64,000 bases of DNA, taken from assembly GCA_963662285.2 (NCBI GenBank), contig CAXXMV010000008.1, positions 1,472,001 through 1,536,000 on the forward strand. The letters run 5' to 3'. Made by a program: the position numbers and the translations under genes. Shown piece by piece: positions 1 to 64,000 of the stretch (position 1 is its first letter; every line of letters begins with the position of its first letter). This DNA is from a bacterium. GTDB taxonomy: Bacteria; Hinthialibacterota; Hinthialibacteria; Hinthialibacterales; Hinthialibacteraceae. The notes under the pieces are model-generated. The model made no database searches. It was not told the origin of the DNA and saw only the letters and a program-made list of their open reading frames with translations.

Positions 1-791
1 CGGACGCTCCTATCCGTTATACTCACCGGCGCGCCGGTAGTAAAGATATTTATTTCGTTGCCAATCGAACGGCAAACCAGGTTAAGGCGACATGCCGTTT
101 CCGCGTGACAGATAAACAACCTGAGTTATGGAATCCACTTAATGGTGATATTCGATCATTACCCGAGTTCACACAAGACAATGGCCGCATAACAATACCG
201 CTTATTTTTGAAGCGCATCAAAGTTTCTTCATTATTTTTGATAATAATAAATCAAATCTAATTAATGATAAAACAAAGAGTAATAACTTTCCAACCATCA
301 CGCAAATCGCCCGAATTGACGGTCCCTGGGATATGTCATTTGCTGAAGAATCGGGAGGTCCCGGGAATGTAATTTTTCAGACGCTTGATAATTGGAGCAA
401 GCGACCGGAAAAAGGCATTAAATACTATTCCGGTATTGCAGTCTACAAGACGTCCTTTGACCTTCCGCAGAAATTAGTACTCGGCCAAAACCGACTTTCA
501 TTAGACCTGGGAATTGTCCACAATCTGGCGCAAATATATCTCAACGGAAAGGATATGGGTATATTATGGTGTAATCCCTGGCAGGTTGATATTACAAATA
601 ATGTTCAAGACAAAGATAACAGACTGGAGATTCACATCAGCAATCTATGGCCGAACCGCTTGATTGGTGATATGAATATTCCAGTTGATCAAAGGATTGC
701 ATGGACGACCTGGAATCCATACAAGAAGGATGACGCCTTGCTGCCCTCCGGATTATTAGGGCCAGTAACACTTAATTTTATAAGCGAATAG
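1..791 (+). CDS. Glycoside hydrolase C-terminal part (GH106 alpha-L-rhamnosidase-like / GH2-type sugar-binding domain), 5'-truncated by window edge
   Basis: Frame is open from position 3 (DAPIRYTHRRAGSKDIYFVANR...), continuing to PELWNP, IKYYSG, LDLG.V..LA..YLNG, NLWPNRLIGD, LLPSGLLGPV. Confidence 0.8.
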   Translation, partial: DAPIRYTHRRAGSKDIYFVANRTANQVKATCRFRVTDKQPELWNPLNGDIRSLPEFTQDNGRITIPLIFEAHQSFFIIFDNNKSNLINDKTKSNNFPTITQIARIDGPWDMSFAEESGGPGNVIFQTLDNWSKRPEKGIKYYSGIAVYKTSFDLPQKLVLGQNRLSLDLGIVHNLAQIYLNGKDMGILWCNPWQVDITNNVQDKDNRLEIHISNLWPNRLIGDMNIPVDQRIAWTTWNPYKKDDALLPSGLLGPVTLNFISE

Positions 792-848
792 CCGCCCAGG
801 TTTTGAAATTTAACCAGTTTTCTTGATATAGAGTCTTAACCGTTCTTG

Positions 849-3467
849 TCAGTCTTGTTCCAGATAACAGAATGCCTCTTGTTTAATAGTATCGGCATGA
901 AGTTTAAGAGTATTATGGTTAGCTTGATTAGCAACATCTACAACTCTGATGGCATTAGACCATTTTGCTTCACCGGGAAGAAGTTCAGATAAAACATTAG
1001 TCGATTCTTCAAAAAAATGTTCATTGATCATATTACTTTCTCTATCAGGAAAAAGAGCAAGATAAAGCATGTCCATTTCAACCATCTCACTAAAAAAATG
1101 AGTTCCAAGAGATACGTCGGGAACCAAATTATCTCTCATAGTTACAATTTCACAAATAATCGATACATTGTTAATATCGACAAAAGATACGGGAACGCCC
1201 AATGATGGAGTCGATGTTCCCCAACGTCCGGGTCCGATAAGCATGATGGTCGCTGGATTTTCTTTTTTTTGTAGATGAGTAAGTCTACCAATCAATCTGG
1301 CAATATGGTATCGCTCAGTCATTGTAAGTTGACCGTAAACAGAGGGAACCACATAAATTATTCGATCAATATTCGCCAAACGGCTGCGCCCGATGACGGG
1401 GCCTTTTATGCGAAGGATCAAGTTGTTTTTATCAATACTAGCCGGAGGTTCAACAATTGTGCTGCCTCCCTTGATTTCCAAAGGTCGACACTGAACCAGA
1501 TTTATTTTATATTCATCACAACCAATAAAATTAACAGTATATTCAATGTCAACCGGATATTGGTAAGCATCACTAAGAATGAGCATTATTTCGTGCATGT
1601 CATCTGCAAATGAAGTTATTGATAGTAATTTATCAAATGTCAGCATCTTATAATATTTACTGGTCGATTGATTCCTGTTACTTGAATGATAGGGATTATC
1701 AATTTCAGAAGCGCATAAACTAATCGAAATATCCGTGCTATATTCTGCAATCTCATTAAAATCTTTCGATATTACCTGATTGGCTTCCAAGTCGAGCACA
1801 TCAATTTTTTTCTGAGTAAATTTATAAGAATCACTTTTTTCGGTTTCAGGTCGTTTATCAGGAGCGCTTAGCGCAATTAATCTGGTATAATCATCATCGC
1901 TTCGATCCACTGCGCGAGTGCCCAATCCATATACCAGACGCAATAATCCTGCCTCTGATTTAATTGCTTCATCCCAGACGAATGGATTGAAAGAATAACC
2001 CACCCCCGCCGCATGGGGATAAAACATATTACCATTTATAGAACCGGAAACCCGCTGCACCAAAAGCGCCATCTGTTCGTCTTGTTCGAGAATGCCTCGA
2101 TTAGCGCGATATTTGAGCGCTTTCTCGCTCATGCTGCTGGCATAGATTATTCGCACGGCATCCAAAAAGCGTTTCAGTCGTTCTTCGGGAGAACCCTGAT
2201 TGGTGCAAAAAACGCTTTCATATTTCCCGGCAAACATATTCCCGAAACCATCCTCTAAAAGACTGCTGGATCGCACAATAATGGGCGACAATCCATAATA
2301 TTCCAGCATTGCCTTGAAGCGTTCTATCATATAGTCAGGGAATTTTCCGGCCAAAATTCGCTTCTTGGCTTCCTCGATATCATCCATGAAAGTAACAGTA
2401 TTTTTCTGTTTCTTTCTTACCCACCAGCAATCATTCAAAACAATATAAGAATAAAAAACTTCCGAGCCGATATAGAATGAGTCATGCGATTCGATGACGT
2501 CTTCATATTTAGAAAAGTTCTGTTTAAGAATCGTGCGAGCCAGTATCATACCGACCGTTTTTCCACCGATAAATCCTGTGCCGATCATTCGTTCTCTAAT
2601 GCGCATTAAATCCTGTAAAGTTAAATATTTTTCCGCCAGTTTTGATAATCGCACATCCCTGCTTATAATCATTCCCATAAGCAGTTTAAACATTTCATCA
2701 ACTCTGCGTTTTGAACCTTCACCCCGGTTGAAGGCCTTTAGGACTTCATCGGCTTCGACAAAAACCCGATTCCAGACGCCGATTTGATACAATGCCGATT
2801 CCAATCCAGACTTTGTTACAGAAGTTAAGATATCGGCCAATTCGATGCTGCGGGTAATAGGAATAAATTGATCGCCTTGCCAGGCATGTAAGCGGTAAAT
2901 AGTTTTTGATATACGATTGTTAACTTTCAGAGGGTAAACATACAATTTTCCTTTATGACGGTATACATCAAGAAACATTTGGGTGCTTTTTGATATGGGA
3001 TCAGCAGCATGAAATGAGTGGTAATTGCGTAGTACTGCAAAGTATGCAATCGCTTTCATTTTTATGAGATAGGGACAGGTAAGCAGAAAGAAATTGCCTA
3101 GCATCCGGTCACTGTAGCAATCATGGGCCAGTTCCGAAAGCGTATCGAATATATAATAACCGCCTTCCCCATTTTTCTCTATCACATCATGAATCTTGCT
3201 GATAAACACCTCAAATCCTTTTTGGGGACTAAGGCTATAGATATCGATGTTATCATCATCAATAACAAGAGGTTCATGGGCGGCAAAACGGAAATAGGTT
3301 ACCCGTTCTTTTTTGGATATGGCGCCGCGACTGAAGGGTTCAACAAAAGCGCGATAATCGTTTATACTGTCTACCTGCCATAAAATATTGCCTCCCGGAT
3401 TCACATCCTGCAGAACATCATCCAATGCCGGTAATCCTGTACTATGCCTTGCGCAATCGTCCAACAT
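849..3467 (-). CDS. PEP/pyruvate-binding (PPDK_N, ATP-grasp) domain protein with KaiC/RecA-like N-terminus, paralog 1
   Basis: IGGKTVG, IVRSSSLLED, FAGKYES, GLGTRAV, PVDIEY, LVQCRP; N-terminus STGLPALDDVL. Confidence 0.85.
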   Translation of the reverse strand: MLDDCARHSTGLPALDDVLQDVNPGGNILWQVDSINDYRAFVEPFSRGAISKKERVTYFRFAAHEPLVIDDDNIDIYSLSPQKGFEVFISKIHDVIEKNGEGGYYIFDTLSELAHDCYSDRMLGNFFLLTCPYLIKMKAIAYFAVLRNYHSFHAADPISKSTQMFLDVYRHKGKLYVYPLKVNNRISKTIYRLHAWQGDQFIPITRSIELADILTSVTKSGLESALYQIGVWNRVFVEADEVLKAFNRGEGSKRRVDEMFKLLMGMIISRDVRLSKLAEKYLTLQDLMRIRERMIGTGFIGGKTVGMILARTILKQNFSKYEDVIESHDSFYIGSEVFYSYIVLNDCWWVRKKQKNTVTFMDDIEEAKKRILAGKFPDYMIERFKAMLEYYGLSPIIVRSSSLLEDGFGNMFAGKYESVFCTNQGSPEERLKRFLDAVRIIYASSMSEKALKYRANRGILEQDEQMALLVQRVSGSINGNMFYPHAAGVGYSFNPFVWDEAIKSEAGLLRLVYGLGTRAVDRSDDDYTRLIALSAPDKRPETEKSDSYKFTQKKIDVLDLEANQVISKDFNEIAEYSTDISISLCASEIDNPYHSSNRNQSTSKYYKMLTFDKLLSITSFADDMHEIMLILSDAYQYPVDIEYTVNFIGCDEYKINLVQCRPLEIKGGSTIVEPPASIDKNNLILRIKGPVIGRSRLANIDRIIYVVPSVYGQLTMTERYHIARLIGRLTHLQKKENPATIMLIGPGRWGTSTPSLGVPVSFVDINNVSIICEIVTMRDNLVPDVSLGTHFFSEMVEMDMLYLALFPDRESNMINEHFFEESTNVLSELLPGEAKWSNAIRVVDVANQANHNTLKLHADTIKQEAFCYLEQD

Positions 3468-3613
3468 GGCAATTTCTCCGTTGCATACTTTTTAACATAA
3501 CTGTATAAATAAAGAGTAGAGTAATTCCCCGTAACTTTTCAAAAATTATTCAAGTATTTTTTGTAATAAGAAACCAACATCATAAAATCAAGTCAAACAA
3601 GGTTTGTATTCCA

Positions 3614-6235
3614 TCACGCATCCATTTTCTCAAGATAGCAAAAGACTTCCTGTTTAATAGTATTGGCATTAAGTTTAAGCGCGTTATTGTTTTGCTGTTT
3701 ATCAATATCGATAACTTTAATTACATCAGACCATTTTGATTCACCGGGAAGCAGTTGCGAAAAAAGATTGGTTGATTCATTGAAAAACCGTTCATTTAAG
3801 ATATTTCCTTTTTGATCAGGAAATAAAGCGAGATAAAGCATATCCATTTCAACAATCTCGCTGAAAAAATGAGTTCCAAGAGACACATCAGGGACTAAAT
3901 GGTCTCTCATAGTAACGATTTCACAAATCATTGAAACGTTATTGATTTCAACGAAAGAGACCGGCACTCCAAGCGAAGGCGTCGACGTTCCCCACCGTCC
4001 AGGACCGATAAGCATGATGGTCTTGGGATTATCTTTATTTTGCAGATGATTAATTATTCCGATCAATCTTGCGACATGATATCGTTCAGTAAGAGTAAGT
4101 TGGCCGTAAACCGATGGCGCCACATAGATCAATCGATCAATGTTTTCCAAGCGGCTGTTGCCGATCACAGGTCCTTTGATATGAAAGATTAAATCCTGGT
4201 CATCAATAGCAGAGGGAGATTCAGGCATTGCGCCGCCGCCATTGATTTGCAGCGGCCGACACTGAACCAGATTGATTTTGTATTGATCACTACTGATAAA
4301 GTTAACTGTAAATTCTATATCAACCGGATGATCATAAGCATCACGAATGGTCTTCAGCAACTCGCGCATATCAGCGGCAAAGGATGTGTTGGACAAGAGT
4401 ATATCAAAGGTCAGCATTTTATAACTATGCTGCTTCTTATTAGCATTATCGGAGCAATAGGGATTATCAATTTCAGTAGCGCATAACCTTATTGGAATAT
4501 CGGAACAATACTGAGCAATTTCATTGAAATCTCTCGATACTAACCGGTTGGATTCCAAATCAAGCACATCAACTTTTCTTTGCGCGAATCTACAGGCTTC
4601 ATCATCATCAGATTCAGGGCGTTTATGGGGAGCGCTTAATGCGATGACCCGTGTGTAGTCATCATCTGATCGATCTACGGCGCGGGTGCCCAGACCAAAT
4701 ACCAGACGCAATAAACCTGATTCCGGTTTTATAGAATCGTTCCATACAAATGGATTGAAAGAATATCCAACTCCGGCAATATGCGGGTAGAACAGGTTTT
4801 TATAAAGAGAACCGGATACGCGCTGGACTAAAAGCGCCATCTGTTCATCTTGCTCGAGTATACCCCGGTTAAATCTGTAGGCGATGGCTTTTTCACTCAT
4901 GGTACTGGCGTATACGGTTCGCACGGCTGAAAGGAAATCCTCCAAGCGTTTATGCCGGGAACCCTGGTTAGCGCAAAAGACGCTCTCGTATTTACCGGGA
5001 AAGGCATTGCCGAAGTTATCTTCTAAAAGACTGCTGGAACGAACCAGAATGGGAGACTGACCGAAATAATCCAGCATATCGGCGAATTTTTTAATGATAT
5101 GCTCTGGAAAAATCCCCATAAGAATGCGTCGCCTGGTCATAAAAGCATTTGAAACAATACTATCCAGATCACTTTGCTGCCATAGCATGCGCCAGCAGCC
5201 ATTCTCAACCAGAAATGTATAGAAGACGTCAGAACCGACAAAGAAGGAATCGTGCATTTCCAGTTTATCAGCCAGTTTTTGGTTATTTTTCTTCAAAATG
5301 GCGCGCGATAAAAGCATTCCAACTGATTTGCCGCCGATCAGCCCGGTGCCGATCATTCGTTTTCCGATTCCAAGAAGGTCAGAAAGAGTAAAATATTTTG
5401 AAATCAAATTGAAGATTAGCGTATCCCGCGCCAGAATCATCCGCATCAGATGTTGTTCAATTTCGTTGACATCTTTTTCAGTGGTGTTACCGGTTCTCTG
5501 TTTGGCCAATATCTCTTCCGCTTTATTAAAGGTCCGGTTCCAGATATCCAACTGAACGCTGGCTGATTCAATCCCGGACCATGGAGTGGAAGTTAATATC
5601 TCAGAGATAGTCAGACTATCAGTCACTGGCAGAAAATCATCGCCTTCCCAGGCATGAAGCATGAACATCTTGGAGGAATAGCGTTGTTGAACTTTAAGCG
5701 GTCTGACGAACAATTTCTCCTTATGACGATAAATATCCAGAAAAAGTTGCGTGGTCTTCACAATAGATGATGTGGCATGGAACGAATGATGATTTCTCCG
5801 TAATGCGAAATAAGCGATGGTTTCCAAATCATAAAGATAAGGACAAGTCAGCATAAAGAAGTTTCCAAGCATCTGGTCGCTATACCAGTCCACCGTAAGA
5901 TCTGAAAGGCAATCGAAGATATAAAACACGCCATTACCTTTGTCCCGGATAACTTTATGGATTTCTGCGATAAAAGTTTCAAAACTATTAGTCGGATCTA
6001 TATGATAAATATCAGCGCCAGACTTTTCATCAAGAATTGCCTCATGTTTAGCGAAATGAAAATATACCAGTTTTTTTTCCTGTGCTATAGCATTGGCGCA
6101 CAACGGATTCACGAATTTCACATAATCTTTGATAGAACTCACCTGCCACACAACGTTGTCGCCTTGAATAAGACCCTTCAAGATGCGATCCAAGCCAGGC
6201 AAGCCAGTACTAAACTCTACATCACTTCCCATCAT
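3614..6235 (-). CDS. PEP/pyruvate-binding (PPDK_N) domain protein with KaiC/RecA-like N-terminus, paralog 2
   Basis: Same motifs (IGGKSVG, VRSSSLLED, GKYES, GLGTRAV, VDIEF, VQCRP); 873 aa, collinear with paralog 1. Confidence 0.85.
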   Translation of the reverse strand: MMGSDVEFSTGLPGLDRILKGLIQGDNVVWQVSSIKDYVKFVNPLCANAIAQEKKLVYFHFAKHEAILDEKSGADIYHIDPTNSFETFIAEIHKVIRDKGNGVFYIFDCLSDLTVDWYSDQMLGNFFMLTCPYLYDLETIAYFALRRNHHSFHATSSIVKTTQLFLDIYRHKEKLFVRPLKVQQRYSSKMFMLHAWEGDDFLPVTDSLTISEILTSTPWSGIESASVQLDIWNRTFNKAEEILAKQRTGNTTEKDVNEIEQHLMRMILARDTLIFNLISKYFTLSDLLGIGKRMIGTGLIGGKSVGMLLSRAILKKNNQKLADKLEMHDSFFVGSDVFYTFLVENGCWRMLWQQSDLDSIVSNAFMTRRRILMGIFPEHIIKKFADMLDYFGQSPILVRSSSLLEDNFGNAFPGKYESVFCANQGSRHKRLEDFLSAVRTVYASTMSEKAIAYRFNRGILEQDEQMALLVQRVSGSLYKNLFYPHIAGVGYSFNPFVWNDSIKPESGLLRLVFGLGTRAVDRSDDDYTRVIALSAPHKRPESDDDEACRFAQRKVDVLDLESNRLVSRDFNEIAQYCSDIPIRLCATEIDNPYCSDNANKKQHSYKMLTFDILLSNTSFAADMRELLKTIRDAYDHPVDIEFTVNFISSDQYKINLVQCRPLQINGGGAMPESPSAIDDQDLIFHIKGPVIGNSRLENIDRLIYVAPSVYGQLTLTERYHVARLIGIINHLQNKDNPKTIMLIGPGRWGTSTPSLGVPVSFVEINNVSMICEIVTMRDHLVPDVSLGTHFFSEIVEMDMLYLALFPDQKGNILNERFFNESTNLFSQLLPGESKWSDVIKVIDIDKQQNNNALKLNANTIKQEVFCYLEKMDA

Positions 6236-6452
6236 AACATTTCTCCATCTTGTTGTTATTCAAAATCAATTACAAACAGTTTACTACTCTGATTGCCAAA
6301 AAGTCACTTTTTCAGGTTAATATTTTAATTATGATAATAATAGGGAAACTTAGAACAAATATCTAAAATATCCGGAGAGATGTCAGGTTCTGAATCCAAG
6401 AAAATGCCATACATATTGCTATCTGCAGCGAGATAATATAAGTTACGACAAG

Positions 6453-6767
6453 GTGGAGTGGAAGCAACAGCAGATGACCATGCGGAAATTTCCTAAATTT
6501 CGTCTGGATACTATTCTGATCCCATTTTTAATGGGTATAACCCTCTTTGTAATACTTCTACCCGCAAAATATTCGGGATTGAGTTCCAGCGACTCAACCA
6601 CTATGTTCTATTGCATACTGACTATGGCGCTTATCATCATCGCCGGATCATTCCTACTGGTGCACGAAAACAACCGCCTGCATTTTCTAATCATGCCATA
6701 CTCCATACTGTTAAAAGGCTTTTGGCTGCAGAGAGCCGTTGATTTCATCTATAAACATAAGCAATGA
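6453..6767 (+). CDS. Small putative membrane protein, hypothetical
   Basis: 104-aa ORF with two hydrophobic stretches filling an intergenic gap; no recognised motif. Confidence 0.3.
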   Translation: MEWKQQQMTMRKFPKFRLDTILIPFLMGITLFVILLPAKYSGLSSSDSTTMFYCILTMALIIIAGSFLLVHENNRLHFLIMPYSILLKGFWLQRAVDFIYKHKQ

Positions 6768-6797
6768 AACATCACAAGTGAGAGAGATTTGGTTTGC

Positions 6798-7682
6798 TTA
6801 TTCACTTACTATTTGTTCTTCCATAGAGGCGACCTCAGGATAGCGCCATAGATTATCCTTCCCGAAGATAAATCCATAATGCATGCGGAACCGGTCGTTA
6901 AAATTCACTTCAAACCAGGGACTGATGCTTCGTTCTTTGGGATTTTTAACTATATGGACATCCATAGCAGGCATCATTCCCTGCACCAGCAAAAAGACTT
7001 TCTTACCCGTTTTTTTGTTCTCCGCCATATCCGCAATCATCACGGCGTGGTAGGCGTAATTAAAAACGTCGCCAATCCGCATATCCTTGAATCCTGAAAC
7101 TTTGTTCATGTCTTTATTCATTGACATAGTCCCGGCGTAAGAGAAAATCATATCCATATATCTTCTGAAAGAATCATACGATTTATTGGCCAGACTCGAT
7201 TTTTCCCAGAAGGACCGATTGTTTTTCACCCCTACCTGGTAACCTTCTCGCCATTTTTTATAATCGATTCGGTCACCGTTGCAGAAGTGAAATCGGATAC
7301 TATCGTACTGACCTTTTGAGTATAGATATTCCGCCCGAAGCCTCATTATGGCATCGGCGCATTGCTGCAAATCACGTTTGCCGACATCTATATCGATAAT
7401 TGCGTGGTGCGCGGTTTGATTCTTCCAGCGTTTTCCATTGAATAATTGAACCGCAGTATCGGGCTTTTTTAGAGGAAGATGTCTGAGCCATTCCGCATAA
7501 CTGCCTTTATCCACCGCCACCCGCTGGAAACCTTGGGGCGGCGCAATGCGCATGTTGATAGACTGCTTTGCATCATAAGACTTTGATTGATTCTTCAACC
7601 AGGGATATTCAATAGATTCTATTTCAGCATAAACGCATTGATTCAGCGCAAATGCCATGATGATAAACCAGACTATTTTCAT
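6798..7682 (-). CDS. DUF4846 family secreted protein
   Basis: WLRHLPLK and IDVGKRDLQQCADAIMRLRAEYLY motifs; signal peptide from MKIVWFII (start moved to 7682). Confidence 0.8.
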   Translation of the reverse strand: MKIVWFIIMAFALNQCVYAEIESIEYPWLKNQSKSYDAKQSINMRIAPPQGFQRVAVDKGSYAEWLRHLPLKKPDTAVQLFNGKRWKNQTAHHAIIDIDVGKRDLQQCADAIMRLRAEYLYSKGQYDSIRFHFCNGDRIDYKKWREGYQVGVKNNRSFWEKSSLANKSYDSFRRYMDMIFSYAGTMSMNKDMNKVSGFKDMRIGDVFNYAYHAVMIADMAENKKTGKKVFLLVQGMMPAMDVHIVKNPKERSISPWFEVNFNDRFRMHYGFIFGKDNLWRYPEVASMEEQIVSE

Positions 7683-7829
7683 AATTCCATCCCGCAATAG
7701 ATAAAATAACGCGTCTTGATGCATGTAAAAATTTGACGAATTATTAATAGAACGTATTGCCTAAATAATTAGTAAAAATTATATTTTAATTGGAATATTG
7801 TTAAATCGAAGCGCACTCCCCCCATCTAA

Positions 7830-7851
7830 CTCCCCCCAGGCTTGGGGGGAG
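7830..7851. terminator. GC-rich hairpin downstream of the oxidoreductase gene (terminator or REP-like)
   Basis: CTCCCCCCA-GGCT-TGGGGGGAG inverted repeat. Confidence 0.5.
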
Positions 7852-7886
7852 AATGCGTTACTAAATGCTTTGCATCTATAATCAAA

Positions 7887-9218
7887 TCATACTTCATCCG
7901 GCACGGTGAAAGGCATACGATAATCCCGGTCCTTATCCCGGATAATGGCGTCTGCCTTTTCATTATTGGTGATGCGCTCTGTTTCAGGATCGAAGCGTAG
8001 AGTTTCCTCAGTACGATAGGCGGCGTTGGCCAGATGGCAATGCGCTGCTGAGATATGGCCTTCGATGATTTCGGCGTTGAGGTCTTCCTGCTTATTGTTG
8101 CGCAGGGCGGTGATAAAGTTTTCGAAATGGTTTTCTCCGCTGCGACGTCCCTTGCCTTTTTCACGCTTTTCACCCAGATAAACCTGATAACCGCGCTCGA
8201 AGCCATGAGTAGTCATAAATCCTTCGCTTCCAAAGAAGATGCAACCGACCACGTTTCGATCATTGCCATCAGCGCCGTTAATTTCACCAAGTTCATTGTT
8301 GGTATGCCAATGCCGGACTTCAAAAGCCATCATTTTATTTTTATCGGGATATTTAAACGTAGCGTGCAGTACATTGGGAGTCTGCTGATCGTCTTGGAAC
8401 ATGAAATGTCCACCCTGAGCCTGGATGGTAGTAGGCATCCCGACATCAAGTCCCCAGCGGGCCAAGTCCATTTCATGAACGCCCTGGTTTCCTATGTCGC
8501 CATTGCCATAAAGCCAGTTCCAATGCCAGTTGTAGTGGAAGCGATTCTTAGAGAAAGGCTGCTCTGGTGCGGGGCCTTGCCACAGATCATACTCTACTCC
8601 TCTGGGCGGTTTGCCGTCCGGCGTATGACCTATAGTATTGCGCCATTTATAGCAGAGACCTTTGGCGTAGTAGACGTCGCCGATCTCTCCATCGCGGATA
8701 AGTTGGATTGCTTCCTGAAGAGCTTCGCAGCTGCGGCTTTGGGTGCCATGCGCCACAATGCGTTTATATTTACGCGCCGCTTCAACCAGTTTACGGCCTT
8801 CATAGACATTATGCGAACAAGGCTTTTCGACGTATACATGTTTGCCCGCCTGACAAGCCCATATCCCCATGATGGAATGCCAGTGATTGGGAGTTGCGAT
8901 GGAAACTGCATCAAGTTCGGGGTTTTTCAACATTTCGCGGTAATCAATATAAGTCTTTATGTCGTGGCCTAAATCTTTTTGATAAATATTTTTTCGTTCT
9001 TTAAGTAAGCCGCCGTCAATATCGCTGATAGCCGCAACTTTGACATTTTTCTGCGCATCGAATCCCCGGATGTGGTCGTTTCCCCGGCCATGTATGCCAA
9101 CTACTCCCATCCGAATTTCGTCGTTAACGCTTCCCACAGAATTGCGAATCAACAGATTAACGCTGGCTGCGGCGCCAGCAGTTGTTTTGAGGAAATTACG
9201 TCGGTCAGTTTGCTTCAT
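7887..9218 (-). CDS. Gfo/Idh/MocA family oxidoreductase, Tat-exported
   Basis: DRRNFLK Tat signal, GVVGIHGRG, IATPNHWH, HVYVEKP, GTQSRS, NQGVHEMD. Confidence 0.92.
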   Translation of the reverse strand: MKQTDRRNFLKTTAGAAASVNLLIRNSVGSVNDEIRMGVVGIHGRGNDHIRGFDAQKNVKVAAISDIDGGLLKERKNIYQKDLGHDIKTYIDYREMLKNPELDAVSIATPNHWHSIMGIWACQAGKHVYVEKPCSHNVYEGRKLVEAARKYKRIVAHGTQSRSCEALQEAIQLIRDGEIGDVYYAKGLCYKWRNTIGHTPDGKPPRGVEYDLWQGPAPEQPFSKNRFHYNWHWNWLYGNGDIGNQGVHEMDLARWGLDVGMPTTIQAQGGHFMFQDDQQTPNVLHATFKYPDKNKMMAFEVRHWHTNNELGEINGADGNDRNVVGCIFFGSEGFMTTHGFERGYQVYLGEKREKGKGRRSGENHFENFITALRNNKQEDLNAEIIEGHISAAHCHLANAAYRTEETLRFDPETERITNNEKADAIIRDKDRDYRMPFTVPDEV

Positions 9219-9461
9219 GGTTCATGCTCCTTTATGAACGGTTTAATTTATAAACTGTTTCAGATCACACGCTACGACAATACCGCATCACATTGATTTT
9301 GAGAAGAAGTAGTGAATCAAAAAAAACCAGGGTATAAAAAAACGCGGAAGTTCAAAGCCCCAACTTTCGGGATTTTGAATTTCCGCATTAAAGTCCTTTA
9401 TATTGGTAATCTGCCAAGTAATTGACAATTTTCTGATCAGCCATCAGATCTGAATTTCTGG

Positions 9462-10127
9462 TTAATTCATCATGACAATGTCGCCATTGCTGGACAGACC
9501 GTTGGATGAAGAATAAGGATAGCCCATTCCCAAGGCATTATTATAAGCGCCGCGCTTACCATCTGGACCAGCGCCCAGCAAAACGTAATTGCCCGGCTTT
9601 AAAGAACGTAATCCGACTTGATTCAACAATGCATCGTTTCCAGGTGTGAAAAACGACAGACCGATGTCGCCGCCTGGAATGGCTGGATCCTCATCGGCGT
9701 ACATGTAGGTATATGGAGGAATCAAGTCGGCAGCGATAAGGGCGCTGTTGGAATCCGCTCCCGATGTCGGAGAGAAAAATGGATCAAGAGGAATTGAAGA
9801 TAAATAAGCAACCGGTGACGTAAGTGGCGCGAATAGACCAGCCATGCCCCCACGATCATCATGAGTACCGCCGACCCCATGAAATACTTCAGCCATTCTC
9901 TTCTGACCAGCCTCTGAATCATCATCCCAGAAATCAATCAGAAGACAACCTTTATCAATACGGAGTTGCTCTATGGCGGTCATGACAGATTTCATATCCG
10001 CCTGCGCCCGCGCAATTTTAGCGCGCATTTGGGCATTCAAAAAGTTAGGTACGGCAATGGCCGCGAGAATGCCAATGATGGCGACGACGATCAGCAGTTC
10101 AATAAGCGTAAAACCTTTGTTTTTCAT
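9462..10127 (-). CDS. Prepilin-type N-terminal cleavage/methylation protein (GspG-like pseudopilin) 1
   Basis: MKNKG|FTLIELLIVVAIIGILAAIAVPNF class III signal; SIPLDPF; GAGPDG. Confidence 0.9.
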   Translation of the reverse strand: MKNKGFTLIELLIVVAIIGILAAIAVPNFLNAQMRAKIARAQADMKSVMTAIEQLRIDKGCLLIDFWDDDSEAGQKRMAEVFHGVGGTHDDRGGMAGLFAPLTSPVAYLSSIPLDPFFSPTSGADSNSALIAADLIPPYTYMYADEDPAIPGGDIGLSFFTPGNDALLNQVGLRSLKPGNYVLLGAGPDGKRGAYNNALGMGYPYSSSNGLSSNGDIVMMN

Positions 10128-10431
10128 AAAATATCTCCCCATATAGATTATTTGCATATAGAAGCCAATTTTAGAATTTTAAAAAATAATAACAACGTCA
10201 ATAGTATGGATTTGCAGATATTCTATTAGGTCAATTATATAAAACACAATGTATCTAAAATTGCTGTGATTATCGAGCGCTCAATCATAAAGAGAATCAA
10301 AATGGTTTTTTCTTTCCGCTTGCAATAGAAGATAAATCTGGTTACGCTCTCTTTCAACGCTGGTTATGCTTAAATATTGTAAGCTCGTTTCTTGTGCAGG
10401 ATGATATGTTTCCAATAAAAATTGAACTCTG

Positions 10432-11151
10432 ATGGAGTATAAGATGGTTTTGTTGTCAATTGTAATCCCCGCATATAACGAGAGCAAAGATATCAGTGAT
10501 ACTATCCATAGCATTTTCAATGCAATAGAACAAAGCAACTGGCGCCCCTATGAACTGATAGTTGTTGACGATGCCTCAACCGATGGAACTGCGGAAATCG
10601 CACAGGAACTTGGCGCTCAAGTAGTGGTATCCGGCAAAAGAAATATCGCAGCATCGCGCAATGCCGGGGCTGCCGTTGCGCAGGGAGAATATCTATTATT
10701 CGTAGATGCTGATACCACTATAAACGCTGATTTATTAAATGAGATGGAGAGCGCATTGCAGGATGGCGCTATCGGCGGCGGGGCGCAAGTGGCATGGAGC
10801 GAACCATCCGGCTCGCGGTTGGCTGACAGGGTATTGGCTTTATGGAACTGGATATCACGCACCTTCCATTCTCCCGCCGGTTCGTTCTTCTTTGTAAAAC
10901 GGGAAGCATTTGAAAAGGTGAACGGGTTCGACGAAGAATATTTTGTCACGGAAGAATTGCATCTTGGCAAAAAATTAAAGAAAATAGGACGCCTGGCAAT
11001 TCTATGTGGAGCGGTAGCCACTTCTCCCAGGAAATTGCACCAGTTCAGCATGCGTGAACACATTCATCTATTAGGGCAAGTCATCTTTAAACGTGGAAAA
11101 ACATTTCGCAACCGGAAATATCTTGATATCTGGTATACTCGACGAGATTAA
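10432..11151 (+). CDS. Glycosyltransferase family 2
   Basis: SIVIPAYNE, IVVDDASTDGT, RNAGA, LLFVDADT, GFDEEY. Confidence 0.92.
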   Translation: MEYKMVLLSIVIPAYNESKDISDTIHSIFNAIEQSNWRPYELIVVDDASTDGTAEIAQELGAQVVVSGKRNIAASRNAGAAVAQGEYLLFVDADTTINADLLNEMESALQDGAIGGGAQVAWSEPSGSRLADRVLALWNWISRTFHSPAGSFFFVKREAFEKVNGFDEEYFVTEELHLGKKLKKIGRLAILCGAVATSPRKLHQFSMREHIHLLGQVIFKRGKTFRNRKYLDIWYTRRD

Positions 11152-11175
11152 AAAACTGACTATAGAAAGAGATTT

Positions 11176-12132
11176 ATGATGAGATTAAGTATAATTGGTT
11201 GTTTATTGATGGTGATTTTTTGCGTATCAACTCAAGCGGAGACTGTAGCCGAAAAACTGGGATATCCAGCCGACGCGAAATTGGTCATTATCCACGGCGA
11301 CGACGTAGGCATGTGCCATTCCGCCAATACCTCGGCTGCTGATGCGCTCGAAAAAGGGATCGTTACTTCGGGCAGTATCATGGTTCCCTGCCCCTGGTTT
11401 CTGGAAGCTGCCGAATATTGCCGCAAGAATCCCGAAACCGATCTGGGCATCCATCTCACCCTTACCTCTGAGTGGAAACACTACCGCTGGCGCCCGGTCG
11501 CGGCTTTGCCTTTGGTTAAGGGATTGATCGATGCTGAAGGATTCATGCATCATGGAGTACGGTCGGTTTACTCTAACGCATCGGTTAAAGAAGCCGAGGC
11601 TGAAATTCGGGCGCAGATCGAATAAGCCCTGTCCAGCGGCGTCAAACCGACTCATATGGATTCACACATGGGAACGCTTTATTACAATCCTGAATATCTA
11701 CAAATGGCATTGCGTTTGTCGGAAGAATACGACATCCCCCTGATGTTCTTCAAAGCCAATCAGGAATTTCAATCGGCGGTCGGCGAAGACAATAAAGCTG
11801 TTTTCACTCAAGTATCAAAAATGATGGAGCGCCGAGGCATCCCCCTGCTCGATTCCATGCCGGAAATCGGTAAGACCAGCGTCGATGGAATAGAAGCAGC
11901 CTATAAAGAATTATTCCGTAACATCAAGCCGGGATTGTCTCTGGTAATACTACACCTAGCCGATGAGTCAAAAGAATATAAAGCCATCACCGGATCATAT
12001 CCCAAACGTTTGCAGGAATACCGCATCTTCACCGATCCCAAGATGAAAGAGTTTATCGAAGAACAAGGCATTATCCTGATTGGCTGGAAAGAACTGCTGC
12101 CTCTATGGAAACAGCGGGAACCACTGAAATAG
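11176..12132 (+). pseudogene. YdjC/ChbG family carbohydrate deacetylase interrupted by in-frame TAA at 11623-11625
   Basis: ORFs 11176..11625 and 11656..12132 are in the same frame; read-through gives IHGDDVG...GIHLTLTSEW...RAQIE*ALSSGVKPTHMDSHMG. Confidence 0.8.
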
Positions 12133-12210
12133 GTTGCAATCCAGTAATCGATATGTTATTTTCAGTAATGCGACGAAGTCATTTTTATCAAAGAAAATGA
12201 GGGCAGGGAT

Positions 12211-13644
12211 ATGTCTGATTGTCAACAAATAAACCGCCGGAATTTTATGGGGCTAGCCGGAAGCGTTGCGTTCGGGATGCTGGGAGCAAAATTTGCTAAC
12301 GCATCACAAGAGAATAAAAAACTGAACCTTGTCTTCCTTTTGGTTGATGACCTGGGATGGACGGATCTGGGGTGTTATGGCAGCCAGTATTATGAGACGC
12401 CCAATATCGACCGGCTGGCTTCACAAGGCATGCGCTTCACCAATGCTTATGCTGCGTGCACCGTCTGTTCACCGACACGGGCCAGCATTATCTCCGGCAA
12501 GTATCCGGCGCGGGTTCGCATAACCGATTGGATAGCGGGTCACAACAAGCCTTACGCCAAGTTGCGCGTACCGGAATTCAACTATCAACTGCCGCTGGAA
12601 GAGGTAACTATCGCTGAAGTGATGAAACAAGCGGGCTATACCAGCGCCAGTATGGGTAAATGGCATCTGGGCGGCGATCCGTTCTATCCTGACAAGCAGG
12701 GATTCGACGTAAATGTAGGTGGAGATCATCGCGGACAACCGCCCAGTTATTTCAGTCCGCACCGCATCCCCATTTTGAAAGACGGTCCCGAAGGCGAATA
12801 CATGCCGGACCGGCTGGCTAAAGAAGCGGTCAAGTTTATCGATGAAAACCGCGACAAGCCTTTTCTGCTCTACCTGCCCTTCTATGAAGTGCACACTCCA
12901 TTGCAAGCCAAAAAGGAACTGATTGAGTATTACCAGAAAAAAGAAAAACCGGGCAAACAAAACAACGCCAAGTACGCCGCCATGATCCACAGCACCGATG
13001 AAGCCGTCGGTAAGATAATGGCTAAACTGGATCAGTTGGGCATCACCGATAACACCCTGGTGATGCTGACCGGAGATAATGGCGGCCTGATCCCTGTAAC
13101 CAACAATGAACCACTGCGCGCCGGTAAAGGCTCCGCCTATGAAGGCGGAGTGCGTGAACCATTGCTCGTGCGCTGGCCTGGAGTAGTCAAACCGGGAAGC
13201 GAATGTCATGAGCCTGTCATAAGCGTCGATTATTATCCAACCATGCTGGAAGCAGCTGGCGCTACAGCCGATCCCAAGCAAAAACTGGATGGCGAAAGCA
13301 TTGTTCCACTGCTGCGCGATCCAGACGCCAGACTGAAGCGCAATGAAATCTACTGGCATTATCCCCACTATCACCCCGGCGGCGCCAAACCCTATGGCGC
13401 AGTCCGCCAGCGGGATTATAAACTGCTTGAGTTCTATGAAGACGGTAAACTGGAACTCTACAATCTCAAAGAAGACATCGGCGAAACCAAAGATTTATCC
13501 AAAGAGATGCCCGACAAAACAGCAGAACTACACAACCTATTAAAAGCCTGGCGGTTGGATTGCGACGCTCAAATGCCGCACCCCAACATAGATTACGATC
13601 CTGAACGGGCCGACAATAGAGCAGGACAAAAGACGAAAAAGTAA
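12211..13644 (+). CDS. Sulfatase (S1, Cys-type), Tat-exported
   Basis: NRRNFMG Tat signal, LVDDLGW, CSPTRAS (CxPxR), GKWHLG, GDNGG, YEGGVREP. Confidence 0.95.
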   Translation: MSDCQQINRRNFMGLAGSVAFGMLGAKFANASQENKKLNLVFLLVDDLGWTDLGCYGSQYYETPNIDRLASQGMRFTNAYAACTVCSPTRASIISGKYPARVRITDWIAGHNKPYAKLRVPEFNYQLPLEEVTIAEVMKQAGYTSASMGKWHLGGDPFYPDKQGFDVNVGGDHRGQPPSYFSPHRIPILKDGPEGEYMPDRLAKEAVKFIDENRDKPFLLYLPFYEVHTPLQAKKELIEYYQKKEKPGKQNNAKYAAMIHSTDEAVGKIMAKLDQLGITDNTLVMLTGDNGGLIPVTNNEPLRAGKGSAYEGGVREPLLVRWPGVVKPGSECHEPVISVDYYPTMLEAAGATADPKQKLDGESIVPLLRDPDARLKRNEIYWHYPHYHPGGAKPYGAVRQRDYKLLEFYEDGKLELYNLKEDIGETKDLSKEMPDKTAELHNLLKAWRLDCDAQMPHPNIDYDPERADNRAGQKTKK

Positions 13645-13671
13645 TTTAACGCTCAATAATGGAGTTCCAAC

Positions 13672-14235
13672 ATGGTTATTACCCGTGAAATAGCTTGGGA
13701 AAAATTGTGCCAGTGGACTGAAGGAGATGCGCTGAGAATCCATGCCCGATTGGTGGAAATCGCCATGCGGGCGGCGGCGCTGCAATACGGCAATGAAGGC
13801 GACGTGGAAGAATGGGGCGTCACCGGATTACTGCATGACGCTGATTACGAAAAATGGCCGGAGGATCACCCAGACCGCATCGTGGCATGGCTCAGGGAAC
13901 GCGGCGAAGAAAAAATAGCTCACGCCATCTCAGCCCACGCCACTTCGTTCAATGTCCCCTATGACACCCAATTAGACAAAGCGCTGCTGGCATGCGATGA
14001 ACTATCGGGCTTCATCGGAGCCTGCTGCTTCGTCCGCCCCGATGGAATCCACACCCTGGCTCCCAAAAGCGTCAAGAAAAAACTGAAAGACAAAAGCTTC
14101 GCCGCCAAAGTAAACCGAGATGAAATCAAAGCCGGCCTGGAAATGATAGGCGCCGATCTGACCGAACATATCCAATTACTGATAGACGCTTTCAAACCCC
14201 ATGCTGATGAACTGGGCATTAATGGGAGTGGGTAA
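13672..14235 (+). CDS. HD-domain hydrolase
   Basis: GLLHDADYE, ACDELSG, KSVKKKLKDKSFAAKVNR. Confidence 0.85.
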   Translation: MVITREIAWEKLCQWTEGDALRIHARLVEIAMRAAALQYGNEGDVEEWGVTGLLHDADYEKWPEDHPDRIVAWLRERGEEKIAHAISAHATSFNVPYDTQLDKALLACDELSGFIGACCFVRPDGIHTLAPKSVKKKLKDKSFAAKVNRDEIKAGLEMIGADLTEHIQLLIDAFKPHADELGINGSG

Positions 14236-14397
14236 ATAGATTAACAGAATATGCGTTGATGATCATACAATTTGTTTACAAAATTCCCCTCTCCTTATAT
14301 TAGGTGGCTTGATCAAGGGCTGACCGCGATGCGGTCTTGCCCTTGCCACCCACCTCACCCACCTGATGTCAGGTAGGTTTTGTTGTTTTCAAGTATC

Positions 14398-16362
14398 TCA
14401 TCTTATTTTCGTAATCTTCGCAACCCATCCACCGCCCGGCGCCAGTTTGATTGGCAAGGTTGTTTCAGGCGTGATGCGTTTCAGGCGCATTTGATAATCT
14501 ATAGCGCGTCTGTGTGCATTGGGCCCGTCTTGCATTATCTCCGCTTGATAGTCGCCTTCTTCTAAAAATGAGAAATCTATGTTCTTTTCCCTGGCATCCC
14601 AATCGGTGATTGCGGCGACGTACCAGGTTGCTCCATTACGGCGGGCTATGATGATGTAATCGGAAAACTTGGCGTCCAGGATTTTGGTTTCATCCCATTC
14701 GACGGGGATTTGGGTAAGAAACCTGGTGCATCGATCCTCTTTGTAATAATCCGACGGGCTATCGGGGATCATCTGCAACTGGCTCTCCATAACCACTGCT
14801 AAAGCGAAAGCGTTGGCGCGGGTTCCCTGCCCCATCGGCCTGTCTCCAACGGGTCGATGGTTCTGTTTCTGGGCATTGTTGAGAGTGCCGGGGATATAAT
14901 CTACCGGACCGCAGACCATGCGGATAAAGGGCAGCATGTTGAGGAATTCAGGACTGACATGCTTCGAACCGCCGTTGTATTCAAATTCCATGAAACCTTC
15001 GCGGGTTAAAACGTTGGGATAAGCGCGCCTCAATCCAGCCGGTTTATAGCAGCCGTGAAAATCGATAACCAGTTTGCGCTTAGCCGCTTCACGGGCCACC
15101 CGGTGAAAGAAATTGACCATCTTCTGATCGTCGCGGTCCATGAAGTCAACCTTGATGCCTTTGACGCCCCATGCTTCAAACTGATCCAGGGCCTTTTCCA
15201 GTTGATCATCCAATCCCTTCCAATAGACCCAGAGGACAATATCAACATCTTTCTCTTTGCTGTAAGCCATCACTTCATCTATATCAACATCCGGATTGAC
15301 TTTCAGGATATCCTGCCGGGTCGACCATCCCTCATCAAGCAGGAAATAACGGATGCCGTAATTGGCGCAGAAATCTATAAAGTACTTCATGGTTTCGGTA
15401 TTGACGCCCGCATCAAAATCTACATCAAAAATATTACGCCGCGCCCACCAATCCAGGATAATCCACCCCGGTTTAATCCATGAGACATCATCGATCTGCA
15501 AAGGTTTACCCAGCAGATAAACCAGCTGGTTGGTCAATAAATCCGCGTCCTGTTCAGCGATAGCCAGGATGCGCCACGGGAAGGTCCGGGCGCCATTGGT
15601 CTTGGCGATAAAATCTTCATAAGTTTTCACCCGACCGTTGCTGGTTTCTTGACGGGGATAACCGGGCAAGATACCTGATATACTGGCATCTCCATTGCCG
15701 CGCAGCCACAGACCTGGATAATCATCTAAATCAGATTCAGCAATTAATACATTGAGTCCTTTATCTGTACGAATTAAGGCGGGCAATCCGCCAAAATCGT
15801 CTGAAGACAATTCAGGAATCGCTTTATTAATATATGGTTTTTCGTAGTTGGATTGAAATGTAGTGTCTTTGGTTAAGTAGATTCGGTCTTTATCTGAAAA
15901 AGTAAAATGTACATCCTCACTCTCGACTACAATAGAATCGGGCAATTCGGTTTCCCAACGATATGCAATCCCCTCATCATAAGCGCGGAAGGTAAGCATA
16001 TATTTTTGCTCAAACACCAAACATAGTTGATTATAACAATCCTTGATCTTGTCAAATTTTTCTTTAACTACTGGAGTGATGACCTGATTCACAGATTCAC
16101 GTTTGACTGTTTTAATCCGGGGATTTTTTCCTAGAGTCTGGCCATTTTTAATTTGCATGGAAATCTGAGATGGGGAAATTACCGGCTGCGAATTCTTTTG
16201 AACTGAAAAAAGAACATTGTCATCAATTTGAATTTTTAATTGAATAGTTTTATCCGGGTTATTCAACAAATATTCTTCCGCTTGAATAACCATAGGCATA
16301 ATCAAGAATGTGATTACGAAAAAAATATTTAATCTATTGACTTTCGGTAAATAGCGCATCAT
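14398..16362 (-). CDS. Glycoside hydrolase family 97
   Basis: FRAYDEGIAYR, FPWRI, SWIKPG, LDEGW, GIKVDFMDRDDQ, DFHG..KP.GL.R.YPN, LAPGGGW. Confidence 0.93.
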   Translation of the reverse strand: MMRYLPKVNRLNIFFVITFLIMPMVIQAEEYLLNNPDKTIQLKIQIDDNVLFSVQKNSQPVISPSQISMQIKNGQTLGKNPRIKTVKRESVNQVITPVVKEKFDKIKDCYNQLCLVFEQKYMLTFRAYDEGIAYRWETELPDSIVVESEDVHFTFSDKDRIYLTKDTTFQSNYEKPYINKAIPELSSDDFGGLPALIRTDKGLNVLIAESDLDDYPGLWLRGNGDASISGILPGYPRQETSNGRVKTYEDFIAKTNGARTFPWRILAIAEQDADLLTNQLVYLLGKPLQIDDVSWIKPGWIILDWWARRNIFDVDFDAGVNTETMKYFIDFCANYGIRYFLLDEGWSTRQDILKVNPDVDIDEVMAYSKEKDVDIVLWVYWKGLDDQLEKALDQFEAWGVKGIKVDFMDRDDQKMVNFFHRVAREAAKRKLVIDFHGCYKPAGLRRAYPNVLTREGFMEFEYNGGSKHVSPEFLNMLPFIRMVCGPVDYIPGTLNNAQKQNHRPVGDRPMGQGTRANAFALAVVMESQLQMIPDSPSDYYKEDRCTRFLTQIPVEWDETKILDAKFSDYIIIARRNGATWYVAAITDWDAREKNIDFSFLEEGDYQAEIMQDGPNAHRRAIDYQMRLKRITPETTLPIKLAPGGGWVAKITKIR

Positions 16363-16564
16363 AGTCTCCAATTATTGATAACTCAGTAAATAAGAAAATG
16401 TTAACTCTTATAGATATTATAAAAAAACTCATAACAAATCGAGGCGTAGAATAGAAAAGCGCGTCAAATCAACCATTCCCGTTTCTTTCTGTTCACAGCA
16501 TTCTGCATGTTGTTTTCCATCGGTTATGATATATTCATTATTATTTATGGAGGTATAAAGTTTT

Positions 16565-18652
16565 ATGAGCCATTTTTCACAAGTATTTTTGTTTCTTCTG
16601 CTAATTGTATGCATTTTCTTATCTCCGGTTGTTATATGCGCCGCTGATAGTGACGTCATTATCAATGAAATTCACTACCACCCCGATGGTGATTTTGAAA
16701 AAGAAGAATTTATTGAATTATATAATCGAAGCGACAATTCTATTGATTTAACAGGATGGGCATTTTCGCGCGGGATTACCTACCTTTTCCCGGATGGAAC
16801 GCAAATAGCTGCTCATGGATATCTGGTCATCGCCCGAAATATGGTGGAAGCCAGTAAGTTTACCTCCAGATCAACGTTGCTGGGTGATTATGAAGGAACT
16901 CTTTCCAATAATGGTGAGAAACTAACCTTGTATAACGCTAATGGAGAAATTGCAGATTCTGTACAATACAAGGATTCTTCCCCCTGGGTCACAAGCCCCG
17001 ATGGCTCCGGCGCCAGTCTCGAAAGAATATCGCCTTTCGCAGCGTCAGATAATCCCTATAATTGGACGGGAAACAAATCCAGTTTATCCAGAAAAGTTAG
17101 CGCCGCAAAACAGAACAGCGTTTATTCAGAAAATCTACCGCCCGCTATCGAGCAGGTTACCTGGAATCCTAATTGCCCGGCGCCGAATAAACAAGTAACC
17201 GTTCAAGTACATATTACCGACCTGGATGGGATTGCCGATGTTACCCTGTCATACAAAGCAATCAGGCGCACTAACCAGAATGCATCAATCAGAAACCTGC
17301 CCATGCAGCTGGCTGCGGGAACCGCTAAAGATGGAACCTGGACAGTGAATATCCCCGGCCAAGTTGATAGAACTCTGGTTCGATTTACTATTCAAGCTGT
17401 GGATACTGAGGGAATAGAGCGCATTGATCCCGCTCCCACCGAAGCGCGATTAACCCATTCATATTTCCATTACGACAACAGCGAAACATCAACCATCCCC
17501 ATCGTTTTATTATATGACTTCGGCGCTGCTGATAATGAAAATGATTTTCGCAGCGACTCGGCTTTTATAATTCGTTACCCCGAAAAAGATGATTGGGAAG
17601 TTTACGACTTCATCAACATTACGCAACGCAACCGCTTGGGTGAAGGTTATGACGTTCGCTTCGTCAAACACTATGAACTAGAAGATATGAGCGGTTTCAA
17701 CCTTATCTTCGAACCAAAGCCCCGTTATTTACTGGCTGAATGGTTATCATATAAAATTTATGAATCCCTGGGAGTCATTATCGGCAAGACGGATCACTAC
17801 CGCTTCATTCGCAATGACGCCGATAAAGGCTATTTCCTGATGTTTGAGCAGGCCAACCGGCATTACATATCCCGCCACGGTCTCAACAATGACGGCAACC
17901 TTTATAAACTGCATTGGAGTTATGACCGCAACACAAGCGCATCTCATATCTCCGAACTGCATGAAAAACGCACCAATCTCAGTGAAGGCAAAGATGATAT
18001 TATCGAGACTGTGCAAACCATGCATGAACTCAGCGGGAACGCTAAAAGATTGTATATTGAATCTACCTGTGATGTTGATCAATTTATTAATTACTTCGTC
18101 GGCTGCCAGTTGATTTCTGATTGGGATGGATATTTCAACAATCATTTCGTCTATCATGATATCAATGAAACAGGGTTATGGTACATATTCCCCTGGGATA
18201 AAGATAAAACCTGGGGAGACTCAGACTACTACCATAATGTCCTGCCATATTATGACGTCTATGATATGCCCGTGCTGTTCGGAGTATATGGCACGCCAAA
18301 ATCAGGTAAAGGAAGCAATACATGGTGGCGTCCTCCCGGATATTTCAGCGGAGGGATATTAGACGACCCTGATATGCTCAACAGATATTTGCACCGCTTG
18401 GGATATGCGGCGAAACATCTATTTACCGAGGAAAAGTGGTTCCCCATCATCAATGCATTAGAAGAAAAACTGGAACCAGAAGTTCGGTACAGCGCTCAAA
18501 TTAAAGGTGAAAATGTCAATAACATGTTGAAACAGTTCCATGATGAAATTGAATCATTCCGCCTTCAGGTGACCAACCGTAGAGAATTTATACTCGAAGA
18601 AGTTGAACTACTAATCGGTCCGGTTTCTGTCAGCGACTGGCAACTTTACTAG
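16565..18652 (+). CDS. Secreted lamin-tail-domain + CotH kinase family protein
   Basis: VIINEIHYHP...EFIELYN (LTD); GNLYK, WDGYFNNHF, FPWDKDKTWG (CotH); ends PVSVSDWQLY. Confidence 0.85.
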   Translation: MSHFSQVFLFLLLIVCIFLSPVVICAADSDVIINEIHYHPDGDFEKEEFIELYNRSDNSIDLTGWAFSRGITYLFPDGTQIAAHGYLVIARNMVEASKFTSRSTLLGDYEGTLSNNGEKLTLYNANGEIADSVQYKDSSPWVTSPDGSGASLERISPFAASDNPYNWTGNKSSLSRKVSAAKQNSVYSENLPPAIEQVTWNPNCPAPNKQVTVQVHITDLDGIADVTLSYKAIRRTNQNASIRNLPMQLAAGTAKDGTWTVNIPGQVDRTLVRFTIQAVDTEGIERIDPAPTEARLTHSYFHYDNSETSTIPIVLLYDFGAADNENDFRSDSAFIIRYPEKDDWEVYDFINITQRNRLGEGYDVRFVKHYELEDMSGFNLIFEPKPRYLLAEWLSYKIYESLGVIIGKTDHYRFIRNDADKGYFLMFEQANRHYISRHGLNNDGNLYKLHWSYDRNTSASHISELHEKRTNLSEGKDDIIETVQTMHELSGNAKRLYIESTCDVDQFINYFVGCQLISDWDGYFNNHFVYHDINETGLWYIFPWDKDKTWGDSDYYHNVLPYYDVYDMPVLFGVYGTPKSGKGSNTWWRPPGYFSGGILDDPDMLNRYLHRLGYAAKHLFTEEKWFPIINALEEKLEPEVRYSAQIKGENVNNMLKQFHDEIESFRLQVTNRREFILEEVELLIGPVSVSDWQLY

Positions 18653-18658
18653 GGAAAT

Positions 18659-18692
18659 GGTGGGCTACGCTGGCGCTTTTAGCCCACCCTAC
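18659..18692 (-). repeat. GTAG-type REP palindrome
   Basis: Minus strand GTAGGGTGGGCTAAAAGCGCCAGCGTAGCCCACC, matching copies at 39739 and 49075. Confidence 0.85.
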
Positions 18693-18760
18693 CAGTGCTG
18701 CTAATCCATATTTCATAAGACTGGCTCAACCACTATTTATGTGATTGAGCCAGTTCTTCA

Positions 18761-21214
18761 TTATTCATAAATAAAAGATGCGCTTACAATAGCATCATCA
18801 GATGATTGCATTCTCACCCAATAAGCATTGAATCCTTCGGGGAAAGTATAAACTTTTTTCTCTTCCGGTTTTACTTTGAGTTCTTTACAGCAAACCCAAT
18901 GCCCTTCGCCGGTGATATCGACCTCGACTTTAATTGATATAGTAGATTTTGATTTATGGCTCAGGATTAACTGTTTATGATCATATCCTGTCATAAGGAA
19001 TGGATCGGAAGGTTCACCGCTTTTCACGCTGGTGTTATACCAGGGGCCGCCTTCCCCACGCGGCTTGCCGAGTTTCCATAGATCATCAATTGTACCAAAC
19101 CACAGCGCGCATTTATCATCATCAGACTTTATGATATGAGGGTTGTCATCAGCATTATCGGCGATTCCTGCAATCACCAACATGCCGCGCCATGAGCAAA
19201 GATCCATGATTAGGTAGTCAGAAGAAGCGACAGGGCGAATCTTGGTAAAACCGCCAGAGTTCTGACGGGGAAATTCATAGATATTTCCCTGGCAATTAAA
19301 AAGGCTTCTTTCCGTGACAATCTCCCGAACTGAGCGGGGCCATCCGGCTTGAGTAGGTTTCTGTAAATCAGTATGTCCTTTGGGCAGTCTATAACGCCGA
19401 CCTGACGAATCGATAACCAACACGGAAGCGTCGTCCGTTGTAAAGACAGGTTGGCCTATAGCATTATTTTCTTTCAACCACTGGTGAGACTTGGGATTAT
19501 CACGATGTTGTAATTTCATATCCGGACCGATTTCATAATACCCGGTCTCTTCTGTCTTTCCGGGCGTAACCTGGCTGGCAGCGAAATGGAGAGTTCCCAA
19601 GTCTTCGCCTCTTGGCCTGATAATTCCTGTAGAGAAAGAATCATTCGATTTGGCCAACCCATCAAATATTGTATCGGATACGGTTGATCTGGTATCATTG
19701 TCGGCGAATTGATAAATCAGGGAAACCTTGCTGCATAGTTGATCGCTTTTTACTCTGATCCACTGCGCATCCAATGATTGATCGAATATATGATATGCAT
19801 AACCTGATGAAGGAACGGATACTTTTGGTAATGGCGTCCACTGATCGGTTCCTGTTTTATCTATTTCAAAAGTAAAATTTACTGTTTTACCGGCATTATG
19901 GCTGATATGAACATTGTGATGATCAAAACCATTGAAAAGAAATGGTTCGCTGTACTCATCGGCTTTAATAGCATCGTCAACCCACGGTCCTCCACGGCCT
20001 ATTACCGGACCAAAACTGGTAATCTCATTGGGATCAACAAACCATAGGTTAGAGTTTGATTGACCATTCATTGTACCTTTGTTATTAAAAATATCATTTG
20101 ACTGAAAAGCGGATAGAGCGGCGTCATCACATCCAAAAACAATTTTTCCATTCCACTCGCAGAAATCACCGACAATTTTCAGGTAACTCGATAAGGGACA
20201 TATACCGGCAAGGTTCTCTGCTGAAAACGTTTTGGGGAAACTCCAAAACATGCCATGCATGGTCATTAATAAATAGTCATCATTGATATCACGAATTCTT
20301 GGCCATTCAGTATGCCAACCATGAGCGCCATCATAGGTATGGCTGGCTTTTGGCAGGCGGAACTTTTTCCATTGACCATCATCCAACAGCATCAGAATAA
20401 CTGAACGGTGATCCCAACCTATCGACCAAATAGGATCATTCACATTATCATTGCCATATATTCCTCCTGGTCCGGTGACTTCGGTGAATTGATTGCGCAA
20501 TACTACATTCCAGTCTTTGCCATCCCATTGCGCCAGACAACCAGATGTAATATCAGGATAAATAAGCGCATCTGCTGAACGCTCGCCATTATTGGCGTAT
20601 ACCAGACGTCCTTGAGAAGAATACAAACCTTTACCGTGATATCCGGGTAGCAATGGTCCGGCTATATCCGCAGGTTTGGCGGCATTGCCATCAGGATTAA
20701 TGGTTTTGACTTCCAGCGAATGAACGTCGACTTCGTAAAAACCCTCTTCCATAGTGGCGAAATATATTTTATTGATGGGATCAAATAAATGCCGCGCATT
20801 GCCTGTGAGACGCCCCGGCATTATTTCAGGTTGAATGACGCGAACCTTGCCATCTTTATCAATGACGTATAATCCGATAAATAGTTGCCGGGATTCACGG
20901 TGAATCATCCGGTTGGCATGGGTGCCGCCTACGCTTTCCGTCCTGATGATTCTATTTAATTGATCATCAATTTCATACAGTTTATCGGATGAACCAAATG
21001 GCTTATGAGGACCATAAGTTATATACCACAGTTTTCCCGCCCAGGGAACAACAGCCCCGACGCCGCATTCGCCTTCCTGATTGTAAGCCGCGAGATGTGG
21101 ATATATCCCACTGAATTCAACATAATCTTCCGCAGTAGAAATTGTTGTATTAAAATGAACAACAATCGTTACTACAATTAATAATTTAAGCGCATGTAAA
21201 CAAAATAGTCTCAT
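18761..21214 (-). CDS. Large secreted hypothetical protein (probably beta-rich)
   Basis: 817-aa ORF with signal peptide; internal repeat GRGGPW..SEPFLF.GFDH / GEGGPW..SDPFLMTGYDH. Confidence 0.7.
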   Translation of the reverse strand: MRLFCLHALKLLIVVTIVVHFNTTISTAEDYVEFSGIYPHLAAYNQEGECGVGAVVPWAGKLWYITYGPHKPFGSSDKLYEIDDQLNRIIRTESVGGTHANRMIHRESRQLFIGLYVIDKDGKVRVIQPEIMPGRLTGNARHLFDPINKIYFATMEEGFYEVDVHSLEVKTINPDGNAAKPADIAGPLLPGYHGKGLYSSQGRLVYANNGERSADALIYPDITSGCLAQWDGKDWNVVLRNQFTEVTGPGGIYGNDNVNDPIWSIGWDHRSVILMLLDDGQWKKFRLPKASHTYDGAHGWHTEWPRIRDINDDYLLMTMHGMFWSFPKTFSAENLAGICPLSSYLKIVGDFCEWNGKIVFGCDDAALSAFQSNDIFNNKGTMNGQSNSNLWFVDPNEITSFGPVIGRGGPWVDDAIKADEYSEPFLFNGFDHHNVHISHNAGKTVNFTFEIDKTGTDQWTPLPKVSVPSSGYAYHIFDQSLDAQWIRVKSDQLCSKVSLIYQFADNDTRSTVSDTIFDGLAKSNDSFSTGIIRPRGEDLGTLHFAASQVTPGKTEETGYYEIGPDMKLQHRDNPKSHQWLKENNAIGQPVFTTDDASVLVIDSSGRRYRLPKGHTDLQKPTQAGWPRSVREIVTERSLFNCQGNIYEFPRQNSGGFTKIRPVASSDYLIMDLCSWRGMLVIAGIADNADDNPHIIKSDDDKCALWFGTIDDLWKLGKPRGEGGPWYNTSVKSGEPSDPFLMTGYDHKQLILSHKSKSTISIKVEVDITGEGHWVCCKELKVKPEEKKVYTFPEGFNAYWVRMQSSDDAIVSASFIYE

Positions 21215-21400
21215 TATCTTTCCCTTTTTTTAACTTATTTGTTGTATTAATAAATTAAATTTTTTTATGGATTATTGCTAATAACCTACTTTATCATTAT
21301 AATCATAATAGACATGTAACTAATAAAATAAAAATAAATCATAGTTAAATTATTTATTAAAAATATCTATTACACGGTTAGAAAAAAATGTAATTTGCAG

Positions 21401-21428
21401 TAGACAATATTAGCTTATCACATATAAT
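21401..21428 (+). promoter_or_regulatory. Putative sigma70 promoter
   Basis: TAGACA-16 bp-TATAAT about 40 bp upstream of ATG 21469. Confidence 0.5.
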
Positions 21429-21468
21429 CTTAGATTAATAATTAATTTTTTGAAAGGATTTATATAAA

Positions 21469-21960
21469 ATGACTGCTAAACCCCTCGAGACAACAATTCT
21501 CCAAACATACTCTCTTGATGAACTCCTGGATTTGATAAAAAGCAAAACGAAAATGGAGGCGGAGCAGCAGTTACAAGAAGCGCGTTTACTTGTTAATAAA
21601 CTAATTAAAACCATGGGCGGCTCAAGTATATCTCTATCAACAATAGATTCAGCAAAACCTAAAGCTAAAGGACGTAAACGGGGACGCCCCAAAAATTCCG
21701 CACCTCAAATTTCAGACTCAGAAAACATTAAATCAAATAACGCTAAACCTGGGCGAAGAAAACTATCACTGGGTAAATATATACAAAAAGTCATTGGCGC
21801 CACTCCAATGTCAATCAAAGAGATCCAAGCGGCGCTGAAAGCCAAAGGATATAGAAGCAATTCAAAAGACCCCAAACGGATTCTATATTCAGAATTAAAA
21901 AATCAAGTAAATAATAATGTGATTCAAAAAGTTGATCGTGGAATGTATGTCAAGGTATAG
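21469..21960 (+). CDS. Basic putative DNA-binding protein (AT-hook-like motif plus C-terminal winged helix)
   Basis: Lys/Arg-rich; RKRGRPK; PMSIKEIQAALKAKGY...IQKVDRGMY wHTH-like end. Confidence 0.7.
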   Translation: MTAKPLETTILQTYSLDELLDLIKSKTKMEAEQQLQEARLLVNKLIKTMGGSSISLSTIDSAKPKAKGRKRGRPKNSAPQISDSENIKSNNAKPGRRKLSLGKYIQKVIGATPMSIKEIQAALKAKGYRSNSKDPKRILYSELKNQVNNNVIQKVDRGMYVKV

Positions 21961-21989
21961 ACTCGACCTTTGCATATTCGATATTACTG

Positions 21990-22017
21990 AAGGGCGCAAG
22001 TGTTTATTTGCGCCCTT
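21990..22017 (+). terminator. Intrinsic terminator-like hairpin
   Basis: AAGGGCGCAA...TTGCGCCCTT about 30 bp after the stop codon. Confidence 0.6.
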
Positions 22018-22134
22018 GCTGATTTTAAACAGTTAATAAAAGTGGCGCCTCACAAGAAAAAAGTATTATAATACTAAAAGCAAGGCCGATAATAATAATG
22101 ATTTTTCACTCAGACTATTGATAAAGGCTAAATA

Positions 22135-22323
22135 ATGAAAGTAGTATGCCAGAAATGCAACCGGATACTTATAGACAATAAATGGATTGTTGATTTGCCT
22201 CCCATCGAAAAGGCTTCTTATACTATATGCCCTGATTGCCAGGGGAAGAAAAATGATGACAAAAAAACAACTCATGGTATGGTTTTTCAGGAATATAAGC
22301 ACCAGAAAGACAAATCCCGATAA
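22135..22323 (+). CDS. Small zinc-finger protein
   Basis: CQKC...W...SYTICPDC, 62 aa. Confidence 0.6.
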   Translation: MKVVCQKCNRILIDNKWIVDLPPIEKASYTICPDCQGKKNDDKKTTHGMVFQEYKHQKDKSR

Positions 22324-22360
22324 GAGAATTCTTTCATAATCCTATAAGATATCAATAAAA

Positions 22361-22394
22361 GAAACCGCCCGGATAGAATCATGTGGGCGGTTTC
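22361..22394. terminator. Bidirectional terminator-like hairpin between convergent genes
   Basis: GAAACCGCCC...GGGCGGTTTC. Confidence 0.6.
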
Positions 22395-22423
22395 ATAAAC
22401 ATCTACTATATAATATCTTTCGT

Positions 22424-24097
22424 CTATTTTGCTGCTTCAGGAGAAGGCGGCTTTGTTCCGGCGCCGCCTTTGGCGAAGAAAATAATAACTTCGATGATTA
22501 AGCCAACCGCCAACAGCATAATGACCGAACCAACAATAATCAGAGTCGTCTTGCCTGCACTGATAAAACTGGATAGATTCAAGATCAAAGCCCAAAAAGT
22601 GATGCCTAACATGATGACCATGGGGATGGCAGTTACCCATGAAGGCCGACGTTTAGCAACCAGATAAACGGTCGCCGTTAACAAAACCAGACCCGCCAAC
22701 AGTTGATTAGTGGTTCCAAATAGCACCCACAACGACATCCCCAGATTGGATACCACTAGTATCCAAATGGCGAAAATCGCCGCAAAAGATGAAATGAAGC
22801 GATTTTTCAGAAATCCCAAGTGGAAAGCATCTCCCATTTCTTCAACATTATAACGCAGGATACGCGTACCCGAATCGAGCGTGGTCAAAGCAAAAGAGAC
22901 GACTATTAAAGCGATGAATGTCGCCGCTAATTCCAAGGGAATGCCCAGCCAGGAGATAAAATTGGCGGCCCCTTGCACAAAGACGGAGAGTTTCGCGCCC
23001 AATCCTTTTGCGCTATCCCATGATGAATAATGCAGCAACCATGCATCCTGAGTTTTGAATCCCGCAGTACAGGCAATTGCCGCGATAATGCCCAGCGCTC
23101 CTTCAGCCAACATGGCGCCATAGCCTATGACCCGTGCATCGGACTCTTTGGCTATCTGCTTGGCTGTGGTTCCCGAAGCGACTACGCTATGGAACCCGGA
23201 GATGGCGCCGCAAGCAACAACCACGAACAACATAGGAATCATCTTCGGTAATGCAGCATTAGTATTTATTGCCGGCGCAACAATCTCCGGTTGAAATACG
23301 AACACGGCGATATACATCAATATCATTCCTATATAGAGAGCGAATGCGTTAATGAAATCTCTTGGTTGCAACAGCAGCCAAACCGGAAGAACGGATGCAG
23401 CGAAGGCATAAGCCAACAAACTATATAAAAGCGTCGTATAACTTATATGAATGGGCAAAAATGTTCCCACCCAAATGCACACAAATGTCAGAACGGTTCC
23501 GATAATACTGACAGGTAGAAGACCGATCAACTTTTTCCTCAACAAAACGCCGCAGATCATAGCAATGATCATCAACATCCCGGCTGGGAAAACGGCTCCT
23601 GGATAGGTCTGTAATTTCTCTGAACTGGCTTGTAATAATTGCGCAACCACAATTACGAAAACCGCCATAGCAAGCGCCACAGCAAAGAATATTATCAGCA
23701 AAAACAGAATCTTCGCCCGCCGACCAACCAGATTTTCGGCTACTACGCCAACCGATTTTCCCTTATTGCGAATCGACAACACCAAAGCAGACATATCATG
23801 CACGGCGCCCATCAGTATCGATCCAACCACCAACCAGATAACAGTCGGCGCCCAGCCCCAGATAACCGCCAGAGACGGCCCCAGGATAGGTGACAATCCC
23901 GCTATTGATGCAAAATGATGATTAAAAACAATCAATTTCGAAGTGGGCACATAATCCATGCCATCTTCATAGGTATTAGCGGGAGTTGGATTTGAATCAT
24001 CCAGTTGAAAAACTTTACGCGCCAGAAACCGCGAATAAAAGCGGTATCCAATGATCATTAGAATAAATGAGCCAATAATCGGAATCACGGAATTCAT
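22424..24097 (-). CDS. cstA: Carbon starvation protein A family transporter
   Basis: DGMDYVPT, HHFASIAG, GAVHD, LPVWLLLQPRD, ACGAISGFH, IGYGAMLAEG, FGTTNQLLA; GGAG RBS before MNSV. Confidence 0.92.
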   Translation of the reverse strand: MNSVIPIIGSFILMIIGYRFYSRFLARKVFQLDDSNPTPANTYEDGMDYVPTSKLIVFNHHFASIAGLSPILGPSLAVIWGWAPTVIWLVVGSILMGAVHDMSALVLSIRNKGKSVGVVAENLVGRRAKILFLLIIFFAVALAMAVFVIVVAQLLQASSEKLQTYPGAVFPAGMLMIIAMICGVLLRKKLIGLLPVSIIGTVLTFVCIWVGTFLPIHISYTTLLYSLLAYAFAASVLPVWLLLQPRDFINAFALYIGMILMYIAVFVFQPEIVAPAINTNAALPKMIPMLFVVVACGAISGFHSVVASGTTAKQIAKESDARVIGYGAMLAEGALGIIAAIACTAGFKTQDAWLLHYSSWDSAKGLGAKLSVFVQGAANFISWLGIPLELAATFIALIVVSFALTTLDSGTRILRYNVEEMGDAFHLGFLKNRFISSFAAIFAIWILVVSNLGMSLWVLFGTTNQLLAGLVLLTATVYLVAKRRPSWVTAIPMVIMLGITFWALILNLSSFISAGKTTLIIVGSVIMLLAVGLIIEVIIFFAKGGAGTKPPSPEAAK

Positions 24098-24339
24098 TTT
24101 AAAATGCTCCATTTCTATTTGATATGCAATAATAAGGTAAATCACCGATGAAATGCATTTCACCGACTGTACCATAGAGTGGTATACAAAAAAATATCAT
24201 ATTGCCGTAAACCGCTCTGACCATCATAATGTCAGAACGGTACAAAATCAAATTCAAAGAGGCCTTAGTTTCACAGAAATAGAATGTTAGGATTAAATTT
24301 ACTAAAATTTATCAATCTCTTTCTTGAGGCGTTACAGAA

Positions 24340-27300
24340 ATGAAGAAAACCACCTTTACCCTTACTCTACTATCCTGCATCTTATTAGTTCCCTCACTAT
24401 TCGCCGAAGACTGGCCCACTTACCGCGCCAATCCTGAACGCAGTGGATTCATATCACAAACACTTTCAACAGAAATAAATTTACTGTGGACCTATAATCC
24501 CGCCCATGCGCCACAACCAGCCTGGCGGGGACGCGACACCCGCATGTCATTTGATTACGCCTATCACACTGTAATCGCTGACGGTCGGTTATACTTCGGC
24601 AGTTCAGCGGATTGTAAAATATACGCCTTAAATGCGCTAACCGGAGAAGAAGAGTGGTCGGTCATTACCGACGCCCCGGTGCGATTCGCCCCGGCATTAT
24701 GGAACAACCGGGTATACGCTGTAAGCGACGATGGCTTTCTCTATTGCTTGAACGCCGACGATGGAAAAGAACTATGGAAAAAACGCGGCGCCGCCGATGC
24801 TCGTATGATCCTGGGCAATGACCGCATGGTTTCCAAATGGCCTGCGCGCGGAGGCGCCGTTATCAAAGATGGCGTCGTCTACTTTGCCGCAGGAATCTGG
24901 CCTTCTGAAGGAATCTTCATTTATGCGCTTGACGCCGCAACCGGAGACATCCATTGGCTCAACGATAAATCAGGCGGTATGGAGATGGATCAACCGCATC
25001 CCACCGCACGCGCCAAAAGCGGCGTCTCCGCTCAAGGATACCTGGTCGCTTCCCAGGATAAACTTTTCATCCCGACAGGACGAGCCGTTCCCGCCGCATT
25101 CGACCGCAAAAATGGAGAATTCCAGTATTTTCACCTGCAAGCCAACCGGGCTGAAGGCGGCTCGTACGTTATGACCGACGGTCCTCTGCTTTTTAACAGT
25201 GGAATCGGATTCAACGCCGCATCCGGCCTTCCCCAAATAAAGACATCTAGATTGTTAACCAAAACACCGCATGGCATCGCGCAAGCCTCTAATGACCAGG
25301 TTTCTATCTATCAATGGTGCATCACGGAAAAAAAAGATAGAAAAGGCAATCCCGTCAAATTTGATGACTTAAAAAACATTGCTTCCATAGAGGCGCCCTT
25401 CGCGGGAGTCTCACTGATTTGCGCTGGAAACACAGTTGTCTCTGGAGGAAAAAACGGGGTATGCCTGATTGACCTGAAAACCAATTCCGTCAAAAAAAAG
25501 ATTGCGGTAGATGGAACGCCTTACGGTCTTGCAGCAGCGGATAATCACTTATACGTCAGCACCGAAAAAGGAACTATTTACTGCTTTGGCATTGAGAAAA
25601 CTGACACGCCTAAAATAATTGTCAATCAACCTGATCTTACGCAAAATTCACCTACTAAAATCCAAAAAACCGCAGAGCAGATCATAAACCAGACTGGCGT
25701 TACCGATGGATTCTGTCTTGATCTTCAGTGCGGCGACGGCTCTCTGGCGCTGGAATTGGCCCAACAAAGCAACCTTCAGATATACGCCATAGACTCAAAT
25801 ATTGAAAATGTACTAAAAGCCCGACAAAAACTTGATCAAGCCGGTCTATATGGCGTCCGGGTTACGGTTCATCATGCCAACCCGAACCAAACAAACTATC
25901 CAGACTATTTCGCAAACCTTATAGTATCAGGCCAATCCTTTAATACCGTTAAAAATCCATATATCAAAGAAATGCAGCGCCATCAGCGTCCCTATGGTGG
26001 AATCATTTTTAATGTTAACCCCGATTCGACAGAAATTTTGGTGCGCGGCGCTTTAGAAGGCGCATCGAATTGGAGTCATCAATATTTCAATGCGGCTAAC
26101 ACCAGCTGCTCAACCGATCAACTGGTTAAAGGTCCGTTGGGAATGCTCTGGTTCAGGGATTCCGACCAGATCATGCCGTCGCGTCATGGCCGGGGCCCCG
26201 CTCCTCTGTTTTATAATGGAACTTTGTTTGTCGAAGGCATGAACACGCTAAGAGCCATCGACGCATATAACGGAAGAACTCTATGGGAATATCAATTAGA
26301 GGGAATTCTTAAATCCTACGATCAGGAACACCTGATGGGTACGGCGGGAACCGGCAGTAATTTCTGCGTTACTGAAGACGCCGTATATATACGGCAAGAT
26401 GATCGCTGCTTCTGCATTGACTCTACAACAGGTAAAAAAATCCGGGAATTCTCAGTTGAACAAATCACCCAATCACCACAAGATAAATGGGGATATATCG
26501 CTTATGTAAATGGCATCCTGCTCGGTTCAGTATTAAACCAGAAACATATTGTAAAATGGAGATATCTTGAAGGTGATATGTCCGAACAATTCACCGAATC
26601 GCACACCCTCTTTGCATTGGATGCGAAAACTGGAAAGACAAAATGGATTTATAAAGCCAAAGATTCAATCCGCCATAATTCAATCGCCGCCAGTGAGAAT
26701 CTGGTCTATTTAATCGACCGTCCACTGGCCATAATTGACCGGCTCGATTACGAGCAGACCAAAAGACGGGGAGAAGATAAAACTGAAGAAAAAACTCCAG
26801 AACATAAGCCCGGAGTGTTGCTGGCGCTGGATATTGACAGCGGCGTAGAAACATGGCGCGAAGAGCATAATATCTATGGCACCATGTTGGCGTTAAGCAG
26901 TGAGTACGACGCACTGCTGATGAGTTACCAACCAACCCGGTTTCGCTTGTCTTCAGAAATCGGCGGTAAAATGACTGCCTTTCGCGCCTCCACTGGGGAA
27001 AAATTATGGGATAAACCAGCGGAATACGGTTCACGTCCACTTATAAATGACGCTGTCATCTACGCTCAACCCGGCGCCTGGAATCTGCTTAACGGAGAAA
27101 GGCTGCCATTTGAATTTTCAAGGTCTTATGGATGCGGAACGCTGGCAGGTTCTACCAATATGCTGGTATACCGTTCAGCTACTTTAGGTTACCGCGACCT
27201 ACAAAAAGATCAGGAAACGCAGAATTACGGCGGGATACGCCCGGCTTGTTGGATCAATGCCATTCCCGCTGGAGGATTGCTATTGATGCCCAACGCCACT

Positions 27301-27360
27301 GACAGATGCACCTGCAGCTACCTAAATACTGCTTCTGTTGCGTTACAGGAATTGAAATAG
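24340..27360 (+). CDS. PQQ-like beta-propeller protein with internal methyltransferase-like domain
   Basis: EDWPTYRANPERSG, repeated YALxAxTGxxxW blades, CLDLQCGDG SAM-like segment, RSYGCG and IRPACW. Confidence 0.82.
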   Translation: MKKTTFTLTLLSCILLVPSLFAEDWPTYRANPERSGFISQTLSTEINLLWTYNPAHAPQPAWRGRDTRMSFDYAYHTVIADGRLYFGSSADCKIYALNALTGEEEWSVITDAPVRFAPALWNNRVYAVSDDGFLYCLNADDGKELWKKRGAADARMILGNDRMVSKWPARGGAVIKDGVVYFAAGIWPSEGIFIYALDAATGDIHWLNDKSGGMEMDQPHPTARAKSGVSAQGYLVASQDKLFIPTGRAVPAAFDRKNGEFQYFHLQANRAEGGSYVMTDGPLLFNSGIGFNAASGLPQIKTSRLLTKTPHGIAQASNDQVSIYQWCITEKKDRKGNPVKFDDLKNIASIEAPFAGVSLICAGNTVVSGGKNGVCLIDLKTNSVKKKIAVDGTPYGLAAADNHLYVSTEKGTIYCFGIEKTDTPKIIVNQPDLTQNSPTKIQKTAEQIINQTGVTDGFCLDLQCGDGSLALELAQQSNLQIYAIDSNIENVLKARQKLDQAGLYGVRVTVHHANPNQTNYPDYFANLIVSGQSFNTVKNPYIKEMQRHQRPYGGIIFNVNPDSTEILVRGALEGASNWSHQYFNAANTSCSTDQLVKGPLGMLWFRDSDQIMPSRHGRGPAPLFYNGTLFVEGMNTLRAIDAYNGRTLWEYQLEGILKSYDQEHLMGTAGTGSNFCVTEDAVYIRQDDRCFCIDSTTGKKIREFSVEQITQSPQDKWGYIAYVNGILLGSVLNQKHIVKWRYLEGDMSEQFTESHTLFALDAKTGKTKWIYKAKDSIRHNSIAASENLVYLIDRPLAIIDRLDYEQTKRRGEDKTEEKTPEHKPGVLLALDIDSGVETWREEHNIYGTMLALSSEYDALLMSYQPTRFRLSSEIGGKMTAFRASTGEKLWDKPAEYGSRPLINDAVIYAQPGAWNLLNGERLPFEFSRSYGCGTLAGSTNMLVYRSATLGYRDLQKDQETQNYGGIRPACWINAIPAGGLLLMPNATDRCTCSYLNTASVALQELK

Positions 27361-27401
27361 GAATAATATTGATAATTGAGAGTGTTGGGCGCATCAAGAT
27401 A

Positions 27402-29210
27402 TCAACGCGACTTGGCGTACATGATAAGTATAAAGGTAAAGAGACTGGAGAATCCCTTCATAAAAGCGCAACGTGTAAAGCCCAGGCCATAGCCCGTAAT
27501 CCAACGGGAAAACTCGCTGTGGATAAAATCTGACATTGCTCCGTTATGGAAACGTTCTAAACGTTCTATTTCGCGGCAGGCATACATAAAATCATCGCGC
27601 TTTTTCCTGTTGCCCGATTTATCATACTGGCCGGATATCCATTGATATTGTTCGCGTAATTCAGAATAGCGCGATAATTTAATCAACTGAGCTTCATTGG
27701 CGACCGAGGGACGTTTTAACCATCCAGAGTATTTCCAAACTGCATTATTGAAATTACAATTGGTCAACTGGGCGCCGTCGAAGATGGCATTACCCAAATC
27801 ACACACAAACCGAATACGGGCGCCTTCATCATGAGTGCGCTTGAGGTTGAATGATTCCCCGAAATTGGTATTCCAAAATGATACTTTACCCGAACCGAAA
27901 TTAACTGATTCCATATTCAACACATCTACGTCAAAATCAGATAATTGGAAAGAAACGCGTCCTGAAAGAAATTTGGTATTCTGAAAAGCAGCTTCTCGGC
28001 CTTTAACCTTCATTCCCTGAAACGAAGTTTGAATATTTTCAAAAAGACAGTTGAAGAAATTGAACGAATCAGTTTTGAATTCTGAACGATTCAATGAAAC
28101 TCTCTTGGAACGAAACTCTGAATCCCTGCAACTGAATAACTGCGCTTCAACATTATTGTTTAAGAACAGAAATCCATCGCCATTCAACTTTGATCGCTCA
28201 AGCAAGACTTTATCACTTTTGAAATCACAATCATTAATAGATAAAAGATGATTGCTCAAAATACCGGATAAATCAACAATTTCATCCGCTTGGAAATGAT
28301 TCTTCTTGAGAAGCAAATCACCGCCATAACATTCCAAACCGGATAAATCCACCCGGCTGCCATTGAAACGGCAATGCTCTATAGAGAGATCGCCATTAAT
28401 AACATTACCGCTGCCAAAGAAGAATTTATCACCGTTCCACCTATTTTTCCTGAATAGTACTTCACCATCCCATTCGCCCTGAGTAAATTCTGCCGTCTTA
28501 CAATCCAACAGCGAACTTTCAAAAGAAAGGCGCCCTTTGGTCTGTTTGACATCCTGGAATGATAGGCAATCAGAAGAGATGTTGGCGCTTCTGAAAGTAA
28601 AATCATTTGAGCCGATGCTTCCGCCGCGGTATATTATCGAAGGGGCTTTCAACTGAGCGGAATTATATGTTGTAATACTGCTTTTAAATGAACAAAAGAC
28701 GTATGTAATTCTTTTTTTAGCGCGCCATTTTACATTGGAGAAATCTATCTGTTCTCCCTCAAATTGACAACGATGAAACGCTAATAGATCACCGTCAAAG
28801 GCAGAATTCGCAAAGGATACATTTGAAGCGTTAAAACCGCATCGGTGAAAATAGAGGATCGAACCTCCAAAAATGCAATCTTCAAACGACAAAACCGGAC
28901 CGTCCACATGGATATTCTCGAAACGGACGCCCTGAAGGAATTTACAACCTCTAAAAGATACAATTTTTGAAGTGGTAATATTGCGTATGGTTAAACTGGA
29001 TGGGAAGACAAATCCATCAAAACTATAATCTTGTGAACGTAATTTGTTTTGGATAAGTTCTAGAAAAACTTCTTTAGGTTTGTTGGGTTCTGGAGAATGA
29101 CCTATGCAAAATCCAGAGCGGGATCCTAGCCACACCTGTTCAGAGCAGTTCCAGCCATCGGCTGGACTTGAATAGGCGCACTTTTCCCGCACTTGAATTA
29201 ATGGATACAT
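27402..29210 (-). CDS. Pentapeptide-repeat-like beta-solenoid protein with N-terminal Cys/His cluster and C-terminal hydrophobic segment
   Basis: Repeated (V/F)SFxxxxF units; C...C...FCIGH N-terminus; WITGYG near the end; start uncertain. Confidence 0.7.
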   Translation of the reverse strand: MYPLIQVREKCAYSSPADGWNCSEQVWLGSRSGFCIGHSPEPNKPKEVFLELIQNKLRSQDYSFDGFVFPSSLTIRNITTSKIVSFRGCKFLQGVRFENIHVDGPVLSFEDCIFGGSILYFHRCGFNASNVSFANSAFDGDLLAFHRCQFEGEQIDFSNVKWRAKKRITYVFCSFKSSITTYNSAQLKAPSIIYRGGSIGSNDFTFRSANISSDCLSFQDVKQTKGRLSFESSLLDCKTAEFTQGEWDGEVLFRKNRWNGDKFFFGSGNVINGDLSIEHCRFNGSRVDLSGLECYGGDLLLKKNHFQADEIVDLSGILSNHLLSINDCDFKSDKVLLERSKLNGDGFLFLNNNVEAQLFSCRDSEFRSKRVSLNRSEFKTDSFNFFNCLFENIQTSFQGMKVKGREAAFQNTKFLSGRVSFQLSDFDVDVLNMESVNFGSGKVSFWNTNFGESFNLKRTHDEGARIRFVCDLGNAIFDGAQLTNCNFNNAVWKYSGWLKRPSVANEAQLIKLSRYSELREQYQWISGQYDKSGNRKKRDDFMYACREIERLERFHNGAMSDFIHSEFSRWITGYGLGFTRCAFMKGFSSLFTFILIMYAKSR

Positions 29211-29857
29211 CAACCGTTTACCTGCGGAATAATCCAAGAAGAAAAATTAAATTGTTTAATTAATCCCGCATATTTCCTTCCTCCATTACCCCAGGGTAAT
29301 GGAAGCATCAAAAAAAAATAGGATAACTCAACCAAAATATTATCAGCCATAACTATTAAATCAAGTATATATTGTAAAATCGTATTCCAAAGAATACTAG
29401 TGAAAGAGTACCCGAATACAAATCTACATTTATACTATCGATACAATTTATCACAAAAATACAGATGCCTCCAGATCTAATAGATTTTCATAAATCTAAT
29501 TCATTCAGAAAATTAAATGAATAAATTTGATAATTTAAGAGTTATTTACACTGGTCGATATATAATTCATAAACACATTTATCTAAATTAGAATCAGAGA
29601 GAGAGAAAACTTTAGTCAATATCATAATAAATAGAAAATTATATATCTTTATTAGGATATATTGATACATTATATACATAAAAACATCCTTTAATGGACA
29701 AAATAGGCCTTATATTATCCGTTTTTTTATTTGTCCCTTACAGCCCTGAAGTTCTTATGTAATCACATTTTTTTTTGAATTAAAAATAATATAACATATA
29801 ATACAATTGATTTCGGCAAAAATTTGACAATCTTAATCAATTATCCGAGTTTCTATT

Positions 29858-30691
29858 ATGGAATCGTTCGCTGTTAATAAAAAGCCGTTTGGATCTATCA
29901 TAAAAATCCAAACTTCAATTGGAGCATTAGACATCCAAAGTCTAGATGGATGGTTCTCTAATCCAGAATCAACCAAAATACCTATATATATAGATTTAAG
30001 TAGTATAGATGCTATTGACGATTATCTGTTGGAGTACTTATTATCACAAATCAAGCGATTAAGCCTTTTGGGCGTTCCAACTACATTAGTACGCAACAAT
30101 CCCGATATTCGTAAATTGATAAGAGAATCTGGATTTGAACGGCCAGTAATGATACTCGACTTTTTAGATGAAGCGACTTTTCCGCTTGAAGCTAATGTCA
30201 AATCTAAACTTAAACTGGATTTTGAAGAAAAAACCATATCATCTAATTGCCCCAAGTGCTCAAACATTCTCCGTGAAGGAGCTTACCGATGTTTGAAATG
30301 CGGCCAGATAATCGCGACAAGACGACACGACCGCCATCCGGTAGCAATTCCTTTCTTATATGGCAAAGCAGTAGGAAACGAGTTCCTGAATTCCAACTGG
30401 CTTGGCGGCGTATCGGAAGATTTAGACATGGAATCTTTTTCCGGCATGGGTTTCTTTTCTCCCAGGGATATTCCAAAGGGATCAGAAATTCATTTTATAT
30501 TCCCGACATTGCGATGGAAAAAAAAGCAGAAGATTGATCGTTCATCCTTAACAATCTTCACAGGGCGCGTCAAAAATTCCACCCCAGTTGATAATTGGGT
30601 CAGAATCGGTATTGCTCTATTCAATATGTTTGAATATGCTGGCCGTTTCGATGTTAAAACGGAGGTGCAAGGTGATGCGCGATTGGTTTAA
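29858..30691 (+). CDS. STAS-like + zinc ribbon + PilZ-like domain protein
   Basis: YIDLSSIDAIDD (STAS-like), CPKC..CLKC, RRHDRH (RxxxR) and SFSGMGF (PilZ-like). Confidence 0.65.
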   Translation: MESFAVNKKPFGSIIKIQTSIGALDIQSLDGWFSNPESTKIPIYIDLSSIDAIDDYLLEYLLSQIKRLSLLGVPTTLVRNNPDIRKLIRESGFERPVMILDFLDEATFPLEANVKSKLKLDFEEKTISSNCPKCSNILREGAYRCLKCGQIIATRRHDRHPVAIPFLYGKAVGNEFLNSNWLGGVSEDLDMESFSGMGFFSPRDIPKGSEIHFIFPTLRWKKKQKIDRSSLTIFTGRVKNSTPVDNWVRIGIALFNMFEYAGRFDVKTEVQGDARLV

Positions 30692-31847
30692 TAAAATATA
30701 TTATATTTTTCTATTTATATTATGGATAGTAATCCCATTGTCTATATCCATCGCCGAAGAAAAATTATCGTTGCCTGTCGATCCTATCGTCGGTCCACGG
30801 GATATCCTTGAGATTCAAGTATTTAATGAACCAACCATGTCTATGAACGTGGTTGTTTCCGCATCAAGCCAGTTCTCCTTTCCTCTACTGCGCCGGGTTG
30901 ATGCTACGAATATGACTCTGGACGAACTGGGCCAACACATGGAAAAACGTTTGCTCGAAGGACGCTACCTGATCGATCCATCAGTTACGGTCAGATTCGT
31001 TGAGCAGAATTTTTTTGTCGTAACCTTATCGGGCAATGTAATATCGCCTGGAGTTGTTCCTATTTATCCGGGTATTAGATTGCGGGAATTATTTGCGCAA
31101 CGTGGTGGAATCAATAACCAACTGGCTGGACCATACATTCATATCCACGGTGACAGTAGTCGCGAATTCAAAATCCCACGCAAACAACTCGAAAATGGCG
31201 CCCCCGATGAGATGCGGGAATATAATATCGAACTGATGCCTAAAGATGAGATCATTGTTCCCAGCGCAGATGAATTTTTCGTACTGGGCGCCGTCAATAA
31301 ACCTGGAAGTTATAAACTAACTCGCAAAACTACCATAGGAGAAGCGCTTGGCATGGCGGGAGGCAGAACGGAAAATGGCGGCAACACTCTTTTCTGGCAT
31401 AGTCATCTCGCAAACGGAGATCCAGTGATTACGACATTCACCTACTCTCAATATCAGCAAAACGAAGAAATCCGCGCTTCCATCATAAATGAAAGCGACA
31501 GCATCTATATTGCTCAAGCAGACTTTGTTTTTGTGGGAGGAAAAGTGAATAAACCGGGAATGTATCCCTGGAAACCCAAAATGACCCTGCAAAGCGCCAT
31601 CATTGCAGCCGAAGGAAGACATTTCACCGCCAGCCGCACCATCATTCTAATTAGAGAAGATTCAAACGGTAAACAAGAAAAAACCAGTTATCATTTATCC
31701 GATCTTAAGAAACAGGATGTGCAGGTATACCCAGGAGATATTATCTATTCGACGGCAAACGCTTTGATTAATATCCCGTATACTATAAAACAGATCAATC
31801 CTTTTTCTTTTCCTTTACGAATGCTAGACACGGGATTGCTTGAATGA
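30675..31847 (+). CDS. Polysaccharide export protein (Wza/Poly_export plus SLBB repeats)
   Basis: VGPRDILEIQVF, FPLL, PSVTV, three G.V..PG SLBB units; GGAGGT RBS at 30661. Confidence 0.88.
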   Translation: MRDWFNKIYYIFLFILWIVIPLSISIAEEKLSLPVDPIVGPRDILEIQVFNEPTMSMNVVVSASSQFSFPLLRRVDATNMTLDELGQHMEKRLLEGRYLIDPSVTVRFVEQNFFVVTLSGNVISPGVVPIYPGIRLRELFAQRGGINNQLAGPYIHIHGDSSREFKIPRKQLENGAPDEMREYNIELMPKDEIIVPSADEFFVLGAVNKPGSYKLTRKTTIGEALGMAGGRTENGGNTLFWHSHLANGDPVITTFTYSQYQQNEEIRASIINESDSIYIAQADFVFVGGKVNKPGMYPWKPKMTLQSAIIAAEGRHFTASRTIILIREDSNGKQEKTSYHLSDLKKQDVQVYPGDIIYSTANALINIPYTIKQINPFSFPLRMLDTGLLE

Positions 31848-31964
31848 TGTATCGGCTAAAAGCGAAAGAAGAGTAATAGGGATTGTTTCCTGAAATATGA
31901 TATAATCGCTATAATTACTATAAAATGCTTAATTCTCTTAAATTTGTTATAAAATGGAATTCTT

Positions 31965-34247
31965 ATGGAAAATGAGCCTATAGCATCCGAAAGCATACCT
32001 ATACCAAGAAGAACGGATGTCCCCAGTGTTCAGGATGGTGATGAAGGGATGGAGTTAATCTTCGATCCCTTATGGTTATTGCAGGTCTTTTACCGACATC
32101 ATACAGCCGCAATTCTGATTTTTTTCACAGTCACTTTCATTAGTTTATTTTTCTTTCTTAAAGAACCACCCCAATATAACGCCAAGGCGCGATTAAAGAT
32201 TGAACCTAAAAGACATATATTCAGTTTCGAACAATTGACTAACTTTGAACTTTTTTCGGCTGAGTTTTATGCCACGCAAGTTAAATTACTCCAAAGCCGC
32301 AGTTTGATCAGAGAGATAATTAATACCCAAATTGGCGTTAATGAATTTCTGACTCAAATGCAGTCGAACTATAACATCTTCCGCTCTATTTTTGGAGGAA
32401 CAAGTTCCGCCAATTCTCCACCTCCCTATGTTGCGGACTCCATTTCAACAACGACAACTGAAATAGAAATAATGGCAATCGATTTATATATGAAACATTT
32501 CACAGTATCTCCAGATCGAGTAGCGCCGCAGATTTTTTCTCTATCCTTTACCGCGCCTGATCCTAAATTAGCTGCTTTTCTCGCCAACTACCATACCCAG
32601 TTGTATATCAAAAAAAATACAGATTCAAATGTCTTATATACAGACGAATATATTAATAACTTAAAAAAACAGATAAAATCGCTTGATGAACTGATCAATA
32701 CTAAAAACGAAGTGATCCTCAATTATAAAAAAGATCATGGATTCTTTCAGATTCAAGGAATTAGTTCATTTGATCCGATTCAGGATATTGATGATCGCCT
32801 TTCTCGCGTCAGGGAACAATTGGACAACTCCAATGATACCCTGACTGCTGCGCAATCTTCTTATGAATTCCTATTCGAACCTGACCAGGTTGGCAATATC
32901 GATGCTATTCGTGAAGATGTAATCATTTCGGATTCGCTAGATAAACTTCGCGCCCGCCGTAATGAACTACTGCAAAACTGGGCTGAAATCAAAGATAAGT
33001 ACCTGGAGAAACATCCTCAATATATCAGCATTAAAAGTAAAATTGAATCTGTAGAACAAAGCATAGAAAAAGAAATCTCTATGCATGTAACGCGAGCCAA
33101 AAATGCTTTCGACGAGGCTTTCGCCACCACTACCAAACTCACCAAAGATGAGCAGGATTTAATCAAGGAAAAATATCGCCGCGACCAGGAATGGAACCAA
33201 TTAAATAACCTGGAAAAAACCAAAGAGCAGATGAACAATCAGCGCGCAAAATATTTCAACGATCTTCAAAACGCCGAAAGCAGCCGTGACACTCAACAGC
33301 AAACCCAGAATAGAACCTATGCGATTGTTGATAACGCCGATGTTCCAACCAAACCTATTAACCGGCAATGGTTTAGAATATTGCTGCTCTCGTTCGCCGC
33401 AGGAATCAGTTTATCCATCACTGGAGTGTTATTGATCGAACTTCAGGATAAAAAAATCAGAACGCCGCAACACATTGAACAGGCGACGGGAATCTCGGTC
33501 ATGGGATGCATTCCCTTTTTCAAGAGTTCATCCCTATCTCCTGTAGAAGGAAGATTGAGCCAGCATGAAACGCACACTCCCGCCGGGGAATCCTTCATCG
33601 CGCTTCGAACGAGATTTCTTTTTTCTGAGATGATCAGCCAGACTCAAACAGTGCTAATCACCAGCGCCATGAAAGGAGAGGGTAAAAGTACAGTAACTGT
33701 AAATCTGGCTATTTCATTATGCACATCTGGAAAAAGAGTCGTAATCATCGACTGCGACTTACGTAAACCAAAAATGCACCGGTTTTTCGGCGAATCCGTC
33801 GAACCTGGTTTGTTTGATATTATTAATGACGCCGATAGTATAGAGAATGTACTATTCGAGACTGATGTACCTGGATTATATATAATCCCCGCCGGATCCT
33901 TCTCCGCTAGTCCCAGCGAAGTATTGTCTTCTCCCAGTTTCGATGAAATCATTGAGACGCTTAAAGAAGAGTTTGACTTTGTTCTGCTTGATTCACCTTC
34001 TGTTTTGGCTACTCCAGATCCGACAATTATGGCGCCCAGGGTAGACATGACTCTTCTAGTTATTCGCAGCGGGAAGGTTGTGCAGGATGACATTTTATCC
34101 GCGCTGGATCATATCAAACAAACTGGCGGTTATGTTTACGCCACCATCTTAAATGGCGTTCCTTCAGTAGAACGCAGCGCTTACTCACGGTATGGTTATG
34201 GATACACGCATCAATACAATCCAGAAAATAACGCTCAAACAAGTTAA
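31965..34247 (+). CDS. Wzc/GumC-type polysaccharide co-polymerase tyrosine autokinase
   Basis: Two TMs around a coiled coil, YLEKHP, ITSAMKGEGKS Walker A, IIDCDLRKP, LLDSP, Tyr-rich tail YSRYGYGYTHQY. Confidence 0.92.
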   Translation: MENEPIASESIPIPRRTDVPSVQDGDEGMELIFDPLWLLQVFYRHHTAAILIFFTVTFISLFFFLKEPPQYNAKARLKIEPKRHIFSFEQLTNFELFSAEFYATQVKLLQSRSLIREIINTQIGVNEFLTQMQSNYNIFRSIFGGTSSANSPPPYVADSISTTTTEIEIMAIDLYMKHFTVSPDRVAPQIFSLSFTAPDPKLAAFLANYHTQLYIKKNTDSNVLYTDEYINNLKKQIKSLDELINTKNEVILNYKKDHGFFQIQGISSFDPIQDIDDRLSRVREQLDNSNDTLTAAQSSYEFLFEPDQVGNIDAIREDVIISDSLDKLRARRNELLQNWAEIKDKYLEKHPQYISIKSKIESVEQSIEKEISMHVTRAKNAFDEAFATTTKLTKDEQDLIKEKYRRDQEWNQLNNLEKTKEQMNNQRAKYFNDLQNAESSRDTQQQTQNRTYAIVDNADVPTKPINRQWFRILLLSFAAGISLSITGVLLIELQDKKIRTPQHIEQATGISVMGCIPFFKSSSLSPVEGRLSQHETHTPAGESFIALRTRFLFSEMISQTQTVLITSAMKGEGKSTVTVNLAISLCTSGKRVVIIDCDLRKPKMHRFFGESVEPGLFDIINDADSIENVLFETDVPGLYIIPAGSFSASPSEVLSSPSFDEIIETLKEEFDFVLLDSPSVLATPDPTIMAPRVDMTLLVIRSGKVVQDDILSALDHIKQTGGYVYATILNGVPSVERSAYSRYGYGYTHQYNPENNAQTS

Positions 34248-34291
34248 AGAAATTTTGCATAATTAATGAATATGCATGAGGTTAATGCAAT

Positions 34292-34711
34292 ATGTTTGAT
34301 ACTTTTCTCCATTTCACCGGATCGTTTATAATTACTATGTGTTTTTTGATGTTCTTATTAAGCAGGTCGCCAAAACGGCGTGATAGCGCTCCACGTTTCT
34401 GGGATTCTGAAAGCAAAATGCGAAAATCGCTGTTTACCATAATCTTCGCTTTCTCTCTAATCGCAGCAGTTGTATTTGGCATCGCTAAAGAATGGATAGA
34501 TAGTCTGGGTTTCGGCAATGTTGAATTCAAGGATTTCTTCGCTGATATTGCTGGAATCTGGGTTGGCGTTTTCTTTACATACAAAAAATCAAAAAAAGAA
34601 AACCGGATCAAACGAAGCCTCTCGTTTCAATCCCAAAGCCAAGTTACATCCAAAGATGGTTGGAGCCCAAACCAGGCCCCCATCTTCACCCCGGATGACG
34701 ACCGGGATTAA
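34292..34711 (+). CDS. VanZ-like membrane protein
   Basis: DTFLHF, GIAKEWID, DFFADIAGI. Confidence 0.6.
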   Translation: MFDTFLHFTGSFIITMCFLMFLLSRSPKRRDSAPRFWDSESKMRKSLFTIIFAFSLIAAVVFGIAKEWIDSLGFGNVEFKDFFADIAGIWVGVFFTYKKSKKENRIKRSLSFQSQSQVTSKDGWSPNQAPIFTPDDDRD

Positions 34712-34727
34712 AGAGAGTAAACTACAT

Positions 34728-36782
34728 CTAATATTTTTCCGGCGTTGAAACGCCAGCTGGCGAATTACCTATGCTCTTTTCTTCAACCACTACGTCGTTA
34801 CGTTCGATCCGCATAGTACATCCCGGATCACCGGTCTGGTTAAACAGTACTCGCGCCATCATGCCTTTATAACGAATCACAACGCCTTTGCGGTTCTCTT
34901 CATCAATTCTCTCAACCATCGCCTCCTCATTTCCACTTGATAATGATGCGTGCAATACATGGAGAAAGATATCATTTTCATTAGCTGCGGTTGGCGACGC
35001 CTCAATGCGCCAGGCGCCTGATTCAGGATCGCTCTTACTATCTGGTGGATAATTCTGTCCATTGACCCAGTATTCTTTTCCCTGACCTCCAACCAGCTGC
35101 GCATTATGCTCCTCAGGAAATATTGTATAACCAACCAATCGACCACTCTTCTGCTCAATGGTAAATTGATTCCCTTCTTGAAGAGGTTTGTTGATGCTAT
35201 GCAGATGCCATGTTTTCTTGAAGTCTTTGTCAGTTGACTGCACCCTGTCAAAAATCACAAAAAGATCAGGTTGAATATGAACAAACTGCCGGGTGAACCA
35301 CTTCATCTTTTTAGGATTATAAGCGCGAGCAGCGTCGCCGCAGATATAGGTAAAATTTTCCGAAGCATAAAACTGCGTGATATCGGCAATATCCAAAGCA
35401 GGATTTTTATCGAATTCTCCCACCCGGGTAGTAGTCGTTCCACGCAATTGCCCGCCATCATTAGAGCCGCCTTCTCCACCGGGCGCCCATACCTGAGATG
35501 AGAATGTCTCATCTGGATCGAATACGGTTATACTATTATGGGCTATAGTTCTGCAATAATAATTAGTACGGTGCCCACTATACTCATTCACGCCGCTATC
35601 AATAGCCAGACTGCCGCCTTTATGAATCACAAATGTATTAGCGTCTACATGCTGATGTCCGGCGTAGAAATCTCCGCATTGAAACAAGGAGAACGTATCA
35701 TCTTTCGAGGTCCAACCGGAACGGCTCACCACCCAGCCCAGTTTTTTGAAATGCCGCGCCAGAGGCAATGATTCAGGTGAGCGAGGCGCCAGTTTCGGAT
35801 CGCGCCACAGGATTTCTTTCCATGCTTTTTGCCCGTAGTTCCATTCAATCTGGTCGCCCAGCCATTGGGCGTAACCATCCTGACAACGGGCGCCCACCAG
35901 ATGAATGAATGATTTAAGGTTCTCGCCGGGAGATACTCCTGACGGGCAATCCTCCGCTTTTACTAATGAGTCATCATGCGGTCTCAGACAATACAGATGC
36001 CATAGTGATTGAGTTTTGAAATATGAAGAATTCTTGAACAGGTCTTCGCCAGCGGCGACTCTCCACATTTCCGCCGTATACGCCAACGGAAGCGCATAGC
36101 CCCAATCGTTATAAGAAAATCCTTCCGCCTGACCACCATCTTCTCCGGCGATTTCATCGGCGGCGGGGATGGCATGATTGATCAAAAAATCCTCGCCTAT
36201 CTTCAAAAACCTATCGGCGGAACGATCATCAACGCCGTCGCCATGCAGGACTACTCCGATATAAATTACCGCCAAAGTTTCATTAATGAAGTGATTATTG
36301 AAGTCGCTATGGCGCCATAAGGTTAAAACATAGTCGCCCATCGCAACAAAAGTCTTGGCGTAACGCTGCTTCTCCGCATCGCTTAATTGGTCGTAAATCC
36401 AATCATAACAGATCACGGCAGCGCGAATATACTCTGGAGTCATATATTGGTTGCGCGGCGGATTGGCGCTTAAGGCTTCGAGATACTCTTTGGTTTTATC
36501 AGCGTACTGCTTATCGCCTTCAACGATATATAAAAAAGCAGGCAGCAGCATGTTGGTCATGTGGCTGTAATCAACGCCCGCCTGTTGTTCCAAAATCCAA
36601 CGTGAGCCAAGGAGTTTATCATAAACCGGTTTGTACTCATTCTGGCAGCGTTGTTTTATATCGGATACCATATCCGTGGTGATATAAATTCTCGGATGAC
36701 CGGTTCGGATTTCAGCAGCGGCGCACAACATCGGCGCAACAACAAGCAACGCAAAAACCACTTGCAAAAGATAACGTTTCAT
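34728..36782 (-). CDS. Heparinase II/III-like (DUF4962-type) secreted protein
   Basis: HPRIY, EGFSY, SRSGW, GHQHVDANTF, LAIDSG, RTIAHNSI, FVIFDRV. Confidence 0.85.
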   Translation of the reverse strand: MKRYLLQVVFALLVVAPMLCAAAEIRTGHPRIYITTDMVSDIKQRCQNEYKPVYDKLLGSRWILEQQAGVDYSHMTNMLLPAFLYIVEGDKQYADKTKEYLEALSANPPRNQYMTPEYIRAAVICYDWIYDQLSDAEKQRYAKTFVAMGDYVLTLWRHSDFNNHFINETLAVIYIGVVLHGDGVDDRSADRFLKIGEDFLINHAIPAADEIAGEDGGQAEGFSYNDWGYALPLAYTAEMWRVAAGEDLFKNSSYFKTQSLWHLYCLRPHDDSLVKAEDCPSGVSPGENLKSFIHLVGARCQDGYAQWLGDQIEWNYGQKAWKEILWRDPKLAPRSPESLPLARHFKKLGWVVSRSGWTSKDDTFSLFQCGDFYAGHQHVDANTFVIHKGGSLAIDSGVNEYSGHRTNYYCRTIAHNSITVFDPDETFSSQVWAPGGEGGSNDGGQLRGTTTTRVGEFDKNPALDIADITQFYASENFTYICGDAARAYNPKKMKWFTRQFVHIQPDLFVIFDRVQSTDKDFKKTWHLHSINKPLQEGNQFTIEQKSGRLVGYTIFPEEHNAQLVGGQGKEYWVNGQNYPPDSKSDPESGAWRIEASPTAANENDIFLHVLHASLSSGNEEAMVERIDEENRKGVVIRYKGMMARVLFNQTGDPGCTMRIERNDVVVEEKSIGNSPAGVSTPEKY

Positions 36783-36826
36783 AATGAATACCTCTCCTTA
36801 TGCAACATTCAAACCTTCATCTTCAA

Positions 36827-38998
36827 CTACCATAATGATAGGACGAAAAGCATCCGGTTGTTATGGGGCAGCCAGGGTTCATTACATTGATACTCACCAG
36901 TAGGGATAGGATTCATATCCAACCAGGGGCGGTCAGTCCAGGGCCAGGAGCGCGTGATGCCATTCACCACGGCGCCAATCACCGCGCCATTGGGACAAGC
37001 CGGTAACGTATTATATCTATGATGATATTGAGGAACAAAATAATCGCCAACCCCTTCCATCATCGAAGCATTAAATGGATTAAGCCCCAGAATCCAATGT
37101 ATTTGATTTTCGGCGATAGTGCGCCCTTCATGCAAACCTAACTTATCCAACAACATTCCATCATAGGCCGCATCGAGCAATTCACGGCTTCCGCCGACAT
37201 ACCAGGAATTGATCTCTTCATATTCCATGAAGTATATCCTTTTGCCATCACTACCGCCGCGTTGGATAATTCCGAAAAACTTGTCGCAACTATTCTTGAG
37301 TTGTTCTAATTTATTTTGCGCCATATCTTTGATCGGCTCGACAATATCATGATCGGGAAATCTGATAGCCAATTCAGCCAACTCGCGGAAATGGGATACT
37401 CCCTTATCACCGGCCTCAATCATTTTCAACGCCCGATCAAATATTTGTTGTTTATATTGCTCTTTCTGCGTTGCATCATACAAAGCGATCACCACCGGTA
37501 ACGGGCCGCCTCTTTTCTCGAAAAATTTCTCTGCAATCTCAATATATCGTTTTGAGTCCGGCGCATGTTTGGCCAGCAATGCAAAAGATACCGCCAAGTG
37601 GGTTGCATCGCCATTCCAATCATTCACAGGTCGTTCATCTCCCGTGTTGATCTTGTTATCGGTTTCGTCTTCCGGGATGCCCCAATAGCGATAGCCAGTA
37701 CTGACCTGTCCAATCAAGCGCATTGTGGTAAGGTCGATGCATTTCTCCAGAAAGGCCGCGCCCCATAACGCTTCATCCAACAAATCGCATACTCCATCAC
37801 CATTGCGGTCAAATTGATCGAAATAATCCTTCTTGCAGTCATAAGCCTGAATCAGTGCATAGAACGACTCGGGCGTGTATCCGTTGTATTTGTTATAGTC
37901 GCCTGCATCATGCCAACCGCCGGACAGGTCGCGATACGTCCCATCAGCAAACACCGCATCATCCATGTGACAGGCGGCGTGAAAACCGGGGATTGCCATG
38001 CCGCAACGCTGATAATAAAAGAACTCATAAGCAGGCCGGGCAGCCTGCTCAATAACTACCGAATCAGCGATAGTAAAAGGAACAGAAAAAATCTGGTTGC
38101 TTCTTATTTTAGCTTTAATCACATAATTGCCGGGAGTTTTTACATCATTAAAATCCGCCCGCCAATAAGTGCGGTCAAAATCAGCTAAATATCCCAGCGA
38201 TTCCCATCTGGCTTCTTTGATAACTTTCTGAGATTCCAAATGAATGAGTTGAAATGTGGTTGGCGCAGGTTGTTCTTGGGATGATTGCTGTAAGAGCGCC
38301 ATTTTCGCTTTCGATCCGGTCTCGTAACCAATTTGGTCTACCAGAATCAGCGATTGTTCACGACGAATCAAATCAATATTAACTTCATCTATATAGAACG
38401 GTTTATTATCTTCAGTAATGATCGCCAGCTGAGCCTGATGAGCGCCGTCGGGACGCATCGACTCAATAATAAGTTCCCGCCATCCAGCATCCTTGGCGCC
38501 GGTTTGACAAGATTGATCAATATATATCAATTCAACTGGACGGCGTCTTCCAAAACGGGAAAACCAACGTACTTCCAGCGAGATTTCATGCTCATCCAAT
38601 GCATTGAACCATACGCTGGCTCGAAAAGTTTGGATATCTCTATCCATGCGGTAAGCAATAGTACGAACGCCATAGACTCCGGATTTATTGCTTAATTGCC
38701 GCTTTCCCTCCCCCGCGTTGAAACTGCTGTAGTATTCAGTTCCACTGGTTATTTCCTCATCACTCACCATCACCTTGAGCGATGATTTGCCTTGATAAGC
38801 GAATTCATCAGTGATTTTTAATGCAGAATGCAAGTCATCCGTTAATCCAAGAGGATACCAACCAATAATATTTAATTGACTATTCTCGAAGGATGGATTT
38901 GGAGCTAGGTTTAAGCATAGCTCAGTTTCAGAGAATGAATGTGATGCAATAAAAAGAAAGACGATAAGTCTGAAAAACAATCCATATCTGTTTATCAT
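36827..38998 (-). CDS. Glycoside hydrolase family 9 with N-terminal CBM-like and Ig-like domains
   Basis: DQIGY, FFYYQRCG, CHMDDA, DLSGGWHDAGDYNK, WILGLNPF..SMM.G.G, NEPW; start reassigned to MINRYG. Confidence 0.87.
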   Translation of the reverse strand: MINRYGLFFRLIVFLFIASHSFSETELCLNLAPNPSFENSQLNIIGWYPLGLTDDLHSALKITDEFAYQGKSSLKVMVSDEEITSGTEYYSSFNAGEGKRQLSNKSGVYGVRTIAYRMDRDIQTFRASVWFNALDEHEISLEVRWFSRFGRRRPVELIYIDQSCQTGAKDAGWRELIIESMRPDGAHQAQLAIITEDNKPFYIDEVNIDLIRREQSLILVDQIGYETGSKAKMALLQQSSQEQPAPTTFQLIHLESQKVIKEARWESLGYLADFDRTYWRADFNDVKTPGNYVIKAKIRSNQIFSVPFTIADSVVIEQAARPAYEFFYYQRCGMAIPGFHAACHMDDAVFADGTYRDLSGGWHDAGDYNKYNGYTPESFYALIQAYDCKKDYFDQFDRNGDGVCDLLDEALWGAAFLEKCIDLTTMRLIGQVSTGYRYWGIPEDETDNKINTGDERPVNDWNGDATHLAVSFALLAKHAPDSKRYIEIAEKFFEKRGGPLPVVIALYDATQKEQYKQQIFDRALKMIEAGDKGVSHFRELAELAIRFPDHDIVEPIKDMAQNKLEQLKNSCDKFFGIIQRGGSDGKRIYFMEYEEINSWYVGGSRELLDAAYDGMLLDKLGLHEGRTIAENQIHWILGLNPFNASMMEGVGDYFVPQYHHRYNTLPACPNGAVIGAVVNGITRSWPWTDRPWLDMNPIPTGEYQCNEPWLPHNNRMLFVLSLW

Positions 38999-39011
38999 TT
39001 TCGAATTCACT

Positions 39012-39638
39012 CTAATCTCCTCCAGAAGTTCCCATTCTTGCGCCGCCGCCATAACGACCAATGTCACCCAGGCTGACCAGACCATTCGATGAAGAATACA
39101 TAGCAAGGTTTCCCCCTTTTATATTTCCCACTGCATAATTCAAGGGCGCCCAAACGCTTCCGCTATCGATTTTATCCGGACCAAAACTGGCTATGCCATA
39201 GCCTTTGAAAAAACTATGATTTGAAAAAAACGTCCCGGCGCTGGAATCATTACGCGCCCAATTTCCGTTATAACTTACATAAGTATAATAGCGGAAATTG
39301 GATGGGCCGCCGGTTCCCCAGTTTCCTTCTCCAAAAGGGTCTTGTTGTTCGATAGAAGTCATATATGCCACAGGCGTAGTCAAGCATATCAAACTACCGG
39401 TGGTATATCCACCCCGGCTATTGGGAAAATTGCCATAGGGATAATCATTCTGATCAATAATATATGCCTCACAAGCTGTACCGATAGCCTGCATATCTGC
39501 GCGCACTCGAGCAATTTTAGCCCGTATTTGAGCATTGAGAAAATTTGGTACTGCAATAGCGGCCAGTATGCCAATGATGGCGACCACAATTAAAAGTTCG
39601 ATTAAAGTAAATGCTTTTAAATTCACTTTTCTATCCAT
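39012..39638 (-). CDS. Prepilin-type N-terminal cleavage/methylation protein (pseudopilin) 2
   Basis: LKA|FTLIELLIVVAIIGILAAIAVPNF; LTTPVAY, QDPF, SFGPD, YSSSNGLVSLGDI. Confidence 0.9.
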   Translation of the reverse strand: MDRKVNLKAFTLIELLIVVAIIGILAAIAVPNFLNAQIRAKIARVRADMQAIGTACEAYIIDQNDYPYGNFPNSRGGYTTGSLICLTTPVAYMTSIEQQDPFGEGNWGTGGPSNFRYYTYVSYNGNWARNDSSAGTFFSNHSFFKGYGIASFGPDKIDSGSVWAPLNYAVGNIKGGNLAMYSSSNGLVSLGDIGRYGGGARMGTSGGD

Positions 39639-39714
39639 TAAAAAATCCTTTATAACATTTCTAAAAAATATACGCCCAGGTGAAATCTCTTCCACCCGGG
39701 CATCAAACTATAAA

Positions 39715-39837
39715 GTATAGTGGGCTAAAAGCCGAAAAGTAGGGTGGGCTAAAAGCGAAGCGTAGCCCACCAAAAACCACTTATGTATTTCCAACAAAAA
39801 GCAAAGCGCAGCCCACCACAACCACTGATGTATTTCC
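39715..39837 (+). repeat. Cluster of GTAG-type REPs (full copy 39739-39771 plus partial and tandem-duplicated copies)
   Basis: GTAGGGTGGGCTAAAAGCGAAGCGTAGCCCACC; 39751-39792 is imperfectly repeated at 39797-39837. Confidence 0.85.
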
Positions 39838-42575
39838 TAATAAATCGACCAATCAACCACGCTAGTCGGACGTTCAATGAAATAGATTCTTTCAACGCCA
39901 GCGCCATTCCAGGGGAAAGTAGTATGATTGGAAGCGAACCATTGCAATGCTCCATCATCATAATCAATCGCCAGGATGCAGAATCCGATCATATCTCCCA
40001 CAGTCGGAGGGAAGACTTCGTTTGCGAAAGCGCCTGTCATGGAATCCCAGGGGATGCGAACTTCAATGGCGTAATTACCGTCATCTTCCAATTTCCCGGC
40101 ATATTCAACCTGATCGAATAAATCCTGCGCCAGCCATCCTCCAAATGCATTCTTATATAGAACATTGGAGTCGCCATCATCAATCGCCAGAGTCGGAATG
40201 AACATTTCATTGGTGTCTAAACTATCCGGCGATTCAGCAAATACAAACTGTAAAGCATCAGCGCCATTAGGATCAGGGCCTACAAATGAATTAATATCAT
40301 CCACTGCGCTTAGCGCCGCATAGAAGTTTTCATCATCCCACATAAAATAATAGGTTCCATTGAAATCATCTAACGGAGTTACTTGTTGCGCACTATCATT
40401 ATTAATACCGCCATGAACCAAATCAACGAAATATGGATCATTAACGCCATTCAAAGTATCAGAATTAATTACTATAGACTGGGCGCCGGCATATTCTTCA
40501 GCGGATACCTGCCCATCAATGGTTATGCTCTGACCAGCATCTAGACGAACCGCATTAACCGGCCACCCCAGTTCTTGTTCTTTGGCGTAAATAGTCACGA
40601 AAATATCATCCAGATAAATCGGTTGTCCGGCTGCTACGTTAGAGAAGAGTTCCAGGGAAATATACTCGCGTTCATGAGGTTCATTGTTGAGTATCAAAGT
40701 TTGTTCAAACTGAACCCATTGATCATTCTGATCTATGGCAATGTGGCCGGAGAGGTTTTCCTGCCCATCGACTTTCTCGTTCAGGCGAACCCACAAATCG
40801 GTAAGTTCCGTCCCACTTGGGACAAAGTACATTCCCTTTACTGTGACGCGGGCATTCTTGGGAATGGCAGTATTATAACCATCCAGTTTCTGCCAAATGG
40901 CATGGTATCCGCCGACGCCATTAATGCGCAGAGCGTTGTCGCCCGAATAAACAACATCGGATTGCACAATAAAGTCAGTAATAACGCCTTCGGTGTTACG
41001 AATTATCCAAGGTTCCAATCCGCTCTCGAAACTGTTATTTAGAATATGTTCATCCAGAAAGCGGATCCAATCAATTTCGACCAAAGCATCTTCTGCAACG
41101 GAATTGGGGAAATCAAACCTAATCCGGTTTATTTCGCCTTTCCAATCTTGCTTATCGACATCAATAAAAGCTGTAAACCATTCATTGTTTACCGGAACTG
41201 AATACACGCTTGAACCATGCCCGCCTACTGTCGGGAACCAGAACATTTCCGGCCCGGCCATACCAGCGCCAGTATTGATTCTCATGCGGATTGCCGCGCC
41301 GCCATACCGTGGAGCGGGGAAAGGACCATTCGGACCAAACAGGTATGGATCATCTAAACCAGCAGGATAAGTCAATGTCAACAGGCCATCCGCAACATTG
41401 ATATTCTCCACCAGATTGCCTTCATTCCAACCCTGATCATCGCCATCGGTATTGAATTCCCAATTGGCGTCGGGGAAAGTCTCCAACACAACGATATCTT
41501 CCGGTTCTTGAACATCGATGAATATATCATCGACATAGAAAACCTTACCGGCAGGATTTTTGGAATAGAGTTGCGCTTTGAGCGAGGTCCGTTCAGCAGG
41601 CTCCATATCTAAAACCAGCGTGCTAGAGAATTGCGCCCACTGATCGAATGTTGTTATTTCAATTGGAGCACTAGTCAGTTCAGCACCGCCATTCGATTCA
41701 CGAACGCGGAACCAGAACGTCGAGTCGGCGTCCCAACTATCCGCCGGAATATTATAAGCCCCGAACACGCTGACCAGAGAACCTTTTGCAATATCTACGC
41801 CATTAAGGATTTCCTGTTCCAAGGCATGATAATTTGAATCAGCTGTACCCAGACCAGTTATTTGCAAAGACGCATACTCAGAGAATGAAATATCTCCAGT
41901 GATTCTAAAATCATCTTCCGTCCCGGCGCCGATCTGTTCCCAGGGGCTGAAACCATCAAAATAATATTCTTCAAAATTATTATTCTCCACCCCGTAATCA
42001 ACCAGGCGGATCCAGTCAATTTCCACTTTGTAATCCAGGATAACATTATCGGCCAGGTCAAAGCGGTAATTATTGATCATCCCCTGCCAAGGCTGCTGCT
42101 CATTTCCTTCCAGCAAATTGACATATACAACGAACCATCCATTATCTTCCGGCCACCAATCAGCAATATTAGAGCCGTATGGTTTATTCCCATGTCCGGG
42201 TAAACCTTCTACCGGATCTGCAGGAAAATAATAAATATTCGGACCCGATCCAAAATCTTCGGGATAGACATCAACTCCTTCATCGACGAATGACCAGCGC
42301 ATTCTCATCTGTACGCCGGTCGCCCGGTCGCCGTCATAAGGACCGAATGGGCCATTTACATAAGGATCGCCTGTCCCGGCCAGCACGGTTGCAACCAGCG
42401 AACCGTCAATAACTTCTAATGAATTTATCCCGTTTCCAATACTCCAACCTTCGCGATTGCCATCAGTGTTAAATTCCGCCGCCGTTGTATACAGCGGCAT
42501 ACATAGCACTGCCATGACTCCAAATGTTAATAAAACCTGAAATACATGTCTTGTTCTTAAAATGTTTCGATTCAT
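39837..42575 (-). CDS. Acidic secreted multi-domain carbohydrate-binding protein (duplicated CBM-like module plus C-terminal CBM9-like domain)
   Basis: Twice EFNTDG..GW...DPY..GP.GP...IDWIR; ITIDG...YFMWDDENFY...YAIEVRIPW (CBM9-like); ends PTSVVDWSIY. Confidence 0.75.
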   Translation of the reverse strand: MNRNILRTRHVFQVLLTFGVMAVLCMPLYTTAAEFNTDGNREGWSIGNGINSLEVIDGSLVATVLAGTGDPYVNGPFGPYDGDRATGVQMRMRWSFVDEGVDVYPEDFGSGPNIYYFPADPVEGLPGHGNKPYGSNIADWWPEDNGWFVVYVNLLEGNEQQPWQGMINNYRFDLADNVILDYKVEIDWIRLVDYGVENNNFEEYYFDGFSPWEQIGAGTEDDFRITGDISFSEYASLQITGLGTADSNYHALEQEILNGVDIAKGSLVSVFGAYNIPADSWDADSTFWFRVRESNGGAELTSAPIEITTFDQWAQFSSTLVLDMEPAERTSLKAQLYSKNPAGKVFYVDDIFIDVQEPEDIVVLETFPDANWEFNTDGDDQGWNEGNLVENINVADGLLTLTYPAGLDDPYLFGPNGPFPAPRYGGAAIRMRINTGAGMAGPEMFWFPTVGGHGSSVYSVPVNNEWFTAFIDVDKQDWKGEINRIRFDFPNSVAEDALVEIDWIRFLDEHILNNSFESGLEPWIIRNTEGVITDFIVQSDVVYSGDNALRINGVGGYHAIWQKLDGYNTAIPKNARVTVKGMYFVPSGTELTDLWVRLNEKVDGQENLSGHIAIDQNDQWVQFEQTLILNNEPHEREYISLELFSNVAAGQPIYLDDIFVTIYAKEQELGWPVNAVRLDAGQSITIDGQVSAEEYAGAQSIVINSDTLNGVNDPYFVDLVHGGINNDSAQQVTPLDDFNGTYYFMWDDENFYAALSAVDDINSFVGPDPNGADALQFVFAESPDSLDTNEMFIPTLAIDDGDSNVLYKNAFGGWLAQDLFDQVEYAGKLEDDGNYAIEVRIPWDSMTGAFANEVFPPTVGDMIGFCILAIDYDDGALQWFASNHTTFPWNGAGVERIYFIERPTSVVDWSIY

Positions 42576-42841
42576 TTCTTTTCTCCCTAATAAATTTTTC
42601 ATCAATGCATTTCAGCAATGCATTGATAATCACTATAAATCCATCATCAATACTAACATTTCATATTATTATGTTTCAAGACTGGTCACAAAAAAATCAC
42701 ACAAATACCGAAAATTTCCATAACAATGACTGATTATGGTTAATTTTGGCAAGAATAATATGATTAACGAGAATTTCTCTATCTTCACCGGTCTTTATCC
42801 CATGTAAATTGGTGGAAAATAGCCATTGAGCATTTTTTTTC

Positions 42842-42870
42842 TTGACAACTCAATTGATTTTTAATAAATT
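42842..42870 (+). promoter_or_regulatory. Sigma70-type promoter
   Basis: TTGACA (42842-42847), 17 bp, TAAATT (42865-42870). Confidence 0.7.
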
Positions 42871-42901
42871 AGATTTAGCGCTGAAAGGAGGTGGTCCATC
42901 T

Positions 42902-42964
42902 ATGCATTATGACTGTACGGGTAGTACATGTAGCGCAGGTGGCTGCGGAGGTGAGGAGAGCTAA
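42902..42964 (+). CDS. 20-aa small ORF MHYDCTGSTCSAGGCGGEES
   Basis: ATG preceded by GAAAGGAGGTGG and a promoter; below the ORF-track size cutoff. Confidence 0.5.
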   Translation: MHYDCTGSTCSAGGCGGEES

Positions 42965-43214
42965 CTTTCCCATTGCGCCTCTGTTATTAAACGGAACTTT
43001 CTTCGCATTAAAAGGAATTTAACTAAAGACGCTTCGCGTCATGATCCTGTGCGCTATTCCTCAACGCGATGATCTTTTCAAATAACAGGGATTATCGGTA
43101 ACGGATTTATTGTCAGTCGAGCGCCAAGGCGATAACGGATTGTATGATATTTAATTACAGACGTTATCCACCGGAACATGCTCTCCTGGCTTTCCAATCC
43201 AAGCAGTTTACCGC

Positions 43215-43250
43215 AACGGGGGCGATCAATTCAGATCGCCCCCGTTTTTA
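43215..43250 (+). terminator. Intrinsic terminator
   Basis: AACGGGGGCGATC-AATTCA-GATCGCCCCCGTT followed by TTT. Confidence 0.8.
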
Positions 43251-43262
43251 ATTTATTGCCAT

Positions 43263-43340
43263 GTAGGCTGGGTCGCGCTTTTCCGACACACCGATAATAA
43301 TTAATCGATTCGGTGGGTCATAAAAAGCGACCCACCCTAC
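43263..43340. repeat. Inverted pair of GTAG-type REPs (REPIN-like)
   Basis: GTAGGCTGGGTCG...CGACACACC facing GGTGGGTC...GACCCACCCTAC. Confidence 0.7.
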
Positions 43341-43350
43341 GGTACTTAGA

Positions 43351-46300
43351 TTATTTATCTTCTTCGAGAATCCCCATGCCGCTGCGATCCGGATATTTCG
43401 GGCGTCGTGCCGGAATATATGGATTGCTGTTAATCTCTTCAATCATCAGATCGATAGCTGCATCCAACTGAGGATCGCCGCCGTTAATCATCTTCGAGGG
43501 ATTATCAACTATTTCAATATCAGGATCAACGCCATGCCCTTCGATGCCCCAGGTGCCGTCAACGTCAAAGTAGGCGAAATTGGGAACAGAAACACGCCCT
43601 CCATCAACCAAAGGAGGCATTCCAGAGATGCCGACTAAGCCGCCCCAGGTGCGCATACCCACCAATTTACCCAATTCGGCCTGACGGAACAAAGCGGGGA
43701 ACATATCGCCGCCCGATCCAGCCAAACCATTAATCAACATGCATTTAGGACCATGATGGGCGCTGGTCGGCCAGGGGATGCTATCTCCATCACGCAACGC
43801 CCAATAGTTTGTGATAGGTCTTTTTAACAATTCGATAAAACGGCTTGGCGCCTGTCCGCCGCCATTCCACCGCTCGTCGATAATCAAAGCCTCTTTGGTC
43901 ATCTGTCCATAGAACTGCCGGAACAGATTATTCTGGCCATCGACGCCGGTATTAGGCACGTAAATATAACCGACTTTGCCGCCTGATTTCTTATCTACAT
44001 AAGCGCGGTTCTTTTCGATCCACGCCCGGTAGCGCAGATTGCCATCATTAGAAAGCAATTTGATGACTACATCACGCGAATCATCATTCTTCACAGGTTC
44101 ATCACCAACGGTCAACACAACAGTCTTGTCAGCCAATCCGATAAAGGCCGCCCAGGGATCAAGATTGGCATCAATCGGAACGCCATTGACAGCCAGAATA
44201 TAATCGCCTTCATCGACCTTATCTTTGGCAACATGGTTGAAAGGACTGCGCGCATCGACATCCCATACCGCGCCTTCATAAATCTTCGAGATACAATATG
44301 CGCCTTCTTTCAACTCCAGATCAACGCCTAACATGCCAACCGATTCGCTGGGCTGACCTTCAACATCACCGCCGCCATAGTAGGCATGTCCGACATTCAA
44401 TTCAGAGATCATCTCTTTAATGACAAAACTGAGGTCTTCTCTGGTGGCGCAATCATCCAGCATGCCTTCGTAATGCTTCCGGACCGCTTCCCAATCCACG
44501 CCGTGCATGTTCGGGTCATAGAAGAAATCGCGGTACCTGCGCCAAGCGTCGGTAAATATTTCACGCCATTCTTCCCGTGGATTAATCATAGTACGCAGTC
44601 CAGCTGCACTGATGGCGTCTTCCAGTTTCTGATCAGGCTCAGCCTTGATAACATGAAAACTGGAACCTTTTCTGACCAGCATCTTCTTGCCGTCAGCGGT
44701 CATGTCATAACCACCCATATCATCCAAAACCGTTTTTTCTTCCTTCTTCTCATCAGAAAGATCAAACAGTTTAATAGAAGTCTTGCCGCCGCTGTTGCGC
44801 AATCCGCTGCGGCAATAAATCAATTTATCTTCATGGTTAACTGATAAAGCGTAGAAATTCCCATGCTTGACCGACAATTGAAACGCCCTGCGCTCAAAGC
44901 CTTCTATATCGATCTCCAGAGGCTTTTCGTCTTCTTTTTTCTTATTATCTTTTTTGTCTTTAACAGCCTCTTTATCAGCATCCTTGTCGCCGTCTTTATC
45001 CTTCTGGTCTTTGGCGTCTTTATCATCTACATCATCATCTTTTTTCTTTTTATCTTTGGCTTTTTTATCACCATCATCTTTACTACCATCTTTGTCATCA
45101 TCAGAGTCGTCATCTGAATCCTTGTCTTTATCTTCTTCGTCCTTACCCTCTTTATCCTTATCCTTCTCATCTTCCCATGATTCTTCATCACTCTCAAACA
45201 GATAAGGGTCTTTTACATCTGCGCGGAGAGGAACCGCATAGAGCAAATCGGTATCGCTATATACGAACGATTTACCCAATCCCCAACCGGCGTCTTCATA
45301 AATCGGACTATCAAAATTGCGGTTGCTGGCGAAAAACAGAAAGTCGCCCTTACGGTCAAAAGTGGGCGCCGTATCGTTGAACATATCGCTGGTAACCTGA
45401 TAAGACTCTTCCTTCTTCAGGTTATACAGAAAAATTGAGTTGAGCTGGTTCCGGGCGCCTTTTACATAAGCAATCCAAGCGGAATCATGCGACCAGTTAA
45501 TACCGGGATTGCTTCCCCAGCGGTCTTTATCAACAAAAAGGGATTCTTTATTATCAATATTATGTATATAGATCGATCCACTGTTATCGGTGAAAGCAAT
45601 ATTCTTCGAGTCAGGCGACCAAGTTGGATTGTAGCGGTATTTCTTACCGCCCGATGTCAGCTGCTGAGTCTCTTCCTTGCCATCGGATTGCATGATGTAA
45701 AGTTCATACTCTCCTGATTCATCAGAAAAATAGGCGATCCAGCGGCCATCAGGGCTCCAACTGGGGTAGCGTTCCGCCGCTCCGCTGCTGCGCGTCAGGT
45801 TGCGCACAGCGCCTTTTTTCTCCGGCAGCGTCCAGATGTCGCCGCGCGCTGCAATCACAACGCGCTTACCGGTTGATGATACGCCCCAACCACGAAGATG
45901 CCCGCTTACATCGGTTCGCTTGGAACGGATTTCAGGACGGGCGCCGGGAATCATAACAATGATGGATTTTGATTGTCCGGTGGATAGATTCAACAAATAT
46001 AGGTTTGATCCATTCTGAAAAACAATCTCCCCTTCACCATTGGCGCCGGGGCCAATCGATGGAAACTTACAGTCAAAATCTTTGAAAGTAGTAACCTGCT
46101 CGCGTTTTTCGGTGGTTGTATTATAAGACCAGATATTCAAACGATGATTCGGCCCGGCATCGCTAAGATAATAAACCACGTTGCCATACCACATGGGATA
46201 AGTGTCTGTTCCTTCAAAATCAGTTATCTTCTTGGATTTATAATCTTTGAGGTTGAACAGCCAGATATCAGTCGCCATGCCTCCACGATACCTTTTCCAG

Positions 46301-46944
46301 GTGCGGAAGTCTCTGCTATGCGGCGTATAAGCCAGCCACTCGCCATCGCCGTTGATAGCGCCATTGGCGCCGTAAGGCACGGGTAACTTATGCGGCATGC
46401 CGCATTCGGGCGACACAGTAAACAATTGGCTCTGACGCCCCAATCCAGCTAATCCACTGGCGTAAAAAAGCAGTTCGTTCTGAGGAGTCCAATCACAAAG
46501 CATTTCATTGGCGGGGTGATGAGTCACCCGAAAGGGAATTCCTCCCTCTACGGCAATAATATAGATATCTCTATCGCCATCATAATTCCCAACAAAAGCA
46601 ATTGATTTCCCATCTGGACTAAACCGGGGAAACATCTCCTCTCCGGCGGGGCTGGCTAAAGGAGTCGCCATACCGCCCTGGCGGGAAACCAACCATAAAT
46701 CATTAGCGTAAACAAATACAATGCTCGATGCGCTGACATCAGCGTAACGCAGCATCCCCGCATGGGGGCGCACCGCCGCTTCCACCGGTTCAGCATCGCC
46801 AGTTTTACTAGCCAACGCTATCATCTGTGTCCGTGCGTCATCGCTTTGCTGATCCAATGGCGCCAATGATATAAGTTCGCCTGTATTTCCTGTTGATACA
46901 ACAAGACATAACAACCCAACTACTAAATAAAAGTATTTCATCAC
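43351..46944 (-). CDS. Tricorn-type S41 protease
   Basis: PD40 repeats (PRFSPDG, PSWSPDG), WKRYRGG, ELNVGHAY, PDZ region, IIDERWNGGG, AGSGGD, RTWGG, EGHGVDPD, DPQLDAAI. Confidence 0.95.
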   Translation of the reverse strand: MMKYFYLVVGLLCLVVSTGNTGELISLAPLDQQSDDARTQMIALASKTGDAEPVEAAVRPHAGMLRYADVSASSIVFVYANDLWLVSRQGGMATPLASPAGEEMFPRFSPDGKSIAFVGNYDGDRDIYIIAVEGGIPFRVTHHPANEMLCDWTPQNELLFYASGLAGLGRQSQLFTVSPECGMPHKLPVPYGANGAINGDGEWLAYTPHSRDFRTWKRYRGGMATDIWLFNLKDYKSKKITDFEGTDTYPMWYGNVVYYLSDAGPNHRLNIWSYNTTTEKREQVTTFKDFDCKFPSIGPGANGEGEIVFQNGSNLYLLNLSTGQSKSIIVMIPGARPEIRSKRTDVSGHLRGWGVSSTGKRVVIAARGDIWTLPEKKGAVRNLTRSSGAAERYPSWSPDGRWIAYFSDESGEYELYIMQSDGKEETQQLTSGGKKYRYNPTWSPDSKNIAFTDNSGSIYIHNIDNKESLFVDKDRWGSNPGINWSHDSAWIAYVKGARNQLNSIFLYNLKKEESYQVTSDMFNDTAPTFDRKGDFLFFASNRNFDSPIYEDAGWGLGKSFVYSDTDLLYAVPLRADVKDPYLFESDEESWEDEKDKDKEGKDEEDKDKDSDDDSDDDKDGSKDDGDKKAKDKKKKDDDVDDKDAKDQKDKDGDKDADKEAVKDKKDNKKKEDEKPLEIDIEGFERRAFQLSVKHGNFYALSVNHEDKLIYCRSGLRNSGGKTSIKLFDLSDEKKEEKTVLDDMGGYDMTADGKKMLVRKGSSFHVIKAEPDQKLEDAISAAGLRTMINPREEWREIFTDAWRRYRDFFYDPNMHGVDWEAVRKHYEGMLDDCATREDLSFVIKEMISELNVGHAYYGGGDVEGQPSESVGMLGVDLELKEGAYCISKIYEGAVWDVDARSPFNHVAKDKVDEGDYILAVNGVPIDANLDPWAAFIGLADKTVVLTVGDEPVKNDDSRDVVIKLLSNDGNLRYRAWIEKNRAYVDKKSGGKVGYIYVPNTGVDGQNNLFRQFYGQMTKEALIIDERWNGGGQAPSRFIELLKRPITNYWALRDGDSIPWPTSAHHGPKCMLINGLAGSGGDMFPALFRQAELGKLVGMRTWGGLVGISGMPPLVDGGRVSVPNFAYFDVDGTWGIEGHGVDPDIEIVDNPSKMINGGDPQLDAAIDLMIEEINSNPYIPARRPKYPDRSGMGILEEDK

Positions 46945-47131
46945 TCTCCTCCATTTATTATTAATATAAACATATGCCTATATCCATTTTATTAGTTTCA
47001 ATCTAATTTCAAACAATTAAAAACCCGAAGATTGATTTTAGTCGTTGATTTTTAGTCGTTTTTCCTTAACAATGCCTACTAATCTGATTTAATTCAGTCA
47101 CTCTAAATCAACCTGAGACATAGTTAAAAAT

Positions 47132-49057
47132 ATGAATAATAAAACAAGTTCAATATCAATGCCGCCATCCAACGATAATCGTGAATTCACTATACCCGCT
47201 GTTATTTTAGGAATTATTCTCTCTATTGTAATGGGAGCCGCCAATGTCTACCTGGGGCTGCGGGCAGGCATGACCGTCTCCGCCTCCATCCCCGCAGCCG
47301 TCATATCTATGGGTATACTGCAAGGCGTCTTCCGCCGCAAGAACATCCTGGAATCAAACCTTGTCCAGACCAGCGCTTCCGCTGGAGAGTCGCTGGCGGC
47401 TGGCATCATCTTCACCATGCCCGCCATGATTCTTTCCGGGCTGTGGGAAACCTTCAATTTCTGGACAACTTCAATTATTGCTTTAACCGGAGGAATGCTG
47501 GGCATCCTTTTCATGATCCCCATGAGAAAAGTCTTCGTGGTCGACAGCCAGGAATTGAAATACCCAGAAGGGCTGGCCTGCGCGGCAGTGTTGCAAGCTG
47601 GTCAAGGAGAATCCGACGAAGCCTCATCAGGATCGCTATTGATTCTTATGGGATTGATAATCGGTGGATTAGTCAAATTCTGCGTATCATTCCTGGGTTT
47701 ATTTAAGTCCATCACCGAGTGGGCTTTTTTTGCGTCCACCCGCGTCTTCTATTTCGGTTTCGATATATCTCCCGCGCTGGTATCAGTCGGCGTAGTGGTC
47801 GGGCTGCCTATCGCCATCCAAATTTTCATCGGCGGCTTCATCGGTTGGCTGGTAGCCATACCATTAATGACCGCCGATATTTCATCCGGCCCGGCTCTGG
47901 ATGCAGCATGGGATTTATGGAGCTCCCACGTCCGCTACATCGGCGTTGGAACTATGGTGGTCGGTGGAGTAGTATCGATATGGAAAGTACGCCAGGGTCT
48001 GGTCTCCGCCGTAAACGAGATGGGCGCCATGATGCAAGAACAAAAGTCGGGCGTCGAGATCGATAAGAAGAACGCCAACATAAACGGCGGCGCAATATTC
48101 CTGCTATCCCTGCTATGCATCCTTCTCACAGCGGGTACATACTATTACCTATTGCATGGCGCCCTGGCTTTCACATTACTGATTACCGTCATCATGATTG
48201 TGATGGCATTTTTCTTCACCGCAGTAGCCAGTTATATTGTGGGACTGGTGGGCAACTCCAACAGCCCGGTATCAGGCATGACCATCTCTACCATCCTGGT
48301 AACAGGCGGCATAATCTATCTGGCCGGATACACCGGAACCCAGGGCATGATCGCCACCCTCGGAGTAGCCGGTGTCATCTGCTGCGTAGCCTGCACCTCT
48401 GGCGACGTCTGCAACGACCTCAAAACAGGCCATATACTAGGCGCCTCGCCTCGCAACCAACAGATCATGCAGATCATCGGCGTGGTAGTAGCCTCATTCG
48501 TGCTGGCCCCGGTCATGACCGTCTTGCATCAAGGCTCCATCAACAACGGAACCGGCGGCATCGGTGGACGCGACCTCGCCGCGCCCCAGGCCAAACTCTT
48601 CTCATCACTGGTCGATGGATTCTTCGGCAACGGCGTCCTACCCTGGGACATGGTCTTTATAGGAGTCATCATCGGCCTGGCGCTCATGATTATTGATTTC
48701 ATACTCGAACAAAACGAATCAGAATTCCGCCTGCATATCATGCCAGTAGCCATCGGAATCTATCTACCACTAGGCCTATCGGTTCCCATCTTCTTCGGCG
48801 GAATCCTCAATTGGCTGCTAACCGGAAAAACCAAAGAATCCACAGCATTAAGCCAGAAACGTGGATTACTAACCGCCTCCGGTATGATCGCCGGCGAATC
48901 GCTCATGGGAGTGCTGCTGGGCTTCATCACCTATATGGAAATAAAAACCTGGTCGATAGGCGGCGCCTTCGGCGACATTTTATCAGATATTCTATCCATA
49001 GGAATTCTATTCCTAACCATGTTCTTTATATATAGGGTTTCAAAACGACGCGCTTAA
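47132..49057 (+). CDS. OPT family oligopeptide transporter
   Basis: ANVYLGLRAGMTVSASIPAAV, YPEGLACA, SNSPVSG, DLKTG, APQA. Confidence 0.93.
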   Translation: MNNKTSSISMPPSNDNREFTIPAVILGIILSIVMGAANVYLGLRAGMTVSASIPAAVISMGILQGVFRRKNILESNLVQTSASAGESLAAGIIFTMPAMILSGLWETFNFWTTSIIALTGGMLGILFMIPMRKVFVVDSQELKYPEGLACAAVLQAGQGESDEASSGSLLILMGLIIGGLVKFCVSFLGLFKSITEWAFFASTRVFYFGFDISPALVSVGVVVGLPIAIQIFIGGFIGWLVAIPLMTADISSGPALDAAWDLWSSHVRYIGVGTMVVGGVVSIWKVRQGLVSAVNEMGAMMQEQKSGVEIDKKNANINGGAIFLLSLLCILLTAGTYYYLLHGALAFTLLITVIMIVMAFFFTAVASYIVGLVGNSNSPVSGMTISTILVTGGIIYLAGYTGTQGMIATLGVAGVICCVACTSGDVCNDLKTGHILGASPRNQQIMQIIGVVVASFVLAPVMTVLHQGSINNGTGGIGGRDLAAPQAKLFSSLVDGFFGNGVLPWDMVFIGVIIGLALMIIDFILEQNESEFRLHIMPVAIGIYLPLGLSVPIFFGGILNWLLTGKTKESTALSQKRGLLTASGMIAGESLMGVLLGFITYMEIKTWSIGGAFGDILSDILSIGILFLTMFFIYRVSKRRA

Positions 49058-49074
49058 GAATGGGCGGCCAACGC

Positions 49075-49124
49075 GTAGGGTGGGCTAAAAGCCGCGAAAG
49101 CGGCGTAGCCCACCAAAAACCACT
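49075..49124 (+). repeat. GTAG-type REP palindrome
   Basis: GTAGGGTGGGCTAAAAGCCGCGAAAGCGGCGTAGCCCACC plus the same AAAAACCACT tail as the 39739 copy. Confidence 0.85.
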
Positions 49125-49430
49125 ATTGACAATTATTAATGATCACTTACACTCCTAATTGATTATGAATACTAGTCTGACTGATCCCGATTCATGGTTG
49201 TAATGGTTTTTATCTTGAAAATTCCCTTTTCCCTTCGGTTGCCATTAGATGCCAGTTCCCCATAGTTGTCTGACAACAGTATAGGAGGATAAGGCGGCAG
49301 ACAACCACGGCGCGAACGTGCCTGAATCTCTCCGGACGTATATCAATAAAAACCTCAAAAATGTAAATAAACGATCAAGCGCTTGTAGAAACAGCCTGTT
49401 ATATTGATTCCAATGAAATGAGAAAGAATT

Positions 49431-51167
49431 ATGAAAAGGTTTTTTGTATTAGGATTGTTTGCGTTATCCGTATGCTCGCTCTCAGCGATCTCAGTGATGG
49501 CGGCTTCATCCATGACGGTAGAAACCAGCGTTTCTTTATCAGATGCGATCGACGCTCCATCAGTTATTGATTCCATCCAGACCATCACTCTTACATTCAG
49601 CGAGCCGCTGAATCCAGAGACCGTTGCCGACGGAGTGAAACTCTACAAGGTGCAATCGACCGGGCAACTGATCGAAGAAACGTGTATCTCCAGTTTTGAT
49701 CATTCCACCCCTACCATCCTGACGATTACCCAACCGGACGGCGCCGCATTCGCAGAAGGCGAGGAATACAAAATCGCCATAAGCAACAACATTCAATCCA
49801 CCAACGGAATGAGTTTGGGAAAAGACTTTACGGGGTATTTTGCCACTAACTATTCATTCATCTTGGGCAGTGAAGGCATCCCGGAATTATACGGTCAGCG
49901 ATCTTTGATCATTTGTATCAGCGATATCCATATAGGAGATGCCAGAACAATCGCCGGGGGATATAACGGATTCGAAAAGAATAAAAAAGCCTTTGTCAAT
50001 TTTTTGAATCAGATTCGATTTTCTCCCAATGTAAAAGAATTGGTAATAGCCGGAGATATGCTGGATGAATGGGTTGGCCCCATGACAGACGACCCCTTAA
50101 ATGGAATGACGGAGTCCGGGTTTTTGGATTCGGTTGCCGCCGCCAACCAAACCGTGATTGACGCACTAAACCACATCATCCAGGACTGGAACGTCAAGGT
50201 AACCTACATCCCCGGAAATCACGATATGCTTGTCTCTTCGGAAGACATGCAGCGAATTTTTCCCGGCATATCAGAAGCGAGAGACGCACAAGGATTAGGC
50301 GCTTATTCCCCGGTGGATCATCCCGAAATCATTATTGAACACGGACATCGGTATGAATTATTCTGTGCGCCCGATCCCATATCAAACCGGTCCATAACGA
50401 ACACCGATTCAATCTTGCCGCCGGGATTTTTTTTCACGCGATGGGCGTATTCGTCGATTATTGAACATCCTTCGTCCACAAATCCATTACCCGATATAAC
50501 TTTCGATGCGGGGGATGAGAACCAATCCGCGTTGGCTCTGTATTGGAATATATGGAATTTAACAATGACCGATTTCCCTGTAACCGGTAATCTGGACGAC
50601 AAGGTGATCAAAACCAATATTAACGGCTATACGGAAACATATGCGATCAATCAATTAATCCCCTATAACCTGGATGGGAATGGCCCGCTTGAAATGAAAC
50701 TATACAAAGAAATCTTCGATTCCTGGGACGAAAGGCAAACCATCAATCAGATACCGGTTAAATATGGGGTAGAGAAAGCAATTTCCGACGAAACCGATTT
50801 AGTAAAGGGCGATTTTAGAGCCTTTAACAACCAGGCAATCCTGCAATACTTTCATAATGAGGCTTCGAATAAGAGAATCGTCGTCTTTGGGCATACCCAT
50901 GCGGCATGTATCGAACCATCGTTTAACCTGAAATCCCAAAAAACGATTTACGCCAACTCCGGAACCTGGCAGGATTTTGGTGATCCCAATTTACCATCCA
51001 TGACTTTTGTGGTAATCACCCCTCAGAAAACGAGCAATTCCACGCCTGAATATGTAACGCTGTATCAATACTCGCAAAGTGGAGAAATCACGAAATTCCC
51101 CAATCAGGCCGCCATCACAAACCTGGAACCGATGTCGAGTTCAAGAAATGGGCAGAATTACAAATAA
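49431..51167 (+). CDS. Secreted metallophosphoesterase with N-terminal Ig-like domain
   Basis: ITLTFSEPL (Ig-like); ISDIHIG, AGDMLD, PGNHD, EHGH, FGHTH, YANSGTW. Confidence 0.85.
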   Translation: MKRFFVLGLFALSVCSLSAISVMAASSMTVETSVSLSDAIDAPSVIDSIQTITLTFSEPLNPETVADGVKLYKVQSTGQLIEETCISSFDHSTPTILTITQPDGAAFAEGEEYKIAISNNIQSTNGMSLGKDFTGYFATNYSFILGSEGIPELYGQRSLIICISDIHIGDARTIAGGYNGFEKNKKAFVNFLNQIRFSPNVKELVIAGDMLDEWVGPMTDDPLNGMTESGFLDSVAAANQTVIDALNHIIQDWNVKVTYIPGNHDMLVSSEDMQRIFPGISEARDAQGLGAYSPVDHPEIIIEHGHRYELFCAPDPISNRSITNTDSILPPGFFFTRWAYSSIIEHPSSTNPLPDITFDAGDENQSALALYWNIWNLTMTDFPVTGNLDDKVIKTNINGYTETYAINQLIPYNLDGNGPLEMKLYKEIFDSWDERQTINQIPVKYGVEKAISDETDLVKGDFRAFNNQAILQYFHNEASNKRIVVFGHTHAACIEPSFNLKSQKTIYANSGTWQDFGDPNLPSMTFVVITPQKTSNSTPEYVTLYQYSQSGEITKFPNQAAITNLEPMSSSRNGQNYK

Positions 51168-51270
51168 TCCAGGATTAAACGAAAATCGGAGGGGAAAGTC
51201 AATCTACCCTACGTTGCTATTTCACATATTAAAACCCTCAGGCATCACCAGGTAACGGGCGCCAAGTGCC

Positions 51271-51361
51271 CAATGTCATTAAGTTAAGCCACTTGTCCCC
51301 TCTACCACCGGGAGAGGGTTAGGGTAGGGGTACATTCCAATAACTTAATCTAATGATATTA
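51271..51361. mobile_element. Short MITE-like remnant with IS4-like terminal inverted repeats
   Basis: CAATGTCATTAAGTTAAG (51271-51288) and imperfect inverse CTTAATCTAATGATATTA (51344-51361, 14/18 match). Confidence 0.45.
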
Positions 51362-51366
51362 CTGGG

Positions 51367-51404
51367 CGCCAAGGGCAGTGTTTTTTTCTGCCCTTGATTG
51401 AATC
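51367..51404. repeat. RAYT-associated hairpin repeat, copy A
   Basis: CGCCAAGGGCAGTGTTTTTTTCTGCCCTTGATTGAATC, a near-identical direct repeat of 52220-52256. Confidence 0.85.
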
Positions 51405-51535
51405 ACCTATTATTTCCAGGGCAAAAAAACGATTCACTAGGAAAACATATCCATCAACGCTTACATCATAGTGGGCTAAGTCTCGTTTTTTTGCTAACCC
51501 TACTTGAGACTCATCGTTGAGCACACCATAAAACA

Positions 51536-52126
51536 TTACATTGTTTTAAAACCACAATCATTCCTAAGAAAATCAAGATATTTATTGCTTCCACCCCATT
51601 TGTTGAATCTCGAATTATCCAATTTTCGATACCATCCTCTTGGATTCCAATTTTGAGATATTTGTAAATCGTCAAGAAAATTCGTCCAATGACGAAATCC
51701 TATTTCAGTATTAAAGAAAAAAAGTAATGGATATAGTTTTGCTTTTGGTGTTTTAGGCCACAATATCTGCGATGAATCGAAAAAATCCATATCGCTTTTA
51801 GCTTTCACAATTCCAATATATTTAATACCGCATTCAGGATGTACGCCTATTGTGGATACAAATAAAACAAGATCATTAACATTTGTTTTGTCATAACTAG
51901 GTTGAGCACGTTTCGGAATGCCCCAGCAATTAAATAATCCATTGGAAAATGAAATGTTAAAGTTTTTGTCTTTCTTAAAAAACTCTTTTTCCTTAGAATT
52001 TTGGGGAAGATTCACCATCAATTCTTCTTTTGTTCGTTTTTTGCTGATTGTGTAATTAATATCGACACTACCTTCTTGTCCAATGTGCATTATAAAAATG
52101 TCCATAGAGTTATCCTCCAGTTTCAT
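51536..52126 (-). CDS. AT-rich hypothetical protein, possible PUA/EVE-like domain
   Basis: 196 aa; CWG...NDLVLF...YIGIV...ILWP...YPLLFFF pattern; visibly lower GC than neighbours. Confidence 0.55.
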   Translation of the reverse strand: MKLEDNSMDIFIMHIGQEGSVDINYTISKKRTKEELMVNLPQNSKEKEFFKKDKNFNISFSNGLFNCWGIPKRAQPSYDKTNVNDLVLFVSTIGVHPECGIKYIGIVKAKSDMDFFDSSQILWPKTPKAKLYPLLFFFNTEIGFRHWTNFLDDLQISQNWNPRGWYRKLDNSRFNKWGGSNKYLDFLRNDCGFKTM

Positions 52127-52220
52127 GATTATATTGATACATAAATACGAATCTATATCTTTGCGAGTCTATTACAATTTAATTTATAAATTAAATAGGC
52201 ATTATAAAAACAAGATAGAC

Positions 52221-52863
52221 GCCAAGGGCAGTGTCCTTTCTGCCCTTGATTGAATCCACCTTTTTTATTCCCAGAATTCCCACCAACGATCCACACGGAA
52301 GACAGAATCATCATTCAGTTCATAGTTACGATAACTGGAAAACATCCAATCTTCCGGGGAAGATACAAGATTCCGGGTAACTGGATTCATGTGGCAATAA
52401 TTCAATTTCTCATGCAGTTTTTCAATGGAGAAAACATTGTAATCATAAAACCGGGGCATCCACAATTGGTGAACGTTCATACCTCTCTTACGTAACATTT
52501 TCAACAACCGTTTTGCACTATACCATTTTAGCGCTTGCATAACGGACGAGATACTTATGTCTGCTTGAGGAGCAATCAGAAAATGCGCATGTTCTGGCAT
52601 TAAAACATACCCCAAAACCATGAATCCTTTTTGTATTCTTGCTTTGTTTATGGCTTCTATTGCAACTTCACACGACCACTGTTTCGAGAAGAATGGTTTT
52701 TTATCATAACAAGATGTGGTAACGAAATGGATATGACCGGATTCATTAATCCGGATGGGGTGGATAATTGAGCGGAACTTATTGTCGACTTGTAACGAAT
52801 CATAGGATTGATTTCGTTTATCCATGATTATCAATCAAGGGCAGAAAGGACACTGCCCTTGGC
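52221..52863 (-). mobile_element. RAYT element: transposase flanked by perfect 33-bp inverted hairpin repeats
   Basis: 52221-52253 is the exact reverse complement of 52831-52863. Confidence 0.85.
52265..52825 (-). CDS. REP-associated tyrosine transposase (RAYT, Y1 HUH family)
   Basis: HFVTT, GYVLMPEHAHFL (HUH), LWMPRFYD, YCHMNPV (catalytic Tyr), DWMFSS. Confidence 0.92.
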   Translation of the reverse strand: MDKRNQSYDSLQVDNKFRSIIHPIRINESGHIHFVTTSCYDKKPFFSKQWSCEVAIEAINKARIQKGFMVLGYVLMPEHAHFLIAPQADISISSVMQALKWYSAKRLLKMLRKRGMNVHQLWMPRFYDYNVFSIEKLHEKLNYCHMNPVTRNLVSSPEDWMFSSYRNYELNDDSVFRVDRWWEFWE

Positions 52864-52941
52864 ACCCCCACTTCTCATTTTTTAACTTTATAACATATTT
52901 CAAAACATAGTAACAGGGCAGCAAAGCGCCAAGTATAAATC

Positions 52942-54585
52942 CTATTCCTCAGGCCGAACACCCAACCGCTGATTAACTTTAATCTCCTCCAACATCTTCT
53001 CTGTACCATCCACCCAACGAACGCGAATTGATTTAATAATCTCCGCCTCGCCTAATCCGAAGTGTATATCAGCGCTGTTCTGCGAAAGAAAACTATGGCT
53101 CGAATAGAGTTCGGCGATCTGTTTTCCTGAAGACGCTTCAATCTCCACCCGCGCTCCATAGGCGGGCATTGATTTATTGTTCTGCACAGCGATTTGAATC
53201 CAATTGCCGCATTTGCTGCGGTTCTCTAAAAAGAAGGGCTTGCCGTCAAGATTATTGATCACGATATCCAGGTCGCCGTCGCGGTCGAAATCGCCCACAG
53301 CGCAGCCGCGCGACACTCCGGTCAATTGGCTGGCCGGGCCTATTTTATCTGAGACATCCACAAATCTTCCCTTGCCTTTATTATGCATAAGTAAATTTTT
53401 CTGCGCATAACCATTGAGGAATTCCAGTTCATCGGCCAGTGGATAAACATGCCCCGCCGCTACGAACGCATCCGGCCAGACATCGTTATCGAAATCCTCC
53501 AGCAGCATCCCGAAACTGACTTTGGGTGGAGTCCCCTGTCCTAATCCAGTCACAAAAGTCGCATCGACGAACTGAAGGCCGCCTTCGTTGCGGTATAGGA
53601 TGTTATATTCCTTATGATAATTGGCCACAGCAATATCCAAATCCAGGTCGCCGTCAATATCACGCACCGCCACGCCCATACCGCCCTGTTCTTTGCCCCC
53701 ATCGCTCAGGCCGACTCCAGCAATCAGAGAGACTTCATCGAAAAATCCCTGCCCGTCATTTTCATAGAGATGATTGCTGGTGGTATCGTTGGCGATGTAA
53801 ATATCCAGATCGCGGTCGTTATCCAGATCAGTGAAAGTTACGGTGAAAGCGCGGCCAGCGGAGAATGAATTAATCCCGCGCTCTTTTGTTACGTCCTTAA
53901 ACGTACCGTCGCCATTATTTAGAAACAGATTATCGTCAGCAGGTTTATAAGCCGAAGGTCCGATAAAGGCCATGTGTCCATGAAACGGCGCCAGCGTGCC
54001 TTTCTTGTCAGCAATTGCGGTAGAAAAAACAGCGTACTGCCCCACATAAAGATCAAGCAAACCATCGCCGTTGATATCAGCGAACGCTGCGCCGGTGCTC
54101 CAGCCGTTATTCTGAGCGCCCCCCGCGTTTTCAACTTTATTAAACTTACCGGCGCCATCATTAAGATAGAGTTGATTAGGTCCGAAATTAGTCAAATAGC
54201 AATCCAGGTCGCCATCATTATCGATATCTGCGAAATAGGCGCCAGTTCCAAAACCGGCGTCTCCCAGGCCGCTGGCTTCGGTTGCATTGCGGAACGTTCC
54301 GTCTCCCTTATTGAGATACAACTGGTTGCGCGGCGAGGATTCATCGACCTTGCCCATAACATCAGCGCCATTGACAAGGTAAATATCATCCCACCCATCG
54401 CCGTTGATATCCGCCACAGCCACCCCGGCGCCTTTGGCCTCAACAATATATTTTTTCTGAGCTGCGCCATTCTTCTGCTGAAAATCAATTCCCCGCTCCA
54501 AGGCGTTTTCAACAAACTCGAATTGCCCGAACGCCAACGGTGCAGCACACATAAAGCATATTATTAAGAGCGCTAATTTCCTCAT
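52942..54585 (-). CDS. CRTAC1/ASPIC-UnbV family FG-GAP repeat protein
   Basis: Multiple D(I/L/F)(N/D)xDGxxD repeats; GARV...SQN...HFGLG...IRVRW.DG. Confidence 0.9.
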   Translation of the reverse strand: MRKLALLIICFMCAAPLAFGQFEFVENALERGIDFQQKNGAAQKKYIVEAKGAGVAVADINGDGWDDIYLVNGADVMGKVDESSPRNQLYLNKGDGTFRNATEASGLGDAGFGTGAYFADIDNDGDLDCYLTNFGPNQLYLNDGAGKFNKVENAGGAQNNGWSTGAAFADINGDGLLDLYVGQYAVFSTAIADKKGTLAPFHGHMAFIGPSAYKPADDNLFLNNGDGTFKDVTKERGINSFSAGRAFTVTFTDLDNDRDLDIYIANDTTSNHLYENDGQGFFDEVSLIAGVGLSDGGKEQGGMGVAVRDIDGDLDLDIAVANYHKEYNILYRNEGGLQFVDATFVTGLGQGTPPKVSFGMLLEDFDNDVWPDAFVAAGHVYPLADELEFLNGYAQKNLLMHNKGKGRFVDVSDKIGPASQLTGVSRGCAVGDFDRDGDLDIVINNLDGKPFFLENRSKCGNWIQIAVQNNKSMPAYGARVEIEASSGKQIAELYSSHSFLSQNSADIHFGLGEAEIIKSIRVRWVDGTEKMLEEIKVNQRLGVRPEE

Positions 54586-54624
54586 TATGGATTCCCCCAA
54601 AAACTCAGTTCGACAACAGTGATC

Positions 54625-55764
54625 CTATTTCAAAACTTCGCTGCTTTGTTCCATTTTCTCGATGGCGGATTGTAAATTATTTTTGATCCGGGGATCTTTA
54701 TTGCCCAGTTCAATCGATTTCTCGAAGGCCTTAACCGCATCTTGGTAATTCCTCAGGAACATCTGACAAACCCCGATGTTATTATAATACTCAGGCTGAG
54801 TGGGATTCTGTTCCACCGCTTTTTGAAACGAGTCCAGGGCTTGCGTATAATCCCTCTGTTGCAAATAAAGCATCCCGATATATCCATAAATCGTTGTTCG
54901 CGTCGGTTCAATTTCCAAACCTTGCTTAAAAGCCTCTATAGCTTTTTCTATATTCTTCTGACGCATATACAGGCCGCCCAGACCAAACCAGTTATCCGCC
55001 TTTTTAGGGTCGCGCCGCACCATACGGAGCGCAATTTTCAATTTATTCTTGAGTTCCAATTTTTCCTGATATTGCTTCAATGCTTTTTGCGATTCATCGC
55101 GCCGCCCCGCTTTAGCCAGAGCCTGCCCCAGCAGACGATAGCCCTCAGGCTCGGTCGGATCAATTTTGATGGATCGCGTCAGTTCTTCTATAGCGGTTTC
55201 ATATTGCTTCAGTTTCACCAGCGTATTGCCCAGCCCGAAATGTCCATGATAACCATCCGGAGCAATCCGGCACATCTCTTGAAAAACGGTTTGCGCTTCA
55301 TCCAGGCGCTGCATTAAAATAAGCAGCTCGCCCAACAGCCTGCGGGGTCGTAGATATTGGGGATCAGCGTCAATAGCTAATTTGTAATTCCGCTCAGCCT
55401 CTGGAAACTCATTAACCATCTTTTGATAATACACTCCGAGCATGGTATATGCTTCAGCACTGGCAGGATCAAGTTGAACTACTCTTTTCAACTGCTGCAC
55501 CGCATCTTCCATTCGCTCCAGACCAATCAACTGCCGCGCCGCCCCCAAATGCCACGCCGCATTATTCTCATCAAGCGCTATGGCTTTCTCATACCAGGAT
55601 AAAGATTCCGCATAAAGATATTGTTTCTCAGCTTTCTGAGCATGATAAATATACACTTTAATATTCGACAAAGGATTATCATCCCCACCTTCGGCGGCAA
55701 GTAATGCGCTGCAATTAATGGACATAATAAATGTAATCAATGATATTTTAATAATGCTTTGCAT
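54625..55764 (-). CDS. Secreted tetratricopeptide repeat protein
   Basis: Signal peptide and many A...LG....A...Y..A...DP TPR units. Confidence 0.88.
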   Translation of the reverse strand: MQSIIKISLITFIMSINCSALLAAEGGDDNPLSNIKVYIYHAQKAEKQYLYAESLSWYEKAIALDENNAAWHLGAARQLIGLERMEDAVQQLKRVVQLDPASAEAYTMLGVYYQKMVNEFPEAERNYKLAIDADPQYLRPRRLLGELLILMQRLDEAQTVFQEMCRIAPDGYHGHFGLGNTLVKLKQYETAIEELTRSIKIDPTEPEGYRLLGQALAKAGRRDESQKALKQYQEKLELKNKLKIALRMVRRDPKKADNWFGLGGLYMRQKNIEKAIEAFKQGLEIEPTRTTIYGYIGMLYLQQRDYTQALDSFQKAVEQNPTQPEYYNNIGVCQMFLRNYQDAVKAFEKSIELGNKDPRIKNNLQSAIEKMEQSSEVLK

Positions 55765-55903
55765 GGATTCACCTTTTCAATATCACCTACATAATCAATA
55801 TTCTAAACCATAACGCCAGATTCAAAATATGTTCTTTATTAAGATACCACATTCTAAGCATATATGAAACAATCATAATATAAAAAATTCTTCATTACCT
55901 AGC

Positions 55904-55934
55904 TTGACTCTACCCCTGGGGCGGAGATTATAGT
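55904..55934 (+). promoter_or_regulatory. MerR-type promoter/operator
   Basis: TTGACT-19 bp-TATAGT with dyad CTCTACCCC-T-GGGGCGGAG across the spacer. Confidence 0.85.
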
Positions 55935-55962
55935 GTTCATATCACACATTGGACAATGAAAA

Positions 55963-56775
55963 ATGTTTAGTATAGGCGAATTTTCACGCATAACCGGATT
56001 ATCGATCAAAGCCTTGCGGCTCTATCACCAAAAAGAGATTCTAATACCGCATGTGATTGATGCTTCAACCGGATATCGCTACTACAACCATAATAATGTC
56101 GAGACGGCGCGAGTCATTAAAGAACTACGCAACATGGAATTCAGTTTAAGCGATATTCATACAATCATTCAAACTGATTCTAATGATAATGAAATTGTTG
56201 CAGAATTAATAAAGCATAAACAAAATCTTATTAAAAAGATTGATGATCATTCCAACATAGTTAAGAAACTCGATCTGATCATCAAGAACGAAAAGGAGGC
56301 TCAAATGGCGCTGCAAAAGGAAAATCATGAAGTTGAAGAAAAAGTAGTGGATAGCATCCTCATTGCCAGCATTCGCTACAAAGGAAAATACTGTGATTGC
56401 GGTCAGGCATTCGGCAAAATCTATAGAAAAATGGGTCGGCTGGCCTCAGGCAAACCGTTCAACCTCTATTACGACGCTGAATACAAAGAAGATGACGCCG
56501 ACATCGAAAGTTGCGTTCCGGTTAGTAAAGCAAAAGAGTCCGGGGGAATAGTTATTCGCACTTTAGAAGGAGGTAAATGCATCAGCCTGATCCACCAAGG
56601 CCCCTATGATGAACTTGGGCGATCCTACGAAAAAATCATCGCTTACGCAAAAGAGAAAGGCTGCAAAATTTCCATTCCCTCGCGTGAGATTTACATCAAG
56701 GGTCCGGGAATGATTCTCAAAGGAAACCCTAAAAAATACATAACCGAAATCCAAATTATGATTGAGGATGAATAA
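55963..56775 (+). CDS. MerR family regulator with GyrI-like effector domain (BmrR-like)
   Basis: FSIGEFSRITGLSIKALRLYH, TGYRYY; HQGPYDEL...SREIYIKGPG...ITEIQ. Confidence 0.93.
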   Translation: MFSIGEFSRITGLSIKALRLYHQKEILIPHVIDASTGYRYYNHNNVETARVIKELRNMEFSLSDIHTIIQTDSNDNEIVAELIKHKQNLIKKIDDHSNIVKKLDLIIKNEKEAQMALQKENHEVEEKVVDSILIASIRYKGKYCDCGQAFGKIYRKMGRLASGKPFNLYYDAEYKEDDADIESCVPVSKAKESGGIVIRTLEGGKCISLIHQGPYDELGRSYEKIIAYAKEKGCKISIPSREIYIKGPGMILKGNPKKYITEIQIMIEDE

Positions 56776-56777
56776 AT

Positions 56778-58526
56778 CTAAAACATATCAGCAATCGTCA
56801 GCCAGACGGTTTGATAGGGTGACAGCGTAATGCAGCCGTTTTCCGGGTGGAGAATGTCTTGATTAATCAGGTTGATATATTCAGATTCGCCTTCCAAAGA
56901 AGGAATCTGCCCACCTATCGGCGCCGATATTTCTTCAGAAGTAACATTACTGATGCAAACAATCGTTTCCAGTTTATCCACCGATGTACGACTGAAAGCG
57001 AACAACTGGTCGCCCAAATCATAAACCTTCTGACCTCCATCGGGATGGAAAGCCTCATGTTCAATACGGATTTTCAATAATCTTACTAGTTCATTGAAAA
57101 CTTTGGCATTGACAGTATCCTCATCGCTCAACAATGCCAGCAACTCCGATTCGCGCCATTTCTTACGGTTGATCGAACGCGCCTGCCCTGTTCGATCAAC
57201 ATTAACAAAATCATTGGGTGTTGCGACCAGACTATGAAAATAAAGCGCCGGGATGCCTTTCAAACCCATAGGTATTGTCTGCGAACACAGAAAACGCGGC
57301 GCATGAAATTCACAGTCGGGTTGTCCCGGTTCGGCCAAAGCCGCGAAATAAGTTATATTCAACTCATAAGGACTATCGCTGCCATCCTCATTGCGCTTAC
57401 TGGAAACGAAACCACCACATTGCTGGACTTTAGCAACCAGCTGCGCAATATCTTCCTCAGGCAACAATCCCTCCAAGGGACGCACTCCGATCCCGTCATG
57501 CGAAGCGGTGAAATTTAGAAAAGTACACCCTTCCGGGGCATCGGGAAGATTCATGGCCCAATCAGTTAAATATCGTGCGCTACCGCTAATCAGCGTATGC
57601 AATAACAACGGCGGAAGGCTGAACTGATAGACTATATGGGCTTCGTCGCCCGAACCGAAATAACTGATATTTTCTTCATGAGGTACATTGGTCTCTGTTA
57701 AAATCAGCGTGTTAGGCGCTATCATTTCCAGAAAATCGCGGAATAACCTGACCACTGTATGGGTTTGTGATAAGTGAATGCACGAAGATCCGATCTCTTT
57801 CCAAAGATATGCGATGGCGTCCAACCGGATAATCTGCGCTCCCTGGGAAATATAAAACATAAGAATATCCAGAAACGCAAAAAGCACATCCGGATTAGCG
57901 AAATTCAAGTCAACCTGATCGTCGCTGAATGTGGTCCAGACATAACTTTCTCCGGCAGGCGTGACAACACGGGTTAATAGGGGACTGGTTCTAGGTCTGA
58001 CAACCGCCTCCAGGTTAGCCTCAGGATCGCATTCAATAAAATAATGCCGTGCAGGAGCGATTCCATTGAGAAAATCCCGGTACCAGGCGCTCTTGCTGGA
58101 GCAATGGTTAAGCACCAGATCAAACATAAGCCTAAAATTTTCTGCTAAAGCGCTTATGTTATCCCAGTCGCCAAGTTCGGGATTCACCGCCTTATAATCT
58201 ATCACGGAAAAACCGTCGTCAGAAGAATATGGCGAAAAAGGCAATATATGAACCGCATCAATAGCGCCTTTTAATCTGCCATCCAGAAAACGTTTAAGAG
58301 TTACTAACGGTTTCTCGCCTCTGGCTTGAATCATATCGCCATAAGTAATCAGGACGCTGCTTCTTTGATCCCAACGAGGCTCTAGTTCAGGCAAGTCGTA
58401 TCCTAACGCATAACGGCCCACCAGCATCGACAATCGTTCCATACAATCTTGCGTGCGGGAACCATATAGTTCATTCATGTGATGCTGAATCCGGCGAATA
58501 TAAGGGCTGGAAAATGATTTAATCAT
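56778..58526 (-). CDS. GH13_18 sugar phosphorylase, probably glucosylglycerate phosphorylase
   Basis: LITYGD, SSDDGFSVIDY, WTTFS.DQVDLN, RLDAIAY, LTETNVPH, ASHDGIG, PYELN (TETN and YE fit the glucosylglycerate clade). Confidence 0.85.
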   Translation of the reverse strand: MIKSFSSPYIRRIQHHMNELYGSRTQDCMERLSMLVGRYALGYDLPELEPRWDQRSSVLITYGDMIQARGEKPLVTLKRFLDGRLKGAIDAVHILPFSPYSSDDGFSVIDYKAVNPELGDWDNISALAENFRLMFDLVLNHCSSKSAWYRDFLNGIAPARHYFIECDPEANLEAVVRPRTSPLLTRVVTPAGESYVWTTFSDDQVDLNFANPDVLFAFLDILMFYISQGAQIIRLDAIAYLWKEIGSSCIHLSQTHTVVRLFRDFLEMIAPNTLILTETNVPHEENISYFGSGDEAHIVYQFSLPPLLLHTLISGSARYLTDWAMNLPDAPEGCTFLNFTASHDGIGVRPLEGLLPEEDIAQLVAKVQQCGGFVSSKRNEDGSDSPYELNITYFAALAEPGQPDCEFHAPRFLCSQTIPMGLKGIPALYFHSLVATPNDFVNVDRTGQARSINRKKWRESELLALLSDEDTVNAKVFNELVRLLKIRIEHEAFHPDGGQKVYDLGDQLFAFSRTSVDKLETIVCISNVTSEEISAPIGGQIPSLEGESEYINLINQDILHPENGCITLSPYQTVWLTIADMF

Positions 58527-58548
58527 TATATGTCACATCCCACATTTC

Positions 58549-59817
58549 TTATTCATCGCGCGTGCCAATGATATTCGATACCAGAGAATTTAATTTTCTA
58601 CGCAGCACCTGATAACTGAAAAACTTTTTGGCTAAATCAAAATTATGGTTAACCATTGCTTCCCGGTATTCACTATCTTCCAATATCTTGCGAATTTCAT
58701 CAACGGCGCTTTGCGTTACAAAACCCTCCATAACCGGAACTTGAAAACCTTTCGGTTCTATATCCCGAATGAAGATTGAATAACGATTGACGAAGACTGG
58801 TTTCTTGAAATAGAACGCTTCTAGTAATGCATTGCCAAAACCTTCATAAAGACTGGTATAAGTAACCAGATCGGCATGAGGATAAAGGTCCCACAGAGTA
58901 TATATTTTTTCCCCATCGTTGTTTAACTGCCGCTTTTCTCCAATACGGGTTTCTATAAAACAGATATCAACCCCCTCTTTATGCGCAGTATCACGCAGCA
59001 TATTCATATATTCAAAACCTTCATCGCCCGCCTCATGCGAGATTACCAGTTTGTATTTGGGATCATCCAGCATTTTTACCAGCTTAATAGCATGCTCAAT
59101 ACCCTTACGGGGCACTATGCGGGTTGGCTGTAATATCATCACATCATCCGGTTTGAGACCAATCTCAGCACGAATATCTGATGAATATTCATCTACGGTT
59201 GGCGCTGGAATTTCAAAATCAAAAACATTAGGCACCAGGGTGGAAGAAACTCCTTTTCGCCAGGATAATTCCTCCTGAGCGGATTGATTGATTACAGCAT
59301 GTTGTAAATCAATTTCACGCGGCGGAAAAGACATTTCCAGATAATCATTGATTGAGTTAACCAGAAAACGGGTCCTCTCCCAATAAAAATCATGATGATG
59401 GGCGATTGCAGGTATACGGGTTTCACTTAAAAATTCGGTAACCGCAATACCTAAAGGTACATGCATGGGGATGCTGACAACATTTTCAAGCACCAGCAAT
59501 GAAATATCATAGTGATCTATGAATTTATAAAGAGTATATTTGAGATATAAAGCTAAATCCCATATCCGGCGGGTTACGATTGGATCGCGAGTTGTATTAT
59601 TCCATATTTGACTGTTTATCCACTCTACTTCCGGATGCCCGAAATAGGCTTCAGGTACGCAATAACTCTCTCCCGGAGCGCGATCCAAACGTCCGGCATA
59701 CCAAAAATTCAGGTGTTGCTGATCATCATAAAGCACTTGCGCCCATTTGGCGCTCTCCAGAGTTACGCCGTCTGTTCCAGCAAAACGGGTTGAAATGAAT
59801 CCGATTCGTTCCGCCAT
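58549..59817 (-). CDS. GT4 glycosyltransferase, mannosylglucosylglycerate synthase-like
   Basis: RFAGTDGVTLE, HHHDFYWER, LQPTRIVPRKGIEHA, YEGFGNALLEA; gpgS context. Confidence 0.75.
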   Translation of the reverse strand: MAERIGFISTRFAGTDGVTLESAKWAQVLYDDQQHLNFWYAGRLDRAPGESYCVPEAYFGHPEVEWINSQIWNNTTRDPIVTRRIWDLALYLKYTLYKFIDHYDISLLVLENVVSIPMHVPLGIAVTEFLSETRIPAIAHHHDFYWERTRFLVNSINDYLEMSFPPREIDLQHAVINQSAQEELSWRKGVSSTLVPNVFDFEIPAPTVDEYSSDIRAEIGLKPDDVMILQPTRIVPRKGIEHAIKLVKMLDDPKYKLVISHEAGDEGFEYMNMLRDTAHKEGVDICFIETRIGEKRQLNNDGEKIYTLWDLYPHADLVTYTSLYEGFGNALLEAFYFKKPVFVNRYSIFIRDIEPKGFQVPVMEGFVTQSAVDEIRKILEDSEYREAMVNHNFDLAKKFFSYQVLRRKLNSLVSNIIGTRDE

Positions 59818-59915
59818 AATATTTCACACCATAATTATTTTCTGTATATAATTAAAATGTAGCAGATATTCTGTAGGATAGTAGTGTAAATTTATTTTTT
59901 GTATTATTAGGTAAT

Positions 59916-61094
59916 ATGGATACATCTATAAAGTCTATTCTTGATTCACTGCAAAAATACAAAGAATCGCTTTATTCACTAAGCGAATCGGTTCTTGCCA
60001 ATTTGGTAATGGTAGGAGAAATCCCCGCGCCTACCTTTAATGAAGAAAACCGCATTCAATTTTTTTGTAATCGCCTAAGTGAATGCGGTCTTCAGAATTG
60101 CTCTACAGATGAAATGGGCAACGGATTTGGCATTCTACCTGGGAAAAATTTGCTTTCTGATAAGAATATACTTGTCGTGGCTCATGCCGACACCCTGGTA
60201 TCAACTGAAATCGACCACACTATCTCTATCCAACCAGATAAAATAACCGGACCGGGTTTGGGTGACAACAGTCTGGGATTAGCCGTCATCGCCACGCTTC
60301 CCACGATTTTTGAGAGTTTAGATATTCACTTAGAGTCAAACTTAATCCTTATGGGATCCGTAAAAGGTTTAGGCAAGGGCGACCTGGAAGGTCTGCGCTT
60401 TTTCTTAAAGAATAATCCGCGGCCCATCCAGGCTGGAGTCTGCCTGGAAGGCGTTCAACTTGGACGGCTTAGTTATAATTCGCTAGGGATGTTTCGCGGT
60501 GAGATCGCTTGCATTGTTCCTGACGAATATGACTGGACCCAATTCGGCGCTTCCGGCGCCATTATAACCATGACTGACCTGATCGGGAAAATCAACTCCA
60601 TTCCCATACCACGGAGACCTCGAACCACAATTTTGTTAGGTTCAATTCGTGGAGGAACCGCTTATAACACCTTAGCGACCCGGTCGCTGCTCCGTTTTGA
60701 AGTTCGCAGCGAATCAGATGAAATCGTCAACGATTTAGAGAACCAGATCCATGATATCGTCACTGAAATGATGTATCAGTCTCATGCAGATATATCAATG
60801 AATATCTTCGCCAGACGAAAATCCGGAGGAATACTCTTTCGTCATCCTCTGGTGGAAACTATGCGGGAAATCATGAAAACGCTGGACATTAAGCCGCGCA
60901 TCACTCCCAGCATCTCCGAACTATCCGCTTTTATTGATCATAACATCCCCGCCATTACCCTTGGAATAACACGGGGCGAACGCTCTGACGAAATTTGTGA
61001 AACAATACAAATCGAACCGATGTTCACCGGCTTAGCTCAGTTAATCGGAGCGCTTTTGGCCATTGATTGCGGAGTTTGCGATGAACAACAATAA
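59916..61094 (+). CDS. M20/M25/M40 family metallohydrolase
   Basis: IPAPTFNEE, DEMGN, AHADT, GPGLGDNS; several usual metal ligands look degenerate. Confidence 0.75.
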   Translation: MDTSIKSILDSLQKYKESLYSLSESVLANLVMVGEIPAPTFNEENRIQFFCNRLSECGLQNCSTDEMGNGFGILPGKNLLSDKNILVVAHADTLVSTEIDHTISIQPDKITGPGLGDNSLGLAVIATLPTIFESLDIHLESNLILMGSVKGLGKGDLEGLRFFLKNNPRPIQAGVCLEGVQLGRLSYNSLGMFRGEIACIVPDEYDWTQFGASGAIITMTDLIGKINSIPIPRRPRTTILLGSIRGGTAYNTLATRSLLRFEVRSESDEIVNDLENQIHDIVTEMMYQSHADISMNIFARRKSGGILFRHPLVETMREIMKTLDIKPRITPSISELSAFIDHNIPAITLGITRGERSDEICETIQIEPMFTGLAQLIGALLAIDCGVCDEQQ

Positions 61095-62058
61095 TTGGCT
61101 CAAAAACAATACTTTTCATCACTCCCAATTCTGGGATATCCTTCAGATGATTGAGGAGAAAGAACGCCAGAACCTTACCATCTCGCTGTGCATACCCACC
61201 CTGAATGAAGAAAAAACCATTGGCAAAGAGATCGTAATTTTCCATTCCGAATTGATGTCCCGTTATCCTTTGCTGGATGAAATCGCCGTGATTGATTCAG
61301 GTTCGGTTGATAAAACTATAGACGTCGCTTCCAATTTCGGCGCCGACGTCTATCTATCTTCAGAGATTCTTCCCGAACTGGGCGAAAAACGGGGTAAAGG
61401 CGAAAATCTCTGGAAAGCCATCTATCAACTCAAGGGCGATATCATCGTCTACGTCGACGCCGATATTAAAAACATCCATCCCCGTTTTGTTTATGGTTTG
61501 GTAGCGCCTTTGATCTATAATCCACAGATTAAATACGTTAAAGCTTTTTATGACAGACCTTTAGCAGAATCCAATAAAATACGGCCTTCTGGAGGCGGTC
61601 GCGTCACCGAGATATTAATCCGCCCCCTCTTCTCTCTATTTTTCCCGGAATTGACCGATATCATTCAACCGCTTTCCGGCGAATACGCCGTCAGACGCGA
61701 GGTCTTGGAAAATATTCCCTTCCCTATTGGATATGGAGTTGAAACTTCTCACCTGATTGATGTATACAAGCGTTGGGGAATGAAGGCCTTTGGCCAAACT
61801 GATCTTGATCAACGCGTCCACCGCAATCAGGAAACCCGCGATCTGGGCAAAATGTCATTCGGCATCCTGCAAACATTTCTATCCCGCTTAAAGGCTTTGG
61901 GGGTGGTTAAAGATATTCCTGAACTAAACAAAATCCTCCACCAATCATCTGTTAAGGATAATATTTATCAACGGGATGATTTCTCCATCCAGGAAGAAGA
62001 ACGCCCCCCCATGATTGATGTGCCAGCCTACCGGGAAAAATACGGTCTGAATAAATGA
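61081..62058 (+). CDS. gpgS: Glucosyl-3-phosphoglycerate synthase
   Basis: IPTLNEE, IDSGS, GKGENLW, VDAD, VKAFYDRP, GGGRVTE, QPLSGEYA, GYGVE, RVHRNQ. Confidence 0.9.
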   Translation: MNNNNWLKNNTFHHSQFWDILQMIEEKERQNLTISLCIPTLNEEKTIGKEIVIFHSELMSRYPLLDEIAVIDSGSVDKTIDVASNFGADVYLSSEILPELGEKRGKGENLWKAIYQLKGDIIVYVDADIKNIHPRFVYGLVAPLIYNPQIKYVKAFYDRPLAESNKIRPSGGGRVTEILIRPLFSLFFPELTDIIQPLSGEYAVRREVLENIPFPIGYGVETSHLIDVYKRWGMKAFGQTDLDQRVHRNQETRDLGKMSFGILQTFLSRLKALGVVKDIPELNKILHQSSVKDNIYQRDDFSIQEEERPPMIDVPAYREKYGLNK

Positions 62059-63560
62059 CAGTTCCCAATCATATCGCTATTCTCCATTATCACCTCCAAA
62101 AAGGCGGCGTAACCAGCGTTATCCAAAACGCTCTCAAAGCGGTTGGCCATAAAGCCAGTTTTGATCTTTGCAGTGGAACTAACCACCTATCAACCCAAAA
62201 AAACGTTCTTTTAGACGAAGGTTTTTGCAAGCGTATAATCGAGTTGCCATCTCTGGGATATGCTCTTGAATCATCAACTCCAGACGCCGCGCCCGATAAC
62301 GCTTCATCTCTTGTCGATAAATTACTTTCATCGCTATCGTCAGGCGGTAATAACCAGCCTGATATATTCCATATTCATAATCACTCTCTTGGAAAAAATC
62401 CCGGCTTCAGCGAAATGGTCTATCATCTCGCTAATAGAAATGACCGGCTCTTACTGCAAATCCATGATTTTGCTGAAGATGGACGTCCGGGAAATTATGC
62501 TTTTCTACGCAAACATATCGGCGGCGGTAAGCCTGATCTAATAACCAAGATGCTCTACCCCCAGGCGTCTCATGTGCATTACGCGGTTCTTAACGGGCGG
62601 GATCATGATTTCCTGTTCAAATCGGGCATACATCCTCAACGACTGCATTATCTGCCTAATCCAGTTGCAGCGCCAACCGAAGGCGAGTCGCAAAAAATTG
62701 ATAAGCTAAACTACGACCGATTATTGGTTTATCCCACCCGCGCCATCCGACGCAAAAACATTGGTGAATTATTGTTATGGGCGGCTATGTCCCAACCGGG
62801 CGACCTCTTCGCTATAACGCTGGCGCCTCAGAATCCCAAGGCGCTGCCCATTTACCAGAGGTGGATATCATTCGCAAAGCGATTAAATTTACCAGTCGAA
62901 TTTGATATCTGCGCCCGACTCGACATCCCATTCACCAGCTTGATGTACTCCGCTGACGCGCTTATAACAACCAGCATCGCCGAAGGATTCGGTCTCGCCT
63001 TTCTGGAACCCTGGCTCTACAACCGCCCGCTCATAGGCCGCAACCTGCCCAGCATAACCCAGGATTTCTCACTGCAAGGCATTGATCTATCACACCTGTA
63101 TAATGCATTGCGTGTCCCCATCGAGTGGATTGGAGAGAAAACGCTGCGCCAGAAAATCTCTGTAGCGGCTGAACTATATTTCAGCCAATACAACCGCCCT
63201 CTACCTCATGATTTCGTCGAACGAGTTATGCAATCAATGATCACCGGGCGACGGGTGGAATTCGGCAGATTGGACGAAGAGTTGCAGGAAATTGTCATCC
63301 AAACAGTTCACGAATCACCAACCGCCCGGACTGAAGTAGACCCACCCCAATTGAATACCGGCTTCAGCGAATCAATCATCAAAAAAAATTCTAATATTAT
63401 CCAAGAAAAATTCAGCTTGGAGAAATATGGCAACCGCTTGTGGGACATATACCTAACCATTGCCAATTCAGAGCCTTGTCCGTTAGAATCGTTCAATATA
63501 GACCGATTACTGGATTGCTTCATGCAACCATCCCGATTCAATTTATTGCGCACTTCATAG
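62055..63560 (+). CDS. GT4-like glycosyltransferase
   Basis: HYHLQKGGVTSVI, HNHSLGKN, HDFAEDGRP, YPTRAIRRKN, EGFGLAFLEPW; ATGA overlap with gpgS. Confidence 0.8.
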   Translation: MTVPNHIAILHYHLQKGGVTSVIQNALKAVGHKASFDLCSGTNHLSTQKNVLLDEGFCKRIIELPSLGYALESSTPDAAPDNASSLVDKLLSSLSSGGNNQPDIFHIHNHSLGKNPGFSEMVYHLANRNDRLLLQIHDFAEDGRPGNYAFLRKHIGGGKPDLITKMLYPQASHVHYAVLNGRDHDFLFKSGIHPQRLHYLPNPVAAPTEGESQKIDKLNYDRLLVYPTRAIRRKNIGELLLWAAMSQPGDLFAITLAPQNPKALPIYQRWISFAKRLNLPVEFDICARLDIPFTSLMYSADALITTSIAEGFGLAFLEPWLYNRPLIGRNLPSITQDFSLQGIDLSHLYNALRVPIEWIGEKTLRQKISVAAELYFSQYNRPLPHDFVERVMQSMITGRRVEFGRLDEELQEIVIQTVHESPTARTEVDPPQLNTGFSESIIKKNSNIIQEKFSLEKYGNRLWDIYLTIANSEPCPLESFNIDRLLDCFMQPSRFNLLRTS

Positions 63561-63569
63561 GACGAAGCC

Positions 63570-64000
63570 ATGGATGCCATATCTTCTAAACTAACAAAAA
63601 TCATCACAGAACTGTCATCGCCGCTCGCTCCAATCCCCACTGGTATGCAAGAAAACCTGGAACCTTTAAGCGGCGTCCGCGCCGTGCTCTTCGATGTATA
63701 TGGCGTATTATTCATTTCGGGCGCAGGTGATATCGGCTTCAATGAGCCAATCGACAGCGACAGCGCCTTCCAAAGCGCCCTGGTCTCTGCTGGATTCCAT
63801 TGGCTACGTGAATACAGTGAAAAGCATGGCCCGGTATTACTTAAAAGCGCTATCAAACAAACTCACGCCTTAAAAAAAGAGAAGAATATCGAATATCCCG
63901 AAGTTGATATCCTGGAAGAATGGGAAAAGGTAGTCGTCAACCTAATCAATCAGAACATAATCCAGGGAGAAATCACGGAAACCTCGATAAAACAATTGGC
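63570..64000 (+). CDS. HAD family hydrolase/phosphatase, 3'-truncated by window edge
   Basis: Not in ORF track; translates MDAISSKL...SPLAPIPTG...VRAVLFDVYGVLFISGAGDI (HAD motif I-like), open to the end. Confidence 0.78.
   Translation, partial: MDAISSKLTKIITELSSPLAPIPTGMQENLEPLSGVRAVLFDVYGVLFISGAGDIGFNEPIDSDSAFQSALVSAGFHWLREYSEKHGPVLLKSAIKQTHALKKEKNIEYPEVDILEEWEKVVVNLINQNIIQGEITETSIKQL

Follow-up and report, generated by a model that had tools for sequence, protein, structure and literature searches.

Dual-function (coding) small RNAs of bacteria, such as Staphylococcus RNAIII/hld, SgrS/SgrT and SR1/SR1P, have their own promoter and terminator and carry a tiny ORF within a structured RNA. 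In addition, their 3′ region can pair back onto coding or initiation sequences. Fold-back between the 5′ and 3′ parts is also a feature of the hok-type type I toxin mRNAs, whose coding part pairs over a long distance with the 3′ end and in which alternative conformers may expose or close the start of translation. Two further systems make special use of complementarity to the 3′ end of 16S rRNA. STAB-SD, the 5′ mRNA stabiliser of Bacillus thuringiensis cry3A, does not direct initiation and blocks RNase J1 (PMC4113751). The other is rpsU of Bacteroidia, in which a lone strong Shine-Dalgarno sequence is reported to sense ribosomes with a free anti-Shine-Dalgarno (PMC13000453, PMC7797042).

The locus described here, located in a window of 64 kb (the whole stretch of DNA that was analysed, 64,000 nucleotides), is a member of no described family and works most like the dual-function RNAs. 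It shares with them an own promoter and terminator, a 3′ region able to fold back on the coding and initiation region, and a small ORF that, according to its comparative signature, appears to be a coding one. It differs from them in that a sequence or Rfam relation is absent, while the ORF itself represents one strand of conserved helices. Its peptide drifts, whereas the frame and the position of the stop codon are kept, and its leader is a 14–16-nt complement of the 16S tail. Long-range pairing of the coding part with the 3′ end, and possible conformers that would open or close the initiation region, are features in common with hok-type mRNAs. In contrast to the latter, the peptide is hydrophilic and non-conserved, the gene is single-copy and phylum-wide, and an antisense RNA was not seen.

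The similarity to STAB-SD (PMC4113751) lies in a Shine-Dalgarno-like sequence complementary to the 16S 3′ end and placed close to where the RNA begins. In our case, however, an ATG with a conserved frame follows 5–6 nt further on, and the genome is without RNase J above the cut-off. With rpsU, the locus shares the existence of one gene per genome equipped with an exceptional Shine-Dalgarno, which may report the state of the 16S 3′ tail. It departs from rpsU in its product, a variable 17–30-aa peptide and not bS21, and in the presence of long exact complements of the 16S tail elsewhere in the genome (110 ten-nt window matches genome-wide, some of them from the 16S gene itself).

The unit is positioned on the forward strand and starts with a sigma-70-type promoter at 42842–42870, composed of the −35 box TTGACA (42842–42847), a 17-nt spacer and the −10 box TAAATT (42865–42870). 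A T-rich stretch is found upstream. At the opposite end, an intrinsic terminator is located at 43215–43250, and its stem-loop (43215–43246) is built of 13 bp, including 9 G-C, with a 6-nt loop, followed by a T run. An earlier note on this DNA had proposed a stand-alone transcription unit consisting of a TTGACA-17-TAAATT promoter, a 16-nt leader at 42883–42898 complementary to 16S rRNA, a 20-codon ORF and a strong terminator. All of these components were confirmed: the promoter was recovered by direct reading and in a consensus scan (10/12), the leader coordinates are right and the 16S tail of this genome is the expected one, the ORF was found at 42902–42964 with about 215 nt without a long ORF after it, and the terminator has the composition given above. 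The locus is a small RNA gene with its own promoter and terminator, outside any operon.

The same arrangement is found in relatives. A TTGACA-like −35 box at a constant distance from the 5′ GCGC word is present in all 32 genome loci; counted by eye, its variants are TTGACA (27), TTGATT (3), TTGAAA (1) and TTGACT (1). Judging by the position of the −10 box, the transcript is predicted to start at about 42877, immediately followed by the 5′ strand of helix P1 (GCGC, 42878–42881), and in other members the start is probably also right at the GCGC-type word. The terminator was detected by a strict scan in 22 of 26 relatives, and its stem shows strong covariation (RNAalifold, 18 short members). The length of the unit is about 375 nt here and varies roughly between 210 and 490 nt in relatives. 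Folding of the 374-nt transcript gives −125.4 kcal/mol, compared to −103.05 ± 5.67 in shuffled sequences (z = −3.94), and none of 100 shuffles is as stable. For the shortest relative, z is −4.51 and none of 200 shuffles folds as well.

Parts of this stretch are contained in 16 RNA-library runs coming from several studies. RNA contigs obtained from four runs of three studies correspond to 42887–43221 (one whole contig of 334 nt), 42934–43181, 42929–43121 and 42889–43026, and none of them extends outside the predicted transcript. Contigs of this kind carry no information about ends, strand or level, and may include DNA carry-over; their cover concerns 42887–43221, and uncovered parts of the stretch are not evidence of absence. 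Read in this way, they are a hint that the unit is transcribed between the promoter and the terminator, as the earlier note had expected, and the RNA is seemingly abundant in RNA libraries.

To characterize the distribution of the unit, which is single-copy in its genome, BLAST comparison was done with 41 genomes. Conservation was disclosed in the leader and ORF (query positions 35–130) and in the last 70 nt (339–407), while the middle part is not conserved. A covariance model (R1), built on the 5′ half only, revealed matches in 32 of the 35 genomes examined from the phylum, including all 18 of high quality, with one strong match in each; class-level and phylum-level searches refer to these same 35 genomes. 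R1 has no match in the three remaining genomes, G015 (86% complete), G026 (90%) and G034 (68%). Weak additional matches in genome G029 were inspected as possible second copies and rejected: one of them (L091) is a different ORF of 44 aa, and the other (L090) has no promoter-like or terminator-like sequence and reads like a part of a gene.

A loose pattern scan through one genome of each of 185,579 species retrieved 31 stretches. Full architecture was observed in 21 of them, all titled “bacterium” or “Candidatus Omnitrophota bacterium”. The extended leader and a real 3′ element are absent from the other 10, which belong to other phyla; seven of these have no match to the 3′ motif at all, and the loose motif matches in the other three are unrelated sequence. 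With a stricter pattern, 15 metagenome contigs were obtained. Gene neighbours are common only within a genus, and no synteny was found beyond that level. One family of proteins of about 220 aa appears in 8 loci, at varying distance and in varying orientation, and was taken as a paralogous family. The unit looks vertically inherited. The conservation in relatives on which the proposal of the earlier note depended is thus evident, and the locus represents a conserved single-copy small RNA gene across one little-known bacterial phylum.

Searches for known families were negative. Rfam 15 at the gathering score gave no matches in the 64-kb window or in the loci of 18 relatives, and extending the threshold to E ≤ 10 in the segment 42600–43400 produced only noise. 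ARAGORN detected no tRNA or tmRNA between 42000 and 44000. The earlier note saw no tmRNA, RNase P or SRP signature. In this genome, 6S RNA, tmRNA, SRP RNA and RNase P RNA were each located at other positions above the cut-off, which rules out that the locus is a diverged version of any of the four. A description of the element was not found in the literature, supplements being outside the scope of this search.

The mini-ORF (42902–42964) is comprised of 20 codons and the TAA stop, and starts at an inner ATG of a 40-aa ORF that opens with TTG. Reading from this ATG meets no premature stop in any of the 32 genome loci, and the ORF is 17–30 codons long. The distance between the ATG and the invariant block in the 3′ part of the ORF takes 12 distinct values in the range of 23–65 nt among the 32 loci, every one of them being 2 mod 3, and stops appear in frames +1 and +2 in 26 and 31 of these loci, respectively. 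The end of the stop codon is 28 nt after the block start in 31 of 32 loci, and all three stop codons are in use. The frame is also kept in 14 of the 15 metagenome contigs. In the exception, contig L100, an insertion of 1 nt right after the ATG closes the frame after two codons; it could reflect either faulty assembly or natural variation. Contig L100 is otherwise almost identical to L010 and L102. Based on conservation of frame, phase and stop position, we infer that the ORF is translated.

Comparison of relatives resolved the unit into conserved and variable modules. The invariant block inside the ORF (42937–42961), opening with AGGTGRCTG in the members, harbours the 5′ strands of helices P2 (42938–42945), P3 (42947–42950) and P4 (42954–42961). 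The P3 strand corresponds to a second Shine-Dalgarno-like word, GGAGGTGA. Directly before the block is the 3′ strand of P1 (GCGC, 42933–42936), identified by RNAalifold and pair counts. The partners of the block are in a conserved CU-rich 3′ element (43180–43213), with strands of P4 at 43180–43187, P3 at 43192–43195 and P2 at 43204–43212; an unpaired A/C-rich bulge occupies 43196–43203. The 3′ element was found in all 26 loci, and also in g24. The ORF and the 3′ element are separated by a variable structured insert (42965–43179) without DNA similarity to relatives, and the distance from stop to terminator, comprising the insert and the 3′ element of about 35 nt, ranges from 74 to 353 nt among 22 loci with a terminator. 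In the variable middle of the ORF, a local hairpin is suggested at 42914–42928 by thermodynamic prediction only. Reading of the sequences of relatives indicates hairpins of other lengths at the equivalent place.

Structural conclusions are based on RNAalifold for 18 short members and on pair counts in a MAFFT alignment of 19 short members, out of 40 distinct versions; it is this alignment on which P2–P4 rest. Four nested helices are supported, P1 joining the very 5′ end with the GCGY word in the ORF, and P2–P4 joining the ORF block with the 3′ element. Pairing is possible in 90.6% of P1–P4 cells, compared with 36–57% when the partners are slid. Eight pairs change on both sides, and none of 500 shuffles reaches the covariation score. 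The clearest signal comes from P1, a helix of 4 bp, in which the 19 sequences show AU 9 and GC 9 in one pair, CG 17 and AU 2 in another, and GC 18 and CG 1 in a third. Counted by eye in the 40 distinct versions, the first pair of P1 is GC in 20, AU in 16 and a mismatch in 4. Double changes were detected in five pairs of P4. Because P2 and P3 are almost invariant, covariation supports P1 and P4 only, and the helices P2 and P3 are compatible with the data.

Long-range folding, as proposed in the earlier note, is therefore backed by covariation in P1 and P4. The five complementary pairs listed there all exist at the positions given, but only one of them, AGGAGAGC/GCTCTCCT, which is P4, is kept in relatives. 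Three of the remaining helices are inside 42966–43179 and hence within the non-conserved insert. The crossing pair CGGTAA/TTACCG draws on the same insert with one of its strands, while TTACCG is part of the conserved 3′ strand of P2.

Alternative pairings were also considered. The thermodynamic ensemble favours a helix of the 3′ half of the leader and the start region with the block (p ~ 0.4–0.6), and P1 and P2 are not predicted in it above 0.25. In the alignment, the helix between the leader and the ORF block is pairable in 91% of cells, and the one between the Shine-Dalgarno core and the 3′ CUCC in 98.9%, both with 0 double changes. The two helices are incompatible with P1 in a nested fold. 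Invariance of the block and the leader could be a consequence of such exchange, since sequences with two mutually exclusive partners are expected to be frozen.

The reading we prefer, tentatively and at slightly less than even confidence, is a translation-gated dual-function small RNA in which the RNA, and not the peptide, is the main effector. The long leader would capture 30S subunits. The last 32 nt of the frame supply one strand to each of the four helices (the 3′ strand in P1, the 5′ strand in P2, P3 and P4), and because these strands lie in the ORF, every ribosome reading it would have to unzip P1–P4. Its passage would release the 3′ element, and the RNA would close again once the ribosome terminates at the fixed stop. 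In this manner, translation may toggle the RNA between a closed state, with the 3′ element paired, and an open one, with the 3′ element free. Candidate partners of the freed element are Shine-Dalgarno regions of other mRNAs, or the leader of the RNA itself. In this genome (92.5% complete), RNase E/G is encoded by two genes, whereas RNase J was not detected above the cut-off; pairing of the 5′ end together with ribosome binding would therefore shield the RNA from 5′-end-dependent RNase E, unlike the situation in STAB-SD. The tiny frame stays open though the peptide drifts, and for this reason the RNA and the act of translation seem to matter more than the peptide.

The most serious alternative, which we regard as unlikely yet deserving of attention, is an ordinary mRNA for a very highly expressed micropeptide, with the Cys/Ser/Gly-rich product of 17–30 aa perhaps binding thiols or metals or serving as an unlinked precursor, and the structure contributing only to stability and translational control. 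The combination of a strong promoter, a perfect Shine-Dalgarno and a strong terminator is what such a gene would have, and the constancy of start, frame (32/32) and stop position (31/32) agrees with it. Some peptide features recur as well. In families f1–f3 the tail follows the pattern S-A/V-G-G/D-C-G-G, continued by three small or acidic residues, and is strongly conserved; an acidic residue at position 3–4 and an early Cys are also repeatedly found in these families. The peptide may therefore have a function there.

Across the phylum, however, the peptide varies. Tails such as GGCGGEES, GGWEVSSG, GGWEGSPG and GGCREAEAR are encountered, those with ..GGWEV.. and ..GGWEG.. in f5 and ..GGCREAEAR in f6, and one of the g24 peptides is without any Cys. 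The f5 tail is GGWE.. instead of GGCGGE.. because the GGAGGTGA word is shifted upstream by one base with respect to the frame, while the nucleotides stay the same. The nucleotides are preserved also at synonymous sites: the GCA, GGT and GGC codons have the same third base in all 27 sequences, the GGA and GGT that follow keep theirs in at least 90%, and the conserved stretch is bounded by the last letter of the GGAGGTG word and not by a codon boundary. According to a reading of the sequences, differences among g24 species are mostly non-synonymous, two species pairs having 2 synonymous against 3 non-synonymous and 0 against 4 codon changes. Judged by their composition, the peptides are hydrophilic and mostly acidic, rich in Cys, Ser, Gly, Asp and Glu, with no membrane-spanning stretch. 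Six peptides compared with Pfam and NCBIfam fell into no family, and no linked gene for a modifying enzyme accompanies the unit, whose synteny is confined to the genus. At the level of sequence, the peptide is thus not conserved between families while the RNA blocks are, which weighs against the micropeptide as the principal product and in favour of the RNA.

A second alternative places the function in the leader. The 16S gene of this genome ends in the expected tail, and the leader pairs with 16 nt of it, including one G-U. Allowing for this wobble, the 16-nt match exists at two loci only in the genome of 7,286,025 bases, the antisense strand of the 16S gene and the leader. The first 14 nt are invariant in relatives, and in the members at large the word GAAAGGAGGTGGTC is near-invariant, with a single G for A in one genome. 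An RNA directed to the 30S subunit could use this pairing to titrate, park or protect free small subunits, and the ORF would be a by-product or a release device. Such a role would fit a leader unique in the genome and invariant far past a normal Shine-Dalgarno, as expected for a partner that never varies, and also a phylum-wide, single-copy RNA that is seemingly abundant in RNA libraries. The spacing can be interpreted in two ways. Here the ATG is 5 nt past the invariant GGTC of the leader and 3 nt past the end of the 16-nt complement, so that full pairing leaves 3 nt before the ATG, which is tight for the geometry of an initiation complex. On the other hand, the ATG is found 5–6 nt beyond the conserved leader word in the members, and this aligned spacing is within the usual range. 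The complement is also limited to 14 nt, instead of 16, in families f5 and f6, and a conserved frame and stop position are needless for a pure sponge, so we consider this explanation improbable. The related idea that the RNA replaces the hibernation factor HPF was ruled out, as HPF is present in 35 of 35 genomes and there is no gap to fill.

Another possibility is that the effector is a 3′-derived small RNA, consisting of the CU-rich element and the terminator, perhaps Hfq-dependent and pairing with ribosome-binding sites of mRNAs, while the mini-mRNA is a precursor masking its seed. A conserved block directly before a U-tailed terminator is the usual shape of an sRNA, Hfq is encoded in 33 of 35 genomes, and CUCC-type words are complementary to Shine-Dalgarno sequences, as reflected in the 98.9% pairability with the core of the leader. 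The pattern of conservation within the element, however, does not follow this expectation. The only invariant letters are those pairing with the ORF block, whereas the unpaired bulge differs between genera and is therefore unlike a fixed seed. The RNA contigs, moreover, span the ORF and the 3′ part together. We find this explanation quite improbable as well.

That the RNA titrates CsrA by means of the GGA motifs of its leader and ORF block is very improbable. CsrA is encoded in 35 of 35 genomes, and the purine-rich stretches of the RNA contain GGA words, but there are only three of these, and two are inside helices P3 and P4 and not in hairpin loops. The antagonist FliW is in addition present in 34 of 35 genomes and adjoins csrA at least in this one.

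Two remaining explanations are largely refuted. A type I toxin mRNA silenced by long-range folding would share with the unit its fold-back, but the peptides are hydrophilic and mostly acidic, the gene is single-copy and present in 32 of 35 genomes, being neither patchy nor multi-copy, and a conserved antisense promoter was not seen, as the minus strand of the unit has a single promoter-like site (43120–43091, 9/12), which falls within the non-conserved insert. The toxin comparison made in the earlier note is accordingly unsupported, while its designation as a ribosome-binding or dual-function RNA still names the class that fits best. Control of a downstream gene by a leader peptide or by attenuation is suggested by the succession of a short ORF and a terminator, but it is hardly credible given that the next gene is convergent, located on the minus strand and ending at 43351, that neighbours vary between genera, and that an antiterminator alternative was not found.

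Three unusual features are brought together in one RNA: the longest possible complement of the 16S tail, an open frame with a drifting peptide, and coding nucleotides that are at the same time strands of helices. Their combination points to translation as a mechanical switch acting on RNA, an idea already discussed for dual-function RNAs but rarely so clean in comparative data. The shortest relatives, about 210 nt in length, represent a compact and transplantable object for work on extended pairing between Shine-Dalgarno and anti-Shine-Dalgarno sequences and on RNA remodelling driven by ribosomes. The family could also become a new Rfam entry.

To our knowledge, a small RNA that occurs in one copy in every member of a phylum is very rare, and the known cases, tmRNA, 6S RNA, SRP RNA and RNase P RNA, belong to the core machinery. 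It is conceivable, if doubtful, that the RNA described here is a fifth “housekeeping” small RNA of the phylum, which acts on the ribosome by seizing the 16S 3′ tail over 14–16 nt, and that the ribosome, forced to travel through the helices of this RNA, thereby reports or sets the pool of free 30S subunits competent for initiation. If true, its relation to the ribosome would resemble that of 6S RNA to RNA polymerase.

Protein-coding neighbours of the element, a small RNA gene at ~42877-43250 on the plus strand, are two ORFs on the minus strand of the window. The 922-aa ORF (39837-42605) is oriented divergently from the promoter region of the element, and its translation begins with a signal-peptide-like segment and consists of two halves similar to each other. 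Comparison of gene neighbourhoods did not show conservation of this ORF as a neighbour of the element in other genera. The convergent 1197-aa ORF (43351-46944) encodes a protein with a long low-complexity insert in its middle part, rich in Asp, Lys and Glu. Between the terminator of the element and the stop codon of this ORF (43351), a near-perfect hairpin of 72 nt is located (43266-43337), which is probably the ORF's own terminator. The same hairpin is the source of a microRNA match in the permissive Rfam scan (E <= 10, 42600-43400), which was rejected as spurious.

Two further types of sequence, both outside the window, were met in the genome-wide search for complements of the 16S 3' tail. 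A tract of almost pure G, longer than 2 kb, is found on contig C1 of the same genome (~83.8-86.2 kb) and has the appearance of an artefact of assembly or sequencing. In addition, contigs C1-C4, C6, and C8 together carry about 20 identical occurrences of a 33-nt word. This word contains a strong Shine-Dalgarno sequence and, a short distance downstream, the complement of that sequence. It probably represents the 5' end of a mobile-element gene that is present in multiple copies and sequesters its own ribosome-binding site.

Among copies of the element, the one on metagenome contig L100 is nearly identical to the L010 and L102 copies. Its frame is closed after two codons by an insertion of 1 nt that immediately follows the ATG; this may reflect either an error of assembly or a natural variant in which translation is knocked out. 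A weak match to the covariance model of the element's 5' half, L091 (genome G029, contig C3, minus strand, ~440-560), was rejected as a family member, being a separate ORF of 44 codons. Its predicted peptide is acidic and contains Cys and Pro, and the ORF is flanked by a strong Shine-Dalgarno sequence upstream and a terminator-like hairpin downstream.

The earlier note also proposed a "crossing" pair within the element (43096-43101/43208-43213). One of its strands makes use of the conserved 3' strand of helix P2, and the partner word lies in the non-conserved insert. The pair was not seen in the compared sequences of relatives from other genera. Pairing of these words could compete with P2 only in the genus to which the window's genome belongs.
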